Of a stretch of DNA of 60,741 nucleotides, positions 1 to 60,741 are shown piece by piece; positions within the stretch are counted from its first letter, which is position 1; each line of letters starts with the position of its first letter. The DNA is from Gammaproteobacteria bacterium. GTDB taxonomy: Bacteria; Pseudomonadota; Gammaproteobacteria; UBA9214. The position numbers and the translations under genes were made by a program. The stretch covers positions 1 through 60,741 of the forward strand of contig JAOUBY010000005.1 of assembly GCA_029860045.1 (NCBI GenBank). Reading direction: 5' to 3'. Below the pieces are notes generated by a model. That model searched no databases, was not told where the DNA came from, and worked only from the letters and a program-made list of their open reading frames with translations.

Positions 1-616
1 GGCAGTCCTCGCAGGCACCGGTGGTCTGGATATGACTGGTCGACTTGCCGGTCGCAATGGTGCCGTTGTGACAGGATGAACAGTTGCCGGTCACCGTAGC
101 GTGGTCAAACAGGGCCGGGGTCCAGGCGTTGCTCGTGTGGCAATCGTCACAGGTATTGCTACTGGTGATGTGGGTTGCTGTCTTGCCAACCGCCGTGGTG
201 CCGTTGTGGCAGCTGAAGCAGGTACCCAGCACAGCGGCGTGGTTGACCTGCAGCACCGGGCTCCAGCTGGTCGTACCGTGGCAATCCTCGCAGGCACCGG
301 TGGTCTGGATATGGCTGGTCGACTTGCCAGTCGCTGTGGTGCCGTTGTGACAGGAAGAGCAGCTACCGGTCACCGTAGCGTGATCGAACAAAGCCGGCGT
401 CCAGGCATTGGTCGCATGACAATCATCACAGGTGTCATCACTGGGAATGTGATTGATCGTTTTACCCGTTGCAACCGTGCCATTGTGACAGGAGAAACAA
501 CTGCCGGTGACCGTATTGTGGTCGAACAGGGCCGGCGTCCAGGCATTGCTTGTATGGCAATCGTCACAGCTGTTGCCACTGACAATGTGATTGATCGTTT
601 TACCCGTTGCAACCGT
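1..616. repeat. Intragenic coding repeats of the multiheme cytochrome (138-bp and 279-bp periods)
   Basis: aatgtgattgatcgttttacccgttgcaaccgt occurs at 446 and 584 (138 bp = 46 aa). ggca(g/a)tcctcgcaggcaccggtggtctggatatg occurs at 1 and 280 (279 bp = 93 aa). Confidence 0.85.
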
Positions 617-1171
617 ACCATCATGGCAACTGAAACAGCTGCCGGGTGACACGCTGTCATGCACAAACAGCGCGCCGGACCAGCTCGTTGTGTTATGGCA
701 GTCCTCGCACAGAGTGCCGGCTTCTACATGACTGGTCGACTTGCCAGTGGCCTGGCCGCCATCGTGACAGCTGACACAACTTCCGGTAACGACATCGTGA
801 TTCATACGCACCAGCGGCATCCACTGTGCACTGGAATGACATTCCCCGCACAGGGGCATGGTCTTGATGTGGTCGGCCGGCAGTGTTTGCCCGGTCATCC
901 GGCTGCTGTCGGCATGACAGACATTACACTCTGCCGGCGTTCCCTCGAACACGCCACGCAAATGACAACTGGAACAGTCGGCAGCCTCGTGTGCACCTTC
1001 AAGCGCAAACCCGGTCGACAGGTGCTCAAAGCTGACAGGATTGCGTTCCGCAGCGGCCTGCGGACTGGTAAACATGGCGACGATAGCTACCAGCATCAGG
1101 GCCACACCTGCCCGCAACATAATAGCCGTCATATTTGCGGACATGCTTCGTTCCCGTGTCTTGCTGTTCAT
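1..1171 (-). CDS. Large repeat-built multiheme c-type cytochrome, PCC3-like (probably the extracellular component); 3' end runs off the window
   Basis: Absent from the ORF track because there is no stop in the window. Manual translation from ATG 1171 (alternative ATG 1144): MNSKTRERSMSANMTAIMLRAGVALMLVAIVAMFTSPQAAA (signal peptide), then 14 complete CxxCH plus a partial 15th, in ~46-47-aa diheme repeats (CxxCHxGxxAxGKxxxHIxxxxxCxDCHxxxxW...FDH). Confidence 0.93.
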   Translation of the reverse strand, partial: MNSKTRERSMSANMTAIMLRAGVALMLVAIVAMFTSPQAAAERNPVSFEHLSTGFALEGAHEAADCSSCHLRGVFEGTPAECNVCHADSSRMTGQTLPADHIKTMPLCGECHSSAQWMPLVRMNHDVVTGSCVSCHDGGQATGKSTSHVEAGTLCEDCHNTTSWSGALFVHDSVSPGSCFSCHDGTVATGKTINHIVSGNSCDDCHTSNAWTPALFDHNTVTGSCFSCHNGTVATGKTINHIPSDDTCDDCHATNAWTPALFDHATVTGSCSSCHNGTTATGKSTSHIQTTGACEDCHGTTSWSPVLQVNHAAVLGTCFSCHNGTTAVGKTATHITSSNTCDDCHTSNAWTPALFDHATVTGNCSSCHNGTIATGKSTSHIQTTGACEDC

Positions 1172-1196
1172 GGCTTCATACCCGTCATCACCCGCT

Positions 1197-2783
1197 TCAG
1201 CGCATCTCTGCCGATTCAAATGACTCTGCGTCATGGCAGCGCTCACAGTGACGACCGAACTGTCCATCGTGGATGTCATCCTGGCGGTGACATCCGTCGC
1301 AGCTTGTTGTCATGCTGATACGGCGTTTGGCCGGCTGCTTGTGACAGGCGTGGCAATCGATGCCCTGATGCCCTCCATCCAGACGGAAATCGGTACCTGC
1401 ATCATGATCGAACTCCCACAATGACCAGGCGTTCGGGTTGTGGCAGGTCTCACAGTTCGGACCGAGCCGTTGCCGGTGCACATCGCCGTCCTGGTGACAG
1501 GTGTTGCAGTCGCCCGGCGCATCGGTAAACAACGCGGACAAATGACACTCCTCACAGGGAGTAACTGCGTGCAGTCCGATCAGCGGAAAGTTCGTCAGGT
1601 CATGATCGAATCGCAGCTGTCCCGCCCAGCCACTCTCGTTATGGCAACTACCGCACTGCTCGCCCAACTTGCCCGCATGCACGTCATCCGGCTTGTGGCA
1701 GTCCTGACACTGCGTACCCAGTTTCTCCTCTTCCAGCTCACCGCGGTGGCATGCACTGCAGAGCAACTCATCGTGCCGCCCGCGCAGCAGAAAATCCGTC
1801 TTGGCATCATGATCAAAAACCATTTTTTCCCATCCGCTGGTTCGGTGACAGGAATCACAACGCTCACCATATCGCTCCCTGTGCACGTCATCATCGCGGT
1901 GACAGGAAACACAATCGGTTCCCAGTTCACGATCAAATGAACCATCACTGTGGCAGGTGTCGCAGGCAACCTTCCGGTGTTTTCCGGTTAACGGATAATC
2001 AGTATTCCTGTCATGATTGAAGCTGATACGTTTCCAGCCCTTTTCTTGATGACAGTCAGCACACTCCGCACCATAACGGCCTGCATGCACATCATTGAAA
2101 CGGTGACAGGCATGGCACTCCGTAGCCGTATCTTCATACTGTTGGTCAACATGGCAGCTATTGCAGGCCACCTCGGCGTGCTCACCATGCAAGGCGAAAT
2201 CTGTCTCGTTATGGTCGAAGTCCTGTCTGCGCCAACCCTGTGCGGTATGGCAGTCATCGCATTGCTCGCCAAGGTTTTCCCGGTGAATATCATCTTTGCT
2301 GTGACATGAAATACAGCGGTGTTCTGCACTGCGATACTTTTTTCCGATTGCATGGCATGCCACGCAATCTGTTCCGGCATGCGCTCCTTTCAGCGCATAA
2401 TCCGTCTGTTCGTGATCAAACGTTTCCCTGCTGAACTGCACGACAATTGCATCGCGACCCTCGTGATCATCGTGGCAGCTACTGCAGCTTTCCTTGCCTG
2501 CCCGGGTGCGACCGTGAAACCCCTTGTTTTCCTTCACATCGTCAGCCACATCCTCGTGACAATCCAGGCACAGCACATTCTGGCTTCCCTTGCTGAATGG
2601 ACGATGGCAGCGACTGCATTCACTCTCGTACTTCGCATGCCCCTGAATGAGCTTCCCGGGCATCACCAGCGATTCAATGCCGGCGGCATATGCCTTGTCA
2701 CTGTTAGCAAACATCATTACAGGCATGGACATCACCAGAATCAGGACCAGTCTCTTCACAACTACCGTCGTCACACGTGTCAA
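1197..2783 (-). CDS. 21-heme periplasmic multiheme cytochrome c (PCC3-like, triheme repeats)
   Basis: Signal peptide and 21 CxxCH motifs. Repeated triheme unit FDHxxTxFxLxGxH..CxxCH..CxxCHxxDDxH..CxxCH..W. Confidence 0.95.
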   Translation of the reverse strand: MTRVTTVVVKRLVLILVMSMPVMMFANSDKAYAAGIESLVMPGKLIQGHAKYESECSRCHRPFSKGSQNVLCLDCHEDVADDVKENKGFHGRTRAGKESCSSCHDDHEGRDAIVVQFSRETFDHEQTDYALKGAHAGTDCVACHAIGKKYRSAEHRCISCHSKDDIHRENLGEQCDDCHTAQGWRRQDFDHNETDFALHGEHAEVACNSCHVDQQYEDTATECHACHRFNDVHAGRYGAECADCHQEKGWKRISFNHDRNTDYPLTGKHRKVACDTCHSDGSFDRELGTDCVSCHRDDDVHRERYGERCDSCHRTSGWEKMVFDHDAKTDFLLRGRHDELLCSACHRGELEEEKLGTQCQDCHKPDDVHAGKLGEQCGSCHNESGWAGQLRFDHDLTNFPLIGLHAVTPCEECHLSALFTDAPGDCNTCHQDGDVHRQRLGPNCETCHNPNAWSLWEFDHDAGTDFRLDGGHQGIDCHACHKQPAKRRISMTTSCDGCHRQDDIHDGQFGRHCERCHDAESFESAEMR

Positions 2784-3739
2784 TACATATGAACTGCATA
2801 GACATGAATGACACCCGACAGCAACAACATCACGAATAATGGCAGGTGCAGCACATGCCAGAGTGCAAACAGGCGTTCATAAAATGTGAAGCCGGCAACC
2901 CGCCGGATGGTTTCCAGGTAACTTCGCAGATAAAAGCGGCTGCTCTGGCGCAGAGAGTGGAGCTGCCTGTTATCAATCCCGCCCTGCCGCTTGAGAATTC
3001 CGAGTGCACGACGCAGGCGGATACCGGCAACAAGACCGCACCAGCGGGACTTGACCCAGGTTGCAAGCACATGGACAAGACTGCCAATCAGCCCGTGCGG
3101 AAGCTGCAGTGTCTGACGTTCGAGCCGAACCAGGTTTTCACTCAGGGCTGGCATGACATCAAACACAACTTGCATGGATTTCCTCAGTGCTACGGCGTCG
3201 CTGCCCAGGTGCGCAAGATCGGCCTTCCTGCCATACAGACCGTAGTGCACCCGTGTATAAAAATACCTTCCCACCAACCCGCTGGAAGCCACCAGCAGCA
3301 TGCTGAACAGCGCCACATTCCCGTTCATGGAACCCAGCTGGAAGTTACAATGATAAAGAATACAAACCGGTCCAATAATTCCCATCAGCATGTGCATGCG
3401 AAACCAGTGCCGTACACGACCCAGGCGCCGCATCCAGCCGGCATGCTTTCGCAACGGATACAGAAGCAGTAGCAGCATCATGATCGCCCCGGCTATTCCC
3501 AGTGCATATCCCGCGCCCTGCTCCGGTGACAGATAGACATCACCCCGCCGCTGCCAGCCGGCTGCCAATACCGCTGCTACCGCGGCATAGAACAACAGGG
3601 TTCGCCAACCCCGGACCGCCATCGAGCGCAAGCGCTCGTTACGACCCGGATCTGCCTCGTTTGCGGCGGCCCGCGGCAGCTCAACGAGCTGTTCCGCAAC
3701 CAGGCTTCCGGTGCCCGATGATACGTTTTCCGGCTTCAT
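2780..3739 (-). CDS. Inner-membrane protein of the multiheme cluster (His-rich TM helices, possibly heme b binding)
   Basis: About 5 hydrophobic helices. His in or near helices (WFRMHMLMG, ILYHCNF, WHVLHLP, IHVYAVH). Overlaps the 21-heme gene by 4 bp. Start placed at ATG 3739. Confidence 0.8.
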   Translation of the reverse strand: MKPENVSSGTGSLVAEQLVELPRAAANEADPGRNERLRSMAVRGWRTLLFYAAVAAVLAAGWQRRGDVYLSPEQGAGYALGIAGAIMMLLLLLYPLRKHAGWMRRLGRVRHWFRMHMLMGIIGPVCILYHCNFQLGSMNGNVALFSMLLVASSGLVGRYFYTRVHYGLYGRKADLAHLGSDAVALRKSMQVVFDVMPALSENLVRLERQTLQLPHGLIGSLVHVLATWVKSRWCGLVAGIRLRRALGILKRQGGIDNRQLHSLRQSSRFYLRSYLETIRRVAGFTFYERLFALWHVLHLPLFVMLLLSGVIHVYAVHMY

Positions 3740-3787
3740 GTCAGTTTCACCCAGGGTCCACAGCAAACCGGTTTACGCACTGAATTC

Positions 3788-3803
3788 CGTGAACCCCATC
3801 ACG
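3788..3803. promoter_or_regulatory. CRP-like box
   Basis: CGTGA-ACCCCA-TCACG, upstream of the membrane-protein/multiheme operon. Confidence 0.5.
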
Positions 3804-3960
3804 GATACAGCCCTGTACCACCTCATTAATCGCTGCATATTGACCGTCACTCTGTGTCATTACATGTCCCTGCCAGGCATACGGATCAGACCGTCGCATC
3901 AGTATCCGTGTGCTGCCGACCGGTTTCTGAGAAACGAGTCAAAAATACGTCGCCCGTAAC

Positions 3961-3976
3961 TGTGACCGCCATCACA
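3961..3976. promoter_or_regulatory. CRP box (perfect core)
   Basis: TGTGA-CCGCCA-TCACA. TATTGT at 3998-4003 fits class II (-41.5) spacing for the 4098 gene. Confidence 0.65.
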
Positions 3977-3979
3977 TTT

Positions 3980-3995
3980 TGGGAATATATTCCCA
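3980..3995. promoter_or_regulatory. Perfect 16-bp palindrome, possible operator
   Basis: TGGGAATATATTCCCA lies directly between the CRP box and the candidate -10. Confidence 0.4.
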
Positions 3996-4097
3996 TTTAT
4001 TGTAGAATGCAATCCATCGTTACATGCCGGTAATCCACTGCCGGCACATTGAGCCCCGGAGCAGAAATCCGGGAGAAAACCGGATCGCTTCCCTGCC

Positions 4098-5399
4098 ATG
4101 ACCGAACACCTGATCATTGTTTATGGCCTTCCGATGCTGTTGATATGGGCCGGCTACCTGACATTGCGCAACCTGAAACAGTCCAGGGCGCATTCACAGA
4201 TGCTGGCCGCGCAGGCAGCCGGACTCACCCAACCGGCATCACTGCATCCCGTGATCAATAGCACTGTGTGTATCGGCTGCAGCTCCTGCATCAGTGCATG
4301 CCCGGAACAGAACGTGCTGGGCCTGATCCGCGACAAGGCCGAACTGATCAACCCCACGCACTGTATCGGACACGGCGCCTGCAATACTGCCTGCCCGATG
4401 AATGCCATCAGCCTGGTATTCGGTACCGCAGAACGCGGCGTGGACATTCCACTAGTGTCTCCGGATTTCGAAACCAACGTACCGGGCATCTATATCGCCG
4501 GTGAACTCGGTGGCATGGGGCTGATACGCAACGCGGTGGAACAGGGGCGCCAGGCAATGGCATCTATTATCCGTTCACGCCGGCAGCAAACCGGGCAGCA
4601 GCTCGATGTGCTGATTGTCGGTGCCGGACCGGCCGGACTGTCGGCCAGCCTGGCCGCACACGAGCAGGGCCTGCGCTACATCACCGTTGAACAGGACTCG
4701 CTGGGCGGCACGGTTGCGCACTTCCCGCGCGGCAAGGTAGTCATGACTGCACCGGTCAAGCTGCCAATCGTCGGGAAAATGAATTTCAGGGAGGTATCCA
4801 AGGAAGCCTTGCTGGAATTCTGGGAGAAAGTCATAGCTGACACTGGCGTTGACATCAATTTCAGCGAACGCGTCGAAACGATCAGTCCGGAAGGTAAAGG
4901 ATTTGCGGTAAAGACGGCATGCAATAGTTACCAGGCCGCGTCCGTGCTGATTGCCATTGGCCGGCGCGGCACACCACGCAGGCTTGGCGTGCCTGGTGAA
5001 GATTCTGCCAAGGTCGTGTACCGGCTGGTTGACCCGGAACAGTATCGCGGGCAAAGCGTGCTGGTCGTTGGCGGGGGCGACAGTGCACTGGAAGCCGCGG
5101 CAAGTATTGCCGAACAACCCGGAACCTGTGTCAGCCTGTCCTACCGCAGCGCATCATTCTCTCGGGCCAAGGAGAAAAACCGTATCCGCGTGGCTGAACT
5201 CAGCGACAGTGGCAGACTGAAAGTGCTGATGTCCTCCAATGTCATGTCCATTAACGATGCTGATGTTGTCATCGAGCAACAGGGCACACAGATACAACTG
5301 GGAAACGACGCGGTTATTGTCTGCGCAGGCGGCATACTGCCCACCGCATTTCTTCAAAAGACCGGCATCGAGGTAGAAACAAAATATGGCACCAGCTGA
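4098..5399 (+). CDS. Membrane-anchored ferredoxin-domain FAD/NAD(P)-dependent oxidoreductase (TrxR/YpdA-like)
   Basis: N-terminal TM helix. CIGCSSCISAC and CIGHGACNTAC ferredoxin motifs. TNVPGIYIAGE, GAGPAG and VVGGGDSA nucleotide-binding motifs. Confidence 0.88.
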   Translation: MTEHLIIVYGLPMLLIWAGYLTLRNLKQSRAHSQMLAAQAAGLTQPASLHPVINSTVCIGCSSCISACPEQNVLGLIRDKAELINPTHCIGHGACNTACPMNAISLVFGTAERGVDIPLVSPDFETNVPGIYIAGELGGMGLIRNAVEQGRQAMASIIRSRRQQTGQQLDVLIVGAGPAGLSASLAAHEQGLRYITVEQDSLGGTVAHFPRGKVVMTAPVKLPIVGKMNFREVSKEALLEFWEKVIADTGVDINFSERVETISPEGKGFAVKTACNSYQAASVLIAIGRRGTPRRLGVPGEDSAKVVYRLVDPEQYRGQSVLVVGGGDSALEAAASIAEQPGTCVSLSYRSASFSRAKEKNRIRVAELSDSGRLKVLMSSNVMSINDADVVIEQQGTQIQLGNDAVIVCAGGILPTAFLQKTGIEVETKYGTS

Positions 5400-7449
5400 C
5401 ATGACCAGGAGCACCTGGCATACATTCCCCCTGGGCGTCATGGCGACGCTGGCGCGTGTCTGCCTGCTTTGCATGCTGTCAGCACTGTGCAACCCGTCAG
5501 TTACGCTTGCGGACACTACCAAACTGGATGAATACCATGCCGCGGTACGTGTGCGCGACATGGACAGGGCAGCGAAAATTCTCTTGCCGCTGGCCAGGGA
5601 CGGCATGGCGGAGGCCCAGTACCAGCTGGCCGCGCTGTACCGCTCGGGCAATGGAGTAGAAAAGGACCACCGTATGGCATTCCAGTGGCTGCAGAAGGCA
5701 GCTGCACAGGACCATGCACAGGCACAGTACAACCTTGGTGTCATGTACGAACAGGGCTGGGGTACCGAAGCAGATTCGAAGAATGCCTTGCACTGGTACC
5801 GGCTTGCCGCCAGCCACGGACACAAAATGGCTGTCCGTAAACTGGAAGACACTCCTGCAGACAATGCAATTCAGAGTGATGTCAGCGCAGAAGAATTGTT
5901 ACGCCGCGCGGTCATCAGGGACGACCTGTCATCCACCCGTTCCCTGCTTGTGGCCGGCGCGGATGTCGATAGTAGCGACGATTACCAGAGAACAATCCTG
6001 ATGGATGCCGCAGAACTGGGTAACCCCGAGATCTTCGCACTGCTGGTTAGCCACAGCAGAAAACCGGACTTACAGGATGCCAGCGGCGAAACCGCTCTGC
6101 ATATCGCAGTCAGTAACGACCGCCAGCCGATCGTAAAACTACTGCTTTCAGCGGGGGCCAGCGCCGGCATCGCGGATCAACGCGGTAACACGCCACTTAT
6201 GATTGCCGCCGGCAGAAACCAGCTCACCATTTTCAGAGCACTGCTTGACAGTCACTCACGCCCCGAAGCCAGTAACAGCGCCGGACTGACGGCTGCTGAT
6301 ATTGCTGCGCGCAAGCAAAACGAAAAAATCCTGAAACTGTTGTCGGGGCATGGCATATACCCTGCCCGAAGCCATACAAAGTCACCCGCACATGCCTCGG
6401 AACTGCTCGCTCTGCAGGAAGAAACAGCGGCAGACAGACCTTCACCGCAGCATGCCATGTCTCCACTAAACGAGGCAGCATGGCGCGGACAGGAAAACAT
6501 CGTGCGCGAACTCATCAGGCAAGACGCCAGCATCAACAGCCGTGATAGCGAAGGTCATACCGCATTGTCGCGCGCCGCATGGAAGGGACACAGTGCAATT
6601 GTCGAATTACTCCTGGACAGTGGAGCCCGCGCGGACATTGTACTCGATGGCGGCATAACGCCGCTGATGTACGGCACGCTCTCGGGTGATGATGCTACGG
6701 TTGTTGCATTACTGGATAGCGGCGTTGATACCAACGCCCGACAGCACGACGGACGCACCGCATTACACCTGGCTGTAGCCGGCGACTACACAGATATTGT
6801 CCGGCTACTGCTGTTACATCAGGCCGACATCGCGCTGGCCGATTCAGATGACAGAACCGTGCTGATGCTGGCAGCGCAGCTCGACAGTCCGCACATACTG
6901 GGAGACCTGCTGGACCGCAACCCCGCCATCAATGCCCGCGACCGCAATGCACATACGGCACTCTGGCACGCAACCCGCAATGGGCTGCCACGTAACACCG
7001 GTTTACTGCTGCAGCGGGGCGCCGATCCGGAGGTTAGTGACCGCAAGGGTCATACCGCGCTGACACTGGCTGCCTCACGGGCAGACAAGGTAATCGCCAA
7101 GCAGCTGGTCAGGCACAAGGCCGATATCAACGTCCGCACCCATGATGAAAACACGCCCCTGATGCTGGCCGCACAGGCGGGTGCTGACGGGCTTGCACAA
7201 CACCTGATCGATTCCGGCGCCGAGGTGAATGCCAGGAACCGGCAGGGCGATACCGCGCTGATGCTGGCCGTCGCCCGTGGCGAGACGGTAACTGTCCGCA
7301 CCCTGCTGGAAGGCGGCGCGGATCTGCGCATCCGTAACAACAGCCGCGCACGGGCACGCGATATTGCCACCGCCGGGGGTTACGACAATATATTAGATCT
7401 GCTGAATAAACATGAGTCCCGGTCCAGCTGGAAGGCCAAATGGTTCTGA
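5386..7449 (+). CDS. Exported Sel1-repeat plus ankyrin-repeat protein
   Basis: Signal-like N-terminus. Sel1 repeats (AQYQLAALY..G.GV, AQYNLGVMY..G.G). Many ankyrin repeats (GxTAL/TPL..A). Confidence 0.9.
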   Translation: MAPADMTRSTWHTFPLGVMATLARVCLLCMLSALCNPSVTLADTTKLDEYHAAVRVRDMDRAAKILLPLARDGMAEAQYQLAALYRSGNGVEKDHRMAFQWLQKAAAQDHAQAQYNLGVMYEQGWGTEADSKNALHWYRLAASHGHKMAVRKLEDTPADNAIQSDVSAEELLRRAVIRDDLSSTRSLLVAGADVDSSDDYQRTILMDAAELGNPEIFALLVSHSRKPDLQDASGETALHIAVSNDRQPIVKLLLSAGASAGIADQRGNTPLMIAAGRNQLTIFRALLDSHSRPEASNSAGLTAADIAARKQNEKILKLLSGHGIYPARSHTKSPAHASELLALQEETAADRPSPQHAMSPLNEAAWRGQENIVRELIRQDASINSRDSEGHTALSRAAWKGHSAIVELLLDSGARADIVLDGGITPLMYGTLSGDDATVVALLDSGVDTNARQHDGRTALHLAVAGDYTDIVRLLLLHQADIALADSDDRTVLMLAAQLDSPHILGDLLDRNPAINARDRNAHTALWHATRNGLPRNTGLLLQRGADPEVSDRKGHTALTLAASRADKVIAKQLVRHKADINVRTHDENTPLMLAAQAGADGLAQHLIDSGAEVNARNRQGDTALMLAVARGETVTVRTLLEGGADLRIRNNSRARARDIATAGGYDNILDLLNKHESRSSWKAKWF

Positions 7450-7450
7450 A

Positions 7451-7464
7451 TTGATCTATGTCAA
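7451..7464 (+). promoter_or_regulatory. FNR/DNR box of the candidate sRNA promoter
   Basis: TTGAT-CTAT-GTCAA, with extended -10 TG-a-CAGTAT at 7484-7492. Confidence 0.65.
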
Positions 7465-7498
7465 TGTCTCAGCAGCGCGCACCTGACAGTATGTACCC

Positions 7499-7561
7499 AT
7501 GTTGTGACATTGAGCTTGCAACATCTCCCACACTTCGCGGGCCTTGTGCCCGCGTCTTTTT
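7499..7561 (+). ncRNA. Candidate anaerobically induced small RNA
   Basis: FNR box at -41.5. 5' hairpin 7499-7524, CU-rich linker CTCCCACACTT, then an intrinsic terminator. No ORF recognised. Confidence 0.5.
7536..7561 (+). terminator. Rho-independent terminator
   Basis: CGCGGGC-cttgt-GCCCGCG followed by tcttttt. Confidence 0.75.
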
Positions 7562-7606
7562 GCCTGTTGACCTGCTCTGGCACACAGGAATCCTTAAGAA
7601 AACCGG

Positions 7607-8065
7607 TTAGCGCGCACTGAGAACGTCGTGAAAGATCGATCGCAGATCGCTCTCCCAGCGCGCAAAGAAAACAGGATCAATCGCATCACCTGCAATCCGG
7701 GCATACACTCCCGGGTTAATCGTCACCAGCACTGTCTGTCCGCCCTCGGCAAAAATGGAGATTTTCGGGGGCATGTAGGGGATCAGCTGCGGCGCCTTCT
7801 CTGTCAACATGCGGATTTCATCGATCTTGCCGGCAAACACGATACGGTACTTGTCAGTCGGGTAACCCATGCCGGTCAGCCCGATATCAATACGCTGCAC
7901 CCGTGATACCGTGTAGCCATGTCCGGTAATGGATTCCTGCAATGCCAGCATGGTCTCGGGAAACGGTAACACCGAACGTATCATGATCATGTCTTCAGCC
8001 GCTGCCGTCACCGTGACCTGTAGTAACAGCCACACCAGCAGCACTTGCAGAGTACTTTTTCTCAC
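7607..8065 (-). CDS. DUF302-like exported protein
   Basis: GTG 8065 overlaps the upstream stop. Signal peptide. DUF302-like pattern (FPETM..L..SI..HGY.V; P.KISIF.EG..T.L..INP). Confidence 0.72.
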   Translation of the reverse strand: MRKSTLQVLLVWLLLQVTVTAAAEDMIMIRSVLPFPETMLALQESITGHGYTVSRVQRIDIGLTGMGYPTDKYRIVFAGKIDEIRMLTEKAPQLIPYMPPKISIFAEGGQTVLVTINPGVYARIAGDAIDPVFFARWESDLRSIFHDVLSAR

Positions 8066-9096
8066 AGCGTCGCCTCCTCCATGATCTCCAGGTACACCGC
8101 GCGCATGCGCCTGCAATATTCATCCAGATCGGAATTGTTAAACAGGTGACTGAGGTACGGGGGGTTAAGGGTACTGATGGTCACCTTGCCGCCCTGCTCC
8201 GTTACCGTGACCCGGCAGGGCAGGAATATACCCACACGCGGGTCAACTGCCAGCGCCTCATACAGGAACCTGAAATTACAGAAATGCAGGATGACCTGCT
8301 GCTGGTTCTCCTGCGCTTTCTCTACCAGTCCGTGTTCCAGGGTATCGGACCGGATCAGGACGAAATTCTGGCTGATGATGGCCTGTTTGAGGTTTTCGAC
8401 GGTTTCCTCAATCGAGTAAGGTGAGTCAACCGTTATTGTCGCCAGTTCACCGGTTTTATCTGCTGCCTTGACGGGGTCCTTGCTCTCGAAGGACCTCACG
8501 TAACTGACCAGGTCATCGATATCGCGCTCGGACAGGCCCTGCTCAAGGAAGGAACGCATTGGCGAGCCTTTACGCCCGAACTGCAAGGTGTGCTTTATCA
8601 TGGCGTCTGTCGCGGCGCGCAGGAAGCCGCTGTTGTTGAGCGCCGGCGCAATAATTGGCTGGTCCCGATGACGTGAAAGGGTAATACCTGTCCCTCTCCC
8701 CCCCTCGCCACTGGCCCCGTGACAACCTGCACAACGGGTGGCAAACAGTGCCTTGCCATGCTGCGCATCGCCCGACACCGGTGTCGACGCGTAAACCGGA
8801 GCCGGTTGCTTCGACCAGCTACGTATGAAGGCCACAATCGCGTTGGTCTGCGCATCACTCAATGCACTGAAGGCAGGCATGACCCGGCCGGGGCGTCCGT
8901 AACGTATGCTGATAGCCAGAAACCGGTCATCGACGCTGTCGAGAAAGGACGGCAACGACAGCGGCACACCGACACCACCACCGCCCTTGTCGCCATGACA
9001 GGCCGCACAGTGGCTTGCATACAGGGCCGTGCCATCCGGCGCAGCAACGGCAACCAGGCTAACAGCAAGTAAAAAAAGTCCAATAATCAAACGCAT
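8062..9096 (-). CDS. Diheme cytochrome c fused to a DUF302 domain
   Basis: Signal peptide. CAACH..MP and CAGCH..M motifs. C-terminal DUF302 (ETVENLKQAI..FCN..LPCRVTV.E..G.VTI). Confidence 0.85.
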   Translation of the reverse strand: MRLIIGLFLLAVSLVAVAAPDGTALYASHCAACHGDKGGGGVGVPLSLPSFLDSVDDRFLAISIRYGRPGRVMPAFSALSDAQTNAIVAFIRSWSKQPAPVYASTPVSGDAQHGKALFATRCAGCHGASGEGGRGTGITLSRHRDQPIIAPALNNSGFLRAATDAMIKHTLQFGRKGSPMRSFLEQGLSERDIDDLVSYVRSFESKDPVKAADKTGELATITVDSPYSIEETVENLKQAIISQNFVLIRSDTLEHGLVEKAQENQQQVILHFCNFRFLYEALAVDPRVGIFLPCRVTVTEQGGKVTISTLNPPYLSHLFNNSDLDEYCRRMRAVYLEIMEEATL

Positions 9097-9181
9097 AATC
9101 AGGATAATCTCCCGTGGGCGCACACCTTTAATAATAAGAAATCAACGTTATAATAATATTATCATATATATGTATGTTTTT

Positions 9182-9195
9182 TTGACGCAGGTCAA
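9182..9195. promoter_or_regulatory. FNR-type box in the divergent cytochrome c/sgp promoter
   Basis: TTGAC-GCAG-GTCAA. Confidence 0.55.
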
Positions 9196-9272
9196 TGCTC
9201 CTTGGATCCAATTCAGCAATCATAATGCTGTCTATAATTCTGTATGGACTCATTGTAAAGGAGGATTTACCG

Positions 9273-9698
9273 ATGAAAAGCTTGAAAATGACAATTGCAA
9301 TTGCCGCAATCGCCGGACTGGCCGCACTGCCGATGACATCTGCCCATGCATGGGGTGGTTGGGGTCCGTGGAGCGGTAATAATGGCTGGGGCAACGACGG
9401 TTGGGGCGACGGCAGTGGCGACTTCGACGGCGACTTCAACATGGGCTTCAGCGGCGGCGGCCGGGGTTCCGGCTACGGTCGCGGTTACGGTCGTGGTTAT
9501 GGTCGAGGCTATGGTTATGACGGTTATGGGCCGGGTTACGGCTACGGCGGCTATCCGGGCTACGGCTACGGTGGTGGCTACCCGGGCTACGGCTACGGTG
9601 GTGGCTACCCGGGCTACGGCTATGCGCCGTACGGCGGTGTTCCCTATGGCGCACCAGCAGCTCCGGCCGCTCCGGCCGCTCCGGCCGCCAGCCAGTAA
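9273..9698 (+). CDS. Sulfur globule envelope protein (SgpA/SgpB-like)
   Basis: AGGAGG RBS. Signal peptide ending [31 protein letters not shown], then G/Y/P-rich repeats and an APAAP tail. Confidence 0.8.
9546..9623 (+). repeat. 27-bp coding tandem repeat (GGYPGYGYG x3)
   Basis: ggyggctayccgggctacggctacggt units inside the sgp-like gene. Confidence 0.8.
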
Positions 9699-9761
9699 GC
9701 ACGACCTGCCGTGTCATGCACAGGGATGTGCATGCGCTGGCAAGCCAGCTCTGCGTAAGGT

Positions 9762-9798
9762 ATAAAACAGGTCTGTTTTACAGGCCTGTTTTATTTTT
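9762..9798 (+). terminator. Rho-independent terminator after the sgp-like gene
   Basis: ATAAAACAGG...CCTGTTTTAT stem plus T tract. Confidence 0.7.
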
Positions 9799-9827
9799 CA
9801 CACCCCGACTCACTTACCGAGGTCGCA

Positions 9828-10448
9828 ATGAAAATACACCGACTCGCTGTTTTTCTTCTTGCTGTATTCGCGGCAACACAAACTGCCACGGCAGCACCCT
9901 ACCCGTCCGGCCACCAGGCCCCCTGGCAAGCCCCGGCGGCAGATAAAATTGATTCAACCCATCCCGGCGCCATTGTCAGGGCCGGCGTCACCAAGCTCAC
10001 CAATTTCATCAAGAGTGGACGCGCACAGAATCGTGAGCAGGCACTGGCATTCATGGCCACGGAAATCGAGCCCTATTTTGACTTCGGCTACATGACGCGC
10101 TGGGCAGCAGGCCCCGCCTGGAGACGCATGTCTCCGCAGCAACGCGCGGGTATGGAGACCAAGCTGAAAACATCGTTCATGGACACACTGGCGCAAAAAC
10201 TGGTGACCTACACCAACCAGTCGATCCGTTACTTCACGCCACGCGGCCAGGGTAGCAACGATGTCCGTGTCAGTGCCTGGATCATGCAGCCGAATGGCAT
10301 CCCGACCAAGCTGGAATTCCGCTTTTACAGAAGCCAGGACGGATGGAAGATTTTTGACGTCAAGGCCGAGGGTAACAGCGCCGTGGTCTATTACCGCAAG
10401 CAGTTCCGCAACCTGATGCAGCCGGAGCGCCGCTCCCCTTACTACTAG
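9828..10448 (+). CDS. MlaC/Ttg2D-family periplasmic lipid-binding protein
   Basis: Signal peptide. PYFDF..M.R.A.G..WR..S..QR and WKIFDV.AEG.S.V..YR.QF motifs. Confidence 0.85.
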   Translation: MKIHRLAVFLLAVFAATQTATAAPYPSGHQAPWQAPAADKIDSTHPGAIVRAGVTKLTNFIKSGRAQNREQALAFMATEIEPYFDFGYMTRWAAGPAWRRMSPQQRAGMETKLKTSFMDTLAQKLVTYTNQSIRYFTPRGQGSNDVRVSAWIMQPNGIPTKLEFRFYRSQDGWKIFDVKAEGNSAVVYYRKQFRNLMQPERRSPYY

Positions 10449-10699
10449 TTTGCACTGAAAATGCCGCTCGCATGAGACATGCGGGCGGCGCCTGCCGTCC
10501 GGCAACCCCCTGATTCCCATCCACTCTTCTGAATTTCCTACCGGCACTTAATAGATGACGGACAGGTGCCGTTATATATCAGTGTTGTTTGCATAGTCAG
10601 TATTTGACAGGGTCCATGTCGACCCCTGCAGGCACACCTCATCATCAAGACACGCAGGCCCGCACAAGGCAACAGGCCTGCCAAAACAAGGTACCGACG

Positions 10700-12355
10700 A
10701 TGACACCGTATACGAAAACACTGGTTGGCCATCTCACAAACGTCGAGACCGGGTCGCTTTCCGCGCGCCTGGTCGAGGACAACGAGGGCAGACTGCCACG
10801 CATTTCGGCCGATGGAGATGACGATATGAGGGCCCAGCCCGGCTCCTACGTCGCCATCATCCAGGGCGACATCCGGATACTGGCCGTCATCACCTCGATC
10901 TGTGAAATGCCGGACCCGAACGGCTCGGGTAGCTGCAGGAGCATTCAGCTCATCCCGCTGGGCGAAATTGTACGCAGCGGCACCTTTCAGAACGGTATCA
11001 AGAGCTACCCGGTCACCGGCGCCGAAGTACACACCGTCGACAAGGAAGATGTTGAATCGATCTTCATCAAGTTTCGCTCACAGGGTTACGCAGTTGGCAA
11101 TGCCACCGCTGATGAAAGCATTGATGTCTGCCTCGACCCGGCCGCACTGTTTGGCCGTCACTTTGCGATCCTGGGCCAGTCAGGTGCAGGTAAATCCTGG
11201 ACTGTAGCCAACCTGTTGCAACGCGCCGTCAAGACCATGCCCAATGCGCACATCGTCCTGCTCGACCTGCATGGCGAATACAGCTGGCTGAATAATGAGG
11301 GCAAACGGCAGTATGCATTTACTCAGGATACCGCCCGCTATATCGATGCACGCGACCTGGAAATTCCCTACTGGCTGATGACCTTCTCCGAGCTGGTCGA
11401 CCTGCTGATCGATCGCGCCGATGCGTCAGCCTCATCACAGATTTCTTTTCTGCGCGACAGCGTGCATGAGCTGCGCAACAAGGCGAACAAGGACCTCGGC
11501 ATCGGCGATTTATCAATCGACGCGCCGGTCTTCTTCGACCTGCAGGAGTTGTATAAACACTTCGAGGCCGCCAACAAGATGACCTCGAACTTCGGCAAGG
11601 ACAAGGGTCCGCTGGCCGGCCTGTTTGACCAGTTCCTCATGCGCCTGCAGAGCCGCATGAACGATGTGCGTTATGACTTCCTGCTCAATCCGAAGCATCG
11701 CACCTCGTCTGATACGCTGCCCGGCCTGTTGCGGGACTTTGTCGGCCTGGGTGAGCCACGCGCACAGATCACCATTATCGACATGAGTTCGGTGCCGTTT
11801 GATGTGCGCCCTGTAGTAACTGCGCAGGTCGGACGTGTTGCGTTCGAATTCAACTACTGGAACCCGATGTTCAAGGAATTCCCGCTGTTGCTGGTCTGCG
11901 AAGAGGCACATGCCTACATTCCGCGCGATGGCAACTCGCAGTTCGAGGGTACCCGACAGTCCATGCAACGTATCGCCAAGGAGGGACGCAAGTACGGTGT
12001 AGGCCTTGCCGTGGTGACACAGCGTCCGCATGACCTGTCCGAAACGGTACTGGCCCAGTGCAATACCTTCGTTTGCCTGCGCCTGACCAACCCGGACGAC
12101 CAGGATTACGTGCGTGATCTGGTACCGGAAGCCGAGCGTGACTTTATCGACATCCTGTCATCGCTTGGCCAGGGTGAGGCCATGATCATGGGGTTGGCAG
12201 TACCTCTGCCGACTCGCGTACAACTGTTCAAGCCGGACCCGCCACCGAACAGTTCCAGCGTGGATTTCTACCAACACTGGAGCTCCGGGCTGGAAGATCT
12301 CGATGTGGATGATATTGTGAATCGCTGGCGCCGGCAGGACCGCCTGCACCGCTAG
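10700..12355 (+). CDS. HerA/DUF87-family P-loop ATPase
   Basis: N-terminal HAS-barrel-like region. RHFAILGQSGAGKS (Walker A), LDLHGEY, LVCEEAH (Walker B), KEGRKYG, TQRP. Start uncertain (10589 or 10700). Confidence 0.88.
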   Translation: MTPYTKTLVGHLTNVETGSLSARLVEDNEGRLPRISADGDDDMRAQPGSYVAIIQGDIRILAVITSICEMPDPNGSGSCRSIQLIPLGEIVRSGTFQNGIKSYPVTGAEVHTVDKEDVESIFIKFRSQGYAVGNATADESIDVCLDPAALFGRHFAILGQSGAGKSWTVANLLQRAVKTMPNAHIVLLDLHGEYSWLNNEGKRQYAFTQDTARYIDARDLEIPYWLMTFSELVDLLIDRADASASSQISFLRDSVHELRNKANKDLGIGDLSIDAPVFFDLQELYKHFEAANKMTSNFGKDKGPLAGLFDQFLMRLQSRMNDVRYDFLLNPKHRTSSDTLPGLLRDFVGLGEPRAQITIIDMSSVPFDVRPVVTAQVGRVAFEFNYWNPMFKEFPLLLVCEEAHAYIPRDGNSQFEGTRQSMQRIAKEGRKYGVGLAVVTQRPHDLSETVLAQCNTFVCLRLTNPDDQDYVRDLVPEAERDFIDILSSLGQGEAMIMGLAVPLPTRVQLFKPDPPPNSSSVDFYQHWSSGLEDLDVDDIVNRWRRQDRLHR

Positions 12356-12372
12356 GGAAAACTACCCGGCGG

Positions 12373-13569
12373 CTATCCGGCCGCCTCTTCCTCGATCAGT
12401 TCGTCGCGCCCGATCAGGCGCAGGATCTGCTCGCGCGCGGCAAGCCCGTCCTTGTATCCAAGTTCCATCAGTTCCTTGCAGAACGGCGCGTCAAACATCA
12501 GGTAACTCATCAGTGGTCGGCCCTCGCGCGTCAATGCGCCAATCCCCTTGAGCAGGACGCGTACCGAGCGAGGGAAGTCACCCACGTGCCGGGCCACGAT
12601 CTCGCGCACGTCGGTACTCGGTGAAATTACCAGGTAATCGATCTGGCGCAGCGCTGTATCCTTGTACTCGACGCGGTTGTCCTTTGTTTCGGAGATGGTG
12701 TGGTTGATGCGCCGCATCCGTTCGATGTCAGCATCCAGGCTGTCCATGAACAGGCTGTCAAAGATATAACCGGAAATCTGCCCAAAGGAAGGATATTTGA
12801 CATCACGGTCGTCTTCCGGCGGCATGTCCTGTTTCGGGTTCCTGACACCGATAATCAGCAGGCGGTTGGCACCCATGTGCAAGGCCGGGCTCAGTGGCGC
12901 GGTCTGGCGCATTGAACCATCCCCGAAGAATTCATTGCGCAACTTGACGGCAGGAAACAGCACCGGGATTGCCGAAGACGCCATCAGGTGGTTGAGAGTC
13001 AACTCGGTTGGTTGCCCGATGCGGCGGGTACGCTTCCAGGGCTGCAGCTCCTTCAGCCCCTGGTAGAAGGTGACCGAGTTGTCACTGGTATAGCCGGATG
13101 TAGTTACTGACACGGCGCGCAAGGCGCCGCTGTCTATTGCCTGCTGGATTCTGGCAAAACGGATATGCCGTTCCATCAACTCGCGCAACGGTGAATTGTC
13201 CAGTACCGACCGGGGCTGCTTTTTTGTCAGCCCGCCGAGCAGGAACGTGGTGGCCCAGCGCCAGGCGCTGACGAAGGCCGTCCAGCCATCGGTCTTGAAT
13301 ACCTTGCCGATATGAAAGTTGGCCCAGATCCCCCACAGGCGGTCGACACCTTCCCTGAAACGGTTTGCACTGCTGGCCAGCAAGACGGCATTCAGCGCCC
13401 CTGACGAGGTGCCGCAAATCACCGGAAACGGGTTTTCCGCGTCTTCCGGCAGCATGTCGGCAATCGCCTTCAGTACCCCGGCCTGGTAGGCATTACGCGC
13501 ACCACCGCCCGGCAGGATCAGCCCCGTGACCTGCTCTTCCTGCTTCTTTTTAAATGAAATCCAGTACAT
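12373..13569 (-). CDS. Patatin-like phospholipase
   Basis: GGGARNAY glycine loop, GTSSG nucleophile, SSAIP..FP and DGS motifs. Confidence 0.92.
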   Translation of the reverse strand: MYWISFKKKQEEQVTGLILPGGGARNAYQAGVLKAIADMLPEDAENPFPVICGTSSGALNAVLLASSANRFREGVDRLWGIWANFHIGKVFKTDGWTAFVSAWRWATTFLLGGLTKKQPRSVLDNSPLRELMERHIRFARIQQAIDSGALRAVSVTTSGYTSDNSVTFYQGLKELQPWKRTRRIGQPTELTLNHLMASSAIPVLFPAVKLRNEFFGDGSMRQTAPLSPALHMGANRLLIIGVRNPKQDMPPEDDRDVKYPSFGQISGYIFDSLFMDSLDADIERMRRINHTISETKDNRVEYKDTALRQIDYLVISPSTDVREIVARHVGDFPRSVRVLLKGIGALTREGRPLMSYLMFDAPFCKELMELGYKDGLAAREQILRLIGRDELIEEEAAG

Positions 13570-13589
13570 AGAGCAGTATTTTTTTCCAC

Positions 13590-13603
13590 TTGATTGCTAT
13601 CAT
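13590..13603. promoter_or_regulatory. FNR-type box
   Basis: TTGAT-TGCT-ATCAT between the divergent patatin and antiporter genes. Confidence 0.5.
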
Positions 13604-13702
13604 ATCGGCCTTATACACCATATATATAATGCAAATGGTGAATATTTTCGAATCCCTGGCCGACGTGAAGGCAACGCCAGGCAGCTGCCGGGAAACATAT
13701 CC

Positions 13703-14938
13703 ATGGAAACACACGTATTTTTCCTGCACCTGCTGATTATCCTGCTTAGTGCACGCCTGCTGGCCGAAGTCGCATTAACGCTCGGGGCGCCCGCAGTCAT
13801 AGGTGAACTGACTGCGGGAATCATCCTGGGACCGAGCCTGCTCGGCATACTGGAGCCGAATGAGGTGCTCCGCATGCTGGCCGAGATCGGTATCATCCTG
13901 CTGCTGTTTGAGGTTGGCCTGGAAACCGACGTACGAAAGCTGGCACATGCCGGCAACAAGTCACTGTTAGTGGCAATCGGCGGGTTTGCAGTACCGTTCC
14001 TGCTCGGCTTTATCCTGGCATATCAGTTCTTCGGCCTTTCGCTGCTGGTGTCGCTGTTCATTGGTGGCACGCTCACCGCCACCAGTATCGGCATCACGGT
14101 GCGCGTGCTGTCAGACCTGATGCGCCATAATGAAAAAGAAGGGCAAATTGTCATTGGTGCCGCGGTCGTTGACGACGTACTGGGCGTGGTATTACTCGCA
14201 TTGCTCTATGAGTTTTCCATTGGTGGTGGCATTAATCTGATAAATGCCGGCAAGGTACTGATGTTTATCACGGCATTCTTTGTGCTTGCGCCAATTGCTG
14301 CGAAATTAATTTCGATTTTAATCCACTGGGTCGACCGGACGCACAGGCGACCGGGCCTCATCCCAACGATGATCATATCACTGGTGTTGTTCTTCGCGTG
14401 GCTGGCACACGTCATTGGCGCACCCGAGATACTCGGCGGGTTTGCTGCCGGTCTGGCGCTGTCACGACGTTTCTTTCTACCCTTCGGTATCGCATTAAGT
14501 ACCAGTCGCGCCTTCTCTGACCGCATCGATCTCAAGATGCGGCCCATCATCCAGCTGTTCACCCCCATCTTCTTTGTCATGGTCGGACTGTCCATGAACC
14601 TGAATGAAATCGACTGGTCATCGCCATTTATATGGCAGTTCTCTCTGGTGTTTTTTGGAATTGCGGTACTGGGAAAATTTTCCGGTGCCCTGTTAATCAA
14701 TGAGCCATGGCGCATGCGTTTTATTACCGGACTGGCCATGGTTCCACGCGGTGAAGTCGGACTGATCTTTGCGGAACTGGGCCGTACCGGCGGTATCTTC
14801 AACAATGAAGTCTACGCCGCTATCATTATAGTAATCGCATTGACGACATTGCTTCCGCCTTTTCTGATCAAATGGTTTTATAGCCACTATGGATCAGCCC
14901 TGCCCACGGAACCGACAGGCAGTCGTACAGACAAGTGA
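13703..14938 (+). CDS. Cation:proton antiporter (CPA2, NapA/KefB-like)
   Basis: About 12 TM helices. GELTAGIILGPS, LLFEVGLE, ATSIGIT, AAVVDDV, PIFFV and MVPRGEV motifs. Confidence 0.93.
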   Translation: METHVFFLHLLIILLSARLLAEVALTLGAPAVIGELTAGIILGPSLLGILEPNEVLRMLAEIGIILLLFEVGLETDVRKLAHAGNKSLLVAIGGFAVPFLLGFILAYQFFGLSLLVSLFIGGTLTATSIGITVRVLSDLMRHNEKEGQIVIGAAVVDDVLGVVLLALLYEFSIGGGINLINAGKVLMFITAFFVLAPIAAKLISILIHWVDRTHRRPGLIPTMIISLVLFFAWLAHVIGAPEILGGFAAGLALSRRFFLPFGIALSTSRAFSDRIDLKMRPIIQLFTPIFFVMVGLSMNLNEIDWSSPFIWQFSLVFFGIAVLGKFSGALLINEPWRMRFITGLAMVPRGEVGLIFAELGRTGGIFNNEVYAAIIIVIALTTLLPPFLIKWFYSHYGSALPTEPTGSRTDK

Positions 14939-14941
14939 TTG

Positions 14942-14955
14942 TTGATCTGGATCAA
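14942..14955 (+). promoter_or_regulatory. FNR/DNR box upstream of the CBS gene
   Basis: Perfect TTGAT-CTGG-ATCAA, with TATACT -10 at 14979-14984. Confidence 0.8.
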
Positions 14956-15041
14956 CTACTGCCAGACAACGATGAAACTATACTGCACCAGAGGCATCAC
15001 CAGACCGGTGGATAACACCGGAAATAAGGAGGGAAGCGCCG

Positions 15042-15500
15042 GTGAAAGCAGCAGAACTCTGTATACGTGAAGTAATCGTCGCGAGTCGGGAAACCTCCAT
15101 AGTGGATGCTGCCCGCCTGATGCGTGAACATCACATCGGCTGCCTGGTTATAACCGACGATATCGCCGGTCATCCCAGTCCGGTCGGGATCCTGACTGAC
15201 CGCGATATCGTGATCGAGGTCATTGCAAAAGACATCCCGCTGAATGACGTCACGGTGGGTGATGTGATGACCTTTGCCCTGCTCAAGGTATCGGAAGACG
15301 AAGAACTCTTTGATGTTGCACAGCGCATGCGTGCGCGCGGTGTGCGACGGGTGCCGGTCATTACTGCCGACACCGGCGCACTGGCCGGCATCATTGCCAT
15401 GGACGACATACTCAGTCTGCTCAGTCAGGAGCTGTCACTGCTGTCCACCCTGACCTCTCGCGAGGCCGAACAGGAAGCCAGAAAACGCCCCCGGGGCTGA
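15042..15500 (+). CDS. CBS-domain pair protein (hypoxia-response type)
   Basis: AARLMREHHIGCL, VGILTDRDIV, GVRRVPV and GII..DD motifs. GTG start with a GGAGG RBS. Confidence 0.9.
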   Translation: MKAAELCIREVIVASRETSIVDAARLMREHHIGCLVITDDIAGHPSPVGILTDRDIVIEVIAKDIPLNDVTVGDVMTFALLKVSEDEELFDVAQRMRARGVRRVPVITADTGALAGIIAMDDILSLLSQELSLLSTLTSREAEQEARKRPRG

Positions 15501-15545
15501 CTTATACCGCTCCACGGTCCATCCACTGCCCGACCACGTGTCGCC

Positions 15546-15559
15546 TTGACAGGCGTCAA
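15546..15559 (+). promoter_or_regulatory. FNR-type box upstream of hsp20
   Basis: TTGAC-AGGC-GTCAA. Confidence 0.55.
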
Positions 15560-15617
15560 TGCACGCCTGCATGAAATGGTCTATATGTAGTAATGGAAAG
15601 GTAGAGACTAAAAGGAG

Positions 15618-16130
15618 GTGAGTAGCGTGGTAATCGCAACTGAAAAAGAGCAGGGCAAACAGCCACTGGAGCAGCAACCAGTGGAGCGTGGGCTGGGTCC
15701 ACAGGGTGAGCTTGGACGCCGACCAGGGATGTTCGGTCGGCGCGGCTGGTTTGATCCATTCAATCATGACTGGCTGCATGAGTTGGAATCGTTCAGTCCG
15801 TTTGGAGGCAAGGCGCCGAAAGTCGACATGCTGGACAGAAAAGGAGAGATTGTCGTGCGCGCTGAGTTACCCGGTGTCAGCAAGGATGACGTGGAGATCA
15901 CCGTTAGCGGACAACATGTGACGATAAGGGCACAGACGCAGCATGAGGAAAAGACAGAGGAAGACCGCTACTATCACTATGAAATGAGCCATGGTGAGTA
16001 CCAGCGCACCCTGTACCTTCCGGCTGAGGTAGACGACAGCGAGGCAAGGACAAGCTTTGAGGATGGCGTGCTTGAGCTGACCCTCCCAAAGCTGAAAAAG
16101 ACCGAAGAGCACGTCATCAAGGTCAAGTAA
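15618..16130 (+). CDS. Hsp20/alpha-crystallin small heat-shock protein
   Basis: PKVD..VRAELPGV.KDDVEI, G.YQR.L.LP.EVD, A.FEDGVLELTLPK. Confidence 0.93.
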   Translation: MSSVVIATEKEQGKQPLEQQPVERGLGPQGELGRRPGMFGRRGWFDPFNHDWLHELESFSPFGGKAPKVDMLDRKGEIVVRAELPGVSKDDVEITVSGQHVTIRAQTQHEEKTEEDRYYHYEMSHGEYQRTLYLPAEVDDSEARTSFEDGVLELTLPKLKKTEEHVIKVK

Positions 16131-16147
16131 GCCTACTCAACACGCAA

Positions 16148-16168
16148 GCGCCCGGCCTGGCCGGGCGC
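16148..16168. terminator. GC hairpin between convergent genes
   Basis: GCGCCCGGCC-t-GGCCGGGCGC. Confidence 0.5.
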
Positions 16169-16193
16169 ACTTCCCAGCGCAGACAATTACAAC

Positions 16194-16889
16194 TTATTCA
16201 GCTACAGGTGGCCCTGCATATGGCGGGCGGGGTGGCGGCACGACACGTCGGGGATTTGCCGTTTCGCCAAACAGTTCCGTGCGATATTTTTCGAGCTCTA
16301 CCCAGCGTTCCTCCGGCGTCATGTCTTTTATGTTTGCACGGAAAATCGCCAGTTGCTTGCGGCGTTCCTCTGCCTGCTCGCGCATCTCTTCGTGTCGATT
16401 GGCGAAGTCAATCTGTTGCTGCAGCGTGTTCTCCAGCAACGTTTCATGATTCTTGACCAGATAGTTATGCCGTTCTTCCGCCTGGTTGCGCAAGGCCTCG
16501 TGGCGGCTGATATCGTGCGCCTGTCGATCCTCGGCCTGTTTCAGCCAGGTTTCCATCTGGGCCTCGCGATATTTCTTCCTTGCCTCACGCCACTTCGCTG
16601 CCAGCGCACGACGTTCCTCACGCTGCTTGATATAGGCCTGCCGGTGCGCCTCCATTTGCGCCTGGATCTCCTGCTGATACCTGCTGAGGACTTTATCATT
16701 CGCAGGGAGATTTTCCTGCCGGCGATCAAACGTCTCGCGATAGGCACGGATACGCTGCTCTATCGGGCTTGCCGGTGCTTCCGGTCGTGCATCTGCTGCC
16801 ACCGCATCGGCCGGCGCCGCATCCTCCGCGTACAGTGGAGAAATCGTAATCAGCAGCATCAGTACTGCAGATAGGGGTTTAAGAAACAT
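16194..16889 (-). CDS. Secreted R/E/Q-rich coiled-coil hypothetical protein
   Basis: GGGAGG RBS. Signal peptide (..SPLYA). Charged helical body and a Pro-rich C-terminus. Confidence 0.75.
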   Translation of the reverse strand: MFLKPLSAVLMLLITISPLYAEDAAPADAVAADARPEAPASPIEQRIRAYRETFDRRQENLPANDKVLSRYQQEIQAQMEAHRQAYIKQREERRALAAKWREARKKYREAQMETWLKQAEDRQAHDISRHEALRNQAEERHNYLVKNHETLLENTLQQQIDFANRHEEMREQAEERRKQLAIFRANIKDMTPEERWVELEKYRTELFGETANPRRVVPPPRPPYAGPPVAE

Positions 16890-16983
16890 ATATCCTCCCG
16901 TGATGATGTACATCTGTACTGCACAGAATATCTTCAGTATAGCCAGCACATCCGTGACCGCAATCGGGGCCAGGCAGGCAACA

Positions 16984-17580
16984 TCAGGTTTCCCCGTCGC
17001 GCGCCCGGTTAATAAAAAACATCCTGCGCCACTTGTGCCGGCCTAGCAGTGCGTGTAATACCACCGCACCGACGTGCAACACCAGGTATAACGGTATCAA
17101 GCCCTCACCCACCTCGTGCAATTCCTCAACCAGGTGCAGGATGCCCCCGGCCTCCCTGCCTGGAACAAGGCTGAAGTACAACCAGGTACCGGTTGCAGCC
17201 ATCCATGCAAACAACAGCAGGCCGGCTGCCTGCACCAGCCCGGCCAGCCCGTGATGCAGTGGGCCGTCCGGCAACTTCAGCAACAACATGGCACGAATAT
17301 CATCCCACACCACAGACAGCCTGGGACCGGTCACCGGGAACCAGCTGGAAAACCGGATATTGGCCGGACCGACCAGACCGTACACCAGCCGCAGTGCAAT
17401 AATCACCGCCAGCGCCAGCCCAAGCCAGCTGTGGATGTTATAACCAAACGTCTCACCTTCCTCGACGTCTTCGGCCAGTTCACCGCTCAACCAGGCCGTG
17501 ATCCCGAACAGGACAAGACCAAGGTGAATGATCCGCGTCGTAACATCCAGTTCGCGACCGTTGTTGGGTGACATGTGCAT
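16984..17580 (-). CDS. Cytochrome b561/Ni-hydrogenase-type diheme cytochrome b
   Basis: Four TM helices. His in RIIH, NIHSWLG, EELHE and VLHVGAV. Confidence 0.85.
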   Translation of the reverse strand: MHMSPNNGRELDVTTRIIHLGLVLFGITAWLSGELAEDVEEGETFGYNIHSWLGLALAVIIALRLVYGLVGPANIRFSSWFPVTGPRLSVVWDDIRAMLLLKLPDGPLHHGLAGLVQAAGLLLFAWMAATGTWLYFSLVPGREAGGILHLVEELHEVGEGLIPLYLVLHVGAVVLHALLGRHKWRRMFFINRARDGET

Positions 17581-17632
17581 GGGGAAATTTCTTCAACCGC
17601 GACCATGCTAGCGCATGGTCTGGACACAGGTA

Positions 17633-17646
17633 TTAACCTGGATCAA
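17633..17646 (-). promoter_or_regulatory. FNR-type box upstream of cytochrome b
   Basis: TTGAT-CCAG-GTTAA on the minus strand, with a TAGCAT -10 candidate at 17610-17605. Confidence 0.5.
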
Positions 17647-17726
17647 ATTATACGGCACAACGCTGCCAGTGGCTGGTACCGGCCGAGCGATTGATCTTGT
17701 TATAGACATTGTACTAGCCGGAGGGT

Positions 17727-18068
17727 TTATACATCGGGACCTGCACCGCCCGTAGCATCCTGCCCCTGCGGTAGCAGTCGCCCATTAACATCACGCTGGT
17801 AATCGATGACGCCTTTCGCCTTGCCCTGAATGTATTCAGTGACACTCAGTCGGGAACCGCCCTGTGAATAGACGATGGCGTAATAGCGGTAGTTCTTGAA
17901 GACTTCCTCGATGTTTTTTTCTTCACCGGCTACCCAGGGCACCCGCTGCGGATCGAATTCATCGTAGAAATAGGGCGTATCGCGGTATACCTGTTCGCCG
18001 GCCAGGGAAAGAAGGGGGAAACAGGCAAGCAGCAGGAGAATGCGTGGCAATAATCCTTTCCCTACCAC
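17727..18068 (-). CDS. Small exported hypothetical protein
   Basis: Signal peptide (..LSLA). Overlaps the upstream gene. Last gene of the nirC..J run. Confidence 0.65.
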   Translation of the reverse strand: MVGKGLLPRILLLLACFPLLSLAGEQVYRDTPYFYDEFDPQRVPWVAGEEKNIEEVFKNYRYYAIVYSQGGSRLSVTEYIQGKAKGVIDYQRDVNGRLLPQGQDATGGAGPDV

Positions 18069-18592
18069 GGCACAAAGTTGTTCATGAAGTTCATCGGTTG
18101 CAGGCTCTGACCCATTCTACCCACTTCATGACGCATACCCTCGCCGGTCATTGTCATGCGTTGCATATTGTAGTTCATGCCGGCCATCGAGGAATTCATG
18201 CCGCGCATGTTGACGAGCATCGGCTCCAGGTGTTCCAGTGAATCCATTTTTTGGGACATGTACTCAACCGACTCGGACATATTGTGTACGCGCCGGGTCA
18301 TGGTACGAATATTCTCGGACAGGTAGACCACGCTCTCGGAGATATGCGAAAGGTTTTTTCCCATCTGCGGATCCATGCCCTGCGCCAGGGTATGGATATC
18401 CTTGCTCAGGCTATAGATAAGGAAGAAGCCATAGGCCGCCAGCACCACGAAGGCCAGCATGGCCGGGTAAATAATCAGCTCCCAGCGCCTGGCGCTAGCC
18501 TCGAAGACATTGGCAAAACGCGCCATTGCATCGCCTTCGATAACGATGTCCTTGTTTTTCTTGTCGTCAATACTTACAACCTTGTCACTCAT
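18062..18592 (-). CDS. Single-TM Met-rich coiled-coil hypothetical protein
   Basis: SARRWELIIYP before a TM helix. 21 Met in 176 aa, many in heptad spacing. Starts 5 bp after the nirJ stop. Confidence 0.8.
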   Translation of the reverse strand: MSDKVVSIDDKKNKDIVIEGDAMARFANVFEASARRWELIIYPAMLAFVVLAAYGFFLIYSLSKDIHTLAQGMDPQMGKNLSHISESVVYLSENIRTMTRRVHNMSESVEYMSQKMDSLEHLEPMLVNMRGMNSSMAGMNYNMQRMTMTGEGMRHEVGRMGQSLQPMNFMNNFVPW

Positions 18593-18597
18593 CTATC

Positions 18598-19806
18598 TCA
18601 CCGTCTGGTCATGGAAACAGGCGCCGCCTCCATAATTATATCACCATTAACTTCTATACTTTCGTTATCTGCCTTTATTTCAGCGTCGGTCAAATAGCAT
18701 GCAGGGTCCTCTGCCCACGGGTCACCGCTCAACTGCAGCGCACGCACACGCGTATTCCCCCCGCATATATCGAAGTAACGGCATGATTTACAACGGCCTT
18801 TAATTTTCCTGGGGGACTGTTTCAGGCCCGCCATGATCGGGTCCGAGGTATCCATCCAGATCTCCGAGAATGCCCTCTCACGTACATTCCCCAGTGAATA
18901 ATGCCACCAGAAGGTATCCGGATGCACATCCCCCAGGTTGTCGATGTTGGCGATATTCACACCGGAACTGTTGCCGCCCCACAGACGCAGTTTCCCGGCA
19001 ATATGACCGGCGCTTTCCGGGTGATGTTCTTTTACCCATTCCAGCAGATAGGCGCCATCGGCATCATTATTGCCGGTCACGAACTCCAGGCTATCACCGC
19101 GCTGCGCATGCTGGTAGGCAGTCTCGAACAGCAGGTCCATGGCATTGCGGGTAATATCGAGTTGCACATCACTGTCACGATTACGGTTACCGCGCCCGGC
19201 ATAATTCAGGTGTGACAGGTAAAACTTGTCGACACCTTCGTCTTTCATCAACTGCAACATGTCCGGCAACTCCGGCGCATTGTCCTCGGTCATGGTGAAA
19301 CGCAGGCCAACCTTGATGTCATGCTCACGACAGCGACGGATACCGTCGAGTGACGCATCGAACGCACCTTGCTTGCGCCGGAATTCATCGTGAGTCTCGC
19401 GCATGCCGTCAATGCTGATACCGACATAGTCATAACCCACGGCGGCGATTTCATTAATATTACTCGCATCGATCAGGGTGCCGTTGCTCGACAAGCCCAC
19501 ATAAAACCCCATGTCTTTTGCGCGTCTGGAGATATCGAAAATATCCGGACGCAACAGCGGCTCGCCGCCGGACAGGATTAATACCGGCACCCCAAACGCC
19601 TTCAGGTCATCCATCACCGTGAACACTTCCGCGGTCGACAACTCACCCTTGAAGTCGATGTCGGCCGATATTGAATAGCAATGCTTGCAGGTCAGGTTGC
19701 AGCGCCGGATCAGGTTCCAGATCACCACCGGACCGGGAGGATTGCGTTTTATGCCAAGTGGTCCCGGATTGACCAGTTCATTCATGAATTGTGAAATACG
19801 GAACAT
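18598..19806 (-). CDS. nirJ: Heme d1 biosynthesis radical SAM protein NirJ
   Basis: MFRISQFM..PPGPVVIWNLIRRCNLTCKHCYS, VTGNNDADG and WGGNSSG motifs. SPASM cysteines. Confidence 0.96.
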   Translation of the reverse strand: MFRISQFMNELVNPGPLGIKRNPPGPVVIWNLIRRCNLTCKHCYSISADIDFKGELSTAEVFTVMDDLKAFGVPVLILSGGEPLLRPDIFDISRRAKDMGFYVGLSSNGTLIDASNINEIAAVGYDYVGISIDGMRETHDEFRRKQGAFDASLDGIRRCREHDIKVGLRFTMTEDNAPELPDMLQLMKDEGVDKFYLSHLNYAGRGNRNRDSDVQLDITRNAMDLLFETAYQHAQRGDSLEFVTGNNDADGAYLLEWVKEHHPESAGHIAGKLRLWGGNSSGVNIANIDNLGDVHPDTFWWHYSLGNVRERAFSEIWMDTSDPIMAGLKQSPRKIKGRCKSCRYFDICGGNTRVRALQLSGDPWAEDPACYLTDAEIKADNESIEVNGDIIMEAAPVSMTRR

Positions 19807-19810
19807 AATC

Positions 19811-20329
19811 CTATCCTGTGATGCGCAGCCCGGTTTTCTTCAGGATACGCTTGCTATACAGCACTTCGTGGCCACGGCAGTATTCACCCAGCAGCAGTGC
19901 AATCTGTTCGACGCCCTGCTCGACAGCATCCTGTGTCTTGCCATGTACCATGGCAAACAGGTTGTACGGCCATAACGGCAGGTGGCGCGGTCGCTGGTAA
20001 CAGTGACTGACGAACTCCAGCGCACCGACCCTGGCACCCAGTTCGCCAACAATCTCATCGGGAACATTCCATACTGACATGCCGTTGGCACGATAGCCCA
20101 GCGCATAATGGTTCGGTACTGCTGCGATACGCCGGATCACACCACTTTGCTGCATGGCACGCAGCCGCTCCATGAGTTCCTCCACGGCAAGGTCCAGCTG
20201 CCGCGCCAGCACATCATACGGTTGCTCGGCCAGTGGCAGACCGGCCTGCGTGGCCAGGATAATACGGCGGTCAACCTCGTCTATTGGCCGGTTGTCCTGC
20301 TGCTCCATGGATATGTCTTGTTGTTGCAT
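19811..20329 (-). CDS. nirH: Siroheme decarboxylase subunit NirH
   Basis: Lrp/AsnC fold. PNHYALGY.ANGMSVW, VSHCYQRPR, WPYNLFAMVHG, ILKKTGLR. Confidence 0.92.
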   Translation of the reverse strand: MQQQDISMEQQDNRPIDEVDRRIILATQAGLPLAEQPYDVLARQLDLAVEELMERLRAMQQSGVIRRIAAVPNHYALGYRANGMSVWNVPDEIVGELGARVGALEFVSHCYQRPRHLPLWPYNLFAMVHGKTQDAVEQGVEQIALLLGEYCRGHEVLYSKRILKKTGLRITG

Positions 20330-20336
20330 ATAGCTC

Positions 20337-20780
20337 TCACACCGCCAGTTTCAAACCGATATAAAATTCCTGCTGCTTGGGCATATCGTAAACCCGGCAG
20401 GCAGTTTCCTGCTCGATGCCCCTGATAACACGTGCAAGCTGTTCGGGATGTTCTGCCGCCACCACGAACCACATATTCAACGGGTGTTCGCGCTCGTAGT
20501 TATGTGCCACCTCGGGGTGCGCATTGACCATCTCCGCCACGGCATCAAACTGTTCTCCGGCAACCTGCATGGCACACAGGGTGACCGCCCCTCCCAGTTG
20601 CTCGGCGTTATACATGGGACCGAAACGGCTCAGCAGCTTTTCATCGAGCAATTTCTGGATGCGCGTCAGCACCTCTGTAACCGTTACTCCAGTCTGGTCA
20701 GCCAGCGCATCAAACGGACGATCGCACACCGGCAGGCCATCCTGCAGGGAGTTGACCAGCTTGCGGTCAAGCTCATCCAC
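20337..20780 (-). CDS. nirG: Siroheme decarboxylase subunit NirG
   Basis: GTG 20780 overlaps the nirL stop. LSRFGPMYNAE.LGG, EVAHNYEREH.LNMWFV. Confidence 0.9.
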   Translation of the reverse strand: MDELDRKLVNSLQDGLPVCDRPFDALADQTGVTVTEVLTRIQKLLDEKLLSRFGPMYNAEQLGGAVTLCAMQVAGEQFDAVAEMVNAHPEVAHNYEREHPLNMWFVVAAEHPEQLARVIRGIEQETACRVYDMPKQQEFYIGLKLAV

Positions 20781-21282
20781 GTGCAGCTCCTGCCTGATCT
20801 GCCGGCGACGCGTAACGTGCACCGCACTGCTTGAAACCGCGTGTACTGAACAACACATCGTGGTCAACGTCATGCAGCCCGTGTCTATCGATGATTCGCT
20901 CGATACAGCGCAGTACACTGTCGCGCGCACGGCCATGAATCATGCAAAACAGGTTATAGGGCCAGTCCGGCAGGCGGCGGGGGCGCTGATAACACAGTGT
21001 GACGCAGGTTTCGTCGGCCAGTAGTTTTCCAATGCGCTCAATGTCCGCCTCCGGCACATCCCACACCACCATGGCGTTCGCGTCATAACCCAGGGCACGA
21101 TGCCTGACCACGACACCCATACGCTTGATGAGCCCGCTGTCCTGCAATGCCTGCAGGCGCGTGATAACCGCTTGCTGCGTGATACCGAGCTGATCGGCAA
21201 TCACGGCATACGGTTGCGATGCCAGGGGCAAGCCATCCTGGATGGCTGCAATCAGTTGCCGGTCCGTCTCGTTCAACACCAT
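20773..21282 (-). CDS. nirL: Siroheme decarboxylase subunit NirL
   Basis: GVVVRHRALGY.ANAMVVWDV, VTLCYQRPRRLPDWPYNLFCMIHG. Confidence 0.9.
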   Translation of the reverse strand: MVLNETDRQLIAAIQDGLPLASQPYAVIADQLGITQQAVITRLQALQDSGLIKRMGVVVRHRALGYDANAMVVWDVPEADIERIGKLLADETCVTLCYQRPRRLPDWPYNLFCMIHGRARDSVLRCIERIIDRHGLHDVDHDVLFSTRGFKQCGARYASPADQAGAARG

Positions 21283-21776
21283 AGCGGGAACCCCAGGTCG
21301 ATATAGAATGAACGCTCCAGCGGCAAATCAAGCACCGCCAGGCCAGTAGCCACTTCGACTTCCCCGAGCACCTCCCTGATGCGCGCATCATCCGGTGCTG
21401 TCACAACGAACCACAGGTTCCAGGCATGCTCACGCTGGTAGTTGTGATTTACCTCGGCAAACCCGTTTACAATGGCAGCAACCGCCTCCAGGTCCTGTTC
21501 GGGAACCGCCAGCGCAGCCAGTGTGCTGCTGCCGGCACGGCGCGGCGCGAACACCGGACCAACCCGGCTGATCAGGCCACGCTGTTGCAGCGATGCCAGG
21601 GTTGCCAGCACCTCTGCTTCACTGACTTCCAGTTGCCGCGCGATTTCCGCATACGGCTGCTCACACAGTGGAAAACCACGCTGGTATTCATTCAGCAGGC
21701 ATTTTTCCAGTGCGCTCAATGACAGCGGGATATCCAGCACTGACAGCTTGCCCGTTTTCGGTAGTCTGTTGGTCAT
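21273..21776 (-). CDS. nirD: Siroheme decarboxylase subunit NirD (heme d1 pathway)
   Basis: LLNEYQRGFPL, SRVGPVF..STLAAL, EVNHNYQREH.WNLWFV, IDLGFPL. Confidence 0.9.
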   Translation of the reverse strand: MTNRLPKTGKLSVLDIPLSLSALEKCLLNEYQRGFPLCEQPYAEIARQLEVSEAEVLATLASLQQRGLISRVGPVFAPRRAGSSTLAALAVPEQDLEAVAAIVNGFAEVNHNYQREHAWNLWFVVTAPDDARIREVLGEVEVATGLAVLDLPLERSFYIDLGFPLWC

Positions 21777-21777
21777 G

Positions 21778-23028
21778 TTATAACCCCGTCCGGTGCGCAC
21801 GCGCACTGAAAAAGATGCCGCTTGGTTTTTCAGCAGCAAGTGTCGCCACCTGCGTCAGGCTGCTGGTATCGTAAACCTGCACGGCATCGGCATCGCGCAC
21901 CGAAATCCAGACTGCCTCGCCACGCGGAGTGAATTCCATGTGCAGCACGCCCTTGCCAGGCTTGAAAGTATGCACGATCTGCCTCGAGTGCGTATCGATA
22001 ACCTGTACCGTGTCATTACGCGGGTGCGCAAAATTTACCCACACCCGCCGTCCACCCGGTTCGGCCACGACAAATACCGGCTGTCCGTGCACGGGAATCC
22101 GTGCCACCTGTTGCCAGTCTTCACTGTCAACCACCAGCACTGCATGCTGCCCAACCGCCGGCAGGAAGGCCTCCCGGCCGGCCATCGCCCAGCCTTCCAG
22201 GTGCGGCATCTTGTAGACCGGCAGTTTCTGCTGTCCCCGACCGTAACCATCGAGGATACGCCGGGCAGTTTTCTGCGAACCCCACAGGTCCACCAGCGCC
22301 AGACCATCTTCGCCAAACAGGCCGGCAATGTAAAAACGGCCATCCGGCGAGATCAGTGCATCGTAGGGTAGCCGGCCGATATTGCGGAACACCTGGACAG
22401 CCGGCTTTGCCGGATCAGACAGGTCGGCGATACGAATCTCGCCGGCATCATACAGGGTATAGACAAAGCGCTGGCCGGGCGCATCTACCAGGCCAACCAC
22501 TTTTGATGTGCCACCCTTCGCATCGTGTGCCGGCAAATCGGCAACCAGTTTCAGGCTGCCGGCATCGAACACCTTGACGCCACCCGGTTCATAGTTGGAC
22601 ACCGCGACCAGGCTGCCATCCTGCGAGATTGCGCCGCCGATGCTGTTGCCGGCCTGGACCACACGCTTGACCAGTTCACCGCACAACAGGTCGATCTTGG
22701 ACAGGCCGCCGTCACGGCCGAAAATGTATGCGTAGCGGGCATCGCGTGAAAATACTGCCGAGGCATGCGACAGGTCACCCAGGCCCTCGACCAGGAACAG
22801 GCGCGTCCGCGCCGTGGTATCGACAACCTGCACACTGCCGCTGGCGCGCTCGATGACAACACCAAGGTCACCTGTGCCACGCGTGAGGCACTCGGCATGC
22901 ACAGTAAACGTCAGGCCTGTCAGCAACAGAATGAATAGAAACCATCCAACAAATCGCGCCTGCAAGGCGCTCCTACGCAGGTAGAAACATCCGTAGGAGC
23001 GCCTTGCAGGCGCGATCAACACACTCAC
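21778..23028 (-). CDS. nirF: Heme d1 biosynthesis protein NirF
   Basis: RGTGDLGVVIERA.GS, GLGDLSHAS, KLPVYKMPHLEGW, KPSGIFFS.RAH..GL. Confidence 0.95.
   Translation of the reverse strand: MSVLIAPARRSYGCFYLRRSALQARFVGWFLFILLLTGLTFTVHAECLTRGTGDLGVVIERASGSVQVVDTTARTRLFLVEGLGDLSHASAVFSRDARYAYIFGRDGGLSKIDLLCGELVKRVVQAGNSIGGAISQDGSLVAVSNYEPGGVKVFDAGSLKLVADLPAHDAKGGTSKVVGLVDAPGQRFVYTLYDAGEIRIADLSDPAKPAVQVFRNIGRLPYDALISPDGRFYIAGLFGEDGLALVDLWGSQKTARRILDGYGRGQQKLPVYKMPHLEGWAMAGREAFLPAVGQHAVLVVDSEDWQQVARIPVHGQPVFVVAEPGGRRVWVNFAHPRNDTVQVIDTHSRQIVHTFKPGKGVLHMEFTPRGEAVWISVRDADAVQVYDTSSLTQVATLAAEKPSGIFFSARAHRTGL
22953..23016. repeat. GTAG-family REP doublet (perfect 25-bp inverted repeat, 14-bp spacer) in the 5' end of nirF
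   Basis: ATCGCGCCTGCAAGGCGCTCCTACG (22953-22977) and CGTAGGAGCGCCTTGCAGGCGCGAT (22992-23016). Each arm contains an internal GCGCCT/AGGCGC palindrome. Confidence 0.85.
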
Positions 23029-23348
23029 AATCCTTTCCCCTGGCGCAAGGCCTCGACCAGCCAGTGCACATCCTGCTCACTAAGTAAGCCGCGCCACGGC
23101 GGCATCGGCGTGCCAGGCCTGCCTTCGAGTACCGTGTTTACCAGTAGCGCCTGCGGGCGCGCACGCAGCTTGTCAGGTAACAGCGACGGGCCCAGCCCAC
23201 CCTTGCGGGTCATACCATGGCAGGAACCACAATCGTGCTTGAGGAGATGCAGCAGCTCAGCCTGTCTCGCTGCGTCAACGCCAGCTGAAAGCGCGGGCAG
23301 GTTGACCATCATGACCAGGACAAACAGCAGCTTGCTAGTTTTTCTCAC
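23025..23348 (-). CDS. nirC: Cytochrome c55X NirC
   Basis: RQAEL.HLL.HDCGSCHG...GGLGP.L, GRPGTPMPPW. Confidence 0.93.
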   Translation of the reverse strand: MRKTSKLLFVLVMMVNLPALSAGVDAARQAELLHLLKHDCGSCHGMTRKGGLGPSLLPDKLRARPQALLVNTVLEGRPGTPMPPWRGLLSEQDVHWLVEALRQGKGL

Positions 23349-23409
23349 ACCTAGTGTCTCGTTGATAATATTATCGATCCTTAATATAACAAGCCGATTA
23401 CTGCACCCC

Positions 23410-23423
23410 TTGATCTATATCAA
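23410..23423 (-). promoter_or_regulatory. FNR/DNR box for the nirC operon
   Basis: Perfect TTGAT-CTAT-ATCAA. Confidence 0.85.
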
Positions 23424-23566
23424 TTTCGGACAAGGGCAAGAACCTTGCTCATCCTGATGAACTGGTTAACCATCCAAATGGCTCCTGCCGGTCGGCCCGG
23501 ATCGCTTTCAGAAACCCTGGTAGAGCGTTGGCAATCCCTGCAACCGGCCATAAAATTTGCCCACGG

Positions 23567-23580
23567 TTGATCTACATCAA
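23567..23580 (+). promoter_or_regulatory. FNR/DNR box for nirS
   Basis: Perfect TTGAT-CTAC-ATCAA, with AATAAT -10 at 23603-23608. Confidence 0.85.
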
Positions 23581-23780
23581 GAAGGCAATTAAGTCCGGGT
23601 TTAATAATCACACCGCACTGCGAAATTATCCTGACCGTAGCGGGCGTCAAATTTCTGCCTGAACTGGCTACAACCCGTTACCATCAAACCATAGTAAAAG
23701 TAAGCATTCTCTTCAGAACACAGAAGTCAGTATTATACGCAACGAAATTTACTTTCAGCACTAACTAAGGAGTTTAACCA

Positions 23781-25451
23781 ATGAGCGTGAAGCGCATAAC
23801 AAGGTACGGGGTGGCACTGCTCGCCTCGTGCATGGGCCTGGCAACGACAACCGGTATTGCGTTTGCCAAAAAAGAGGCATTTGTTCCCCTTAACGAAGCA
23901 GAATTCGAACAGGCAAAAAGCATGTATTTCCAGCGCTGTGCCGGCTGCCATGGTGTTCTGCGCAAGGGCGCGACCGGTAAAAGCCTGTTACCACAGCCAA
24001 ACAAAGCCAAAAAGTCCAAGGGCACTCTCAAACTGGGGACGAAACGGCTTACCAAGATCATCAAGCTGGGCACCGAAGGTGGCATGAACAACTTCGATGA
24101 TGTCTTCTCGGACAAGCAAATCGACCTGCTGGCCCGGTATATCCAGATGGAACCGCCGATTCCGCCTGAAATGCCTCTTTCACTAATGAAGGAACGTCAC
24201 AAGGTATACATCGAACCGAAAGATTACCCGAAGAAGCCGCTGCATGGCCGCAACTGGGAGAATTTCTTCGTGGTCATCGAGCGTGATGCCGGCAAGATTG
24301 CCATTATCGATGGTGACAAGCATGAAATTGTTGACCATATTGACACCGGCTATGCGGTACACGTTATCAAGGCGACAGAACATCACGACAAGGAAAAACC
24401 GGTCGGCGGTGTTGCCGGCCGCTTCTGGTATACCCAGGGCCGTGATGGCAAGATGACCAAGATCGATCTGTGGCAAAAGCCTGGCAGTATGCTGGTGGCT
24501 GAGGCGCAGATGGCCTACGATGCACGCGACGTTGCCGTATCCGGTGATGGCAAGTATGTCATCGGTGGCGGGTACTGGCCCCCACACTTCGTAATTCTCG
24601 ACGCAATTACCATGGAGCCACTGAAAGTAGTTTCAACCCGTGGCATCAATATCGATGGTGACTACGTCAACGAGTCTCGCGTGGCCGCGATCTACACCAC
24701 GCCGGGCCAGTCTTCCTTCTGGGTTGCCATGAAGGAACTGGGGCAGATGTGGCAGGTCAACTACACCGACCTCGACAACCTCGCGATCAAACAGGTCAAT
24801 TCGGCGAAGTTCCTGCACGATGGATTCTTCGACCCGACCGGCCGTTACTTCCAGATAGCCGCCAACGCATCGAACAAGATGGTTATCGTCGACTCCAACA
24901 CCGGTAAGCTGGAAGCAATGATCGACACCGCCAAGTTGCCGCACCCGGGTCCGGGCGCCAACTGGAACGACCCGCAATGCGGACCTGTAGGTGGCACCAC
25001 CCACCTCGGCGAAGGCAAGGTCACCGTCTGGGGTAACGATCCCAAGGGTCACAAGAAAGAGGCCTGGAAGATCTGCTACGAAGTTGAAACGGACGGTGCC
25101 GGAGTATTTATCCGTACCCATCCGACATCTGACTTTGTCTGGGCAGACCAGACCAAGCACCCGGAACCTGTAATCCAGCAGAGCGTCAAGGTCATTGACA
25201 AGAAGACACGGAAAGTTGTCAAAACCATTCGGGTGACCGAGGAAGAAGGCAAGGCCGCAGTGCACATGGAGTTCAACAAGGATGGCTCAGAGGTGTGGGT
25301 TTCGGTCTGGAACCGCAAGGACAACAAGAACCCCACTGGTGAAATCGTGGTCTACGATGCCAAGACTCTCAAGGAGAAGAAACGCATCAAGGGCCTGACG
25401 ACACCAACTGGCAAGTTCAATGTTTACAATCGTACCAACCACGTAACGTGA
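23781..25451 (+). CDS. nirS: Cytochrome cd1 nitrite reductase
   Basis: YFQRCAGCHGVLRKGATGK, TGYAVH, YWPPHF, FLHDG.FD.TGRYF, PHPGPGAN, TPTGKFNVYN. Confidence 0.96.
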   Translation: MSVKRITRYGVALLASCMGLATTTGIAFAKKEAFVPLNEAEFEQAKSMYFQRCAGCHGVLRKGATGKSLLPQPNKAKKSKGTLKLGTKRLTKIIKLGTEGGMNNFDDVFSDKQIDLLARYIQMEPPIPPEMPLSLMKERHKVYIEPKDYPKKPLHGRNWENFFVVIERDAGKIAIIDGDKHEIVDHIDTGYAVHVIKATEHHDKEKPVGGVAGRFWYTQGRDGKMTKIDLWQKPGSMLVAEAQMAYDARDVAVSGDGKYVIGGGYWPPHFVILDAITMEPLKVVSTRGINIDGDYVNESRVAAIYTTPGQSSFWVAMKELGQMWQVNYTDLDNLAIKQVNSAKFLHDGFFDPTGRYFQIAANASNKMVIVDSNTGKLEAMIDTAKLPHPGPGANWNDPQCGPVGGTTHLGEGKVTVWGNDPKGHKKEAWKICYEVETDGAGVFIRTHPTSDFVWADQTKHPEPVIQQSVKVIDKKTRKVVKTIRVTEEEGKAAVHMEFNKDGSEVWVSVWNRKDNKNPTGEIVVYDAKTLKEKKRIKGLTTPTGKFNVYNRTNHVT

Positions 25452-25490
25452 TGTGAGCTTCAGACATCCTGTTACGATGTAAGCAATAAC

Positions 25491-25530
25491 AAGGGCGGAC
25501 ATAATCTAAACATTGTGTCCGCCCTTTTTT
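25491..25530 (+). terminator. Rho-independent terminator after nirS
   Basis: AAGGGCGGACA...TGTCCGCCCTT stem plus T tract. Confidence 0.85.
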
Positions 25531-25776
25531 CTCCAGAATTACCTGTTACATGCAAAGTTCGTCCGGTGGATTATTGTCAGGCAGTTTGAGAATCAGCTGA
25601 ATCGCTCATCAACAGATCACTAAACCATGAAAAGACTAGCGGACCATAATTGCAGGCGATTTTTTTCTTTCATTTTCAATGGCCGCCAAGCCATTGAAAA
25701 TGGCGGTACGCCCTTGTTCCACAAGACTCTATAATCTGATATTCCCTGACAACGAACCTTAAGGTAATAAATATCA

Positions 25777-27561
25777 ATGGCCAGTCAGAAACCCATCTTC
25801 GGCTTGATGTCGCGCAAGGTTCTGTTCGGAACCACTCTCGCTGCGGCCCTGTTTTTCATGATAGTCGGTGTCATCTTCTGGGGCGGCTTCAATACGGTTA
25901 TGGAGGCCACCAACACCCTGTCATTCTGTATTTCCTGTCATGAAATGGAAGAAAACGTTTATCAGGAATACACAAAAACCATTCACTACACCAACCGCAG
26001 TGGTGTACGCGCCACCTGCTCCGATTGTCACGTACCTGATCCATGGGTGCACAAGGTTGTGCGTAAAATCCAGGCCAGTAACGAGGTAGTACATAAAGTA
26101 CTGGGTTCGATTAATACCCCGGAGAAGTTCGATAAAAAACGCCTTAAACTGGCAAAAAATGTCTGGCGTGCAATGAAAACGACGGACTCGCGCGAATGCC
26201 GCAACTGTCATGATTTCGATTCCATGAATCCGGAAGATCAGAAAAAACGTTCGCGCAAGCAGCATATCAACGGCATGGAAGCAGGCAATACCTGTATCGA
26301 CTGCCACAAGGGGATAGCGCATACAAAGGTGCACGACCAGCTGACTGATGAAGAATTGACGGCACTGGAACAGCCGCACCCGGAGAACAAGCGCCCGATA
26401 CCGCCACAGTGGCAGGCGTTTATCGATGCCCAGGCCGCCGGCAAGGCCCCTGCAAAAGAAGAGGAAGAAGTCGAGGAAGAGGTCGATGAAACGACCTCCA
26501 CGGCTGTGGAACAGGCCCCTGAAGCCACAACAGAAAGCGCAGCTGCTGCTCCAGCCGCTGCCGCCGCAGCAGCTGCGTCTACCGGCCCTGCAGCGAACAT
26601 CGACTGGTCAGGCATCGAGCCAAGGGAAGTTGTCCTGTTCTACCCCGGCCAGGCTTCAATGGAATGGACCCTGAAAGGCAGTGACCATGGTGGTAAACGT
26701 GCCTTTGTAACGGGTGACCGTTGCTTTGAGTGTCACGAAGATGAGGAAGTTGATATCGGTGATCTGATCATATCCGGTGACAAGGCCGAAGCTACGCCTA
26801 TTCCCGGCAAGCGTGGCAGCATCGCGGTCAACATTCAGGCGGCGCACGACGCCAGTAACCTGTACATGCGCTTCCAGTGGGAAGACGGTGAGCACGCGCC
26901 CATTCCGTTTGCCGACGGTGGCAAGATGGATCCGGACAACCCGGTCAAGCTGGCCATCATGCTGGCCACAGACAATGAAGATGATCCGAAAGTGGAATAT
27001 GCAGAACGTGCAGGTTGCTGGCAGTCCTGTCACCACGATGCCAATTACATGCCTCACCAGCCTGACAAGGCCACCCTGGCGGACAGTCCGCTGGCTGCGC
27101 GACTCGATCTGAGCATGGGCTTCACCAAGTACCTCAAAGAAAGTCGCACTTCAATCGAGATTGAAGGCAAGGAAGGCAAGATGCGCGGTGGCTGGGGCAA
27201 TCTGAAAGATGAAGCCGCGATCCGGGCAGCGCTGGAGAACGGTTCGTTCATGGACCTGCTGCGCTACAAGTCCGGCACCGGTGAATCCGAAGATGGTTAT
27301 ATCCTGGCCGAGCGCGTCATGACCGGCGGTCAGGGGGTGAATTTCACGGGCAGCCTCAAGGATGGTGTATGGACGGTTGAAATGACCCGCAAGCTGACCT
27401 CGGACAAGCCCGGCGACATCAGCATGAGCACTGATGAGTGGTATAACATTGGTTTCGCGATTCACGATGATTACAGCAACAGCCGCTTCCATCATGTGTC
27501 ACTGGGGCTGAAGCTGGGCTTTGATGATGAAGATGCAGAAATCAATGCAATAGGGAAGTAA
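25777..27561 (+). CDS. nirT: NirT (NapC-family tetraheme) fused to a NirB-like cytochrome c552/EB_dh domain
   Basis: TM helix plus WGGFNT..EATNT..FCISCHEM and three more CxxCH. Acidic/Ala-rich linker. LFYPGQ.S.EW, CFECH, GCWQSCH, GFAIHDD....RFHHVS. Confidence 0.9.
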   Translation: MASQKPIFGLMSRKVLFGTTLAAALFFMIVGVIFWGGFNTVMEATNTLSFCISCHEMEENVYQEYTKTIHYTNRSGVRATCSDCHVPDPWVHKVVRKIQASNEVVHKVLGSINTPEKFDKKRLKLAKNVWRAMKTTDSRECRNCHDFDSMNPEDQKKRSRKQHINGMEAGNTCIDCHKGIAHTKVHDQLTDEELTALEQPHPENKRPIPPQWQAFIDAQAAGKAPAKEEEEVEEEVDETTSTAVEQAPEATTESAAAAPAAAAAAAASTGPAANIDWSGIEPREVVLFYPGQASMEWTLKGSDHGGKRAFVTGDRCFECHEDEEVDIGDLIISGDKAEATPIPGKRGSIAVNIQAAHDASNLYMRFQWEDGEHAPIPFADGGKMDPDNPVKLAIMLATDNEDDPKVEYAERAGCWQSCHHDANYMPHQPDKATLADSPLAARLDLSMGFTKYLKESRTSIEIEGKEGKMRGGWGNLKDEAAIRAALENGSFMDLLRYKSGTGESEDGYILAERVMTGGQGVNFTGSLKDGVWTVEMTRKLTSDKPGDISMSTDEWYNIGFAIHDDYSNSRFHHVSLGLKLGFDDEDAEINAIGK

Positions 27562-27583
27562 GTACAACCTGACTCGTACCAGG

Positions 27584-27617
27584 GCCGCAGGGACGCATTT
27601 GTCCCTGCGGCTTTTTT
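27584..27617 (+). terminator. Rho-independent terminator
   Basis: GCCGCAGGGAC-gcattt-GTCCCTGCGGC plus TTTTTT. Confidence 0.85.
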
Positions 27618-27675
27618 GCGAACTGAGCCTCGGTTATGATTGTCTCAACCACGATCATATGAAGAGAACAAGCCC

Positions 27676-28008
27676 ATGAAGCGTCAATCATTGCTACTGG
27701 TTATTTTGCTGGCAGTTTTTAATCATGGCGTATTCGCCAATGGTGATGATAGCCAGCTGGTGATTATCAAGGATTACAAGTTTGTCCCGCAGGAAGTTAC
27801 CATCAAGCGTGGCCAGACCCTGCGCTGGGAAAATCGTGAAAAACGCCAGTATCACAGCGTCTGGTTCGAGGCGCTGGGCGAAGATGAGCCCGAAGACTAC
27901 CTGTTCCCCGATGATTCCTATGAGCGTGAATTCACGCAAGCGGGTTCTTTTCCCTACCGTTGTGGTCCACACCCTGAAATGACGGGTACGGTACACGTAG
28001 CAGAGTAA
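27676..28008 (+). CDS. Small blue copper protein (amicyanin/plastocyanin-like cupredoxin)
   Basis: Signal peptide. F.P..VTI..G..L.W.N, YHSV, YRCGPHPEMTG type-1 Cu site. Confidence 0.9.
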   Translation: MKRQSLLLVILLAVFNHGVFANGDDSQLVIIKDYKFVPQEVTIKRGQTLRWENREKRQYHSVWFEALGEDEPEDYLFPDDSYEREFTQAGSFPYRCGPHPEMTGTVHVAE

Positions 28009-28011
28009 TTC

Positions 28012-29577
28012 ATGCCATACAAAGAAATTTTGTCAAAAGCTGTATTGTTGGGCCTTGCGCTCGCAATAACATCTGTGACTTTCGCGGATGATGTTGCAAA
28101 ACACTATAAAGACAACTGTGCCGTTTGCCACAACGAACATCGCCTGGGCGGCATAGGACCTGCGCTGCTGCCTGGCAATCTTAAACGTCTGCGCAAAAAA
28201 ACCGCTGTTGATGTCATCTCAAATGGTCGCGCTGCTACCCAGATGCCCGCCTTTGCAGAAAAGCTGTCAGAAACAGACATCAAGGCACTGGTTGAATACA
28301 TTTATACGCCGCCTGAAGAAATGCCTGTCTGGGGTCTGGACAAAATAAGTGCCAGTCACATCATCCACAATCATGAATCCGAACTGCCGAACAAGCCGGT
28401 GTTCAAGGTCGATGATCTGTTGAACATGTTCCTGGTCGTGGAACTCGGCGACCACCACGTCACCCTGCTCGATGGGGACCGTATGGAGCCCATACACAGG
28501 TTCAAATCACGCTTTGCCTTGCACGGAGGCCCAAAATATTCATCATCAGGACGTTTTGTCTATTTCGCCTCGCGTGACGGCTGGATCAGCAAGTACGATA
28601 TTTACAATCTAAAACTGGTAGCCGAGATCCGCGCCGGCATCAACACCCGCAACCTCGCGGTATCTGCTGATGGCCGTTATGTGATGGTGGCAAATTACCT
28701 GCCGCATTCACTGGTACTTCTGGATGCGTCCGACCTGAGACCGATCAAGCTGTACGATGTCAGGGACAGCAATGGAAATACTTCCCGCGTCAGTGCCGTT
28801 TATACAGCACCACCGCGCAACAGTTTTATCGCGGCACTCAAGGACATCCAGGAAGTCTGGGAAATATCATACGATAATGACCCGCCAATCGGTTTCGACG
28901 GCTGGGTGCACGATTACCGCACCGATTCCGGCGAAAACGTCGAACCTGAGCCTTTCCCGGTTCGGAAAATCAAGGTTAATGATTACATCGACGATTTCTT
29001 CTTCGACCAGGAGTACGTATCCCTGATCGGGGCCTCTCGCGAAGGCAAGGGACAAGTGGTCGATATGGATATCGGCAGGGTCATCGTCACAGACCTGGAA
29101 CTGCCGGGTATGCCGCACCTTGGCTCGGGAATAACCTGGGAATACAAGGGTCGGCCTGTACTGGCAACGCCGAACCTGAAAAAAGGCGATGTCAGCGTAA
29201 TCGATATGGAAACATGGAAGGCCATCAAACATATTGAAACCCTTGGCCCCGGCTTTTTCATGCGCAGTCATGAAAACACACCTTACGCCTGGGTCGATGT
29301 ATTCTTTGGCCCCAACAAGGATGCGATGCACGTGATTGACAAGAGTACGCTGGAAATCGTCAAGACGCTGCGCCCCGTACCGGGCAAAACAGCGGCACAC
29401 ATCGAGTTCACCCGTGATGGGAAATATGCCCTGCTCAGCATCTGGGACCCGGACGGCGCCGTGATTGTGTACGACGCGGCAACACTGGAGGAAGTAAAGC
29501 GCATACCGATGAACAAACCGTCGGGCAAATACAATGTATACAACAAGACCCGCTATTCAGCGGGGACAAGCCACTGA
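28012..29577 (+). CDS. nirN: NirN (cytochrome c plus d1-type beta-propeller)
   Basis: CAVCH..RLGG.GPAL, RFALHGGPK, RAGINTRN, GMPHLGSGI, GPGFFMRSHE, KPSGKYNVYNK. Confidence 0.93.
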   Translation: MPYKEILSKAVLLGLALAITSVTFADDVAKHYKDNCAVCHNEHRLGGIGPALLPGNLKRLRKKTAVDVISNGRAATQMPAFAEKLSETDIKALVEYIYTPPEEMPVWGLDKISASHIIHNHESELPNKPVFKVDDLLNMFLVVELGDHHVTLLDGDRMEPIHRFKSRFALHGGPKYSSSGRFVYFASRDGWISKYDIYNLKLVAEIRAGINTRNLAVSADGRYVMVANYLPHSLVLLDASDLRPIKLYDVRDSNGNTSRVSAVYTAPPRNSFIAALKDIQEVWEISYDNDPPIGFDGWVHDYRTDSGENVEPEPFPVRKIKVNDYIDDFFFDQEYVSLIGASREGKGQVVDMDIGRVIVTDLELPGMPHLGSGITWEYKGRPVLATPNLKKGDVSVIDMETWKAIKHIETLGPGFFMRSHENTPYAWVDVFFGPNKDAMHVIDKSTLEIVKTLRPVPGKTAAHIEFTRDGKYALLSIWDPDGAVIVYDAATLEEVKRIPMNKPSGKYNVYNKTRYSAGTSH

Positions 29578-30567
29578 TTATTTAATGTACTGTTCCCTGT
29601 TTTTGTCCGTCAACGCCTTCAGGAAACTTGTAATATCACTCACCTGCTGATCATCGAGGTCTTCGTCCAGTTGCAGCTTTCCCATCTGGCGCACGGCTTC
29701 ATCTAGCGTTTTTATTTTTCCGTCATGGAAATAGGGCGCCGTCAGTGCCACGTTACGAAGTGGTGCCACCTTGAAAACCATGCGGTCACTCTCATCCCTG
29801 GTGAGCGCGTACATTCCAGGGTCAGTCTGGTTTTCGTAGGGGTTTTCCCTGCCAAGCGGTTCATACGCATCGCCACCGAGCAGTACTCCATAGTGACATT
29901 CCTTGCAGTCAACCTTGATAAAGGTTTTCAGGCCCCGTTGTTCTGCCTCGCTTAATGCATCGGCCTCGCCATTCATGAAATCATCGAAACGACCTGGCGT
30001 GATCAGCGTTCGCTCGAAGGCCGCGATGGCCTCTGCAATATTCTGGTAGGTAACGGCCGGCTCATCACCAGGGAATGCCTCGGCGAAAGCATCCCGGTAT
30101 TCTGCAATACTCCGTATCTTCTCTTCCACCGCCTGTTCGTCAGGCATTCCCATTTCGATCGGATTAAGAATCGGCGCCTTGGCCTGCTCGACCAGGTCCT
30201 CGGCACGGCCGTCCCAGAACTGGCTGTCCTGCCAGCCCGCATTCAGTACCGTTGGGCTGTTACGGGTCCCCTGCTCGCCTCTGGCGCCGGGTGAGGCATG
30301 CAGGTTATCGACGCCGGCGAAACCATCCTCGAGACGGTGACAGGATGCACAGGACTGGGTGTCATTGATAGACAGGCGTTTCTCAAAATAGAGCTGCTTG
30401 CCCAGTGCAATACGCTCCGGCTTGTCATTTTCTGAACCCGGCATGGCGCCCGGCAATGGTGAAAAAAAGCGGTTAGCGCGGCGGATCAGCAGGTCGGCAT
30501 CATCAGCGAATACAGTAGTTGCCGCCAGTAACAGGAAGGTTATAACGATCCAGGCTATGTGTTTCAT
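29578..30567 (-). CDS. Diheme cytochrome c peroxidase (CcpA/MauG family)
   Basis: LGKQLYFE.RLS..SCASCH, RNSPTV.N, QFWDGRA, CKECH, FKV..LRNVALTAPYFHDG. Confidence 0.93.
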   Translation of the reverse strand: MKHIAWIVITFLLLAATTVFADDADLLIRRANRFFSPLPGAMPGSENDKPERIALGKQLYFEKRLSINDTQSCASCHRLEDGFAGVDNLHASPGARGEQGTRNSPTVLNAGWQDSQFWDGRAEDLVEQAKAPILNPIEMGMPDEQAVEEKIRSIAEYRDAFAEAFPGDEPAVTYQNIAEAIAAFERTLITPGRFDDFMNGEADALSEAEQRGLKTFIKVDCKECHYGVLLGGDAYEPLGRENPYENQTDPGMYALTRDESDRMVFKVAPLRNVALTAPYFHDGKIKTLDEAVRQMGKLQLDEDLDDQQVSDITSFLKALTDKNREQYIK

Positions 30568-30611
30568 GCTTACTCAGAAGGTGCCCATTCAGGCTGGAAG
30601 CTGCCGGCCGG

Positions 30612-31178
30612 CTACTGCACACCCTTGCTGATCAGGAAGCTGCTGTATTGCTTGTCGGTACCGTTGATATGGTCGATCAGCCAGCTCTTTAAGTAATTGA
30701 AGCCATGGCGCATGGCCAGGTCATGGTCTTCCTCATACTCGGCCAGCACTGCATCGACCTCTCTAATCATCGCATTATGCTGGGCCTTGTGAGCCTCAAA
30801 ATCAGGATAGCCATTCTCCTCCATCAACCCTTCCTCGTAGGAGAAATGTGTCTTGGTATAGTCGACCAGTTCAGCCAGTGCCTCCCGTTCAAATTCCTCA
30901 CCGGTGGAATAATCCACGGCAGTCGCCAGCTGGTTGATCAGATTGATGAGTTTTCTGTGCTGCTGATCGATGGAATCGATGCCAACACTGTACTCATCCC
31001 TCCATTCAATATAGGGTTTTGACGACAGCTTTCTGTAAATAAATGGAATAGCCACCAGGATGGCCACCAGGGCCCAGGTCAGGGGACTGGTGGGTCCGGC
31101 CATGAACCCCAGGATCACTGCTGTGATGAGACTCAGCATGAGCAGCGCAAGCCCGAACATACCCAGATTTTTATTCAT
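30612..31178 (-). CDS. Membrane-anchored bacteriohemerythrin (2 TM helices plus hemerythrin)
   Basis: W..EYSVGI..ID.QH, HFSYEE, H..QH, WL.DHI..TD. Confidence 0.92.
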   Translation of the reverse strand: MNKNLGMFGLALLMLSLITAVILGFMAGPTSPLTWALVAILVAIPFIYRKLSSKPYIEWRDEYSVGIDSIDQQHRKLINLINQLATAVDYSTGEEFEREALAELVDYTKTHFSYEEGLMEENGYPDFEAHKAQHNAMIREVDAVLAEYEEDHDLAMRHGFNYLKSWLIDHINGTDKQYSSFLISKGVQ

Positions 31179-31358
31179 GGAAACACCCTAGCATAATTGT
31201 CGATCTACACAGAGGCCGGCCTCTCCCGTTCGACTGTGGACCTTGCATTAAATAAAACAACTATTGGTAAGAAATTAATCTTTGGTTATAGCAACATCCC
31301 GTTATCATCAGCCCACAACAGGCAACCCGAAATGTACAGGCTTAAGCACCCCCACAAC

Positions 31359-31372
31359 TTGATCTCCATCAA
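31359..31372. promoter_or_regulatory. FNR/DNR box (fits the hemerythrin promoter)
   Basis: Perfect TTGAT-CTCC-ATCAA. Minus-strand TACATT at 31336-31331 sits at class II spacing. Confidence 0.8.
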
Positions 31373-31489
31373 AGCAAATCCCTCCAGAATATCAACCGCA
31401 CAGAATATAGCCCTCAATCCCATGCTGAATGGCGCCTGAATTGAATACCTGGTGTTATTTTCCCCGCTAATTGGGTTAAGATTTCGCTG

Positions 31490-31669
31490 ATGGAAATCCT
31501 GTATTTCACACTTGCGGCCATCTTACTGTATTTCGGAGCCGACTGGATACTCAATCGTGCTGAGAAGGCAGCCGGTAAGCGTTTTGAATACCGCAGCCTG
31601 ATATTTTTTGCCATTCTGCTGGTGATGGCTCTGACCTCCTTTGCGTTGGTCAGACAACTGACCGGCTAG
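31490..31669 (+). CDS. 59-aa two-TM small membrane protein (below the ORF-track cutoff)
   Basis: Manual translation: MEILYFTLAAILLYFGADWILNRAEKAAGKRFEYRSLIFFAILLVMALTSFALVRQLTG*. Confidence 0.7.
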   Translation: MEILYFTLAAILLYFGADWILNRAEKAAGKRFEYRSLIFFAILLVMALTSFALVRQLTG

Positions 31670-31753
31670 CTTTTTTTTCAAATACCCCCTGTGGGTCGAT
31701 CACCAGCCAAATACTTGACCGGAGAGGGCTAAAATAACCAATTACAGGCGTTC

Positions 31754-31767
31754 TTGATCCAGATCAA
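31754..31767 (+). promoter_or_regulatory. FNR/DNR box for the heme-copper (eNOR-like) operon
   Basis: Perfect TTGAT-CCAG-ATCAA. Confidence 0.82.
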
Positions 31768-31862
31768 GGCACCAGACCACCGACAAGGGTTCTCATACGC
31801 AGAGTACAGGCCGCGGCTTACCATCGCGTGCGCAAATATAAACCAAAAGGGAGATGGCCAGT

Positions 31863-32036
31863 ATGTCCGATGCAGAGCACAGCAACCCACCAGACGACGA
31901 AAATGAACGCATACCAGCCATGCAGCAGCTGCTGGACAATCCATTTCTGTTGCTATTCCTCGGAGTTGTCATGCCAACGGTCTTCTACCTGATCTGGGGG
32001 ATCATGGAAATCATCTCCATTCCAATCGCAAAATAA
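31863..32036 (+). CDS. Small single-TM subunit of the heme-copper enzyme
   Basis: MQQLLDNPFLLLFLGVVMPTVFYLIWGI.EI, directly upstream of subunit II. Confidence 0.72.
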   Translation: MSDAEHSNPPDDENERIPAMQQLLDNPFLLLFLGVVMPTVFYLIWGIMEIISIPIAK

Positions 32037-32053
32037 CCAAGGGAAACAAAACC

Positions 32054-32587
32054 ATGGCCATTACTCCTCCTCCCGAGCGTGTCTGGTGGAATATACCGAT
32101 CGCGCGTACCGAGATTACCTGGATTGTTATCGCCTTCGCCTGGGGACTGTTGATGTTCTCGGCAATGATCTACTGGCACATCGAGGGTGAACAAAACCTT
32201 TCCAATGAATCCTATCGCACCACACCGGCCGCCTTTTCAGAAAAGGCTAATGCCATGGTGGAGCAATACCAGGTGCGCGAGGAGGCCGGCATGCCTGTCG
32301 TGCACCCGCCACCCGGCAGCGATGTCTACATGATCGCACGCCTGTGGCAGTGGTGGCCTATCCTGGAATTCGAGAAAGACCAGACCTATCGTCTGCATCT
32401 CTCCTCCATGGACTGGCAACACGGATTCTCACTACAGCCGGTCAACATCAACCTGCAGGTCCATCCCAACTACGACATGGTCGTAACACTGACACCCAAT
32501 GAGTCAGGCGAATTCGGGGTGGTGTGTAACGAATTCTGCGGCATTGGCCACCACAACATGATCGGCAAGATCTACGTTACGGAATAA
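32054..32587 (+). CDS. Heme-copper oxidoreductase subunit II (CuA, B-family-like)
   Basis: One TM helix. D.QHGFS and CNEFCGIGHHNM CuA ligands. Confidence 0.92.
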   Translation: MAITPPPERVWWNIPIARTEITWIVIAFAWGLLMFSAMIYWHIEGEQNLSNESYRTTPAAFSEKANAMVEQYQVREEAGMPVVHPPPGSDVYMIARLWQWWPILEFEKDQTYRLHLSSMDWQHGFSLQPVNINLQVHPNYDMVVTLTPNESGEFGVVCNEFCGIGHHNMIGKIYVTE

Positions 32588-32599
32588 GGGAGACACGAG

Positions 32600-34276
32600 A
32601 TGTCAGACTTCAATCATCGCGTTTGCCCGGCCACCGGGTTACGTATTCACAAGTCCGCTGAAAATCTAATCAAGGCAAATGCCGTTGTAGCCATTGTATT
32701 CCTTGCCGTGGGTGGTTTATTCGGCCTGATGGTCGCACTGACCCGCTGGCCCGGCGTGCACCTGCTGCCGGCCGACTGGTTCTATCTGGTACTCACCGGT
32801 CACGGTCTGGATGTGCTGCTGGTGTGGATTATCTTTTTCGAGATGGCGGTACTGTATTTTGCCTCGGCAATATTGCTCAATTCGCGACTGGCGGGGCCAC
32901 GCTGGGGCTGGGCCGCGTTTGCACTCATGCTGGTCGGCGCCATCATGACAAATGTTGCTGTTTTACAAGGCAATTCCAGTGTCATGTTCACCTCCTACGT
33001 GCCGATGCAGGCCGCGCCACATTTCTACCTGGGGCTGGTGCTGTTCGCGGTCGGTGCCCTGATCGGCTGTTTCGTGTTCTTCGGCACGCTGGTCGTCGCC
33101 AAGCAGGAAAAGACCTACAAGGGCTCGATACCACTGGTCACCTTTGGCGCCATGACCGCAGCCATCATTGCGGTATTTACTATTGCTTCGGGTGCAATCA
33201 TCCTGGTCCCGACCTTCCTGTGGTCGGTAGGCATCATCGGAAATATTGATACCCTGATGTACAAGACCATCTGGTGGGCCATGGGTCATTCCTCCCAGCA
33301 GATCAATGTTGCAGCCCATGTCTCGCTCTGGTATCTGATAGCAGCCGTTGTACTGGGTTCCAAACCGCTGTCCGAAAAAGTCAGCCGCATGGCATTCCTG
33401 ATGTATATCCTGTTCCTGCAACTTGCCAGTGCGCATCACCTGCTGGTTGAGCCGGGCATCAGTTCCTCGTGGAAAATCTTCAACACCAGTTATGCCATGT
33501 ACCTCGCGGTACTCGGCAGCATGATCCATGGCATGTCTATACCGGGTGCAATCGAGTCCGCCCAGCGTGCCCGTGGTTTCACCAACGGCCTGTTCGAGTG
33601 GTTACGCAAGGCACCGTGGGGTAACCCGGCCTTCTCCGGCATGTTCATGTCGCTGGTTATGTTCGGCTTCCTCGGTGGCATCACCGGCGTGGTGTTGGGC
33701 ACCGAACAGATCAACCTGATCATGCACAACACCCTGTATGTCCCGGGTCATTTCCATGCAACCGTGGTAGCCGGCACCACCCTGACCTTCATGGCGGCTA
33801 CCTACCTGATTGTTCCACTGATCTTTCAACGTGAGTTGATCATGAAGGGCCTGGCCAGGTGGCAACCCTACCTGTTCGGTCTCGGAGTGATGGGTATCTC
33901 GGTGTTCATGATGGGTGCCGGTACGCTGGGTGTACCCAGGCGTGTCTGGGACATCACCGGAGCTGACGCCCTGATCAAGTATGACTACTCCGGCGCAGCC
34001 TACCTGATGATGGGCCTGAACGGCATCAGCGCGATTATGGCAGCCCTTGGTGGCCTACTCTTTGTCATCATCATTGTCGGCTCAGTACTGTTTGGCAAAC
34101 GCACCGGTGACAAGCCGCTGGAAGGCATGACCATGACCACCGCCGCCAATTATGGCAGTGATGAACATCCCAAGATTCCAGGGACTGTCGTGCTGGTCGC
34201 GATATTCTTCACGGCCTTTATCCTTTACTACTTCGTCAACTGGAAGTACCTGGCCGAAGTATGGCCACTGCGCTAA
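32600..34276 (+). CDS. Heme-copper oxidoreductase subunit I, eNOR-type nitric oxide reductase (B-family derived)
   Basis: LTGHG, SAHHL and GHFH ligands. Helix VI reads GHSSQQIN, with Gln where O2 reductases have the cross-linked Tyr. Confidence 0.82.
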   Translation: MSDFNHRVCPATGLRIHKSAENLIKANAVVAIVFLAVGGLFGLMVALTRWPGVHLLPADWFYLVLTGHGLDVLLVWIIFFEMAVLYFASAILLNSRLAGPRWGWAAFALMLVGAIMTNVAVLQGNSSVMFTSYVPMQAAPHFYLGLVLFAVGALIGCFVFFGTLVVAKQEKTYKGSIPLVTFGAMTAAIIAVFTIASGAIILVPTFLWSVGIIGNIDTLMYKTIWWAMGHSSQQINVAAHVSLWYLIAAVVLGSKPLSEKVSRMAFLMYILFLQLASAHHLLVEPGISSSWKIFNTSYAMYLAVLGSMIHGMSIPGAIESAQRARGFTNGLFEWLRKAPWGNPAFSGMFMSLVMFGFLGGITGVVLGTEQINLIMHNTLYVPGHFHATVVAGTTLTFMAATYLIVPLIFQRELIMKGLARWQPYLFGLGVMGISVFMMGAGTLGVPRRVWDITGADALIKYDYSGAAYLMMGLNGISAIMAALGGLLFVIIIVGSVLFGKRTGDKPLEGMTMTTAANYGSDEHPKIPGTVVLVAIFFTAFILYYFVNWKYLAEVWPLR

Positions 34277-35163
34277 TCAGCAATGGAAATGGCATCCCGG
34301 TGAAGGAGACCCTGGCACTCGTCTACTCGGTGTTCAAGGTCCGCATCGGGACTGCCATCATGCTGACCGCGCTGGCGGGCATCGCCGTGGCGCCCGGGCC
34401 GGCACCGGAGGCATGGCAGATTGCAGTGCTTGCCCTTGCCGTACTGCTGTCCTCGGCCAGTGCCGGCGCCTTCAACATGTACATGGAACGTGACCTCGAT
34501 GCGCGCATGAACCGTACCCGCAACCGGCCGTTTGTAACCGGCCGGTTTGTGGCAAACGGTTACTGGCTATCCGGGATTGTCCTGTTGCTGGTGGTTGCCA
34601 TCGCGGCGGCGGCACTCGCCACCAACGCCATTGCTGCGTTCTACGTGTTCCTGGGCGCCTTTGTCTATGGCGTGGTGTACACCGTCTGGCTGAAACGGCG
34701 CACCTGGATGAATATTGTCGTTGGCGGGCTGGCCGGCAGCTTTGCCATTCTTGCCGGGGCCGCAGCAGTGGACCCCGGACTGGCGCCGGCGCCCCTGATA
34801 CTGGCAGTCGTACTGTTCCTGTGGACCCCGCCCCACTTCTGGAGCCTGGCCTTCAAGTACAAGGATGACTACGCAGCGGCCGGCGTACCCATGTTACCGG
34901 TTGTGGTGAATGACAAGACAGCTGCGAACATCATCCTTGGTCATACTGTCCTGCTGGTTGCACTGTCACTGGCACCCGTCATGTATGGCATGGGCTGGAT
35001 TTACCTGCTGGGCGCCATTACCGGTGGCGGCTGGTTTGTCCGCACCAGCATTGGCCTGGCACGCAACCCGTCAGCAAAGACCGCGATGACCAATTTTCAT
35101 GCCTCGCTGTTACAACTGAGCCTGCTGCTGGTCGGTGCGATCCTTGATGCGTGGCTGGTCTAG
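34261..35163 (+). CDS. cyoE: Protoheme IX farnesyltransferase (heme O synthase)
   Basis: N...ERDLDARMNRTRNRP, YTVWLKRRT, LWTPPHFWSLA...DDY..AGVPMLPV. Confidence 0.94.
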   Translation: MATALISNGNGIPVKETLALVYSVFKVRIGTAIMLTALAGIAVAPGPAPEAWQIAVLALAVLLSSASAGAFNMYMERDLDARMNRTRNRPFVTGRFVANGYWLSGIVLLLVVAIAAAALATNAIAAFYVFLGAFVYGVVYTVWLKRRTWMNIVVGGLAGSFAILAGAAAVDPGLAPAPLILAVVLFLWTPPHFWSLAFKYKDDYAAAGVPMLPVVVNDKTAANIILGHTVLLVALSLAPVMYGMGWIYLLGAITGGGWFVRTSIGLARNPSAKTAMTNFHASLLQLSLLLVGAILDAWLV

Positions 35164-35292
35164 CATCGTGTCTGCATACACCACTGCGTTACTTTAGTCG
35201 AAACCTAACCAAACACCGGTTTAAGGTAGCATAGTCATGCCAGCATGACATGCCCGCCAGATGATTGTCGAGTCCGATTGCAATACTTACCA

Positions 35293-36123
35293 ATGCGTTC
35301 ATATCAGAAAATATTAAGCCTTGTTCTCACGGTCCTGCTAATAACCGGCGCAGCCTCTGCTGCTGCACAGGAAGCTGCGGCAACTTATGACGAGAAACAG
35401 TCACTCGCGCGCAGCCAGGCCGTGCAGGGCCATACCGTTGGTGATTACACCTTCCTCGATGGCAACGGAAATTCAGTATCGCTGGGCGCGTTGCGTGGCA
35501 AGCCGGTTATCATCAGCCTGATCTACACCAGCTGCTACCATGTCTGCCCGACTGTAACCACCAACCTGGCAAAGGTTATCGGAATCGCACGGGATGCCCT
35601 GGGCAATGACAGCTTCTCGGTGCTGACCATCGGCTTTGACACGGCAGCTGATACGCCGGATCGGATGCGACTGTTCGCCAAACAGAGAAATATTGATCTC
35701 GATAACTGGCATTTTGTCAGCGTAGATACCGACACCCTGCAACGGCTGTCCGATGATGTCGGCTTCAGCTATTTCAGCACCCCCAAGGGTTTTGACCACA
35801 TGATCCAGGCCACCCTGCTTGATGGCGAGGGCAAGGTCTATCGACAGATCTACGGCATGGCCCCGGAACCACCGGCACTGGTCGAGCCGCTCAAGGAACT
35901 GCTGTACGGCAAACAGGTGGCCGCCACACCGATCGAGGGCATGCTGAACAACATCAAGCTGTTCTGTGTCGTGTACGACCCGACCACCGGGATGTACCGT
36001 TTTGACTATTCGATTTTCATCGGCCTGGCCATCGGGCTACTGACGCTGGGTGGCACTGCCTGGTTCATTGTCCGCGCCTGGCGCAGGTCCGCTCCGGGCG
36101 GTCCGGCACGGGGGAACTCATGA
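35293..36123 (+). CDS. SCO1/SenC copper chaperone with C-terminal TM helix
   Basis: Signal peptide. YTSCYHVCP and FDH motifs. Confidence 0.9.
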   Translation: MRSYQKILSLVLTVLLITGAASAAAQEAAATYDEKQSLARSQAVQGHTVGDYTFLDGNGNSVSLGALRGKPVIISLIYTSCYHVCPTVTTNLAKVIGIARDALGNDSFSVLTIGFDTAADTPDRMRLFAKQRNIDLDNWHFVSVDTDTLQRLSDDVGFSYFSTPKGFDHMIQATLLDGEGKVYRQIYGMAPEPPALVEPLKELLYGKQVAATPIEGMLNNIKLFCVVYDPTTGMYRFDYSIFIGLAIGLLTLGGTAWFIVRAWRRSAPGGPARGNS

Positions 36124-37703
36124 CTGGCCTGCGCACCGCTGCCCGATCGGTATTTGAATTCGCCGAAAAACTGTTTGACCGGGCCTTTGGTCCTGACTGG
36201 AACCCGCTCTACCACCTGGGCACACTGGGCTGGTTTTTTTACTGGATTGTGATTGTCAGTGGCATCTATCTCTATATCTTTTTTGACACCGGGATCACCC
36301 AGGCCTACGAATCACTGGAATACATCACCAATGTGCAGTGGTATGCCGGGGGGGTCATGCGCAGCCTGCATCGCTATGCCTCGGATGCACTGATCATTGT
36401 CATGATGTTGCACCTGGTGCGTGAATTCGTCATGGACCGTTACCGCGGCGCACGCTGGTTCAGCTGGTTTACCGGGGTGCCATTGATATGGCTGGTATTT
36501 GCCTGCGGCATCAGCGGCTACTGGATGGTATGGGACGTGCTCGCTCAATACATCGCCATTGCCTCGACCGAATGGCTCGATTCACTGGGCATCTTCGGCC
36601 AGTCTATTGCACGCAACTTCCTGAATGAAGAAACATTGAGCGGCCGCTTCTTCACACTCATGGTATTCATTCACATTGCCGTTCCGCTATTCATGCTGCT
36701 GGTCATGTGGATACACATCCAGCGACAGAGAAATGCCCGGGTCAATCCACCCGTCGGCCTGGCTGTCGGCACACTGGGCATGCTACTGGTACTTTCCCTC
36801 ATCGAGCCAGCAGTCAGTCAGGCACCCGCCAACCTGAATATCGCACCGGCCGTTATCGACTTTGACTGGTTCTACCTGGCAGGCTATCCGTTACTGGACT
36901 GGCTGCCCGGCCTGGTTGTCTGGGCACTGGGTGGCGGGGCTACACTGTTACTGCTGGTGATGCCCTGGCTGCCGCCCGGACGTCGCCGCACGGCCGCACA
37001 GGTTGACCTCGACAACTGCAATGGCTGTGGCCGCTGTGTGGAAGACTGCCCGTTCAGCGCCGTGGACCTGCAACAACGTACCGACGGGGCCGCCTTTAGC
37101 GAGGAAGCGATTGTCAGCAATAATCTGTGCACCGGCTGCGGCATCTGTGTCGGCGCCTGCCCCACTTCAACACCCTTCCGGCGCAGCGGCAAACTGGTGC
37201 CCGGGATCAACCTGCCCGACACGGACCTGCACACCCTGCGCGAACAGACGCTGGCCGCGACATCGCCACTGAGCGGGATTGGACGCGTCATGGTATACGG
37301 CTGCGAGCACGGACCGGACCTGGAGAAACTGCGGGACGCAGACACGGCCGTATTGAAACTGCCGTGTATTGCCATGCTGCCGCCCTCTTTTATCGATTTT
37401 CTGATTTCACGCAAGCATGTCGATGGCGTTTTACTGACCGGTTGCGCTGAAGGGGACTGTCACTACCGGCTCGGCCAGCAGTGGGCAGGACAGCGTCTGG
37501 CCGGAGAGCGCGATCCGTACCTGCGTGCGCGGGTGCCGCGCGAGCGGGTCGACACTTTCTGGGCCGGCCTCACCAGCAACAGGAAACTCAGGGACGAGCT
37601 GAAAAACTTCCGCACCCGCCTGTCAGTACTGCCCGCTATCGAGCGCAACAAACGCCAGCCCGTGATCAAACGAGTTATCGAGGGTGACGAAAGCCATGAA
37701 TAG
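36120..37703 (+). CDS. Cytochrome b (bc-complex-like) fused to a 2[4Fe-4S] ferredoxin and an MvhD/FlpD-like domain
   Basis: RSLHRY..MLHLV and FIHIA..WIH heme b His pairs, DWFY. CNGCGRCVEDCP and CTGCGICVGACP. YGC..LPC..LTGC.EGDCHY. Confidence 0.88.
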   Translation: MTGLRTAARSVFEFAEKLFDRAFGPDWNPLYHLGTLGWFFYWIVIVSGIYLYIFFDTGITQAYESLEYITNVQWYAGGVMRSLHRYASDALIIVMMLHLVREFVMDRYRGARWFSWFTGVPLIWLVFACGISGYWMVWDVLAQYIAIASTEWLDSLGIFGQSIARNFLNEETLSGRFFTLMVFIHIAVPLFMLLVMWIHIQRQRNARVNPPVGLAVGTLGMLLVLSLIEPAVSQAPANLNIAPAVIDFDWFYLAGYPLLDWLPGLVVWALGGGATLLLLVMPWLPPGRRRTAAQVDLDNCNGCGRCVEDCPFSAVDLQQRTDGAAFSEEAIVSNNLCTGCGICVGACPTSTPFRRSGKLVPGINLPDTDLHTLREQTLAATSPLSGIGRVMVYGCEHGPDLEKLRDADTAVLKLPCIAMLPPSFIDFLISRKHVDGVLLTGCAEGDCHYRLGQQWAGQRLAGERDPYLRARVPRERVDTFWAGLTSNRKLRDELKNFRTRLSVLPAIERNKRQPVIKRVIEGDESHE

Positions 37704-38199
37704 GGTACTCGCCTACATCGGCCAGGCTATCGCCTACACGCTGTTTGCTTTTGTGATCGGCTATCTAGCCACCTCGCCTCCCTACACCCACCTGGAGCCG
37801 GGCATGGCAGTCATCAAGCTGAGCTTCAGTCACGCAGGTGAGCACATCAAGGAATGCCGGCGGTTAACCCAGGAGGAACTGAATGCGCTGCCACCCAATA
37901 TGCGCAGGCCAACAGACTGCCCACGCGAACGGGTACCGCTACTGGTCGAACTTGAACTGGATGGTGAAACCATTTACCACGAGCTGCTACCCCCCTCCGG
38001 CCTGGCCAGTGACGGTGCCTCAACGGCATATAAAAAATTCCCGATAAGCGCGGGGGAACACCGTATCGTGGCAAGATTGCGTGAAAGAAGGGAGACCGAC
38101 GGTTTTGATTATGAGAAAGCGGGAGAGATCAGCCTGGCACCCCAACAGAATTTTGTAATTGATTTTCGACCCGAACTGGGCGGCTTCCTGTTCCTATGA
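37696..38199 (+). CDS. Membrane-anchored hypothetical protein with a two-Cys motif
   Basis: N-terminal TM helix. LSFSHAG..ECRRL..PPNMR...CPRER. Overlaps the cytochrome b fusion stop. Confidence 0.78.
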   Translation: MNRVLAYIGQAIAYTLFAFVIGYLATSPPYTHLEPGMAVIKLSFSHAGEHIKECRRLTQEELNALPPNMRRPTDCPRERVPLLVELELDGETIYHELLPPSGLASDGASTAYKKFPISAGEHRIVARLRERRETDGFDYEKAGEISLAPQQNFVIDFRPELGGFLFL

Positions 38200-38206
38200 G
38201 GTTTCC

Positions 38207-38602
38207 ATGTCGATGATTGAATGGAAAGATGAATTCTCGGTCGGCATCCCCGATGTTGACCACGAACACCAACAGCTTATCGGGCTGATCAACGAACTGC
38301 ACAACGCCATGTCAGGCAAAAACGCCGCCATGACCGTGACAGATTTTCTCGGCGAGATTCACGCGCATGTCGCAGCACACTTCGCGCTGGAAGAAAAAAT
38401 AATGCGCGAGAAGAAATATGACCAGTACGAAGACCACAAGCGAGACCACGAACGTCTGCTCGATGAAATCAGTGACATCATGGATGACTACGAAGAAAAC
38501 GCCTTTTACAGTGACGAGGTGTTTACAAGCACCCTCGAACACTGGTTTAGTGATCACTTCAAGACCAGGGACGCACGCCTGCATAAGCACCTGGGTGTAT
38601 AA
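38207..38602 (+). CDS. Bacteriohemerythrin
   Basis: IEW..EFSVGI..VDHEH, HFALEE, H..DH, WF..HF...D. Confidence 0.92.
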   Translation: MSMIEWKDEFSVGIPDVDHEHQQLIGLINELHNAMSGKNAAMTVTDFLGEIHAHVAAHFALEEKIMREKKYDQYEDHKRDHERLLDEISDIMDDYEENAFYSDEVFTSTLEHWFSDHFKTRDARLHKHLGV

Positions 38603-38710
38603 GCTGCCTATCTGCACACAGCACCGCGCCACAAAAGATAGCGACCCCAACCGGGCATCAATAGCGTCCAAAAGCAGCAACCTGAAAGAGCCCGCTTCTC
38701 CAGGCGAGGT

Positions 38711-39124
38711 TTACAGAAATAGCGGGAACAACTTGCTCTTCTCCAGGTTGATGCGATCACTTACAAGAGCAAATATCTCACGCGTCTCCTGCGTGAACTC
38801 ATCATGCCCGGTCGCGTCACCCCCACGGGTGGCATGACACCAGCGCTTTATATAGCTCGATAAAATCGTCCTGAGCTGGTGGGTGTTATTGATAAACCTG
38901 GTGGCAACTTCATTGATGCTCTTGTCCTCATGCGAGAGCAGTTCCGCGTACATCGCCCGGTCCTCATGGTCCAGGTGCGCGCGTATCTTTTCACTGAATC
39001 TTGACAGCAACTCGCAGAACACCGGATTACCCCTCATGTCCGGGTCGGCAATCAATACATCCAGCACCGCACACAAATCAGTGAGCTCCTGGTTTTCCCT
39101 GCTGAATTCCGCAACATCCACCAT
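38711..39124 (-). CDS. Hemerythrin/HHE-domain protein (divergent)
   Basis: AAGGAGG RBS. HLDHED..Y..L and RI.LE...LFP motifs. The first His ligand appears to be missing. Confidence 0.72.
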   Translation of the reverse strand: MVDVAEFSRENQELTDLCAVLDVLIADPDMRGNPVFCELLSRFSEKIRAHLDHEDRAMYAELLSHEDKSINEVATRFINNTHQLRTILSSYIKRWCHATRGGDATGHDEFTQETREIFALVSDRINLEKSKLFPLFL

Positions 39125-39204
39125 GATTATCTCCTCCTTAACTAAATCCTGAATATTTGTTATCTGTGGGACTCTGAAGCTAGGCAATCAGGCGCGCAAA
39201 ATCA

Positions 39205-39218
39205 ATGATGTAAATCAA
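39205..39218 (-). promoter_or_regulatory. FNR-type box upstream of the HHE gene
   Basis: TTGAT-TTAC-ATCAT on the minus strand. Confidence 0.6.
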
Positions 39219-39267
39219 CTATCATGAATTTGTCCGCTTGGCCTGAGCTGCGCCAATCAGACACACC

Positions 39268-39335
39268 TGCAGGAGCGCTTCGCAAGTGCGGTCTTTGCCA
39301 CGATATTGGAATCGCGGATGAGATCCGCTCCTACA
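39268..39335. repeat. GTAG-family REP doublet (one arm degenerate)
   Basis: TGCAGGAGCGCTTCGCAAGTGCGG (+, 39268) and TGTAGGAGCGGATCTCATCCGCGAT (-, 39335-39311). Confidence 0.7.
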
Positions 39336-40722
39336 ATTGATACTCCTGGTGTAACTCCGGCATCTCTACCTGCGTATTTTTCAATAACCGGCTGAATGCC
39401 GTCATGCTGTCCTTCTCGCCATGCACCAGGAAAGTCTTCCCCGGCGTGCCGGTCTGTGCATGCCATGCGCGTAATTCGCTCTGCCCGGCATGTGCTGAAA
39501 ACCCGCCAATGGTGTAGACCTGCGCACGCACCGCGTAGTCCTCGCCATAGATATCCACACTCTTCGCGCCATCGACAATACGCCGTGCCAGCGTGCCATG
39601 GGCCGCATAACCAACGAATACGACACTGCTGTTCTCCCGACCCAGGTTGTACTTCAGGTGATGACGAATGCGGCCGCCGGTACACATGCCGGACCCCGCC
39701 ATGATCACTGCACCGCCGGTGATCTGGTTGATCGCCATCGACTCGGCGGTCTCGCGTGTGAAGTGCAGGCCGGGAAAGTCAAATGGATCGCGGCCGGTAC
39801 GGAACAGTTCATGTGTGTGCTCGTCGTAACAGTCCGGATGACGCTGGAAAATCCGGGTAGCGGAAATGGCCATGGGTGAATCGAGAAATACCTGCAGAAA
39901 CTGTGGCAGGACACCCTGTTCCTTGCCAGCATGCAGGTAGAACAGGATCTCCTGCGAACGCTCCAGTGCAAATGTCGGGATGATCACGTTACCACCGCGT
40001 TGAATGGTGGTATTGATGGCCTCGTACAACTCCTCGACAGACGGCAGCAACTGCTTGTGCTGACGGTCACCGTAGGTCGTCTCCATGACCACCACGTCAA
40101 CTTCCGGCGGGCTGGCCGGGTCACGCAGGATCGGGCGACCACCAAGGCCCAGATCACCTGAAAACAGCAGACGTCGATCACGTCCATCCTCGGACAATTC
40201 CAGCAGGATACTGGCCGAGCCAAGGATATGACCGGCATCGATGAAAGTCGCACGAATACCCGGCGCCAGTTGCAACGGCTGATCGTAATGCGCAACGCGC
40301 CCGAAATTCTCCAGTGCATTGAGTGCATCCAGCGTGGTGTAAAGCGGAACAACTTCCTCACCCGTCTTGCCGCGACGTCGCGCACGACGGTTCCGGTAGC
40401 GCGCCTCTTCCTCCTGCAGGCCGGCCGAATCCATCATGATCAGCCGCGCCAGTTCCCGGCTGGCCGCCGTGGTGATGATCTCGCCGGTAAAACCGCGATT
40501 GACCAGCAGCGGGATACGCCCGCAGTGATCAAGATGGGCGTGGGTCAGCAACAGGTAGTCAACCGATGCAGGATCGAAGCCGAAGTCGCTGGCATTATCC
40601 TCGACCAGCTCGCGGCTACCCTGGTACAACCCACAGTCGACCAGGATGCGCTTGCCCGCGCACTGCAGCAAATGGCATGACCCGGTCACATCCTGCGCGG
40701 CACCATGAAATGACAACTTCAT
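39331..40722 (-). CDS. MBL-fold beta-CASP ribonuclease
   Basis: GAA..VTGSCH, VDCGLYQG, THAHLDHCG, AGHILGS, SGDLG, ETTYG, GSGMCTGGR, FSAHA, LVHGE. Confidence 0.93.
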   Translation of the reverse strand: MKLSFHGAAQDVTGSCHLLQCAGKRILVDCGLYQGSRELVEDNASDFGFDPASVDYLLLTHAHLDHCGRIPLLVNRGFTGEIITTAASRELARLIMMDSAGLQEEEARYRNRRARRRGKTGEEVVPLYTTLDALNALENFGRVAHYDQPLQLAPGIRATFIDAGHILGSASILLELSEDGRDRRLLFSGDLGLGGRPILRDPASPPEVDVVVMETTYGDRQHKQLLPSVEELYEAINTTIQRGGNVIIPTFALERSQEILFYLHAGKEQGVLPQFLQVFLDSPMAISATRIFQRHPDCYDEHTHELFRTGRDPFDFPGLHFTRETAESMAINQITGGAVIMAGSGMCTGGRIRHHLKYNLGRENSSVVFVGYAAHGTLARRIVDGAKSVDIYGEDYAVRAQVYTIGGFSAHAGQSELRAWHAQTGTPGKTFLVHGEKDSMTAFSRLLKNTQVEMPELHQEYQL

Positions 40723-41693
40723 ACTTCCGTTTCTCCAGAGAGCATTGGGCGGTTGCACTTGATATACCAGTGCTCTATTCCCTGCCACGCCTCCAGTGCC
40801 GTCTCTGCAAACCAGAAGATGTCACGATCCTCCAGGTCGATGGCACCCTGCTCGAGCAGAAAGTCGAAGTCGATGACCCTTTCCCAGTAGGCCTGGCCAA
40901 CCAGCACGACCGGTAGCGGCTTGATGGTGCGCGTCTGGATCAGGGTCAGCGCCTCGAACAGTTCATCCATCGTGCCGAACCCCCCCGGAAACGCAACCAA
41001 TGCGCGTGCGCGCTGCATAAAGTGCAGCTTGCGCAGGGCGAAGTATCGAAAGCGGAAGCACAGCTCCTGTGAAATATAGGGGTTCGGAAACTGCTCTTCT
41101 GGCAGGTCGATGTTCATGCCGACCGTTTTGGCGCCATGCTCGAACGCACCGCGATTGGTGGCCTCCATAATGCCGGGACCACCACCGGTCATCACCACCA
41201 GTTCACAGTCCAGAGGGCCCTTGCCGAATTCGGCCACGAGGCGGCCAAATTCGCGAGCTTCCGAATAGTAGTGGCTGTTGTCGAGGATATGCCGTGCTAC
41301 CTTGAGGCGCCGCTGCAGGTCTGCATCGTCTGGAGTTTCTGCCAACGCACGCTCGAGCATGTCGATCCTGCGCTGTGCCGCTGACGGCTCGGCTATCCGG
41401 GTGCTGCCAAAAACAACGATGGTGTTATTCACCGAATGTTCACAAAGCAGCAGTTCCGGCTTCAGGTATTCAAGCTGGAGACGCAGCCCACGCGCCTCGT
41501 CACGCTCAAGAAAGGCAACGTCCCGGTCGGCACGACGATAGCTGGGTGCCTCGAGCAGGGCCTGGATACGGTCTGGCGCATGGGGGTCTTCCGCGCCAGC
41601 CTTAGGTTGCGACTCCGGCAGCGGCTCGCGCCGTCGCTCCGGGTCCGGCGGCGGCGGTATATCCGGTGGTGCCTTTTTCCCGATATCACTCAT
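40719..41693 (-). CDS. LOG-family (TIGR00730) nucleotide phosphoribohydrolase
   Basis: VVFGS.R, TGGGPGIMEA.NRGA, YFALRK, PGGFGT.DELFE. Confidence 0.92.
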   Translation of the reverse strand: MSDIGKKAPPDIPPPPDPERRREPLPESQPKAGAEDPHAPDRIQALLEAPSYRRADRDVAFLERDEARGLRLQLEYLKPELLLCEHSVNNTIVVFGSTRIAEPSAAQRRIDMLERALAETPDDADLQRRLKVARHILDNSHYYSEAREFGRLVAEFGKGPLDCELVVMTGGGPGIMEATNRGAFEHGAKTVGMNIDLPEEQFPNPYISQELCFRFRYFALRKLHFMQRARALVAFPGGFGTMDELFEALTLIQTRTIKPLPVVLVGQAYWERVIDFDFLLEQGAIDLEDRDIFWFAETALEAWQGIEHWYIKCNRPMLSGETEV

Positions 41694-41762
41694 TCACTTA
41701 CTCCAGCTGACAAGACTCTGCTCATTCACGACCATGGTAGCGGCCATCAACAGTCTGAAACA

Positions 41763-42371
41763 CTACTCCCGGGGCTTGCTCCTGTCTGGTTTCGGGGTCA
41801 ACTTCCGGCGCATCTCTTCGATACCCGTCTGATAGGCCTCTGCATCACCGTAGTCGAAGAAACGCGGATAGCGCGCATGCGCACCGCGCACCCTGCGTGC
41901 ATGACGGATCGGACACCAGTATTGCTCGGTACGCGCAATGATTTCACGCGCATAGGCGACCACGCCGTTGGCATAGCCGCAGTAGGCACAGTTCACCTTC
42001 TCAATGGTATTCAGGTAGGCCAGCTTGTGTCGATCATTGACAAGATAATCGCGGCGACGCACGCGCGTCACGCCGTAGGCACGAAAACAAATATGTTGGT
42101 ACAGTGTAAATGTCAAATCAACCGTGACCAGCGGCACCAGCATGCTGTAGATAACCGGCGCGCTCAGAACCGATGCCAGGCGGGCAGTGAGAATATAGTT
42201 CAGTGAGCTGACACGGAAGCGGCGCTGAAAATCCTGCACCTCCCGGGTAAAACGCACCCTCCCCCCTTCAAAGGTATAACGAAAGCGCTCGCGTGCATCA
42301 TCAAACTGCGTCTCCATCTGCTCCTGGAGATCACGCATATCATCAAGCAGTTCATTGATATCTTTATACAT
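41763..42371 (-). CDS. Hypothetical membrane protein with Cys/His motifs
   Basis: One or two TM helices. YQHICF, DRH.L.YLN.IEK.NC.YC.Y.NG, EQYWCPI.HA. Confidence 0.78.
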   Translation of the reverse strand: MYKDINELLDDMRDLQEQMETQFDDARERFRYTFEGGRVRFTREVQDFQRRFRVSSLNYILTARLASVLSAPVIYSMLVPLVTVDLTFTLYQHICFRAYGVTRVRRRDYLVNDRHKLAYLNTIEKVNCAYCGYANGVVAYAREIIARTEQYWCPIRHARRVRGAHARYPRFFDYGDAEAYQTGIEEMRRKLTPKPDRSKPRE

Positions 42372-42599
42372 AAGCGGCCACCCTGCTACCTGTACTGCCT
42401 CAATCTAACTATAGCGCAGCCGGCTGCACTGATGACAGCCGTTGATACACATGAGTGAGTACAACATGAAATTGATGGGGGCAGACTTCCTGTGGATTTC
42501 AGATTTAAACTGTCCCGTCACAGGACGCTGCTGACAATCGGCAGGATGGCATATGCTTAAATTTCATGACCGGGCCTCATGGTAAGGCCGGCGTACTTA

Positions 42600-43172
42600 T
42601 TATTTTTTTCCAGGGGGATAACTCGACAGGATGTCGCTGACCAGTTTATTCACAATGTTGGTCATTGTTTCCGGGGTGCTGCTCTCGCCCAGGCGCTCGG
42701 TGCTGGAGCCGCGCCACAGCATGGCATTATCCGGGACATCGAGAATATCGATGGTAAGTACGAACTCATCATAGGAATCGACATCGTAGCCCGGGAATCC
42801 GTATCCGACGCCAACCGCACTGTGCCTGCCGAAGGTACCCATACCGATCGAAAAACCGCTGTTGCTCCCCTCCAGATCGGTACGCGTACCTACCTGGTAG
42901 GCAAGACTGGCATCGGCATTGCTATCCACCACGGCAATGCCGCGTGTTGCCAGGTAGTCGGTAATCGCATTCCTGATGCGTTCATCGACCAGCGGGCTGT
43001 TAACCCGGGTATCGCTGCTTTCCGATTGCGCCGGCGGCGCGATTTGAACGCTTTTTATAGAGGAAAAGTCATAGCCCGCCCGGTAGTCCACGTTGGTCGC
43101 GGTTGCGCAGGCAACCAGCATCGCCGCGAGTACAGGCACGGACATTTTCCCGAAAATATTCTGAAGCTTCAT
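42600..43172 (-). CDS. DUF4136-like lipoprotein
   Basis: Lipobox LVAC. DY....DFS, L.IDI.D....LWRG, IL..YPP. Confidence 0.82.
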   Translation of the reverse strand: MKLQNIFGKMSVPVLAAMLVACATATNVDYRAGYDFSSIKSVQIAPPAQSESSDTRVNSPLVDERIRNAITDYLATRGIAVVDSNADASLAYQVGTRTDLEGSNSGFSIGMGTFGRHSAVGVGYGFPGYDVDSYDEFVLTIDILDVPDNAMLWRGSSTERLGESSTPETMTNIVNKLVSDILSSYPPGKK

Positions 43173-43286
43173 GGATACCTCCTCTATGACAGCATATTCA
43201 TGCATCGGCCCGTAGCTGGCAATAACCGGCCTTAAAGCGTTGGACAGCCGGGAAACCAGGTGATTCCCGTACCGTTAACTACCCGG

Positions 43287-44483
43287 TTATTTTTCCACCA
43301 CACGTACACCGTCCGCAATCCGGTCGTCCGGATGCAGAATCACCCGCTCACCCGGCCCGATACCATCAAGAATCTGTGTAGCAAGCCCGTTGCTGCGCCC
43401 TTCACCAACAGTGACAAGACGTGCCTTGCCGGCATCAATGGTGAATACCGACCAGCTATCATCGTGGCGAAACAGGGCGCTTGCCGGCACCTGCAACACA
43501 TCATCATCCTGCCAAAGAACAAACTGCGCCTCGACACGGTAACCATCACCCAGCTGCTGCCAGTCCGAATACGGTGAAACCAGGTCGGCAATTACCCAGA
43601 CACGCTGCTCCTCGACACCCAGCGCAGATATATGCGTGAAACCGGTCGGCTCAATGGTACGCACCACGGCCTCCAGCACCCGGGGACCACCCCATCGTAA
43701 CAGTTGCACCCTGGTACCGGGCTGAATTCGCACGGCATCTGCAGACAGTACGTCGACGGCGACCTCCAGCGCGGAAGGATCACCGATTTCGAGCAACGGC
43801 TCACCGGTTGCCACCACGCCCTCACTCTTGTGGTGAATCTGCAGCACCTGGCTTGCGACCGGCGCCTTTAACGCCACTGTCTCAAGCCCCTCATCGCCGT
43901 CACTGCCTATTGAATACTGGAGTGCTGTCTGCGCTGCCTCTAACTCGTAGCGCGCCACCTCGACGCTAAACTCCGCGGAGCGCAATTGCGCTGCAGCTTC
44001 CCGGGAACGCGTGGCTGCCTGTTCCAGCGCATCGCGCGAAACCAGCGACTGTTCCTGCAATTGCTGCTTGCGCTTGAAGTCATTACTTGCGAACCCGGCC
44101 TCGGCACGCGCCGCGCTCACCTTTTGTTCCGCACTCTTTATCGCGGCATTGGCTGCTGCGACCTGCGCCTCGGCACGTGCGCGGCTGCGCGGATCGAGCA
44201 CCTCTGGACGCAGCGGTTCCATAAATGCCAGCGCCTGTCCCCGTGTTACCGAATCCCCGACTTCCAGCACTATACGCTGCAGGTAGCCGGCAACCGGCGC
44301 CGATATAACAAAGCGGTCCTTGACACGAGTCTGTCCCTCCTCATCGACCGTCACACTGAGTGGCGCACGAACCACCGTCGCGCTCTCAACCAGCAGTGGT
44401 GCCGGCCAGAAGCCCCACGCCAGTGCGGCAGCAATAGCCACGGCCAGCAATATAAACCCGGTTTTTCTTTTCATTGACATCAT
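43287..44483 (-). CDS. HlyD/membrane-fusion periplasmic adaptor
   Basis: N-terminal TM helix. EEG.TRV..RF.ISAPV.G, coiled coil, SALGVEEQRV, LGDGYRVEA. Confidence 0.92.
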   Translation of the reverse strand: MMSMKRKTGFILLAVAIAAALAWGFWPAPLLVESATVVRAPLSVTVDEEGQTRVKDRFVISAPVAGYLQRIVLEVGDSVTRGQALAFMEPLRPEVLDPRSRARAEAQVAAANAAIKSAEQKVSAARAEAGFASNDFKRKQQLQEQSLVSRDALEQAATRSREAAAQLRSAEFSVEVARYELEAAQTALQYSIGSDGDEGLETVALKAPVASQVLQIHHKSEGVVATGEPLLEIGDPSALEVAVDVLSADAVRIQPGTRVQLLRWGGPRVLEAVVRTIEPTGFTHISALGVEEQRVWVIADLVSPYSDWQQLGDGYRVEAQFVLWQDDDVLQVPASALFRHDDSWSVFTIDAGKARLVTVGEGRSNGLATQILDGIGPGERVILHPDDRIADGVRVVEK

Positions 44484-44514
44484 GTGCAATTCCGATTGCC
44501 GTCTGTTCCGGCCA

Positions 44515-46878
44515 TTACTCCCGCGTCTTCAGGACACCGATCAGGTCCAGCCGGTTCAGTTTACGCCAAAGCAGCGCTCCGGAGACAATGGCTGAGGCCA
44601 GCACCACGCTGGCAGCGAACGCGACCGTGTCGGCCTCCAGCACCAGCGGCACACGATACAGGTCGGAGCGGAATGCGTTTGACAGGTAGCGGCACAACTC
44701 GCGACCAAACAGGTAACCCAGCGGCAGCGCCAGCAGGGTGGCTACTGCCAGTTCGCCCAGCAGGATGTAGGCAACCTCGCCACGGGTAAACCCGAGTACA
44801 CGCAGGCTGGCCAGCTCACGATCGCGCTCTGACAGTGCGATGCGGGCACTGTTATAGACCACACCAAAGGCAATGGCAGCCCCCAGCAGGGCCGTCACAA
44901 AGGAAAAAAACAGGATGGTCTCTTCCATGGTCTTGTGGAAGCTGCGGATCGCCGTCTCACGCACAACCGTGCCGGCAACCCGCGGCATGCCGTCCAGCTC
45001 GCGATAGATACGCTCACTGTGTCGCTCATCGATATCGAGGTAGGCCGCGTTGATTGCATCCCCCTCTTTCAGCAGGCGGTTGACGCTCGCACGCCGCATG
45101 TAGGCCGAGACACCCAGGTATTCGCTGGTCAGCCCGACCACCGGAACTTCCAGTACCGGCCGGTTACCTTCCAGCACTTCCACGGTCAGCTGTTCACCTG
45201 GTTCAATATCCAGCAGCTCGGCAAGAAAATCGGTCAGCACCACCCCCTGTTCCGGCAGCTCCACACGATCGAGGTCGGCATCAAGGATACGACGCAATGT
45301 GCCATCCGGCTCCATGCCCTGAATCGAACCACGGTAGCTGCGGTGTTCGAAACGAAGACGGGCCGGAACCGCGCGCATACCCTCTGCATGCAGTACGCCT
45401 TCCAGACCGGCAAGCGAGTACAGGGCATGTTGCGAGGTCGGTTCGGAAAAACTCACCGTCAGGTCCTGGCTCTGGCTCATGGCGTACTGCACGTCGATCA
45501 TGTAGCTCACTGCATCCTTCTGGAAGTTGGCCACCATGATAATGCCGCAAGCTGCTGCAATACCGCCGACCGACAGCAGGGACTTCAACGGACGTCGCTC
45601 CATGTGGCGTGCGATCATGCGCGTGGGCTGGGAAAACAGGCGTTGCAGGCCAAGCCGCTCGATGAGGGTTTCGTGGTAAACGGTCGGCATTTCCGGACGC
45701 ATGGCTTCCGCCGGTGGTAACTGCACCGCACGACGCACCGCCAGTACCGTACCGGTCATGCCCGCAACGAGACTGACAAGGGTCGCCAGCAAGACTACGT
45801 CGGTATGCAGATGGTAGACGGTAAACGGAAACTTGTAAAATTCCATGTACAGCGTACTCAGCCCCTTGCCCATCCAGGCACCTGCGGCAACCCCACCAGC
45901 GAGTCCGAGCATCACAATCACCAGGACCAGCGCGGCGTAGTGCCGTCCGACAGACAGGTTGCTGTAACCGAATGCCTTGAGTATCGCGATCTGATTGCGC
46001 TGGGTATTGACCAGCCGGGTAATGACCACGTTCAGCAGGAATGCAGCAACACCGAGAAAAATGACCGGAAACACAGCCGCCATGGTCTCAAGGCCCTTGA
46101 GTTCCTCGGAAAGAAAGCGGTGAGAAATCTGGTCCTTGCGCGCATAGGCACCCTGCCCGCCATTACGTGCGATGATCTGGTCAATGTGCTGGATCACATT
46201 TTCGGCATTCGCACCTTCTGCCAGCGTGAAGCTGACATCGTTGAAAGCGCCCTCCATGTTGTAGGCCGCAGCCAGCGCCGCACGACCCATCCATACAATG
46301 CCGTAACGCTTGAAATCCGGGAATACCGCCCCCGGTGCAATTGCATACATGTATTCAGGAGACATGGCCACGCCGACAATGGTCAGTTGCTTGCGCCGAC
46401 CATTGATTGTCGCCGTCAGGTAATCGCCCGGCTGCAAACCGTGTTCACCGGCAAAGCTGTCATTGATCAGGACTTCATCATCACGGCCCGCCTCGACCAG
46501 GCGGCCGCGGCGCAGGTGCAGTGAATTCAGTTCCGGTGGCCGATTTTCAGGTATCGACACCAGTGTCCCGATGACCGGGTCGGCGAACCCGGGCACCTTG
46601 ATGCGCGCCGCGGCTACCACGCGCGTCTGCACACGCTCTACACCGGGAACTGCCAGCAGGCGGCCGACGAGCGTGTCGGGGGCCCGTTTTAACAAGGCAA
46701 ATACGTCTGCAAAGCGCTGCTCACGGTAATAGTCGTCGCGAGCTATCAGCAGCGTATCGTAAGTTGACAGCGACATTACAAACGTAGCAACACCACCGAC
46801 CTGCACCAGGGCAATCGCCAGCACCATGCCGCGCATCTCCAGCAGGTCACGCCACAGTTTCCAGTTCAGGGCGCGCAT
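44515..46878 (-). CDS. ABC transporter permease (double FtsX/MacB type)
   Basis: KLWRDL N-terminus. Two FtsX domains (IAILKAFGYS; ELASLRVLGFT). Confidence 0.92.
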   Translation of the reverse strand: MRALNWKLWRDLLEMRGMVLAIALVQVGGVATFVMSLSTYDTLLIARDDYYREQRFADVFALLKRAPDTLVGRLLAVPGVERVQTRVVAAARIKVPGFADPVIGTLVSIPENRPPELNSLHLRRGRLVEAGRDDEVLINDSFAGEHGLQPGDYLTATINGRRKQLTIVGVAMSPEYMYAIAPGAVFPDFKRYGIVWMGRAALAAAYNMEGAFNDVSFTLAEGANAENVIQHIDQIIARNGGQGAYARKDQISHRFLSEELKGLETMAAVFPVIFLGVAAFLLNVVITRLVNTQRNQIAILKAFGYSNLSVGRHYAALVLVIVMLGLAGGVAAGAWMGKGLSTLYMEFYKFPFTVYHLHTDVVLLATLVSLVAGMTGTVLAVRRAVQLPPAEAMRPEMPTVYHETLIERLGLQRLFSQPTRMIARHMERRPLKSLLSVGGIAAACGIIMVANFQKDAVSYMIDVQYAMSQSQDLTVSFSEPTSQHALYSLAGLEGVLHAEGMRAVPARLRFEHRSYRGSIQGMEPDGTLRRILDADLDRVELPEQGVVLTDFLAELLDIEPGEQLTVEVLEGNRPVLEVPVVGLTSEYLGVSAYMRRASVNRLLKEGDAINAAYLDIDERHSERIYRELDGMPRVAGTVVRETAIRSFHKTMEETILFFSFVTALLGAAIAFGVVYNSARIALSERDRELASLRVLGFTRGEVAYILLGELAVATLLALPLGYLFGRELCRYLSNAFRSDLYRVPLVLEADTVAFAASVVLASAIVSGALLWRKLNRLDLIGVLKTRE

Positions 46879-46880
46879 GC

Positions 46881-47627
46881 CTACCAGCTCAGCTCGCTGG
46901 CCTGCTTGCGCGTCACGTTACGCTGCTCGGAGCCGATCCGGCCATCCATGATATGCACCACACGGTCGGCCATGTCGGCAATACCGGCATTGTGCGTAAT
47001 CAGCGCCGTGGTAGTGCCGAGTTCACGATTGGCACGTTCCAGCGCCTCCAGCACCAGCACACCGGTCTCCGAGTCGAGTGCGCCGGTCGGCTCATCACAC
47101 AGCAACACGGCCGGGTTCTTGGCAACGGCACGGGCAATTGCTACACGCTGCTGCTCACCACCGGACAGCTGCGCCGGGAAGTGATCCATTCGATCCTGCA
47201 GGTTCACCAGCGCCAGTGCATCCTCCGGCGTCATCGGGTCACGTGCAATCTCGGTCACGGCCGCGACATTCTCACGCGCCGTCAGGCTGGGCATCAGGTT
47301 ATAGAACTGGAATACAAAACCGACATGGTAACGACGATACTCGGTCAGGCGGCGCTCATCGGCATGGGTCAGGTCCTGATCACGGTAGTGGACTGAGCCG
47401 TCACTGGCAGTATCCAGGCCACCGAGGATATTCAGCAGGGTGGACTTGCCACTGCCGGACGGACCCAGCAAGACCATCAGCTCACCGGCAAGCAGATCAA
47501 GGTCGACACCGCGCAGTGCATGCACGTCGACCTCGCCCATGTGATAGACCTTGGTCAGGCCACGCACCCGAAACACGGTCTGCGCATCGGACTCCGCAGC
47601 TACTGGAGTACTGTTCATTGCACACAT
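46881..47627 (-). CDS. ABC transporter ATP-binding protein (LolD/MacB-like)
   Basis: [28 protein letters not shown]. Confidence 0.95.
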
Positions 47628-47680
47628 ATTCGCCACTGTTGACTACCCGACCAGCATAGTCAACTGCAGCGGGAACGTGT

Positions 47681-47694
47681 TTGAGGCAGATCAA
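47681..47694. promoter_or_regulatory. FNR-type box between the ABC operon and rhomboid
   Basis: TTGAG-GCAG-ATCAA. Minus-strand TATGCT at 47658-47653. Confidence 0.55.
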
Positions 47695-47743
47695 TACCGG
47701 GGCATACTGGAAAAAGGGATACCCAGCCGCTACCGTGGCGGTC

Positions 47744-48391
47744 ATGTCACACTGGAAACAACCACCGGGCAAACACCCCTCTTTTCGCCGCAGCGCACTG
47801 GCCGCACTGGCATTTATCGCCTTGCTCTGGCTATTCGAGCTACTTGACCGCACGCTCGGTCTGCAGCTTTACCGCTTCGGCGTGTACCCGCATGCGCTCG
47901 AAGGTCTTGTCGGAATCCTGTTCGCGCCACTGATTCATGGCTCGTGGGGTCACCTGCTGTCCAACAGCTTTGCACTGCTGATCCTGCTGACTGCGCTGTT
48001 GTACGGCTACCCGCGCTCGGCACGGCCGGCACTGACGTTCATCTACGCGGGCTCGGGACTGGGCGTATGGCTGTTTGCCCGCGAGAGCTATCACTTCGGA
48101 GCCAGCGGGCTGACACATGGCATCATGTTTTATGTCTTCACCAGTGGCATCCTGCGCCGTGACCGGCCCTCGATTGCACTGTCTCTGATCGTGTTTTTCA
48201 TCTACGGCAGCATGATCTGGAGCATCTTCCCGCAGGAGCCGGGCATCTCCTACGAAAGTCATTTCTTCGGTGCGCTATGCGGCGTGCTTGCCGCATTCCT
48301 GTTCGCCCGGCGCGATCCGCCAGCAGCGGAGAAGCACTATGACTGGGAGGATGAAGAAGACCCGGACGAAGCCGGCGAACAACGGCACTAG
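47744..48391 (+). CDS. Rhomboid-family intramembrane serine protease
   Basis: H...HL.SN, GASG catalytic Ser, ESH..G catalytic His. Confidence 0.9.
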   Translation: MSHWKQPPGKHPSFRRSALAALAFIALLWLFELLDRTLGLQLYRFGVYPHALEGLVGILFAPLIHGSWGHLLSNSFALLILLTALLYGYPRSARPALTFIYAGSGLGVWLFARESYHFGASGLTHGIMFYVFTSGILRRDRPSIALSLIVFFIYGSMIWSIFPQEPGISYESHFFGALCGVLAAFLFARRDPPAAEKHYDWEDEEDPDEAGEQRH

Positions 48392-49575
48392 CCCGGCTGA
48401 CCGTCGACGCGCGGCCGCAACCACATCGGCAGGTAGACCAACAGCAACAGCGTAAAGGACAGCATCCACAGCACCTGCGAAATTCCGATCCACAGCGTGT
48501 AATGGCCTGCATCCAGCAACGGCAACAGGACACGTACCAGTGTGCCAATCAACATAATACTGATCACCTGCGCCACCACCGGCGGCGCCTTGAGACTGCG
48601 GCCGGTATGGCCCAGCGTGACGCGTGCCATCATGCCCAGCGTGAACAGGCCAATGCCACCATAGGTGAAGGCATGCAGGGCAATAAACGGGGAAATACCG
48701 GTTACGAACACGGCGGCCTTGAGCGCAAAACCCACCACCAGCCAGCCGTAACCGAGGTACAACACAGCCAGCAGCGGCACCTTGAAGATACCACTGACAT
48801 ACCAGCCCGTCAGGCGCAGCACATGCAGGAAAAACAGCGCCCCCGCCAGTACCGCGACCAGCAGGCTGTCCGGTTGCAGCACATCCGCGAGCCAGAACAC
48901 CACGAACAGCAGCAGGCTGGTGATATCAAGCCAGGCACGATTGGTGAGTGTGACCGGATGCCCCATGCCGTTTTCGATAAAAAATGGCAGCACGCGGCGC
49001 GCCATGACAAAGATCAGCGCCATCACCAGGTAGACGCCCGAGTAGAGACCGATCTGCACCCCATCGGGGTAGTACCCCAGCAGTCCGGCATAGAACAGCA
49101 GGTTGCTGCACAGTAACAGCACGATCTTGGACAGTATCCCCAGCTGCTTCCACTGGCGCACCTTGAATATCGGGCAGGCCAGCGCCAGCACCAGACCCAC
49201 ACCAAAGGCACAGTCGGCCATAGCGGCCCAGTACAACGGCACATGACTACCGGCCAGCAACAACACGCGTCCCGCCAACCACGCCACCACCAGCAGCAAC
49301 AGGGGCAAACCACGCAGGGTCTGCACACCGGTCCAGTTTTTCACGGCGGTTAGCAGGAAACCGGCGATAACAGCCATGGCATAGCCAAACACCATTTCAT
49401 GGGCATGCCAGACAAGGGGGGACAGTTGCTGCTGCGGCCACGGCCAATCCAGCACGTACACGCCCAGCCAGATCAGCACCGCGACCACGGAAAACACGGT
49501 GGCAACAGTAAAAAACGGGCGGAAACCGAGATTCAGCAGGGCCGTGTTACGGGAAGCAGACGACACGTCAGGCAC
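48388..49575 (-). CDS. nnrS: NnrS NO-response membrane protein
   Basis: GFRPFF, WHAHEM.FGY..AVIAGFLLTAV.NWTG, R.LPFF, HA.T.G, MARV.LGHTGR, PR.DG.PG. Start uncertain. Confidence 0.93.
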   Translation of the reverse strand: MPDVSSASRNTALLNLGFRPFFTVATVFSVVAVLIWLGVYVLDWPWPQQQLSPLVWHAHEMVFGYAMAVIAGFLLTAVKNWTGVQTLRGLPLLLLVVAWLAGRVLLLAGSHVPLYWAAMADCAFGVGLVLALACPIFKVRQWKQLGILSKIVLLLCSNLLFYAGLLGYYPDGVQIGLYSGVYLVMALIFVMARRVLPFFIENGMGHPVTLTNRAWLDITSLLLFVVFWLADVLQPDSLLVAVLAGALFFLHVLRLTGWYVSGIFKVPLLAVLYLGYGWLVVGFALKAAVFVTGISPFIALHAFTYGGIGLFTLGMMARVTLGHTGRSLKAPPVVAQVISIMLIGTLVRVLLPLLDAGHYTLWIGISQVLWMLSFTLLLLVYLPMWLRPRVDGQPG

Positions 49576-49712
49576 TGGGCGCCTGTGGCCCCGGTTTGCA
49601 GGCAACCTGCACCGACAGGGCATATCCGAAATCGGGGGAACTGTAACGCATGGCGCTCATCACCAGCCTGGAGACCGCCGCATGCAGGGCGATACCGCCA
49701 GTACAAACACTA

Positions 49713-50255
49713 TCAGGCGCTTTTATGACCCGCATGCGGCCTGCGCGTCACCACCACCTGGCGCAGGATCATGCCAAAAATCATCAACACCCCGGTGGCA
49801 ATCAGCAAACCAAGCGCAAACCCGCCCATGCCGGCATGCGCCGGTGTCAGCAGCAGGTGCGACATGCCCTGATAGATCGCAAGACTGCCAAAGGCAGCAT
49901 GGCCGAGCCAGGCGTTGTACCCGATTGCCACGGCAATCACCACCACGGCCAGCAGGAACAGGATCGCGCCGACAACAGGCAGTTGCGGAATAGCGAAGCT
50001 CAACATGCCCAGCAGACTGCCGGCAGCAAACAACGCCAGGAAGAACAGTACATCGCGCACACCATGATCGCCGCCGCGTGCCGCCCAGTAACCGGCAGCA
50101 ATCGCCACCAGCAGGTGATCCAGACCAGAGGCCGGATGCATGAAGCCATCAATCAGTCCGGTGCTGGTATGCAGCCCGCCATGTGCAAGTGCATAGGGCG
50201 CGACCAACAGGATAAACAGTGCCAGTACAGTAGTGTGAATGATTCTCAGTTGCAT
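49713..50255 (-). CDS. hupE: HupE/UreJ nickel permease
   Basis: ALAHGG...GF.HP..GLDHLL..A.G.WA. Confidence 0.88.
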   Translation of the reverse strand: MQLRIIHTTVLALFILLVAPYALAHGGLHTSTGLIDGFMHPASGLDHLLVAIAAGYWAARGGDHGVRDVLFFLALFAAGSLLGMLSFAIPQLPVVGAILFLLAVVVIAVAIGYNAWLGHAAFGSLAIYQGMSHLLLTPAHAGMGGFALGLLIATGVLMIFGMILRQVVVTRRPHAGHKSA

Positions 50256-50332
50256 CAGGTACTCCGGTTGCTGTGCTTGTTATCGGGCCAGGCCGTCTTC
50301 GCGCTCAAACACCTATATATCGGGCAACCCGG

Positions 50333-52054
50333 TTAGCGCACCTTGACCTGGATCAATTCCTCGCCATTCGGGTCCGTCACATGTACCGCACAGGCGATAC
50401 AGGGATCAAAACTGTGAATGGTGCGCAGGATCTCGATCGGCTGCTGCGGATCATGCAGGGTATGGTTGTCCTGCAGGGCCGCCTCGTAGGCCCCGGGCTG
50501 ACCGCTCTGGTCGCGCGGCCCCGCATTCCAGGTACTTGGTACGACCGCCTGGTAATTCTTGATCTTTTGATCCTCGATCACGATCCAGTGTGCCAGGCCA
50601 CCGCGCGGCGCCTCCATGAAGCCGACGCCTTTCGCCTGGGCCGGCCACGTCTCCGGCTCCCACAGTTTCTCGTTGAAGGTCTTCGTGTCACCGGCCTTGA
50701 TATTGGCCACCAGGTTGTTGAACCAGGTCTGCATCATGTCACCAATAACCTTGGTCTCCAGTCCGCGCGCAGCAGTGCGGCCGAGTGTCGAGAACAGCGC
50801 CTCAACCGGCACGTCTAGCTTGTTCAGGGTCATGTGAACCAGTTCCTTTGTCTGGTCGTGACCGTTGGCGTACAGCATGAGGACCCGCGCCAGCGGACCG
50901 ACCTCCATGGCGTGCCCCTTCCAGCGTGGCGACTTCAGCCAGGAATAGGACTGATCCACATCGAGTTGGTCGTATGGCGGCGTCGGTCCGGAGTAATTCA
51001 GGTTGGTTTCACCGTCATAGGGGTGCAGTGAGCCGTCCTTGCCATTGCTGTAGTCATAGTACGAGTGCGCAACCTGTTCCTGGATCTCTTCGGCGGCATT
51101 CATATCCACCTCGTGAATGGTGGAAAGATCGCGATTGAGGATAGCACCGCCGGGAATCAGGAAACTGGCCGGGTCGTCCATACCCTTCTCGGGGAAATCG
51201 CCATAGGTGAGGAAATTGCCCAGACCCTCGCCGCGTGCGCCCCAGTCCTTGTAAAAACCGGCGATCGCGAGCAGATCCGGTATGTAGACCTGCTCGACAA
51301 AGGTATTCATCTTGTTGATGATCTCCTGCACCTGCGCCAGCCGCTTCGCGTTAATGGCAGAATCGGAATTGAGATCAATCGGACAGGCTACACCACCAAC
51401 CAGGAAATTCGGATGTGGATTCTTGCCGCCAAAGATGGCATGCAACTTGGCCACATCACGCTGCCATGTCAGCGCCTCCAGGTAATGCGACACCGCCATC
51501 AGGTTGGCCTCCGGCGGCAACTTGTAGGCCGGATGCCCCCAGTATCCCTGCGCGAAAATACCCAGCTGACCGGCCTCGACGAAGTCCTTGAGCTTCTTCT
51601 TCATGTCGGCGAAATAGCCGGGTGAGGACTTCGGATAACTGCTGAGGGACTGTGCCAGCGTGGAAGTCGCAGCCGGGTCGGCATTCAGTGCGGACACCAC
51701 GTCCACCCAGTCCAGCGCATGCAGGTGATAGAAGTGCATCACATGATCGTGCACATACTGTGCGCCGTTCATGAGATTGCGAATCAATTGTGCATTCGGT
51801 GGAATGGTGTAGTTCAGCGCATTTTCCACCGATCGAATCGAGGCCAGCCCGTGCACCAGCGTACACACGCCGCAGATGCGTTGCGCAAAAGCCCAGGCGT
51901 CACGTGGATCGCGCCCCTGCAGAATGATCTCGATGCCGCGCACCATGGTGCCGGCCGAGTAGGCCTGGGCAATGCGATTGCCTTCCATCTGCGCCTCGAT
52001 GCGCAGGTGGCCCTCGATGCGGGTAATCGGATCAACGACGACACGTTCACTCAT
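50333..52054 (-). CDS. hynL: [NiFe]-hydrogenase large subunit (group 1e, Isp-type)
   Basis: RVVVDPITRIEGH, QRICGVC (L1), SFDPCIACAVH (L2) plus a cleavable tail. Confidence 0.96.
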   Translation of the reverse strand: MSERVVVDPITRIEGHLRIEAQMEGNRIAQAYSAGTMVRGIEIILQGRDPRDAWAFAQRICGVCTLVHGLASIRSVENALNYTIPPNAQLIRNLMNGAQYVHDHVMHFYHLHALDWVDVVSALNADPAATSTLAQSLSSYPKSSPGYFADMKKKLKDFVEAGQLGIFAQGYWGHPAYKLPPEANLMAVSHYLEALTWQRDVAKLHAIFGGKNPHPNFLVGGVACPIDLNSDSAINAKRLAQVQEIINKMNTFVEQVYIPDLLAIAGFYKDWGARGEGLGNFLTYGDFPEKGMDDPASFLIPGGAILNRDLSTIHEVDMNAAEEIQEQVAHSYYDYSNGKDGSLHPYDGETNLNYSGPTPPYDQLDVDQSYSWLKSPRWKGHAMEVGPLARVLMLYANGHDQTKELVHMTLNKLDVPVEALFSTLGRTAARGLETKVIGDMMQTWFNNLVANIKAGDTKTFNEKLWEPETWPAQAKGVGFMEAPRGGLAHWIVIEDQKIKNYQAVVPSTWNAGPRDQSGQPGAYEAALQDNHTLHDPQQPIEILRTIHSFDPCIACAVHVTDPNGEELIQVKVR

Positions 52055-52150
52055 AACAACTCCTCGATTAATGCAGGGGCCACAGCTGCCCCTGTAAATA
52101 TTTGCGCCTGCAGAGCCTTTTCTCGCAAAGGCGAGAGCGTTCCTCTTTGC

Positions 52151-53410
52151 TCAATCTTCCGCCAGGTGCTCCGCCAGTGTTTCCGTCAGGCTCAGTACCG
52201 TGATATCCATGCCATTTTCTTCCAGCCCTTCCTCCAGGTGAATACGGCAGTTGGAGCAGGCCGACACCAGCGCATCCGGCTTCACCGCATCCAGCTGCGC
52301 CTGCTTGCGCCTGAATACCTTAAGGCGCAGATCATCGGCACGCTCGTTACTGCTGACACCACCGCCGGCGCCGCAACACCAGTTCATGGTGCCTGAGTCC
52401 GGCATCTCGACGAAATCATCTGCAATCATGTCTATCAGGTTGCGCGGCTGCTCCACCACACCACCACGGCGCGAGATCTGGCAGGGATCGTGATAGGTCA
52501 GGCGCTGTGATTCCTTACCGGTTGTCTTCAGACGTCCCTGCTTGCGCAGGTCATCGAGCAACTCCAGGATATGCACCACCTTGAAGTTATACGGCTTGCC
52601 CACCAGGTTAGGACCTTCCCAGCGTATCGCCATGTAGGCATGGCCACATTCAGGGCTGATGACATTTTTCACCTTGAGCTTGTCTGCTGCATCTACAATG
52701 CGCTGCACCAGCTCCGCGGCAATCTCGGACACACCGATCTGGATACCGCTATTGGTGGCCTCGAAGGCCTCGGAGGAAATCGTCCAGCTCACCCCTGCCT
52801 TGTTGAATATTTTCGCAACAGCACCAATGAACTCCGGGAAATTCATGATCTCCATGGACGACAGTAGCAACATGTAGTCCGCGCCTTCCACATCCACCGG
52901 GATCTCCAGGCCGATGTCCTTTTCCGCATGGCGGATCTGGGCCTGCAGCGCCGGCAGTTTCACACCCATCGGACTGCCGATGGTCACCGCACGCTTGGTG
53001 GCACCGATCAGACCTTCCGGTGCATGTCCCGAGGCGGCCATGCCCTCACGCATCTTGCGAATCATGTAGGTAATGTCATTGCCGACCGGACATACCATGG
53101 AACAGCGCCCGCACATGGTGCAGCTGTCGTAGACCAGGGTTTCCCACTTCTCCAGCTCTTCATCGGTCACCGGCTTGCTGAGGCCGAATGCCTTCGCATA
53201 ACGCCCCCAGAAGGTATATTCCTGCTGCCAGACGCGGCGCAGGGGCTCCAGCTTGTGAATCGGCGTGCGTGTCGGGCATCCGGTCTCGGTATAGAACAGG
53301 CAGGCGTCCGCACACAATCCACAACGCACGCAACTGCTGAAGAATGCGGCCACCGGTGCGTCGATCTGTTCCTTGAACGCATCAATACCTCGTTGCAGAC
53401 TTGCGCTCAT
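52151..53410 (-). CDS. isp2: Isp2 Fe-S heterodisulfide-reductase-like (CCG) subunit
   Basis: CVRCGLCADAC, CTMCGRCSMVCP, ECGH, HDPC, CCG.GGG, CSNC. Lies between hynS and hynL. Confidence 0.9.
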   Translation of the reverse strand: MSASLQRGIDAFKEQIDAPVAAFFSSCVRCGLCADACLFYTETGCPTRTPIHKLEPLRRVWQQEYTFWGRYAKAFGLSKPVTDEELEKWETLVYDSCTMCGRCSMVCPVGNDITYMIRKMREGMAASGHAPEGLIGATKRAVTIGSPMGVKLPALQAQIRHAEKDIGLEIPVDVEGADYMLLLSSMEIMNFPEFIGAVAKIFNKAGVSWTISSEAFEATNSGIQIGVSEIAAELVQRIVDAADKLKVKNVISPECGHAYMAIRWEGPNLVGKPYNFKVVHILELLDDLRKQGRLKTTGKESQRLTYHDPCQISRRGGVVEQPRNLIDMIADDFVEMPDSGTMNWCCGAGGGVSSNERADDLRLKVFRRKQAQLDAVKPDALVSACSNCRIHLEEGLEENGMDITVLSLTETLAEHLAED

Positions 53411-54066
53411 GAGTTGACCCCCCTGTAACCGGAAATTGCCCCGTTGTAATAACGTGCCAGAAACAGCGTGAATGCATGCATCAGCTTGGTGAACGGAAAC
53501 ACCACCATCAGTAACTCCACACTGGCAATGTGAACGGCAATCAGCAGCGGCGGCGTCAGCCCGATGCGATGAAATGCGAAATAACCGGTCACCAGCGGCA
53601 GGATCGTCACCAGCCAGACCAGGTAATCCTGGAAGCGCGACAGGTAACGCATCACCTTGTGGTTGATACGATGCAGCAGCACGGCGACCAGCGCGATCAT
53701 GGTGACCACGGTCACCGCATCAATGAACTGCGTCGGCAGGGCTGGCCAACTGACCCCGAAGGCATCGTCAAACAGCAGGATATGGGGTGCGAAGAAGAAC
53801 AGCGCAATGAAGAACCCGATATGAAAGATATACCCGGCCACAACATTGAAAGTCGAACGCTGCAGCGTATCGCGATTTGGAAACGACCTTGTAATGATGG
53901 TTCGCAGCCCCCCGGCCAGCGCAGAGCCGCGCGGCTCTGCAAGATTCGGCTTGCGGCCCAGCGCCAGTATTTCAAATATCCTCAGCACCCCGCCAAGCAG
54001 AAAAACCACCGTGGCAATCTGCAGCGCCGGCCCGCGTACCCAGATCAACAGTTCAGTCTCAGACAT
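53407..54066 (-). CDS. isp1: Isp1 NarI/DsrM-like cytochrome b membrane subunit
   Basis: Five TM helices. YIFHIG, PHI, HI..VE..FPFTKLMH. Confidence 0.88.
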   Translation of the reverse strand: MSETELLIWVRGPALQIATVVFLLGGVLRIFEILALGRKPNLAEPRGSALAGGLRTIITRSFPNRDTLQRSTFNVVAGYIFHIGFFIALFFFAPHILLFDDAFGVSWPALPTQFIDAVTVVTMIALVAVLLHRINHKVMRYLSRFQDYLVWLVTILPLVTGYFAFHRIGLTPPLLIAVHIASVELLMVVFPFTKLMHAFTLFLARYYNGAISGYRGVNS

Positions 54067-54067
54067 G

Positions 54068-55231
54068 TCAGCCATCCTTCTCCAGGTCATCAATACCGAC
54101 CTTCTGATGCGCCTTCACGGCGCGGGTTTTCTTGGCACGGTTGAGTGCGCCAAGCGCCACGCCGGCTGCAGCACCGGCACCGATGGCATACACGGCGGTG
54201 CGCGAAATATCCTCGGTTGACGTGGAAATGGCCTTGTAGAAACCGCCACCGTCCCAGAAGTCGGGCTCGGAGCAACCCAGGCACGGGTGTCCGGCCTCGA
54301 TCGGGAAGCTGGTGCCTTCGTTCCACTTGGTGGTGGCACATGCGTTGTAGGTAGTGGGTCCCTTGCAGCCCAGCTTGTACAGGCACCAGCCCTTCTTCGC
54401 GCCCTCGTCATCAAAGGTCTCTGCGAACAGGCCCTTGTCATAGTACGGCCTGCGATAACAGCGGTCGTGAATGCTCTTGCCGTAGTAGGCCATCGGTCGG
54501 CCCAGTTCGTCCAGCTCCGGAATAGTCCCGAAGGTCAGGAAGTGCGCCAGCACGCCGGTAATCACTACCGGTATGGGCGGACAACCGGGCACATTGATAA
54601 TCGGCTTGTTCTTTACATCGACATCGGTGCTGTGTGCAGTATATACGGCTGAATGGGTATCCGGCTTCCTGTCACCGTATTGCTGCAGGAGATCGCGTAC
54701 CGACAGTGCGCCAGTCGGGTTCGGATCAGCATGCGGAATACCGCCAAATGCCGCACAGCTGCCGACCGAAACAATCGCTGCTGCACCGGCGGCAGTCTCC
54801 AGCAACATGTCCATGTTGCTGATACCGGCAATGGTGGAATAACCCGGGTCACCCACTGGAATGGAGCCGTCCACCACCAGGATGTACTTGCCCCAGTTTT
54901 CCTCCATCGCGGCCTCGCGCGCCGCCTCGGCCGCGGCACCTGAGGCGGCCTGTAGCGTGTGGTGATAGTCCAGCGAAATAGTATCGAAGATCAGACCTTC
55001 CACGGTTGGCGAATGCGAACGGGTCAACGATTCGGTGCAACCCGTGCATTCCTGGAACGACATCCAGATTACCGAGGGACGGCTGGCCTTTTCCAGTGCT
55101 GCGGCAATCACCGGTACCATCGATGGTGGCAAGGCCATCATGGATGCAGTTGCCGCACAAAATTTCAGGAACCCGCGCCGGGAAACGCCGCGCGCGCGCA
55201 GTGCTTCGCCTATGGTCTGGTCTTTCGACAT
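54068..55231 (-). CDS. hynS: [NiFe]-hydrogenase small subunit (Tat signal)
   Basis: SRRGFLK, ECTGC.ES, GSC...GG, PGCPP, IHDRC.RR, GWCLYKLGCKGP, HPCLGC. C-terminal anchor. Confidence 0.96.
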   Translation of the reverse strand: MSKDQTIGEALRARGVSRRGFLKFCAATASMMALPPSMVPVIAAALEKASRPSVIWMSFQECTGCTESLTRSHSPTVEGLIFDTISLDYHHTLQAASGAAAEAAREAAMEENWGKYILVVDGSIPVGDPGYSTIAGISNMDMLLETAAGAAAIVSVGSCAAFGGIPHADPNPTGALSVRDLLQQYGDRKPDTHSAVYTAHSTDVDVKNKPIINVPGCPPIPVVITGVLAHFLTFGTIPELDELGRPMAYYGKSIHDRCYRRPYYDKGLFAETFDDEGAKKGWCLYKLGCKGPTTYNACATTKWNEGTSFPIEAGHPCLGCSEPDFWDGGGFYKAISTSTEDISRTAVYAIGAGAAAGVALGALNRAKKTRAVKAHQKVGIDDLEKDG

Positions 55232-55261
55232 CGTGTGTCTCCTGTATAAATGTATCTGTCG

Positions 55262-55666
55262 CTATTCCGCCAGCTGTACGCTCAAGGCCTGCAGGCCTGC
55301 ACGAATATCCTCGTGCTGCGCGGTAACCAGGCGGGGTATTACACACACTTCGATAAACTTGCCGATAATTTCGCCGTCGTTATTGTGGTGAGTAACCAGC
55401 CACACGCCCGGATAGCGTGTCTCGACAACCTCGCTCGGCCCCAGCGCGGACAGGCGCGCCTGCACCTCGCCACGCCCGAGTTGTTCAGCAATCCGGTCTT
55501 CCTCGCCCGGCCCCATCGGAATACTGCGCAGGTCGATGACCATCTCCTGCCCGCTGTCGAGCAGCTGCTGCAGGGCATGACGCACCTCGTGCAACAGTGG
55601 AATTACATTACCGGTGACGACCTTGCCCGGCGTCGCGCTACAACCACTCTCTGTTTGCGTCTGCAT
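55262..55666 (-). CDS. hupH: HupH/HoxQ-like hydrogenase expression/formation protein
   Basis: LLHEV.HAL..L...IDL..P...LG.GEV...ET..PGVW. Confidence 0.82.
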   Translation of the reverse strand: MQTQTESGCSATPGKVVTGNVIPLLHEVRHALQQLLDSGQEMVIDLRSIPMGPGEEDRIAEQLGRGEVQARLSALGPSEVVETRYPGVWLVTHHNNDGEIIGKFIEVCVIPRLVTAQHEDIRAGLQALSVQLAE

Positions 55667-55675
55667 GGAAATACC

Positions 55676-56203
55676 TCAGCCTGCCGGTGCTGTTGAAGCC
55701 AGCGCGTAATCGGGTGACGGTGCAGAGTGAAGCACCGTCCATTGCCGCAACAGCGCCAGCACTTCGTGCGAGGCACGTGGCAACGCTCGCTTGACCGGGT
55801 TGCTCAGGGTATCTCCCCAGTCGACCTGCTGCGGCTGAATGGCAACCAGTGCGCGGTGGGCGGGCAAGGCCTGCGTGAGATGCGCAATGGCAAGCAGGTC
55901 ACCGAGACTGACCTCGTGTACGCTGCGCTTGGTACGCCCGGCAAAGCGGTCCATGGCGGCGTCTTCAAACACCTGCACTGTGCCGGGGGGGCCCGTTAAC
56001 TCGGCGGCATCGATCACCACCAGGTGATCGGCCTCCTCAATCCATGGGGCCAGCGTGAAGCTCAGCGTACCGCCATCAAGGAACGTGGCATTGGACAGTT
56101 CCGGGCAGTGTTGGCGCAGGTAATCCAGCATGTGCACACCGACGCCCTCGTCCGAGAGCAAGGTGTTACCAATACCCAGAATTAATGTCTTTTTGATTGA
56201 CAT
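55676..56203 (-). CDS. hynD: Hydrogenase maturation endopeptidase (HyaD/HupD family)
   Basis: LILGIGN.LLSDEGVG, DGGT, VIDA, SVHE..L. Confidence 0.92.
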   Translation of the reverse strand: MSIKKTLILGIGNTLLSDEGVGVHMLDYLRQHCPELSNATFLDGGTLSFTLAPWIEEADHLVVIDAAELTGPPGTVQVFEDAAMDRFAGRTKRSVHEVSLGDLLAIAHLTQALPAHRALVAIQPQQVDWGDTLSNPVKRALPRASHEVLALLRQWTVLHSAPSPDYALASTAPAG

Positions 56204-56258
56204 CTAGCCTCCCCTTCGTCCAGAACCTGATTTCTACAGCATGCATATCATGGCTTTA

Positions 56259-56272
56259 TTGACGGAGGTCAA
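56259..56272. promoter_or_regulatory. FNR-type box in the divergent hyn/hyp promoter
   Basis: TTGAC-GGAG-GTCAA. Confidence 0.6.
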
Positions 56273-56357
56273 TTCCGCACCCGATTTTTCATGCTTAATT
56301 AGTCCATCACTTAGAGTTGGTGGTGATCTGGCCATTGTGGCCGCGGGGGTAAATCTG

Positions 56358-56588
56358 ATGTGTCTTGGAATTCCAATGCAAATTCAATCAATTGACGGCT
56401 ATACCGCGCGCTGCGAGGCAAAGGGCGTGCAGCGCGATGTCAGCCTGTTCATGCTGCAGGAAGAGGCGCTCGCCATCGACGACTTCGTGGTGGTACACGT
56501 CGGCTATGCCATCCAGAAGATTACCCCGCAGGAAGCCCGCAGCGCCTGGGAACTGTACGACATCATGCTGGAGTCTCCACATGCATGA
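56358..56588 (+). CDS. hypC: Hydrogenase maturation chaperone HypC
   Basis: MCLGIP..V.VHVGYAI. Confidence 0.95.
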   Translation: MCLGIPMQIQSIDGYTARCEAKGVQRDVSLFMLQEEALAIDDFVVVHVGYAIQKITPQEARSAWELYDIMLESPHA

Positions 56589-56964
56589 ACTAGCCGTTTG
56601 CCAGGCCCTGATTGAGCAAGTCAAATTAGTGGCGCACGAACAGCACGCGCATCGGGTGGTGGAGATCAACATTGACATCGGCCCGCTGTCCGGAGTGGAA
56701 GCGCAGTTGCTGGAGCAGGCCTTCAGCATCGCCAGCGCCGGCACCGTGGCGGACGGGGCGCGATTGATCAGCAAAACCACACCGGTACGCGTAAATTGCC
56801 GCAGCTGCGGCCAGGTCACCGATGCGCTGCCGACACGGCTCATCTGCGCCAACTGCGGCGACTGGCAAACCCGCGTGGTCAGCGGTGATGAGTTGCTGCT
56901 CACCACGGTGGAGGTATCCCGCAACATACCGACGGAAACACCACCAGGAATCACCGAACACTGA
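56581..56964 (+). CDS. hypA: Nickel metallochaperone HypA
   Basis: MHELAVC, G.LSGVE, CRSC, CANC, SGDEL. Confidence 0.95.
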   Translation: MHELAVCQALIEQVKLVAHEQHAHRVVEINIDIGPLSGVEAQLLEQAFSIASAGTVADGARLISKTTPVRVNCRSCGQVTDALPTRLICANCGDWQTRVVSGDELLLTTVEVSRNIPTETPPGITEH

Positions 56965-56982
56965 ATTATCCAAGGAGTCCCC

Positions 56983-57780
56983 ATGTGCGATACCTGCGGC
57001 TGTAACGTGACCCATGGCAATGCCCATTTGCTACAACCGGGAGGCAAGCTGGAGCGAACCGACAGCGGTCATGAGTCCGTCTCGGTACTGCGCAACCTGC
57101 TTGCTGAAAATGACCACACTGCGGGTCATAATCGCCAACACTTTGACAGGCATGGTGTGCTGGCTATCAATCTGATGTCCTCGCCGGGTTCCGGCAAGAC
57201 CGCGCTGCTGGAGGCAACCATTGACGCGCTGGGCAAGGAACTCGCCATCGCGGTGATCGAGGGAGACCTGGAAACCGAAAACGATGCAGAGCGCATTCGC
57301 CGCCACGGCGTCAAGGCAATCCAGATCACCACCGGCAGCGCCTGTCATCTGGATGCCCACATGGTGCATGATGCGCTGCACCGGCTCGACCTGGGGCAGC
57401 TGGACATCGTGTTTATCGAGAACGTCGGCAACCTGGTGTGCCCGGCCAGCTTTGACCTCGGCCAGCATCACAACGTCACACTGCTGTCGGTGCCGGAAGG
57501 GGACGACAAACCGGCCAAGTACCCGGTCATGTTCCGCAGCGCCGACCTGGTGCTGCTAAGCAAGAGTGACCTGCTGCCGGTGCTGGATGATTTTCAGCCG
57601 TCCAATGCACGCCGGCATCTGCAGGCACTGGCCAGCAGTGCGCCCATTATCGAAATTTCCTCAAAGACCGGTGCCGGCATGGACGCATGGCTGCACTGGC
57701 TGCTGGAAGAAACGGCGGCACTGGAACACCGTATCGGGGCAATTGACCCGACGACCGCTACCAGCATGCCCGCCCCATGA
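56983..57780 (+). CDS. hypB: Nickel insertion GTPase HypB
   Basis: MCDTCGC, SSPGSGKT, CHLDA, ENVGNLVCPA, EGDDKP.KYP. Confidence 0.96.
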   Translation: MCDTCGCNVTHGNAHLLQPGGKLERTDSGHESVSVLRNLLAENDHTAGHNRQHFDRHGVLAINLMSSPGSGKTALLEATIDALGKELAIAVIEGDLETENDAERIRRHGVKAIQITTGSACHLDAHMVHDALHRLDLGQLDIVFIENVGNLVCPASFDLGQHHNVTLLSVPEGDDKPAKYPVMFRSADLVLLSKSDLLPVLDDFQPSNARRHLQALASSAPIIEISSKTGAGMDAWLHWLLEETAALEHRIGAIDPTTATSMPAP

Positions 57781-58904
57781 CCGCACTCAGCGCCGCAGAC
57801 TGGCTTGCACGGATCCATGCGCTGGACTTGCCGGAGCGCGTGCGCATTATGAATGTCTGCGGCGGACACGAACGCTCCATTACCATGTCAGGGCTGCGCC
57901 ATGCCCTGCCCGACAACATCGAGTTGATTCCCGGACCCGGCTGCCCGGTATGTATCTGTCCCGAGGAAGACATCTACGAGGCCATCCAGTTGGCCCTGAA
58001 CGAAAATGTCATCCTGGTCGCCTACGGTGACATGCTACGCGTCCCGGTAAACGTACCGCGCGCACAGGCGCGCTCACTGGAGGCCGCACGCACACAGGGC
58101 GCCGATATTCGCCCGGTAGCCTCGCCTACCGAGGCGGCATGCATTGCCCGTGACAATCCGCACCAGCCAGTGGTCTTCTTTGCCGCCGGTTTTGAAACAA
58201 CCACTGCCCCAACCGCTGCGCTGCTGGTTGAAGGCGCGCCGGACAACCTGTTCATCCTGTTGTCCGGACGCCTGACCTGGCCGGCCGTCGCCATGCTGCT
58301 CGACTCCGGTGCCCCCGGGTTTGATGCGCTGGTGGCGCCCGGCCATGTCGCCACCATCATGGGGCCGGAAGAATGGGAGTTTGTCGTCGACAAGCACGGC
58401 ATCCCGGCCGCCGTGGCCGGCTTTACAGCGGAGAGCCTGCTGGCGGCGATGTACTCCACGCTGCGGCAACGCATCGAGGGCCGCTGTTTCCTGGACAACT
58501 GCTATCCCGAGGTGGTGCGCACGGGTGGCAACCGCCTTGCGCAGCAACACATCCGGCACAGCATGGATGTCGGCGATGCCAACTGGCGCGGTGTCGGCGT
58601 GATCCCGGACTCCGGGTTCACGCTCAGGGAAGACTGCAAGGCACACGATGCACGCGTGCACTTCCCGTCCTATGCCGATGACGCACGCAAGCGTGCCGGT
58701 GAAATGCCACCGGGCTGTGATTGTGCAAAAGTGGTGCTGGGCAGGATTTATCCCAATGAATGCCGGCTGTTCGGCGTGGCCTGTCAGCCGCGCCACCCGA
58801 TCGGGCCCTGCATGGTGTCAGATGAAGGTGCCTGCCGCATCTGGTGGTCAGGCGGCATGCGCGAACCGGCCAATACCTCGCAACGCGCACACACGGCAAC
58901 ATGA
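57777..58904 (+). CDS. hypD: Hydrogenase maturation protein HypD
   Basis: VCGGH, GPGCPVC, GFETT, PGHV, GPCMVS.EGAC. Confidence 0.95.
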   Translation: MTALSAADWLARIHALDLPERVRIMNVCGGHERSITMSGLRHALPDNIELIPGPGCPVCICPEEDIYEAIQLALNENVILVAYGDMLRVPVNVPRAQARSLEAARTQGADIRPVASPTEAACIARDNPHQPVVFFAAGFETTTAPTAALLVEGAPDNLFILLSGRLTWPAVAMLLDSGAPGFDALVAPGHVATIMGPEEWEFVVDKHGIPAAVAGFTAESLLAAMYSTLRQRIEGRCFLDNCYPEVVRTGGNRLAQQHIRHSMDVGDANWRGVGVIPDSGFTLREDCKAHDARVHFPSYADDARKRAGEMPPGCDCAKVVLGRIYPNECRLFGVACQPRHPIGPCMVSDEGACRIWWSGGMREPANTSQRAHTAT

Positions 58905-58905
58905 C

Positions 58906-60741
58906 ATGTCAACTTCGGCCACCAGTCTCTCCGCTGTCACACCTGAGGCCCTGCGCCTGCAGGTCAGCGGACAGGTACAGGGTGTCGGATTTCGCCCGTT
59001 CGTCTATCAGCTCGCGCAGGCACTTGGCCTGACCGGCTGGGTACGCAACCGCGTCGGACTGGTGGAAATTCACATCCAGGGCGAACGCGGCACACTGCAA
59101 AGTTTCATGCGCCGACTGTTTGAAAACGCCCCGCCGCTGGCCAGGCCGCAACTGGACAACTGCATGGCCGCGACAACCGCGGACCTGCAGGACTTCCGGA
59201 TTCGCACCAGCTCCGCCCTCGGGCCACGGCGCATTCATATCCCGGTTGACCTGTACACCTGCGATGATTGTCTTGGTGAACTCGAGGATCCGGGGAACCG
59301 GCGCTATCACTACCCGTTTATCAATTGCACCCAGTGTGGCCCGCGCTACACGCTGATACGCAGCATGCCCTATGATCGTCCCGCGACGACCATGGGCGGA
59401 TTTACCCTGTGTGCACAGTGTGAGGCGGAATACTGGCTGCCATCCAACCGGCGTTTTCATGCCGAGCCGGTGGCCTGTCCGGAGTGCGGGCCGTCACTGG
59501 AATTTCATCATGGCGACACCCGCATACATGGCAATGATACTGCGCTCGCAGCAACACTCGCCGCCCTGCGCGCTGGTCAGACTATCGCGATCAAGGGTAT
59601 CGGTGGTTATCACCTCATGTGCGATGCCCGTAATGACCGGGCCATACAGCAACTGCGTACCAGCAAGCCGCGCCCGGACAAGCCGCTGGCGGTAATGTTG
59701 CCGGCGCCGGTCAGCAGGCCGCTGCGATGTGCCAACAACCTGGTATGGCTGTCACGCGACGAGGCCGATCTGCTGCTCTCGCCGCAACGCCCGATCGTAC
59801 TGGCGCGCAAGAAACCGGGCGGCAATGTCTCTGGGCTGGCCGCCCCCGGTCTCGGGGAAATCGGTGTCATGCTGCCTTACAGCCCGCTGCACCACCTGTT
59901 ACTGAATGCATTCGGCGCTCCACTGGTGGCAACCTCTGCCAACATCAGCGGCGAACCGGTGCTGACCGAAAATAGCCAGGTTGAGGACCGGCTTGCACAT
60001 GTCACCGAATGTTTCCTGCATCACAACCGTCCGATTGCGCGCCCGGCAGACGACCCCGTGTATCGCGTCATCCAGGACCGGCCGCGCCTGCTGCGTGGCG
60101 GGCGTGGCTGTGCACCGCTGGAGTACACACTGCCATTTAACCTGCAGCAACCGGTGCTCGCTGTTGGCGGACACATGAAGAACACGGTGGCGCTGGCCTG
60201 GGAAAATCGTATCGTTGTCTCACCGCACATTGGTGATATGGGCAACGCGCGTAGCCTCACGGTATTCAAACAAACCGTTCAGGACCTGCAAACGCTTTAC
60301 CAGGTAGATGCGGCCATCGCGCTGTGTGATGCGCATCCGGGTTATGCAACATCACGCTGGGCAGACACCTGCGGCCTGCCGGTGCAACGCGTATTGCACC
60401 ACCATGCGCATGCCGCGGTCGCCTGTCCGGATGCTGATGCAGCGGCACCTGCGCTGGTGTTTACCTGGGACGGCGTCGGCTATGGGGCAGATGCCACGTT
60501 GTGGGGTGGCGAGGCACTGCTGGGACACCCCGGCCACTGGCAACGTTTTGCCAGCCTGCGGCCATTTTTTCTTCCCGGCGGCGAACGTGCCGGGCGTGAA
60601 CCGTGGCGCAGCGCCGCGGCGCTGTGCTGGGAAACCGGCACATCATGCAATTGCCTGCCCGACAACGCGACACTGGCACAACAGGCCTGGCAACAACGTG
60701 TCAACACACCACAAAGCAGTGCGGCCGGACGACTGTTCGAT
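58906..60741 (+). CDS. hypF: Carbamoyltransferase HypF (3'-truncated by the window)
   Basis: Absent from the ORF track (no stop). MSTSATS..GQVQGVGFRPFVY, zinc fingers (CDDC, NCTQCGPRY, CAQC, CPECGP), KGIGGYHL, HHHAH, DG.GYG, ending ..SAAGRLFD. Confidence 0.95.
   Translation, partial: MSTSATSLSAVTPEALRLQVSGQVQGVGFRPFVYQLAQALGLTGWVRNRVGLVEIHIQGERGTLQSFMRRLFENAPPLARPQLDNCMAATTADLQDFRIRTSSALGPRRIHIPVDLYTCDDCLGELEDPGNRRYHYPFINCTQCGPRYTLIRSMPYDRPATTMGGFTLCAQCEAEYWLPSNRRFHAEPVACPECGPSLEFHHGDTRIHGNDTALAATLAALRAGQTIAIKGIGGYHLMCDARNDRAIQQLRTSKPRPDKPLAVMLPAPVSRPLRCANNLVWLSRDEADLLLSPQRPIVLARKKPGGNVSGLAAPGLGEIGVMLPYSPLHHLLLNAFGAPLVATSANISGEPVLTENSQVEDRLAHVTECFLHHNRPIARPADDPVYRVIQDRPRLLRGGRGCAPLEYTLPFNLQQPVLAVGGHMKNTVALAWENRIVVSPHIGDMGNARSLTVFKQTVQDLQTLYQVDAAIALCDAHPGYATSRWADTCGLPVQRVLHHHAHAAVACPDADAAAPALVFTWDGVGYGADATLWGGEALLGHPGHWQRFASLRPFFLPGGERAGREPWRSAAALCWETGTSCNCLPDNATLAQQAWQQRVNTPQSSAAGRLFD

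Follow-up and report, generated by a model that had tools for sequence, protein, structure and literature searches.

Do the multihaem cytochrome genes at the left end of this stretch of DNA and the flavoprotein gene diverging from them form a single electron-transfer system, and in which direction would electrons then pass through it? The window, i.e., the whole 60,741-nt stretch of gammaproteobacterial DNA that was analysed, opens with five genes (1–7449), three on the minus strand on the cytochrome side and two on the plus strand on the flavoprotein side, arranged divergently, and gene calls confirmed the positions of all five in a preliminary description of this DNA. That description had taken the host for an apparent sulfur-storing, hydrogen-oxidising denitrifier. 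Genes for cd1 nitrite reductase and an Isp-type NiFe hydrogenase are found in the window and uphold part of this picture, sulfur storage lying outside that part. The host genome also carries dsrA and two RuBisCO genes and, judging from gene content, the host is a sulfur- and hydrogen-oxidising autotroph. The features considered here are as follows:

2..1279, minus strand: outer repeat-rich multihaem cytochrome, N-terminal part; the reading frame is open at the contig end
1197..2783, minus strand: periplasmic 21-haem cytochrome c with signal peptide; 21 CxxCH motifs in 528 aa
2780..3766, minus strand: PCC3 inner-membrane protein (IMP) with five predicted TM helices; from motifs, relatives and a fold model
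3767..4097, no strand: divergent intergenic region with a palindrome and a promoter-like site
4098..5399, plus strand: membrane-anchored Fe-S/FAD/NAD(P) flavoprotein (FdxFAD), 433 aa; from Pfam domains
5386..7449, plus strand: predicted exported (periplasmic) Sel1-ankyrin repeat protein, 687 aa; Sel1 and ankyrin families (Pfam)
7536..7554, plus strand: terminator-like GC-rich hairpin and T run after the Sel1-ankyrin gene; from a consensus scan only

The PCC3-type cluster and its flavoprotein

At its left end, the window holds the inner half of a porin-cytochrome gene cluster of the PCC3 type, comprising the IMP, the 21-haem cytochrome and the outer cytochrome. The PCC3 label, already used in the preliminary description, agrees with the published definition in the available text of PMC5566968, where the IMP is a protein of ~300 aa with five TM helices, an SGxxG motif and two WX3HX13H motifs. 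The IMP of the window (328 aa; 319 aa in the database record, which starts at the next Met) matches these hallmarks, carrying SGxxG and two HX13H pairs, H125/H139 and H307/H321; a helical cytoplasmic insert of ~120 aa lies between TM4 and TM5. To call the protein His-rich was generous, with 13 His among 328 residues, but seven of these (H125, H139, H174, H304, H307, H321 and H326) are invariant in 128 relatives. The AlphaFold2 model is all-helical (pLDDT 84.4), and more than 4,500 relatives exist. No Pfam or NCBIfam family matched the protein, and we could not place it in the ferric-reductase domain superfamily: it did not match PF01794, hhalign comparisons with small alignments of NOX-like and MsrQ-like proteins gave 1.6% and 0.9%, respectively, and Foldseek returned no solved structure at E below 0.34.

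The IMP is a candidate transmembrane di-haem b carrier. Since HX13H pairs also occur in the quinone-reactive cytochrome b of bc1 (PMC5566968, available text), a quinone site in the IMP is possible. A c7-type trihaem domain forms the end of one long IMP relative (P0126), as would fit a periplasmic IMP C-terminus talking to c-type haems; an FdxFAD domain was found in none of the seven long relatives recovered from the IMP side. The TTG start of the 21-haem cytochrome gene overlaps the stop of the tightly spaced IMP gene. The 21-haem cytochrome matches cytochrome c7/c3 Pfam families, its orthologue carries 21 CxxCH in 33 of 38 relatives' loci, and such a single 21-haem protein has been discussed as long enough to span the periplasm (PMC9900912, accessible portions).

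The third reading frame (2..1279) has a signal-peptide-like start, the true start probably being an internal Met near 1171, and contains 14 CxxCH; it matches Cytochrome_C7, Cytochrom_c3_2 and Paired_CXXCH_1 (Pfam). The product is predicted to be an extracellular-type cytochrome, and a homologue occupies the same cluster position in relatives. Because the window starts at base 1 of its contig (C80), the leftward extension proposed in the preliminary description was impossible. However, the first gene of another contig (C64) encodes 315 aa from the C-terminus of a repeat cytochrome of this kind, with 12 CxxCH; next come genes for a small, putatively periplasmic protein (152 aa), for a SPOR/TPR protein of the outer-membrane type (816 aa) and for a DUF6502 protein. 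Relatives share the order IMP, 21-haem cytochrome, outer cytochrome, small protein and outer-membrane protein, and on the strength of this gene order we join C80 to C64, between which neither sequence overlap nor a bridging contig was found. The assembly break is inside the outer cytochrome, which has at least 26 CxxCH summed over the two contig ends, and its remainder, the small protein and the SPOR/TPR protein open C64. The porin sought by the preliminary description accordingly has its counterpart in the outer-membrane-type gene behind the outer cytochrome on C64, with homologues likewise placed in relatives. At the other end of the gene run, the hairpin at 7536..7554 carries little weight, since terminator-like sites in the region number 9 against 6.4 expected.

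FdxFAD combines a 4Fe-4S dicluster domain (Fer4_10) with Pyr_redox_3/Pyr_redox_2 domains behind an N-terminal hydrophobic helix. Its Fe-S motifs are CxxCxxCxxxCP and CxxHxxCxxxCP, and C58, C64, C68, C89, H92, C95, C99, GxGxxG and GGGD(S)A are invariant in 68 sequences. The helix, for which 58 of 69 orthologues pass the hydrophobicity mark, precedes a basic stretch and is retained in fused FdxFAD-IMP forms (see below), so that the Fe-S and flavin domains and the IMP N-terminus would be cytoplasmic. The FAD/NAD(P) module is thioredoxin-reductase-like without a redox-active disulfide: the TrxR CxxC is missing, and FdxFAD has Ala at the position of the Bdr cysteine. Its nearest relatives of solved structure are YpdA/Bdr and TrxR-type reductases. 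With ligands and glycine motifs invariant and catalytic cysteines absent, FdxFAD appears to be a ferredoxin-reductase-type electron module rather than a disulfide reductase.

The Sel1-ankyrin gene overlaps the end of the FdxFAD gene by 14 nt and is translationally coupled to it. A signal-peptide-like N-terminus is present in the window protein and in 42 of 47 orthologues. The gene accompanies FdxFAD in 63 of 70 loci but was detected in none of 25 fused or same-strand clusters and is therefore dispensable for the core; the protein is probably a periplasmic accessory, a scaffold or assembly factor, of a PCC3 subgroup, outside the minimal electron path. Upstream, the divergent region contains a perfect 16-bp palindrome, TGGGAATATATTCCCA (3980–3995), which overlaps a promoter-like site on the plus strand (3979–4008). 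The pattern TGGGAA-N4-TTCCCA, with up to two mismatches, recurs within 300 nt upstream of the FdxFAD gene in 17 of 68 relatives' loci, at a density of 0.84 per kb there versus 0.039 per kb over whole loci. The palindrome thus looks conserved and operator-like, and would be common to both divergent operons.

Linkage, co-occurrence and fusion of FdxFAD and IMP

A full FdxFAD gene was present in 70 of the 80 genome loci found through the IMP (flanking DNA covered), lying divergently upstream in 57 (median gap, 421 nt), upstream on the same strand in 9 and beyond the porin in 4. Since all three arrangements occur, the linkage survives rearrangement. Five IMP loci lacked FdxFAD despite 10 kb of upstream flank, and four of these five carry it elsewhere in the genome; in one genome (L075/G404) the IMP is present and FdxFAD was undetected. 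Among 401 genomes drawn evenly from the class, 48 had the IMP, 47 an FdxFAD orthologue and 44 both (44 of the 48 IMP-positive genomes), on one contig in 40 of the 44 as read from position tables. FdxFAD without IMP was seen in only 3 genomes, and IMP without detected FdxFAD in 3 or 4. Three genomes with two IMP genes each have two FdxFAD genes, every one adjoining its IMP. FdxFAD is also the best conserved protein of the cluster (median identity 61% versus 43% for the IMP), and the distance matrices of the two proteins correlate (Mantel r 0.60, reached by 0 of 999 permutations).

Furthermore, the two proteins are commonly fused in other lineages. Of the 404 proteins of at least 759 aa that match FdxFAD at E<=1e-60, we examined the best 120, and 87 of these carry a C-terminal domain that matches the IMP profile and has two WX3HX13H motifs; profile-profile comparison of this domain with the IMP (hhalign) gave 99.8% probability and E 9.5e-29 over 256 columns. 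Six further long FdxFAD relatives are joined to multihaem cytochrome domains. A metagenome search seeded from flavoprotein motifs yielded 80 loci, 54 of which contain the IMP: on opposite strands in 26, within one open frame in 13, adjacent on the same strand in 12 and farther apart in 3. Only one of the 26 loci without IMP (L157) has at least 4 kb of DNA on both sides. Directly behind nine of the 13 fused genes lies a gene for a homologue of the 21-haem cytochrome, and in 7 of these 9 the frame that follows contains 20 CxxCH.

FdxFAD is a constant, sometimes fused, partner of the PCC3 membrane end and no chance neighbour. Two computational outcomes had been named as contrary to the preliminary description, the lack of a porin gene downstream and flavoprotein homologues unlinked to such clusters, and neither is what we found; the checks from its list that we ran all turned out in its favour. 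The modelling of the complex that it proposed hints at a direct contact for the FdxFAD-IMP pair, which scored 0.47 (runs 0.54, 0.47 and 0.44) versus 0.00 for the best control; at least 73% of contacts are common to the runs, with a partner pLDDT of 73 or higher. On a calibration that is rough because of self-made alignments and riding ligands, 58 of 80 solved complexes attained this mark, as did 2 of 110 mismatched pairs; at 0.60 or under, only 7 of the solved complexes did so, along with both mismatches.

Electron path and direction

On balance, we consider it probable that FdxFAD and the IMP together constitute a split transmembrane NAD(P)H:cytochrome oxidoreductase, akin in its mode of action to NADPH oxidases (NOX) and ferric reductases (FRE), at the inner end of PCC3, through which electrons usually flow outward; we infer the contact between the two proteins, the occupancy by haem b, FAD and Fe-S clusters, the electron path, its quinone independence and its direction. 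FAD would be reduced by NAD(P)H on the cytoplasmic face and would hand electrons to the pair of Fe-S clusters, in one of which a conserved His takes a ligand position. The next carrier would be a haem b close to the inner side of the IMP, from which electrons would pass across the membrane to another haem b. The 21-haem cytochrome would then conduct them through the periplasm, and they would exit via the outer-membrane protein, along the outer cytochrome. Cytoplasmic reducing power would thereby be disposed of or used on an extracellular acceptor, bypassing the quinone pool. The outward direction is favoured by analogy, by the membrane potential and by expression. In the characterised systems of this design (NOX, FRE, and MsrQ with Fre), where a transmembrane bis-His di-haem carrier is served by an NAD(P)H flavoprotein in the cytoplasm, electrons go outward, and this is the flow that the membrane potential favours. 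In Sideroxydans ES-1, both PCC3 clusters are down-regulated on Fe(II) relative to thiosulfate (PMC8788666, available text). Such a dump is nonetheless awkward, since NAD(P)H is costly for a sulfur- and hydrogen-oxidising autotroph such as the host, and PCC3 has been called functionally unverified (10.1101/2025.02.27.639646, accessible part).

That the flavoprotein and cytochrome operons are functionally unrelated neighbours, as their divergence in the window might suggest, is highly improbable in view of the linkage through rearrangements, the phyletic co-occurrence, the paired duplicates and the fusions, and of the conserved palindrome that both operons share between their promoters; the objection that the fusions are artefacts is countered by 13 independent contigs in which FdxFAD and IMP occupy a single open frame. 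A more substantial question is whether the same machine runs in reverse, from extracellular minerals, sulfur, cathodic surfaces or partner cells through the cytochromes and IMP to Fe-S/FAD and NAD(P)+. This route, which the preliminary description named first, would spare a lithoautotroph reverse electron transport; on general thermodynamic grounds it is the less likely direction, and we regard it as unlikely. Inward flow would work against the membrane potential, and NAD(P)+, at about -320 mV, would need donors of much greater reducing power than Fe(II), sulfide or H2 itself, barring another energy input. To our knowledge, no characterised flavoprotein/di-haem system runs inward. The cluster shows no coupling subunit, and the ES-1 genes fell on Fe(II) (PMC8788666, available text). 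On the other hand, the host and many PCC3 carriers are lithoautotrophs needing NAD(P)H (habitats in PMC5566968, available text), the IMP gene of one PCC3 copy of Sideroxydans CL21 is reported to be up-regulated in iron-oxidising cells, and the linkage and fusion evidence is all neutral on direction.

We also consider it rather unlikely that the IMP reacts with quinol/quinone as a cytochrome b, which was the original proposal for PCC3, with FdxFAD and the Sel1-ankyrin protein serving as helpers and not as the terminus. The helpers might supply transmembrane reducing power for maturation, haem or thiol reduction or repair of the 21–89-haem cytochromes, or might sense redox state. HX13H pairs are common to quinone-reactive cytochrome b (PMC5566968, available text), the IMP matched in none of the NOX/FRD family tests, the closest solved relatives of FdxFAD include thiol-system reductases, and the Sel1 and ankyrin repeats, being modules for protein binding, would be in keeping with an assembly factor. 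However, a helper is unlikely to be fused to the IMP (87 of the best 120) and to be placed directly before a 20-haem cytochrome, FdxFAD is missing the TrxR and Bdr catalytic cysteines, and the Sel1-ankyrin protein is absent from the fused or same-strand clusters. Moreover, a maturation role would still require an electron path from FdxFAD to the IMP.

Comparison with known systems

MtrCAB/MtoAB with CymA and the Geobacter porin-cytochrome conduits with ImcH/CbcL are fed by inner-membrane quinol dehydrogenases. As in these conduits, porin, periplasmic multihaem and outer cytochromes of PCC3 would make up a trans-outer-membrane wire, whereas the PCC3 inner-membrane partner pairs with an NAD(P)H-type flavoprotein and the periplasmic cytochrome is a single 21-haem protein. 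With NOX/FRE, the proposed oxidoreductase would share its working principle, in which a cytoplasmic pyridine-nucleotide flavoprotein is joined to a membrane domain whose two bis-His haem sites (HX13H, two helices) take electrons across the membrane; split and fused forms exist in both cases, and a classical NOX-like protein (L093) is also encoded in the host genome. It differs in that the IMP is no detectable member of that family (no PF01794, hhalign 1.6%, no fold match), FdxFAD is of the thioredoxin-reductase type with a two-cluster ferredoxin domain and not of the FNR type, the domain order in the fusions is reversed, with the flavoprotein first, and the proposed acceptor is a multihaem cytochrome wire rather than O2 or Fe(III) chelates.

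The FAD/NAD(P) module of FdxFAD aligns over ~260 residues with TrxR-type ferredoxin-NADP+ reductases and YpdA/Bdr (2zbw, 5ygq, 3ab1, 7a76 and 7a7b; E 7e-24 to 1e-20) and, like the FNR-type members of this group, has no redox-active CxxC. Unlike YpdA, it falls far under the NCBIfam cut-off (160.7 versus 339.9 bits); unlike Bdr, it has Ala in place of the cysteine; and unlike all of them, it is anchored in the membrane by its N-terminus and contains a two-cluster ferredoxin domain of its own, where a conserved His takes one of the ligand positions.

The closest system is PCC3 itself (PMC5566968, 2017; Gallionellaceae survey, PMC9900912), with which, as far as the available texts go, the cluster shares the IMP hallmarks, the 21-haem periplasmic cytochrome, the repeat-rich many-haem outer cytochrome and the outer-membrane protein gene behind it. 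In its accessible parts, this literature presents PCC3 as four genes, with a model ending at the quinone pool, and mentions no flavoprotein, ferredoxin domain, Sel1 or ankyrin protein. Here, by contrast, two more conserved genes and an operator-like palindrome belong to the cluster, and a flavoprotein of the NAD(P)H type is linked, or even fused, to its inner end. The extracellular electron transfer route that the preliminary description ascribed to this host is not peculiar to the organism. The PCC3 cluster was already known as a genomic prediction; what is new is the comparative FdxFAD-IMP partnership, a general property of the whole PCC3 family that is apparently unreported.

The cluster and its probable continuation on a second contig

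Window 1-7449, which begins at base 1 of contig C80, holds the following five genes.

Genes of window 1-7449
2780..3766, minus strand: inner-membrane protein (IMP) gene; 328 aa (319 aa in the database record, which begins at the next Met)
1197..2783, minus strand: 21-haem cytochrome gene; 528 aa, 21 CxxCH
2..1279, minus strand: outer repeat-rich cytochrome gene; 14 CxxCH to the contig end, where the frame runs off
4098..5399, plus strand: flavoprotein (FdxFAD) gene; 433 aa, with a hydrophobic helix at the N-terminus, a ferredoxin domain for two clusters and an FAD/NAD(P) module of the pyridine-nucleotide-disulfide-oxidoreductase type
5386..7449, plus strand: Sel1 and ankyrin repeat protein gene; 687 aa, with a 14-nt overlap with the FdxFAD gene

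The minus-strand trio is tightly packed, with the start of the 21-haem cytochrome gene overlapping the IMP stop, and is separated from the plus-strand pair by a spacer of 331 bp. Gene calls and family matches showed that the five-gene layout of the preliminary description was correct in every particular; the membrane protein, which had been called His-rich, is so only modestly (13 His in 328 residues). Both cytochromes matched cytochrome c7/c3 families in Pfam, and no Pfam or NCBIfam family was matched by the IMP.

According to the available part of PMC5566968, porin-cytochrome c gene clusters of the PCC3 type consist of a porin, an extracellular cytochrome with a median of 34 haem motifs, a periplasmic cytochrome with a median of 21, and a conserved IMP of ~300 aa whose five TM helices include WX3HX13H (TM3 and TM5) and SGXXG (TM4). 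Its authors noted that the His pattern resembles ferric reductase/NOX domains and cytochrome b, proposed a di-haem protein trading electrons with quinones, and listed as carriers iron oxidisers, sulfur oxidisers, tubeworm symbionts and sediment bacteria. Later descriptions, in their available parts, keep the four genes, with function untested (PMC9900912, PMC8788666, 10.1101/2025.02.27.639646); 'PCC3' in PMC13013709 is something else.

Judged by its sequence, the cluster in the window is a PCC3 cluster. The IMP carries WFRMH-x13-H (H125/H139), SGLVG (residues 162-166) and WHVLH-x13-H (H307/H321), all invariant in 128 sequences, and the periplasmic cytochrome has 21 CxxCH motifs, the number also found in 33/38 relatives' loci. 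The outer cytochrome appears to be a low-complexity multihaem protein of the extracellular type, with T/S/G/A-rich repeats of the CxSCHNGTxATGK...CDDCH kind; its counterparts in relatives' loci have 5 to 89 CxxCH. The IMP family comprises >4,500 database clusters, and an IMP alignment search returned 563 loci in species-level representative genomes.

The outer-membrane gene was found on C64, another contig of the same genome, which begins, in frame, with 315 aa of a repeat cytochrome of this kind (12 CxxCH, besides the 14 of the window part), followed by a 152-aa secreted protein, an 816-aa protein and a DUF6502 protein. Because relatives show exactly the same gene order (IMP, 21-haem cytochrome, outer cytochrome, small protein, outer-membrane protein and sometimes DUF6502), C64 is taken as the probable continuation of C80, joined to it by synteny. 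The break in C80 falls within tandem haem repeats, and no contig end of the same genome overlaps the start of C80 exactly. When contigs of four sediment/estuary runs were aligned to window 1-1500, the repeat region was found in short variant contigs with internal skips and go-backs, and no bridge between C80 and C64 was seen among them; public contigs from the run that is probably the source are likewise fragmented at this place.

Besides a signal peptide, the 816-aa protein has TPR repeats, a SPOR domain and the C-terminal end ...YRADF. The preliminary description had proposed a search for a porin gene, and this outer-membrane-type gene indeed lies right after the cytochrome end on C64, past the small protein; homologues occupy that place in 41/80 relatives' loci. 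Its sequence matches in the PDB are confined to the TPR part, and its neighbours in the Atlas are SPOR/TPR proteins, with a PelB-type barrel appearing only at score 0.83. The 152-aa protein (L003:950-1408, the C64 locus) and the N-terminus of the 816-aa protein (L003:1432-1700) contain a similar domain of ~100 residues, with weak cross-matches.

Several other features of the window were recorded. Right after the Sel1-ankyrin gene, on the opposite strand, lies a dihaem cytochrome c fused to a DUF302 domain, and then a second DUF302-like protein (7607-9123, minus strand). The secreted Gly/Tyr-rich repeat protein encoded at 9195-9698 (plus strand; GYGRGYG and further repeats) matched no family; we take it to resemble sulfur-globule envelope proteins, which would fit the earlier remark on a sulfur-storing host. 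A HerA-type ATPase (DUF87) beside a patatin-like phospholipase on the opposite strand (10589-13569) may be a defence-type pair, separate from the PCC3 finding. The region 16984-60741 is a denitrification and hydrogen island. Cytochrome cd1 nitrite reductase is encoded there twice, a third gene has a cytochrome d1 haem domain, and genes for haem d1 maturation and NnrS are present, as is a NirT-type tetrahaem protein with a fused ethylbenzene-dehydrogenase-like domain. The island further contains Hyp maturation genes, a gene of the haem-copper oxidase type and a NiFe hydrogenase of the Isp type that has an HdrD-like subunit.

The flavoprotein and its linkage to the membrane protein

The Fe-S motifs of FdxFAD are conserved (C58, C64 and C68, with C61 in at least 90%, and C89, H92, C95 and C99) and read CxxCxxCxxxCP and CxxHxxCxxxCP; at one of the two cluster sites, the usual Cys ligand is thus replaced by an invariant His. 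The FAD motif GxGxxG and the NAD(P) motif GGGDSA are invariant (G175, G177, G180, G325-G327, D328, A330). The nearest solved relatives are YpdA/Bdr and thioredoxin-reductase-type reductases, including ferredoxin-NADP+ reductases, and FdxFAD is predicted to share with the TrxR-type ferredoxin/flavodoxin-NAD(P)+ reductases a two-dinucleotide-binding fold with no disulfide (alignments to 2zbw, 5ygq and 3ab1). Its only Cys motifs are the two Fe-S motifs, with no CxxC of the TrxR kind; the Bdr Cys (GGGPCG) aligns with Ala179, conserved in at least 90% of relatives; and its scores fall far below the curated NCBIfam cut-offs. For these reasons, FdxFAD seems to be an electron-transfer reductase that has a ferredoxin of its own, rather than a disulfide reductase. 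Residues 124-151 (FETNVPGIYIAGELGG), before the FAD Rossmann motif, were aligned by HMMER to the C-terminal FAD motif of YpdA/Bdr structures, which hints at a circular permutation, the stretch scoring <0 bits and thus not being significant.

The preliminary description had suggested following the membrane protein and the flavoprotein across genomes, fusions included, and on each count the association was borne out. We fetched 80 of the 563 IMP loci and found a full FdxFAD homologue (at least 400 bits, 55-94% identity) within the fetched DNA of 70/80. It lies divergently upstream, as in the window, in 57 loci (median gap 421 nt), upstream on the same strand in 9 (in the order FdxFAD, Sel1-ankyrin, IMP) and beyond the porin in 4. 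The remaining 10 comprise 1 locus with an FdxFAD fragment and 9 without the gene; 4 of these 9 have <4 kb of upstream DNA, and 4 of the other 5 have the gene elsewhere in the genome, 2 of them on the same contig just past the flank. No FdxFAD was detected anywhere in the remaining genome, G404. Carriers are labelled Gamma- or Alphaproteobacteria, 'Deltaproteobacteria', Nitrospira, Nitrospinaceae, Myxococcota, Thermodesulfobacteriota and Omnitrophota, and FdxFAD is more conserved than any other protein of the cluster (median identity 61% vs 43% for the IMP).

Among 401 evenly sampled genomes of the class, the IMP (E<=1e-10) was found in 48 and FdxFAD (E<=1e-40) in 49, or 47 after removal of two paralogues, which had 34% identity inside frames of ~780 aa. 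Both were present in 44 of the 48 IMP-positive genomes, the IMP only in 4, FdxFAD only in 3 and neither in 350, a pronounced pattern, given without a test statistic because related genomes are not independent. Of the three FdxFAD-only genomes, one is 72% complete, one has the gene at the end of a contig, and one has a fragment of it on a small contig. By our reading of the place tables, both genes are on one contig in 40/44 genomes, and the three genomes with two IMP genes have two FdxFAD genes, each beside its own IMP. The distance matrices of the two proteins correlate (Mantel r 0.60, reached by 0/999 permutations), as expected of co-inherited genes.

The two proteins also occur as single chains. 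A search from the IMP side returned 7 longer relatives, none of which has a flavoprotein domain; their N-terminal extensions are of low complexity or of the SPOR or TPR type, and one of them, the database protein P0126, ends in a c7-type trihaem domain. From the FdxFAD side, 404 longer relatives (at least 759 aa, E<=1e-60) were found. Among the best 120 of the 404, 87 have a C-terminal domain that matches the IMP-family HMM (48-88 bits) and carries two WX3HX13H motifs, 6 have multihaem cytochrome domains (one of these also with an IMP-like domain) and 28 have other extensions, such as TPR or kinase domains. Proteins combining FdxFAD with multihaem cytochrome domains are P0131, P0137, P0165, P0184, P0185 and P0164, with 18-20 CxxCH in four among those listed; P0129 and others have long TPR regions (~1,100-1,200 aa), and P0130 has a protein kinase domain. 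When the profile of the IMP family was compared with that of 33 fused proteins, the probability of homology was 99.8% (E 9.5e-29, 256 columns, fusion residues 487-757). In the first Fe-S motif, the fused forms additionally have Ser at the position that corresponds to the unusual His of the second. They retain the N-terminal anchor helix and a basic stretch, and the flavoprotein part should therefore be cytoplasmic, ahead of the first IMP helix.

A metagenome scan from two FdxFAD motifs yielded 80 loci, in which the IMP is in one open frame with FdxFAD (13), on the opposite strand (26), adjacent on the same strand (12) or farther off (3); it was not seen in 26/80, only 1 of which has at least 4 kb of DNA on both sides. 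A 21-haem cytochrome homologue directly follows 9/13 fused genes, usually with a second cytochrome next; of these 9 frames, 7 have 20 CxxCH, that of L103 is a single frame with 30, and that of L106 is cut by the contig end at 14. No Sel1-ankyrin, small-protein or 816-aa homologue was detectable in the 25 fused or same-strand clusters, and the conserved core is therefore FdxFAD, the IMP and the 20/21-haem cytochrome. In L104, a cluster of the fused type, the ORF after the second cytochrome matched no Pfam family. When a phylum-level sample was searched with a fused protein, 5/401 genomes matched, all unfused.

The divergent promoter region of the window contains a perfect 16-bp palindrome, TGGGAATATATTCCCA, at 3980-3995, overlapping a promoter-like site. 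The motif TGGGAA-N4-TTCCCA (<=2 mismatches) occurs within 300 nt upstream of the FdxFAD gene in 17/68 relatives' loci, at a rate ~twenty-fold over whole loci. Loci with the motif include L005, L008, L013, L014, L083 and others, and also two in which the FdxFAD gene is not next to the IMP; the motif is likely the operator of a regulator. The DUF6502 protein that follows the outer-membrane gene on C64 (L003:3910-4758) has a helix-turn-helix-like stretch. The DUF6502 family is found in 95/401 class genomes, 35/48 IMP-positive vs 60/353 IMP-negative (a tally that includes the unpublished genome G296), and is thus enriched but far too widespread for a specific PCC3 regulator; a role as a PCC3 regulator is possible.

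Taken together, the linkage, the co-occurrence, the paired duplicates, the fusions and the shared palindrome led us to reject the reading of the FdxFAD and cytochrome operons as chance neighbours.

The membrane protein and the direction of electron flow

An AlphaFold2 model of the IMP built from 128 sequences (pLDDT 84.4, pTM 0.76), which superseded a first model from 17 sequences (pLDDT 64.8), is all-helical, with a ~120-residue helical insert between TM4 and TM5. The charge distribution suggests that the loop before TM3 and the TM4-TM5 insert are cytoplasmic and the C-terminus periplasmic, with which the C-terminal c7 fusion of P0126 agrees; H125 and H307 would then be close to the inner membrane face, and H139 and H321 close to the outer one. 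The Sel1-ankyrin protein has a signal-peptide-like N-terminus here and in 42/47 orthologues and should therefore be periplasmic.

In its features, the IMP resembles a NOX: it has two HX13H motifs on TM helices, from which haem binding is predicted, and an attached cytoplasmic NAD(P)H flavoprotein. An hhalign comparison with 3 NOX-like sequences sets H125 and H139 opposite the NOX-like His pair, at 1.6%; the value against 4 MsrQ-like sequences was 0.9%, both alignments being shallow. The nearest cluster to the IMP in the Atlas bears the automatic name 'ferric reductase like', no more than a lead. In Pfam (E<=0.01), the IMP did not match PF01794, the whole-genome search finding instead a gene on contig C120. 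Foldseek against the PDB reached E 0.34 at best, the 50 top-ranked chains listed including none from a NOX, STEAP or cytochrome b, and a PDB sequence search with the IMP profile returned chance matches only (E 0.09 and 0.51). Membership in the ferric reductase domain/NOX superfamily was thus not supported by profile, remote-homology and fold comparisons, and because it failed every one of them we treat the IMP as a family of its own. The C120 gene (L093:661-2061, minus strand) encodes a classical single-chain NOX-like protein of 466 aa, with a PF01794 domain carrying two HX13H and an FNR-type FAD/NAD domain.

A complex prediction for FdxFAD and the IMP, in which two haems and two Fe-S clusters were included, scored 0.47 (runs 0.54, 0.47 and 0.44; best control 0.00), with the runs agreeing in at least 73% of contacts and a partner pLDDT of at least 73. 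The mark applied, rough for these inputs, is reached by 58/80 solved complexes and 2/110 mismatched pairs, and at scores <=0.60 by only 7/80 and both mismatches. The model lends weak support to a contact between the two proteins and on its own adds little, the fusions having already made such contact likely beforehand.

From their domain chemistry, FdxFAD and the IMP would together form a split transmembrane NAD(P)H:cytochrome oxidoreductase. Electrons would pass from NAD(P)H through FAD to the two Fe-S clusters, from these to the inner and then the outer haem b of the IMP, and on through the 21-haem wire to the outer cytochrome by way of the outer-membrane protein. The comparative evidence shows that the genes are partners and supports the earlier interpretation; the function and direction given here are predictions.

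The characterised flavoprotein/di-haem systems (NOX, FRE, and MsrQ with Fre) run outward. The membrane potential favours outward and opposes inward flow, and inward flow to NAD(P)+ would need a donor well below -320 mV. These considerations and the fall of PCC3 genes on Fe(II) in ES-1, as given in the available part of PMC8788666, are why we lean towards outward flow. Two points speak against outward flow: in CL21, one PCC3 IMP gene went up during iron oxidation (available part of 10.1101/2025.02.27.639646), and NAD(P)H is costly for this autotrophic host, whose genome contains dsrA, two RuBisCO genes, a cd1 nitrite reductase and an uptake-type hydrogenase. The IMP may have a quinone site. We consider it improbable that PCC3 and FdxFAD act as a two-way electron wire across the envelope, linking the outside to cytoplasmic NAD(P)(H) and bypassing quinones; in lithoautotrophs like this host, extracellular donors that are reducing enough (cathodic minerals, conductive particles or partner cells) would then reduce NAD(P)+ directly, without reverse electron transport, and under acceptor limitation the wire would serve as an outward electron vent.

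Relation to known systems

PCC3 clusters are widespread and treated as candidate iron-oxidation conduits (available parts of PMC9900912, PMC8788666 and 10.1101/2025.02.27.639646). The cluster type was already known; the flavoprotein partner, the fusions and the motif appear to be new. In the literature searched, we found no description of FdxFAD or the Sel1-ankyrin protein as PCC3 partners, of the fusions or of the operator-like motif. The supplementary gene tables of PMC5566968 could show neighbours; the words FAD, flavo, Sel1 and tetratricopeptide are absent from the available part of that paper.

With FdxFAD at the inner end, the model would shift from a path between the outside and the quinone pool to one from cytoplasmic pyridine nucleotides to the outside, or the reverse. 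Such a partner offers an explanation of why PCC3 is unlike an iron oxidase in transcriptomes (available part of PMC8788666), and caution is due in using PCC3 as a marker of iron oxidation. It also provides a direct biochemical handle, an assay of NAD(P)H-dependent cytochrome reductase, for which the single-chain fusions should express more easily. If the proposed oxidoreductase is real, it would represent a kind of extracellular electron transfer that we did not find described, a bacterial counterpart of the NADPH oxidase wired to a multihaem cable.

Follow-up and report, generated by a model that had tools for sequence, protein, structure and literature searches.

Locus and genomic setting

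The DNA analysed here (the window) is a 60,741-nt stretch from a Gammaproteobacteria bacterium (GCA_029860045.1 JAOUBY010000005.1:1-60741), and all positions are counted from its first letter. The features under study lie between two convergent genes (Table 1). The Sel1/ankyrin-repeat gene ends with a TGA stop codon at 7447-7449, and an FNR-type box starts 1 nt later; the predicted small RNA that follows ends 45 nt from the stop codon of the DUF302 gene facing it (gap 7561 to 7607). A sequence check found every element that the initial annotation had described between these genes, namely the box, an extended −10, a stem, a single-stranded tract and a terminator, at its reported place.

The ankyrin gene overlaps the end of a Fer4 and pyridine-nucleotide-disulphide oxidoreductase gene (4098-5399). 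Its Sel1 and ankyrin product is translationally coupled to this ferredoxin-domain flavoprotein, which occurs at 65-97% identity in many MAGs. NCBIfam matches of the ankyrin protein to Legionella Ank effectors fall far under cut-off and reflect the repeats only.

The genes of the window include those for cytochrome cd1 nitrite reductase (nirS) and paralogues, NirJ, heme d1 proteins of the siroheme-decarboxylase type, NapC/NirT, NnrS, hemerythrins, a NiFe hydrogenase with its maturation proteins, and a sulfur-globule protein. No CRP/FNR-family regulator gene was seen among the window ORFs scanned. A HerA-type helicase gene (10589-12355, + strand; 355 bits to the NCBIfam anti-phage-associated HerA model, under its cut-off) adjoins a patatin/CBASS-lipase-like ORF (12373-13569, − strand), and the two may be a defence module amid the respiration genes.

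Boxes of the FNR type with at most one mismatch number 13 in the 60-kb window, against 1.6 expected, and none of 100 shuffles reached 13; for the TTGAC-N4-GTCAA variants the figures are 3 and 0.06. The cytochrome cd1 (nirS-like) gene at 23781 is preceded by two perfect boxes. The window is a dense anaerobic or NO regulon island, and its many boxes follow from its being an anaerobic-respiration island. A lone box is therefore not rare here, so the case that the small RNA gene is more than chance rests on the conservation of the whole module in relatives. This type of box is common to FNR/ANR and DNR/NNR regulators; for this reason, and in view of the TTGAC-N4-GTCAA variants in the window, we name the activator below as of either type.

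Table 1. Coordinates of the small RNA gene, its neighbours and other CRP/FNR-type boxes of the window
Feature	Position	Strand	Remarks
Sel1/ankyrin-repeat gene, 687 aa	5386-7449	+	Co-directional upstream neighbour, outside the RNA; Pfam
CRP/FNR-family box TTGATctatGTCAA	7451-7464	+	TTGA...TCAA core invariant in 25/25 modules
Extended −10	7484-7492	+	TG 7484-7485, one base, CAGTAT 7487-7492; placed for a start at 7499
Predicted small RNA, 63 nt	7499-7561	+	Start predicted from promoter geometry; fold; covariance model
5′ hairpin, 9 bp including two G-U, 8-nt loop	7499-7524	+	RNAfold
C-rich unpaired tract CTCCCACACTT, 11 nt, anti-Shine-Dalgarno-like	7525-7535	+	P(unpaired) 1.00 in the window
Rho-independent terminator, 7-bp G-C stem, 5-nt loop, tail UCUUUUU	7536-7561	+	Terminator scan, fold
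DUF302 gene, 152 aa	7607-8065	−	Convergent; last gene of the cytochrome c-DUF302/DUF302 operon
Di-heme cytochrome c-DUF302 fusion gene	8062-9123	−	Stop codon overlapped by the 152-aa DUF302 gene
Second CRP/FNR-type box TTGACctgcGTCAA (− strand reading TTGACCTGCGTCAA), TTGAC-N4-GTCAA variety	9182-9195	−	99 nt upstream of the cytochrome c-DUF302 start codon
Perfect FNR-type boxes	14942, 23410, 23567, 31359, 31754		In the window
TTGAC-N4-GTCAA boxes	15546-15559, 56259-56272		In the window

Homologous loci

Find loci. From 28 aligned DUF302 proteins, a genome search of GTDB species representatives yielded 80 loci, all from MAGs and mostly labelled uncultured Gammaproteobacteria or Ectothiorhodospiraceae. 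Because all 80 were fetched through the DUF302 neighbour, the linkage of the RNA to DUF302 is partly a matter of ascertainment. A blastn search with 7440-7620 matched the syntenic spot in 19 loci, with 86.6% identity over 134 nt in L001.

Module scan. The window and the 80 loci were scanned for a box (at most two mismatches) followed by a terminator. The 39 resulting rows comprise 25 modules, 10 unrelated hits and four rows for a further box upstream of an RNA already counted. The modules are that of the window and those of 24 loci (L001, L002, L003, L005, L008, L009, L012, L013, L015, L016, L018, L019, L020, L021, L022, L024, L026, L027, L028, L030, L032, L034, L036 and L038), with predicted RNAs of 54-96 nt. 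All 24 fall within the 39 loci closest to the window (DUF302 at least 67% identical to that of the window), which are from uncultured Gammaproteobacteria; the 41 more distant loci have none. Among the 39 close loci, 13 are without the module at that site and two more keep only a decayed remnant (L006 and L023, the latter without a terminator).

Alignment. The 25 sequences were aligned from box to terminator (alignment A2, mean column identity 43%). The 20 columns that never vary comprise the TTGA and TCAA halves of the box, C-T-C in the seed, G/CCGC in the terminator stem and four T's in the tail. There are no others; variation is free in the spacer, in the loop and across the 5′ half of the RNA. 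Box, −10, seed and terminator are thus conserved together in 24 loci and the sequence between them is not, which supports the claim of the initial annotation that the gap holds a gene for a small RNA of its own, of about 63 nt as judged from the sequence.

Covariance model. A model (R1) was made from the 25 RNAs and applied to the window and the 80 loci (667 kb). It scored window positions 7495-7562 at 61.9 bits; 24 of the 25 seed members scored 45-62 bits, and L026 33 bits. The search added a single degenerate copy, that of L006 (32 bits, with half a box), and found no second copy in the window. Three other weak matches were rejected, one (L014, 8344-8404) as the terminator of another gene, without a box, and two (L048 and L042) as matches to the terminator half only. 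As far as sampled, the RNA family is confined to a clade of uncultured sulfur-oxidising, denitrifying Gammaproteobacteria.

Group II intron domains (RF02001, 95.7 bits; RF01998, 45.3 bits) lie at 7061-7334 (+ strand) of L005, about 2.5 kb from its RNA locus. Three loci with DUF302, cytochrome c and ankyrin genes of gammaproteobacterial type and the small RNA come from MAGs titled 'Halobacteria archaeon' (L002, L025 and L027), which are probably mis-binned or mislabelled.

Putative promoter

The box (TTGATCTATGTCAA, 7451-7464) matches TTGAT-N4-ATCAA at nine of 10 positions. From the box centre (7457.5), 7499 is at +41.5, and TG-n-CAGTAT lies 22 nt downstream of the box. The initial annotation had placed the box 41.5 bp ahead of 7499 and paired it with an extended −10, a reading that agrees with these positions and gains from the alignment, where the spacing is fixed. 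When the 25 sequences are aligned on the box without gaps, information is about zero through the spacer and peaks exactly at +36 to +41 from the box start, with the consensus T/C-A-T/G-A-A-T (e.g. TCTAAT, TATAAA, CATAAT). The window hexamer, CAGTAT, agrees with TATAAT at only three of six positions and is among the weaker hexamers of the family, but it is preceded by TG.

The fixed spacing of the −10 is the geometry of a class II CRP/FNR promoter with the box at −41.5, and the putative start site at 7499 is derived from it. Two sequence features of such a promoter were found, a TTGAT-N4-ATCAA inverted repeat and a −10 hexamer about 22 nt past the box, a −35 not being required. A generic sigma-70 promoter scan of the window reported no promoter at the RNA site; since that scan requires a −35, its silence is uninformative for class II promoters.

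The sequence AGCGCGCAC is present twice, in the promoter spacer (7473-7481) and at the DUF302 stop codon (7609-7617). Long-range folds of both one strand and the other have the copies paired; they are not conserved in the alignment, and the pairing is probably chance.

Predicted RNA structure

RNAfold gave 7499-7561 a minimum free energy of −20.2 kcal/mol, compared with a mean of −12.8 for dinucleotide shuffles (z = −2.95); one of 200 shuffles folded as well. The predicted structure has two hairpins, one at the 5′ end and one that forms the terminator, with an exposed tract between them.

5′ hairpin. The strands of the stem are ATGTTGTGA (7499-7507) and TTGCAACAT (7516-7524). The 9-bp stem with two G-U pairs that had been described by eye is present in the fold, but covariation does not support it: in the alignment of the seven-sequence subgroup (A4) 82.5% of cells pair, and 127 of 500 shuffles do as well. 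The 5′ hairpins of other subgroups are unrelated to that of the window's subgroup.

Seed. Between the 5′ hairpin and the terminator the tract CUCCCACACUU, that is CUCCCAC(ACUU), is exposed, and we take ACUCCCACACUU as the seed of the window RNA. The tract had been described as unpaired and anti-SD-like. It is predicted to be unpaired throughout in the window (P(unpaired) 1.00), and its CTCC core is invariant or nearly so in A2 (C75, T76 and C78 invariant, C77 nearly so). Across the 25 members the mean P(unpaired) of the seed is 0.80 versus 0.44 for the rest of the RNA, and it exceeds 0.7 in 18; the L021 row of this table was scored on a misplaced motif, and the true L021 seed is unpaired in the MFE structure. 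Variants of the seed such as ACCUCCCAC occur in L016 and L026. The RNA thus has the conserved and, by prediction, accessible seed that is looked for in a pairing sRNA. The longer members (L008, L009, L015 and L020, 88-96 nt) have a second C-rich motif, CCUCC/CCUCCA, in the 5′ half, displayed in a hairpin loop in L009 and L015, which suggests two pairing sites in some lineages.

Terminator. The hairpin CGCGGGC-cttgt-GCCCGCG (7536-7554), all seven pairs of which are G-C, is followed by TCTTTTT (7555-7561). Both scan and fold bear out the terminator with a U tail of the initial annotation, and over the 25 sequences it covaries: 96.6% of cells pair, three of the seven pairs show compensatory changes (22 cells), and none of 500 shuffles matches this. 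The stem alternates between CGGGC/GCCCG, CGGAC/GTCCG and CGGAT/ATCCG, and slid registers drop to 27-50% pairing. Looking for covariation in relatives, as had been suggested, therefore favours the terminator stem and not the 5′ stem. Most members have a U tail of at least five and a UU(U) just ahead of the terminator stem, features that are suggestive of the Hfq type.

Coding potential. No ORF is conserved across the family, and a coding function was rejected for this reason. The window sequence reads AUG-UUG-UGA, other members have different starts, and A2 contains many indels.

A gene of its own or the end of the ankyrin operon

The simplest alternative, named in the initial annotation as what would undo its proposal, is that the hairpin is the intrinsic terminator of the ankyrin operon and nothing else, the box being a chance or vestigial occurrence and there being no separate RNA. 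The arrangement in the window invites this reading. The box lies 1 nt past the ankyrin stop codon, the hairpin is the first + strand terminator after the ankyrin gene, FNR-type boxes are common in the window (13) and the window −10 is weak. The ankyrin gene likewise ends 0-1 nt ahead of the box in L001, L013, L021 and L028, and an ankyrin gene also ends there in L002.

To the extent that sequence can decide the matter, the relatives argue otherwise. In 18 of the 24 homologous loci other genes replace the ankyrin neighbour. A methyltransferase-like gene ends 18-303 nt ahead of the box in four of them (L003, L018, L027 and L038), and in at least 12 the upstream neighbour is divergent (L005, L019, L022; L008, L020, L030; L009, L015; L016, L026, L032, L034), so that no upstream gene could use the hairpin as a terminator there. 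Box, −10, seed and terminator are all kept where the upstream gene is divergent. With the upstream neighbour changing between loci, the module is not just the terminator of the ankyrin gene, and the complete module persists both with a divergent neighbour and behind a different gene family. Nor would a plain terminator need an invariant CUCCCAC tract, a box and a −10 at fixed spacing. We consider the terminator-only explanation very improbable. In the ankyrin setting the hairpin probably also terminates the ankyrin operon, a role that is compatible with ending the small RNA.

The convergent cytochrome c-DUF302 operon

The operon that faces the RNA gene has a CRP/FNR-type box of its own (Table 1). 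Of 38 close loci, 37 have a box similarly placed, as do 20 of the 39 distant loci that could be evaluated. In the window this box overlaps the listed start of a sulfur-globule-protein ORF (9195-9698) in an AT-rich gap (GC 0.35). As both convergent units carry CRP/FNR-type boxes, the RNA gene and the cytochrome c-DUF302 operon are probably in the same regulon.

The RNA and DUF302 genes are arranged tail to tail in all 25 modules, 7-214 nt apart. In the window and in 23 of the 24 loci, the stretch from the DUF302 stop codon to the RNA promoter showed no intrinsic terminator of the operon. Having no terminator of its own there, the operon would by read-through make a perfect antisense to the RNA and its seed.

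These facts raise the question of whether the RNA acts mainly in cis, with convergent transcription by antisense operon transcripts, or RNA-RNA duplexes, tuning the 3′ end of the operon and its stability, or with the 3′ UTR sponging the RNA. Such a role is favoured by the tail-to-tail layout in 25 of 25, by the scarcity of a terminator-like site on the DUF302 strand (a single locus among 24, the window having none) and by the boxes on both units, the operon box being shared by the window and 37 of 38 close loci. Yet the RNA's own terminator stops it ahead of DUF302, so that the two overlap only with operon read-through, and fetching the loci through DUF302 accounts for part of the linkage; of the 39 close DUF302 loci, 13 are without the RNA at the site and two more have only a decayed remnant. 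A tract that is short, single-stranded and strictly conserved while the 5′ region is free is, moreover, more typical of seeds that pair in trans. A mainly cis-acting RNA appears unlikely to us.

A more elaborate version would have the RNA and the operon as one co-regulated unit, turned on by a single FNR/DNR-type activator, in which mRNA and sRNA titrate or process each other, a sponge- or excludon-like circuit. We regard this as speculative and unlikely. If true, the sponge circuit would link the output of a respiratory operon with how much of a global anti-SD sRNA is free.

Comparison with known small RNAs

Rfam 15 at gathering score gave no match in the whole window, in agreement with the initial annotation, which had recognised no family. 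At the RNA site of 17 homologous loci there was likewise no match, the group II intron models of L005 being the only ones elsewhere. With an E-value threshold instead, the sole sub-threshold model at the window site was SorX (RF02784; 24.9 bits against a gathering score of 46.6). Among eight homologues SorX scored 24.8 bits in L001 and 20.8 in L002 and did not appear at E <= 10 in the other six, and Bp1_781 was sub-threshold in homologues (25-27 bits against a gathering score of 80). We rejected membership in either family, reading these inconsistent sub-threshold scores as a shared C-rich tract and terminator composition.

SorX does resemble the present RNA: within about 70 nt, both begin with a hairpin, continue with a CCUCCC-type tract that is single-stranded and close with a GC terminator and its U tail. 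They appear to differ in origin, for SorX is processed from an mRNA 3′ UTR whereas the present RNA has its own conserved box and −10 and occurs also without a co-directional upstream gene. According to PMC6238624, RNase E cleavage releases SorX of Rhodobacter sphaeroides from the 3′ UTR of an OmpR-type gene, and SorX is part of the oxidative-stress response of this alphaproteobacterium.

PhrS and AniS are FNR-family-activated base-pairing sRNAs, AniS being FNR-dependent, and RoxS/RsaE uses C-rich tracts against SD regions. FnrS, of about 120 nt, together with PhrS, AniS and RsaE we take to be Rfam families. No FnrS match was obtained at E <= 10 in an Rfam search of 7300-7750, and PaiI, DenR, PcrZ, RoxS/RsaE and AniS are not among the Rfam matches for the RNA region.

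FnrS is the closest in kind: it too is a stand-alone intergenic gene with an FNR-type box, pointing to anaerobic expression, and a Rho-independent terminator, and it represses mRNAs, as the present RNA would by our reading. The present RNA differs in being about half the size of FnrS, in its C-rich CUCCCAC seed and in its uncultured sulfur-oxidiser hosts. A review (PMC8139620) presents FnrS of Escherichia coli and Salmonella as an FNR-activated, Hfq-dependent intergenic sRNA that represses mRNAs, and describes the FNR/ANR and DNR/NNR regulons. It also gives further sRNAs of anaerobic or NO-responsive regulons: PaiI (P. aeruginosa), DenR (Paracoccus), PcrZ (Rhodobacter), RoxS/RsaE (Firmicutes) and AniS (Neisseria). 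The regulators of several of these are different (NarL for PaiI, ResDE for RoxS, PrrA/FnrL for PcrZ), as are their sizes and sequences.

The kind is therefore already known, that of FNR-family-activated base-pairing sRNAs such as FnrS, and the present family is new to Rfam. A literature search, at the level of its listings, returned no description of an sRNA with an FNR-type promoter from sulfur-oxidising Gammaproteobacteria.

Proposed mechanism and targets

We propose that window positions 7451-7561 are a self-contained gene for an FNR-type-activated base-pairing sRNA of a previously uncatalogued family, and put the probability of this reading at roughly 0.72. The RNA is very probably a real regulatory RNA; that it is transcribed we infer from the motifs and their conservation. 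A CRP/FNR-family activator, of the O2-sensing FNR/ANR or the NO-sensing DNR/NNR type, would bind the box at −41.5. Class II activation with the extended −10 and no −35 would then start transcription from about 7499 under low-oxygen or denitrifying conditions. The transcript is expected to end at the intrinsic terminator near 7561, giving a non-coding RNA of about 63 nt whose predicted structure is conserved. Its exposed CUCCCAC tract would most probably pair with G-rich SD-like mRNA sites (complement GUGGGAG) elsewhere in the genome, and this pairing would lower the translation or stability of target mRNAs, by analogy with the repression that FnrS exerts on its targets. The Hfq-type label of the initial annotation and the anti-SD action are likewise readings of the sequence, to be held as presumptive.

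Targets were sought in the window and at the loci. Of the pairing with ribosome binding sites that the initial annotation had envisaged, nothing beyond chance was seen at the gene starts of the window, where duplexes were no better than those of shuffled seeds: over the first starts of 61 putative window genes the best was −11.4 kcal/mol, against a shuffled-seed minimum averaging −13.5. Exact complements of the seed in the window and the 24 module loci are on the RNA's own antisense strand, except near 7566 in L005 and at 1419 in the window, neither of which is at a gene start; module-less loci have a few other chance matches. No seed complement was found at a real gene start in the 60-kb window or the 8-kb loci, a span too small to exclude targets in trans.

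Two candidates were considered and rejected. In a per-locus ranking that was noisy and partly used wrong seed picks, one duplex match recurred within cytochrome c coding sequence; it is a run of glycine codons, absent in the window. In the window AUCUCCC forms 7 bp with GGGAGAU, the ribosome binding site of the cytochrome c-DUF302 gene; because other loci keep only the generic GGAG part, this site was not accepted as a specific target.

The lack of a local mRNA target, in window and loci alike, would fit a different function for the tract, as a decoy that binds protein or is related to the ribosome (for example, one that mimics the anti-SD and so titrates a factor), or a transcript that encodes a tiny peptide. 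The 16S rRNA anti-SD is CCUCC, and the ACCUCCCAC-type variants of L016 and L026 resemble it. A peptide is at odds with the absence of a conserved ORF (AUG-UUG-stop in the window, different starts in other members, frequent indels). The binding motif of CsrA is GGA, and the RNA has no motifs of this type; as for targets, 60 kb is far too little sequence to exclude those in trans. We give these functions very little weight, and retain a base-pairing sRNA as the preferred reading.

Significance

To our knowledge, the regulatory RNAs of uncultured sulfur-oxidising denitrifiers are essentially unknown. A promoter, seed and terminator read by eye can, as here, be validated by comparative genomics alone, and support of this strength is unusual for something first noticed by eye. 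R1 is a ready covariance model for the mining of metagenomes and metatranscriptomes. In these organisms the family would serve as a compact marker of the anaerobic or NO regulon, and the RNA as an entry point to the post-transcriptional control of switching between oxygen, nitrate and sulfur metabolism in sediments.

Follow-up and report, generated by a model that had tools for sequence, protein, structure and literature searches.

A Rieske-less cytochrome b–ferredoxin–MvhD fusion and its partner p167 accompany eNOR and form a candidate electron-exporting complex

Why should an operon for a nitric oxide reductase encode a bc-type cytochrome b that is fused to iron–sulfur domains and has no Rieske gene beside it? 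The question is raised by the window examined here, the whole 60,741-nucleotide stretch of gammaproteobacterial DNA, which carries an operon for eNOR. The demonstration that this enzyme reduces NO reportedly dates from no earlier than 2024, and the enzyme is widespread among environmental denitrifiers that emit or consume N2O. An earlier note on this DNA had proposed that the fusion and the product of the gene at 37696 (here p167) form a complex that moves electrons from cytoplasmic donors or quinol across the membrane to the CuA of eNOR, or to Cu/haem assembly. The features concerned are as follows.

31359..31372, forward strand: perfect TTGAT-N4-ATCAA box 5' of the operon, from a motif scan
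31754..31767, forward strand: second perfect TTGAT-N4-ATCAA box, 287 bases 5' of the subunit II start
32054..32587, forward strand: HCO subunit II (eNOR II), one TM helix and a CuA cupredoxin domain
32600..34276, forward strand: HCO subunit I, B-family-derived NOR type (eNOR I), Pfam COX1 E 3.5e-66
34261..35163, forward strand: heme o synthase (CtaB), TIGR01473, 263 bits against a cut-off of 210
35245..36123, forward strand: SCO1/SenC copper chaperone, PF02630 E 4.5e-12
36120..37703, forward strand: fusion ORF of 527 aa, cytochrome b with two [4Fe-4S] motifs and an MvhD/FlpD domain
36120..36989, forward strand: cytochrome b domain of the fusion (residues 1-290), helices A-F, from Pfam, profile and ligands
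36996..37169, forward strand: two [4Fe-4S] ferredoxin motifs (fusion residues 293-350), Fer4, cytoplasmic by topology
37257..37625, forward strand: MvhD/FlpD-like domain (fusion residues about 380-502), from Pfam, solved chains and conserved Cys
37696..38199, forward strand: p167, 167 aa, TM helix and predicted periplasmic β-sandwich, partner subunit by its fused relatives
38207..38602, forward strand: bacteriohemerythrin, the last gene of the operon, NF033749 E 2e-30

For identification of the two HCO subunits, conserved motifs and gene order were used. In subunit II, H123, C158, E160, C162, H166 and M169 were invariant across 63 sequences, a pattern that qualifies the protein as CuA-binding. 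The best solved match of subunit I was the ba3 oxidase (E 2.2e-44), and the alignment retained four His-containing motifs (H; GH; HH; HFH), which we take to contain the six residues that bind metal and haem in ba3. GHPIVY of ba3 is replaced by GHSSQQ, with Gln at the residue four past the GH histidine, presumably the position of the cross-linked Tyr in ba3. Loss of this Tyr marks these HCO families according to the accessible text of PMC11214002, and the gene order matches that of the Ferrigenium eNOR operon in a preprint (10.64898/2026.01.22.701106, cited here and below from its accessible portion). Judged by motifs and operon order, subunits I and II would be of the eNOR type.

The SCO protein carries, on a reading of its sequence, a CxxxC motif (CYHVC) and a C-terminal hydrophobic anchor; its stop at 36123 overlaps the fusion start at 36120, and the p167 ATG at 37696 overlaps the fusion stop at 37703, as had been described. 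The p167 start was fixed at 37696 because homologues are mostly 167 aa long. When up to one mismatch was allowed, 13 matches to TTGAT-N4-ATCAA, which we take to be the FNR/DNR-type consensus, were found in the window against 1.6 expected, further ones lying upstream of nirS (23410 and 23567). The eNOR operon and the fusion–p167 module are likely co-regulated with nirS. Promoter and terminator scans gave nothing beyond chance level within the operon. Among neighbouring genes of relatives, bacteriohemerythrin was kept in proteobacterial loci only (in 76 of the 80 genome loci and in none of the 66 metagenome loci), and genes for B12-binding radical SAM proteins occur close to the pair at just three places (L090, L101 and G419), too rare to be given weight.

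The domain composition read from the letters alone, a cytochrome b with both His pairs and DWFY, two [4Fe-4S] motifs and an MvhD/FlpD domain, was borne out by Pfam, profile and ligand comparisons. Cytochrome_B (PF00033) matched fusion residues 28-200 (E 5.9e-17; 62.5 bits against a cut-off of 27.2), Fer4 families exceeded their cut-offs over two stretches within residues 293-350, and FlpD/MvhD (PF02662) matched residues 409-502 (E 7e-11; 42.6 bits against 22.3). Against solved chains, a 27-sequence family profile matched cytochrome b6 (E 1.2e-39) and MvhD (5odc_D, E 6.3e-16), the best solved matches of the fusion being b6 and bc1 cytochrome b; the MvhD stretch by itself matched 9sw2_D (E 9.3e-9) and 5odc_D (E 4.2e-7). 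C416, C442 and C447 align to Cys of both chains, where they presumably bind the cluster. The order of ferredoxin and MvhD parts matches residues 571-774 of HdrA2 (E 1.7e-18, below the model cut-off), although the MvhD domain, as compared with MvhD/HdrA2 systems (Hdr-Mvh, Flx-Hdr), is here fused to a membrane cytochrome b instead; no HdrA, HdrBC or hydrogenase gene was found among the window ORFs scanned. At E <= 1e-30, homologues of the fusion fell into 532 clusters (50% identity), and the fusion is therefore no chance ORF.

Ligand conservation was followed in 27 relatives of 26-54% identity. H84/H98 and H185/H199, 14 residues apart in each pair, were invariant in these and in a set of 71 sequences, H84/H185 being the ligands of the outer haem and H98/H199 those of the inner haem. 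Both CxxCxxCxxxCP motifs (C300/C303/C306/C310 and C337/C340/C343/C347) were invariant in the 27 relatives, as were C395, C416 and C442 of the MvhD domain, with C447 at 90% or more. Retention of haem and cluster ligands, invariant or nearly so, across such deep divergence argues for working cofactors.

The fusion shares with bc1/b6f cytochrome b the four-helix di-haem core with its His pairs on helices B and D. Cytochrome b6 and subunit IV have four and three helices; the six helices of the fusion plus the one of p167 equal that total. Several features differ from the bc complexes, however. D249-W250 of the DWFY motif (D249-W250-F251-Y252) occupies the PEWY place, giving xDWF, with D249 at 90% or more in the 27 and the 71 sequences and invariant in a 13-sequence set; the helix-cd sequence differs from that of b6, and the Cys at the heme ci position of b6 is absent from the alignment. 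A Qi-type His after H199 was not seen, its place being taken by R202, which is invariant or nearly so. The place of the Qi site on the cytoplasmic face is occupied by the fused Fe-S/MvhD arm and the outer face is capped by the p167 β-sandwich, beneath which D139, Q143 and D249-W250 are the conserved outer-face residues.

The fusion operon also differs from bc1/b6f in having no Rieske or c-type subunit: neither a Rieske nor a c1 gene was found on the contig of the window or among the operon ORFs scanned. Elsewhere in the same genome, Rieske matches lie on contigs C109 and C51, a canonical cytochrome b on C51, adjoining the Rieske match there, and c1 on C154, in line with the view that the module has no dedicated Rieske or c1 gene. 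The accompanying premise that a cytochrome b normally needs a Rieske protein was too strong: PetB-type cytochromes that lack a Rieske partner are known, and the nearest NCBIfam model of the fusion, matched below its cut-off, is the Rieske-less ExtP type.

We next turn to p167. In relatives of about 690 aa, p167 is fused to the C-terminus of the cytochrome b fusion (BLASTP E 5e-47), and by this sequence evidence p167 is taken to be a true subunit of the fusion complex. A natural 692-aa fusion was predicted as one unit (pLDDT 93.1, pTM 0.92), and some 290 columns of the predicted structure could be aligned with the cytochrome b of bc1. Six cytochrome b helices would leave the Fe-S/MvhD arm in the cytoplasm, and the next helix, that of p167, would place its β-sandwich outside. 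Where the pair is unlinked from eNOR, fusion and p167 move together and SCO stays with eNOR. H46, C54, C75 and H122 of p167 are each kept at 90% or more, matching the TM-anchored His/2-Cys protein first described. Both C54 and C75 were present in 81 of 90 sequences, neither in 9 and a single one in none; being kept or lost together, they suggest that the periplasmic domain holds a disulfide and no metal site. A 2Cys/2His metal site or Rieske-like cluster was rejected on the same grounds, and a twin-arginine signal was not seen in the p167 sequence. No Pfam or NCBIfam family was assigned (Pfam being run on 90 p167 sequences), nor did Pfam, NCBIfam or fold searches yield a cofactor motif or redox fold. 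Matches by fold were to generic β-sandwiches only: the best from Foldseek had E 9.7e-4 and TM 0.31, VIA-align ranked the 8jkv_A luminal domain first (Z 9.1, rmsd 2.7 over 94 residues) and 8tu9_B, titled HGSNAT, second (Z 8.7), and an Atlas search retrieved hypothetical proteins only. Fused relatives, paired Cys and predicted fold together favour the proposal that p167 is the partner, with its soluble domain periplasmic by topology.

To relate the module to eNOR, genomes and loci were surveyed. Among the sampled Pseudomonadota, 71 genomes had eNOR I, and the module was found in 70 of them. A class sample of 400 scored genomes held eNOR I in 22 and the fusion in 22/22, and a phylum sample of 401 genomes held eNOR I in 50 and the fusion in 49/50. 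The exception, G489 (97% complete), has eNOR I and gave no fusion by protein or profile search. A fusion occurring mostly without eNOR, which the earlier note had named as a counter-finding, was not what the survey returned: the module without full eNOR I was limited to 9 of about 730 eNOR I-negative genomes, every one a fragmented assembly, and two same-genus genomes lack both eNOR I and the fusion. In genome loci, eNOR I lies beside the module in 71/80, the remaining 9 having short flanks, with SCO in 80/80 and p167 in 79/80; the assignment of the module to the eNOR operon therefore stands. In family f268, module and eNOR are up to 0.9 Mb apart or on separate contigs and still co-occur. Relatives at a greater distance, 28-44% identical to the query (P0269), had eNOR I in 29/66 metagenome loci, 36/66 being too short to tell and 1/66 lacking it. 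A distant branch (L108 and L153) adjoins a Rieske/cytochrome b pair and has no eNOR, L153 being a long locus. In the sampled Pseudomonadota, then, the module tracks eNOR almost one-to-one.

Neighbouring genes were also inspected for candidate electron donors. In 14 of 77 metagenome loci the module has a NuoF-like FMN/NADH protein as its neighbour (Pfam-confirmed in 4), and one genome (G214) encodes, in the same operon, a second cytochrome b, 53% identical to the one studied here, that is fused to Flavodoxin_1, FAD_binding_1 and NAD_binding_1. Diflavin reductases pass NADPH electrons outward to haem acceptors. No NuoF-like or diflavin donor gene was found in the window or in 80 proteobacterial loci. 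Of the two donor classes put forward earlier, cytoplasmic donors or quinol, the NuoF-like neighbours and the one diflavin-reductase fusion favour the cytoplasmic one. The G214 paralogue follows the same logic as NOX/FRE/STEAP proteins, in which electrons pass from a cytoplasmic NAD(P)H reductase part through two stacked b haems to the outer face; the haem-binding fold is unrelated, and the entry arm of the module is Fe-S/MvhD where theirs is FAD.

A literature search returned no description of this architecture with eNOR, and only the preprint bears on it (10.64898/2026.01.22.701106). As given in its accessible portion, the Ferrigenium straubiae operon holds eNOR II, eNOR I, heme o synthase and sco1, as here, along with two further proteins, one given as 'cytochrome b and [Fe-S] cluster' and the other combining cytochrome b, [Fe-S], FAD and NADH parts, and both cytochrome b proteins were found in the proteome of a denitrifying culture. 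Such genes are there termed 'rather unusual', whereas they are the rule in the eNOR genomes sampled here; that portion makes no mention of the MvhD domain or p167. The fused p167 relatives, the β-sandwich and paired Cys of p167, the co-occurrence with eNOR and the NADH/NADPH-linked relatives are new in this analysis.

On balance, by somewhat better than an even chance, fusion and p167 constitute one membrane complex that is dedicated to eNOR and carries electrons out of the cytoplasm to the periplasmic face. Electrons, proposed to come from an NAD(P)H-linked flavoprotein or ferredoxin, would enter at the MvhD-type [2Fe-2S] cluster. From there the two [4Fe-4S] clusters would hand them to the inner haem (H98/H199), transfer to the outer haem (H84/H185) would bring them across the membrane, and they would leave at the periplasmic face formed by the D139/Q143/D249-W250 loops beneath the p167 β-sandwich. 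Direction of flow, donor and acceptor are all inferred. In favour of export count the Pfam-passing redox modules with ligands kept at 26-54% identity, R202 in place of a Qi-type His, the FNR/DNR-type boxes upstream of the operon, the co-occurrence with eNOR, the fusion of p167 in relatives, the predicted topology with its paired Cys, the NuoF-like and diflavin-linked relatives and the detection of the Ferrigenium cytochrome b proteins in a denitrifying proteome. Against it count p167 with neither cofactor motif nor redox fold, the want of a donor gene in the window and the 80 proteobacterial loci, the fusion-free eNOR I genome (G489), the L108/L153 branch and the activity of isolated R. marinus eNOR with TMPD/ascorbate as donor (accessible text of PMC11214002), by which the module is dispensable for in vitro turnover; D249-W250 at the PEWY place could moreover be a retained quinol site, allowing the opposite flow.

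As to where exported electrons would go, the odds are divided almost equally between two destinations, neither of them an even bet by itself. With a slight edge, they may reduce the metals or cofactors of eNOR during assembly or upkeep, together with SCO, the candidate reactions being Cu(II) reduction, Fe(III) reduction and help with heme a synthesis; or they may feed eNOR itself during catalysis. Replacement of heme a synthase was rejected: the genome has CtaA on contig C64, and CtaA is seldom inside the locus (3/80 and 2/77 loci), so no such replacement is needed. The module may support CtaA. A known system of similar make-up is CcoG (FixG), the cupric reductase and assembly factor of cbb3, a membrane protein that carries two [4Fe-4S] clusters and ends in an Ig-like domain on the periplasmic side; its gene follows those of the oxidase (PMC7558416, accessible text). 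Parts list and gene logic are alike, but CcoG is unrelated in sequence and has no haems. Equating p167 with the CcoG Ig-like domain was rejected, the FixG_C (PF11614) profile giving an hhalign probability of 1.8%; no Pfam match to PF11614 or Fer4_18/Fer4_5 was found in the fusion or in 90 p167 sequences, and a normal CcoG is encoded elsewhere in this genome.

The opposite direction of flow was weighed as well. Here the module would be a Q-cycle-like bifurcating quinol oxidase, oxidizing quinol at a retained outer-face site, passing one electron to a high-potential sink with eNOR in place of Rieske/c1 and sending the second through the two haems and the Fe-S/MvhD arm to ferredoxin or NAD(P)+. 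We regard this as unlikely. The bc-type fold with both haems and the conserved outer-face residues D139, Q143 and D249-W250 would suit it, as would the occurrence of MvhD domains in bifurcating Hdr complexes, the matches to solved HdrA/MvhD chains and the Rieske/cytochrome b pair beside the distant branch; NO reduction coupled to NAD+ reduction is proposed for Ferrigenium in the preprint (10.64898/2026.01.22.701106), and NAD(P)H generation for anammox Rieske/cytochrome b complexes in the accessible text of PMC12954380. By our estimate, however, a ubiquinol electron could be driven inward against the membrane potential, and up to about -320 mV, only if the sink lay far higher in potential than CuA usually does. 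Nothing next to the site could take up single electrons as a Rieske cluster does, p167 has no cofactor motif, and the Qo-lining helix-cd sequence of b6/bc1 is not kept in the alignment. Many carriers are moreover labelled Rhodobacteraceae, Hyphomicrobiaceae or Kiloniellaceae, groups that are largely heterotrophic and so should not need reverse electron flow, and the G214 diflavin fusion points to NADPH as donor. The specific form in which eNOR and the Rieske-less cytochrome b make up a supercomplex for quinol-based bifurcation, the high-potential electron going to NO and the low-potential one to ferredoxin/NAD(P)+, is less likely still.

There is a slender chance that the module serves general metabolism by passing electrons from NAD(P)H or ferredoxin to quinone, or the other way, and shares with eNOR no more than operon and regulation, having no direct functional tie to it. 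Rieske-less PetB-type quinol oxidoreductases exist, for example the Geobacter Cbc complexes, and ExtP, below its cut-off, is the best NCBIfam match; in family f268 the pair lies apart from eNOR, and one long locus (L153) has no eNOR. The near one-to-one co-occurrence argues against it (70/71 as against 9 of about 730 eNOR I-negative genomes, those being fragmented), as do the joint absence of both genes from two same-genus genomes and the persistence of co-occurrence even where the genes are unlinked. A structural or scaffolding pair of an eNOR supercomplex, its cofactors having no part in electron supply, is barely credible given haem and cluster ligands that are all invariant or nearly so across deep divergence, although p167 is a plain β-sandwich and the accessible portion of the preprint (10.64898/2026.01.22.701106) names an 'eNOR scaffold protein of unknown function' that is common in eNOR operons.

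The near-universal presence of the module among sampled Pseudomonadota with eNOR means that accounts of eNOR electron supply or assembly are incomplete without it. As a genomic marker of operons of the eNOR type, the fusion–p167 pair is also sharper than subunit I, for which oxidase is the usual annotation. If the exporter proposed here draws on NAD(P)H or ferredoxin to feed eNOR, NO could be reduced independently of the cytochrome c pool; if its role is that of a reductase in assembly, it would correspond to CcoG but work with haems. Were bifurcation true instead, the module would be a new energy-coupling site at which denitrifiers harvest reducing power from NO reduction.

The operon comprises seven tightly packed genes (positions 32054-38602), all on the forward strand:

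32054-32587, forward strand, CuA subunit II (eNOR II)
32600-34276, forward strand, heme-copper (HCO) subunit I (eNOR I)
34261-35163, forward strand, heme o synthase (CtaB)
35245-36123, forward strand, copper chaperone SCO, matched by Pfam
36120-37703, forward strand, 527-aa cytochrome b-ferredoxin-MvhD fusion
37696-38199, forward strand, p167, the 167-aa partner of the fusion
38207-38602, forward strand, bacteriohemerythrin, operon copy, matched by NCBIfam

An earlier note had described the fusion and its overlaps with SCO upstream and p167 downstream; ORF translation, Pfam and conservation across 27 relatives (26-54% identity) confirmed its position and domains, and the ORF coordinates gave overlaps of 4 and 8 bases, respectively. 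Pfam matches above curated cut-offs placed a bc-type cytochrome b N-terminal domain at residues 28-200 (E 5.9e-17), two 4Fe-4S motifs within residues 293-350 and an MvhD/FlpD domain at residues 409-502 (E 7e-11). All NCBIfam matches were sub-threshold; these were to the Rieske-less ExtP cytochrome b, cytochrome b6 and part of HdrA2, the last pairing residues 292-507 with 571-774 of 777, the C-terminal ferredoxin-MvhD part. A profile built from the 27 relatives matched solved cytochrome b6 (E 1.2e-39) and solved MvhD chains (E about 1e-16 to 1e-17), and the MvhD stretch alone matched 9sw2_D and 5odc_D, in which Cys stand opposite C416, C442 and C447. Invariant across the 27 relatives are C395, C416 and C442, all eight Cys of the ferredoxin motifs and both His pairs (H84/H98 and H185/H199), and D249 of the "DWFY" stretch is kept in at least 90%.

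The name eNOR is given to this HCO provisionally, on the features of subunits I and II and on gene order. Among solved structures, subunit I was closest to a B-family ba3 oxidase (E 2.2e-44); alignment to ba3 showed that the His-containing motifs are kept and that Gln replaces the Tyr of GHPIVY. All CuA ligands of subunit II are kept across 63 sequences. These features fit the B-family-derived NOR families as described in the main text of PMC11214002, and the gene order is that of the Ferrigenium eNOR operon as outlined in a preprint (10.64898/2026.01.22.701106). The N-terminus of the SCO resembles a signal sequence, and its C-terminus carries an extra hydrophobic helix with basic residues behind it; the Pfam match is restricted to residues 66-154.

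Upstream of the operon lies a nirS island with two nirS genes, nirF, nirDLGH-like genes, nirJ, a NirT-type tetrahaem fusion, a cupredoxin and a cytochrome c peroxidase, with more hemerythrin genes in the region. Perfect TTGAT-N4-ATCAA boxes, which we take to be the FNR/DNR consensus, precede the operon at 31359 and 31754 and also lie before nirS; with at most one mismatch allowed, the window holds 13 matches against 1.6 expected. The tetrahaem gene (25777-27561, forward strand) encodes a NapC/NirT-type cytochrome fused to an EB_dh (ethylbenzene dehydrogenase-like haem-binding) domain; it stands between the two nirS genes and is followed by the cupredoxin (27640-28008), and homologues of both were seen near the module, i.e. 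fusion plus p167, in three loci (L004, L031 and L049). Three hemerythrin-domain genes flank the operon (30612-31178, reverse strand; 38207-38602, forward strand; 38711-39187, reverse strand), the third preceded by a near-perfect FNR-type box at 39205.

The distribution of the fusion was then surveyed. Of 8000 candidates scored, 5249 proteins matched at E <= 0.001, and each of 120 among the matches listed carried PF00033, Fer4 families and PF02662; 532 clusters (50% identity) matched at E <= 1e-30, and at least 657 places in species-representative genomes carry the fusion. The best 80 of these at least 657 loci (52-81% identity), labelled as Alpha- and Gammaproteobacteria MAGs, were searched by local tblastn with the proteins of the window. 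eNOR I (>=45% identity) was found in 71, the other nine having a flank of <6 kb on one side, together with SCO in 80, p167 in 79, hemerythrin in 76 and CtaB in 52, in the same gene order as in the window. A metagenome scan with distant fused forms, whose identity was 28-44% to the query P0269 and, by tblastn, 29-40% to the protein of the window, yielded 77 loci, of which 11 with weak or partial matches were dropped, and of the remaining 66, eNOR I was found in 29, 36 were too short to tell, and one (L153) had long flanks without eNOR I. The operon copy of hemerythrin, kept in 76/80 proteobacterial loci, was seen in 0/66 of these distant loci.

Whole genomes were sampled next. Among 400 scored Gammaproteobacteria, 22 had eNOR I (E <= 1e-80) and 27 the fusion (E <= 1e-30), with all 22 eNOR I genomes carrying both; in G359, one of the five with the fusion alone, the contig that bears it also holds a truncated eNOR I. 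Among 401 Pseudomonadota, 50 had eNOR I and 53 the fusion, and 49 of the 50 had both; the sole exception was G489 (97% complete), in which the fusion was not found, also by profile search. The fusion, which the earlier note had tied to eNOR, is thus not mostly found without it: with both samples pooled and G000 counted once, 70 of 71 eNOR I genomes carry it, figures that are counts rather than tests, since related genomes are not independent of one another and each sample is a draw. The nine genomes in which the fusion occurs alone are split into 240-870 contigs and have a completeness of 77-98%. Two members of the window's genus, G212 and G367 (98-100% complete), gave no match to either eNOR I or the fusion, which makes the eNOR operon an accessory trait of the genus. 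Family f268 keeps both the fusion and eNOR I although the two are separated by 12 kb to 0.9 Mb or sit on different contigs; in two of its genomes, fusion and p167 stay paired, and eNOR II-I-(CtaB)-SCO stay grouped. Where the fusion-p167 pair lies away from eNOR, B12-binding radical SAM genes were seen to adjoin it:

L176 (G419:C4), 3905-6448, B12-binding radical SAM context
L090, 2492-8505, B12-binding radical SAM context
L101, 4542-5990, B12-binding radical SAM context

In G419, a methyltransferase also lies beside the pair, with divergent NifS-like and IscA-like genes. Also common in eNOR loci is another COX1-like gene of divergent sequence, whose product of 420-490 aa shares 23-31% identity with eNOR I and matches Pfam COX1 weakly:

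L001, 9625-11019
L098, 461-1885 and 12181-13578
L110, 10896-12374
L111, 14631-16025
L115, 6145-7404
L139, 4334-5809

It may be the "eNOR scaffold protein" of the Ferrigenium preprint; the HH motif was not aligned in the L001 copy, and no such gene was found in the window's genome.

No family for p167 was found in Pfam or NCBIfam, and at most 3 of 90 homologues touched any Pfam model at E <= 1; 760 homologues, most of 167 aa, were recovered at E <= 0.001 from 1120 candidates. Representatives of the fusion relatives (50% identity) fall into two size classes, of ~525 and ~690 aa, and in the longer one p167 accounts for the additional 170 residues (P0248, 692 aa: E 5e-47, 46% identity). As split (P0247 and P0249) and fused (P0248, P0250 and P0252) relatives are similarly close to the window's fusion (46-55% identity), we infer that joining or fission of the two genes occurred among close kin. 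AlphaFold2 modelled p167 as a transmembrane helix (residues 2-26) and a β-sandwich (pLDDT 94.4), and the 692-aa relative as one compact unit (pLDDT 93.1, pTM 0.92) in which six helices are followed by the Fe-S/MvhD part, helix seven and the β-sandwich, its first ~290 residues aligning to bc1 cytochrome b. Since the N-terminus of cytochrome b is cytoplasmic in bc complexes, the Fe-S/MvhD part is predicted to be cytoplasmic and the β-sandwich periplasmic. The downstream protein had been proposed as a periplasmic adaptor: natural fusions show it to be a subunit and topology places its soluble domain in the periplasm, but a cofactor-binding fold was not found. Fold searches returned generic β-sandwiches only (best VIA-align Z 9.1, best Foldseek TM-score 0.38), and no cupredoxin, Rieske or cytochrome fold stood out with either program. 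C54 and C75 are both present in 81/90 sequences, both absent in 9/90 and single in 0/90; being kept or lost together fits the pattern expected of a structural periplasmic disulfide and argues against these Cys as metal ligands. R79 and G102 are invariant in the 90 sequences, and H46, R77, D89, D106, Y112, H122 and position 130 are kept at >=90%, the last as Asp in 83/90 and as Glu in the window's protein.

Relatives offered hints about the cytoplasmic partner. In distant loci, a NuoF-like protein (FMN-binding 51K domain and NADH 4Fe-4S region) is encoded next to the module, often with one of two paralogous module copies on either side; by tblastn it was found in 14/77 metagenome loci (Pfam-confirmed in L089, L098, L132 and L139), in 0/80 proteobacterial loci and not in the window. 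Two cytochrome b copies were present in 12 of those 65 metagenome loci in which a hit spans the cytochrome b domain, versus 0/80 genome loci, and tandem copies occur in family f265. In genome G214, the eNOR operon ends with a second SCO and then directly an 846-aa cytochrome b-diflavin fusion (L181, G214:C65, 1172-3712, reverse strand), whose cytochrome b part shares 53% identity with that of the window and whose Flavodoxin_1, FAD_binding_1 and NAD_binding_1 domains together constitute a diflavin NADPH reductase. Three ORFs with no Pfam family lie between p167 and the second SCO in this genome. As the Ferrigenium preprint describes it (10.64898/2026.01.22.701106), that eNOR operon encodes a cytochrome b-[Fe-S]-FAD-NADH protein, with both cytochrome b proteins reported in a proteome. 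In a more distant branch, cytochrome b-Fer4 (400 aa) and a separate MvhD adjoin a Rieske protein and a long cytochrome b, in the order (cytochrome c)-Rieske-long cytochrome b-two small unknown ORFs-cytochrome b+Fer4-MvhD, with no eNOR nearby:

L108, 191-4937, split form
L153, 5722-11535, split form

ORF sizes in L155, compared by size alone, match this form.

By its parts and topology, the module would form a wire that starts at an Fe-S entry arm in the cytoplasm and reaches the periplasmic face by way of two stacked haems. An outward direction, with the donor in the cytoplasm, is favoured because relatives carry NADH- or NADPH-oxidising partners, because diflavin reductases act as electron donors, because outward electrons run with the membrane potential, and because no Qi-type His was found on the cytoplasmic face of the fusion cytochrome b, the Fe-S arm being there instead. 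The near one-to-one tie between module and eNOR suggests that the electrons serve eNOR, and it is possible, if tentative, that they serve its assembly or upkeep. In this direction point the placing of the fusion gene after ctaB and sco, SCO directly preceding a cytochrome b gene in the window as well as in G214, the presence of SCO in the same locus (80/80 genome and 38/66 metagenome loci), and the bacteriohemerythrin in the operon. NOX/FRE-type ferric and cupric reductases offer a parallel to the module. So does the cupric reductase CcoG, whose parts list, as outlined in PMC7558416, is like that of the module. The heme a that eNOR requires comes from an O2-dependent enzyme (main text of PMC11214002). 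In the window's own genome, CtaA is on C64 and a normal CcoG on C72.

Supply of electrons for eNOR catalysis is a similarly tentative role for the module, argued for by its elaborate paralogy and flavoprotein partners, by the distant branch linked to a respiratory complex, and by the operon encoding no dedicated c-type donor. However, no p167 cofactor was found, CuA subunits normally receive electrons from soluble carriers, a cupredoxin gene being present in the nir cluster, and the isolated eNOR of R. marinus is active when supplied with artificial donors (main text of PMC11214002). A bifurcating quinol oxidase would retain bc logic and explain MvhD, but is unlikely, being energetically hard with ubiquinol by our own estimate and having no one-electron acceptor at the site. 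The earlier note's observation that no Rieske or c1 gene accompanies the module held in a search of the own genome, which found neither on the window's contig; a separate canonical bc1 has its cytochrome b and Rieske genes adjacent on C51, with a c1 fragment on C154 and one further Rieske match on C109. A generic quinone-linked enzyme merely co-regulated with eNOR is improbable, fitting the co-occurrence counts poorly, and a purely structural role, at odds with the invariant ligands, is very improbable.

The building blocks of the module are known families. In a 2006 metagenome paper on Accumulibacter, a "novel cytochrome b/b6" protein fused to NAD(P)-binding domains was reportedly described. 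The eNOR references in Dataset S4 include Accumulibacter (WP_015766299.1) as well as R. marinus (WP_012842681.1), Alicycliphilus, Halovivax, Hydrogenobacter and Sphaerobacter. The main text and six spreadsheets of PMC11214002 do not mention cytochrome b, ferredoxin or hemerythrin beside eNOR, and its SI appendix and the preprint supplements may show neighbourhoods. No solved structure, Pfam architecture description or paper was found for this domain combination, except for the Ferrigenium preprint, in which such genes are termed "rather unusual" and NAD+ reduction is proposed (10.64898/2026.01.22.701106). What would be new is a Rieske-less cytochrome b complex, predicted from sequence and specific to eNOR, whose entry arm is of the Fe-S/MvhD kind and whose periplasmic subunit is new.
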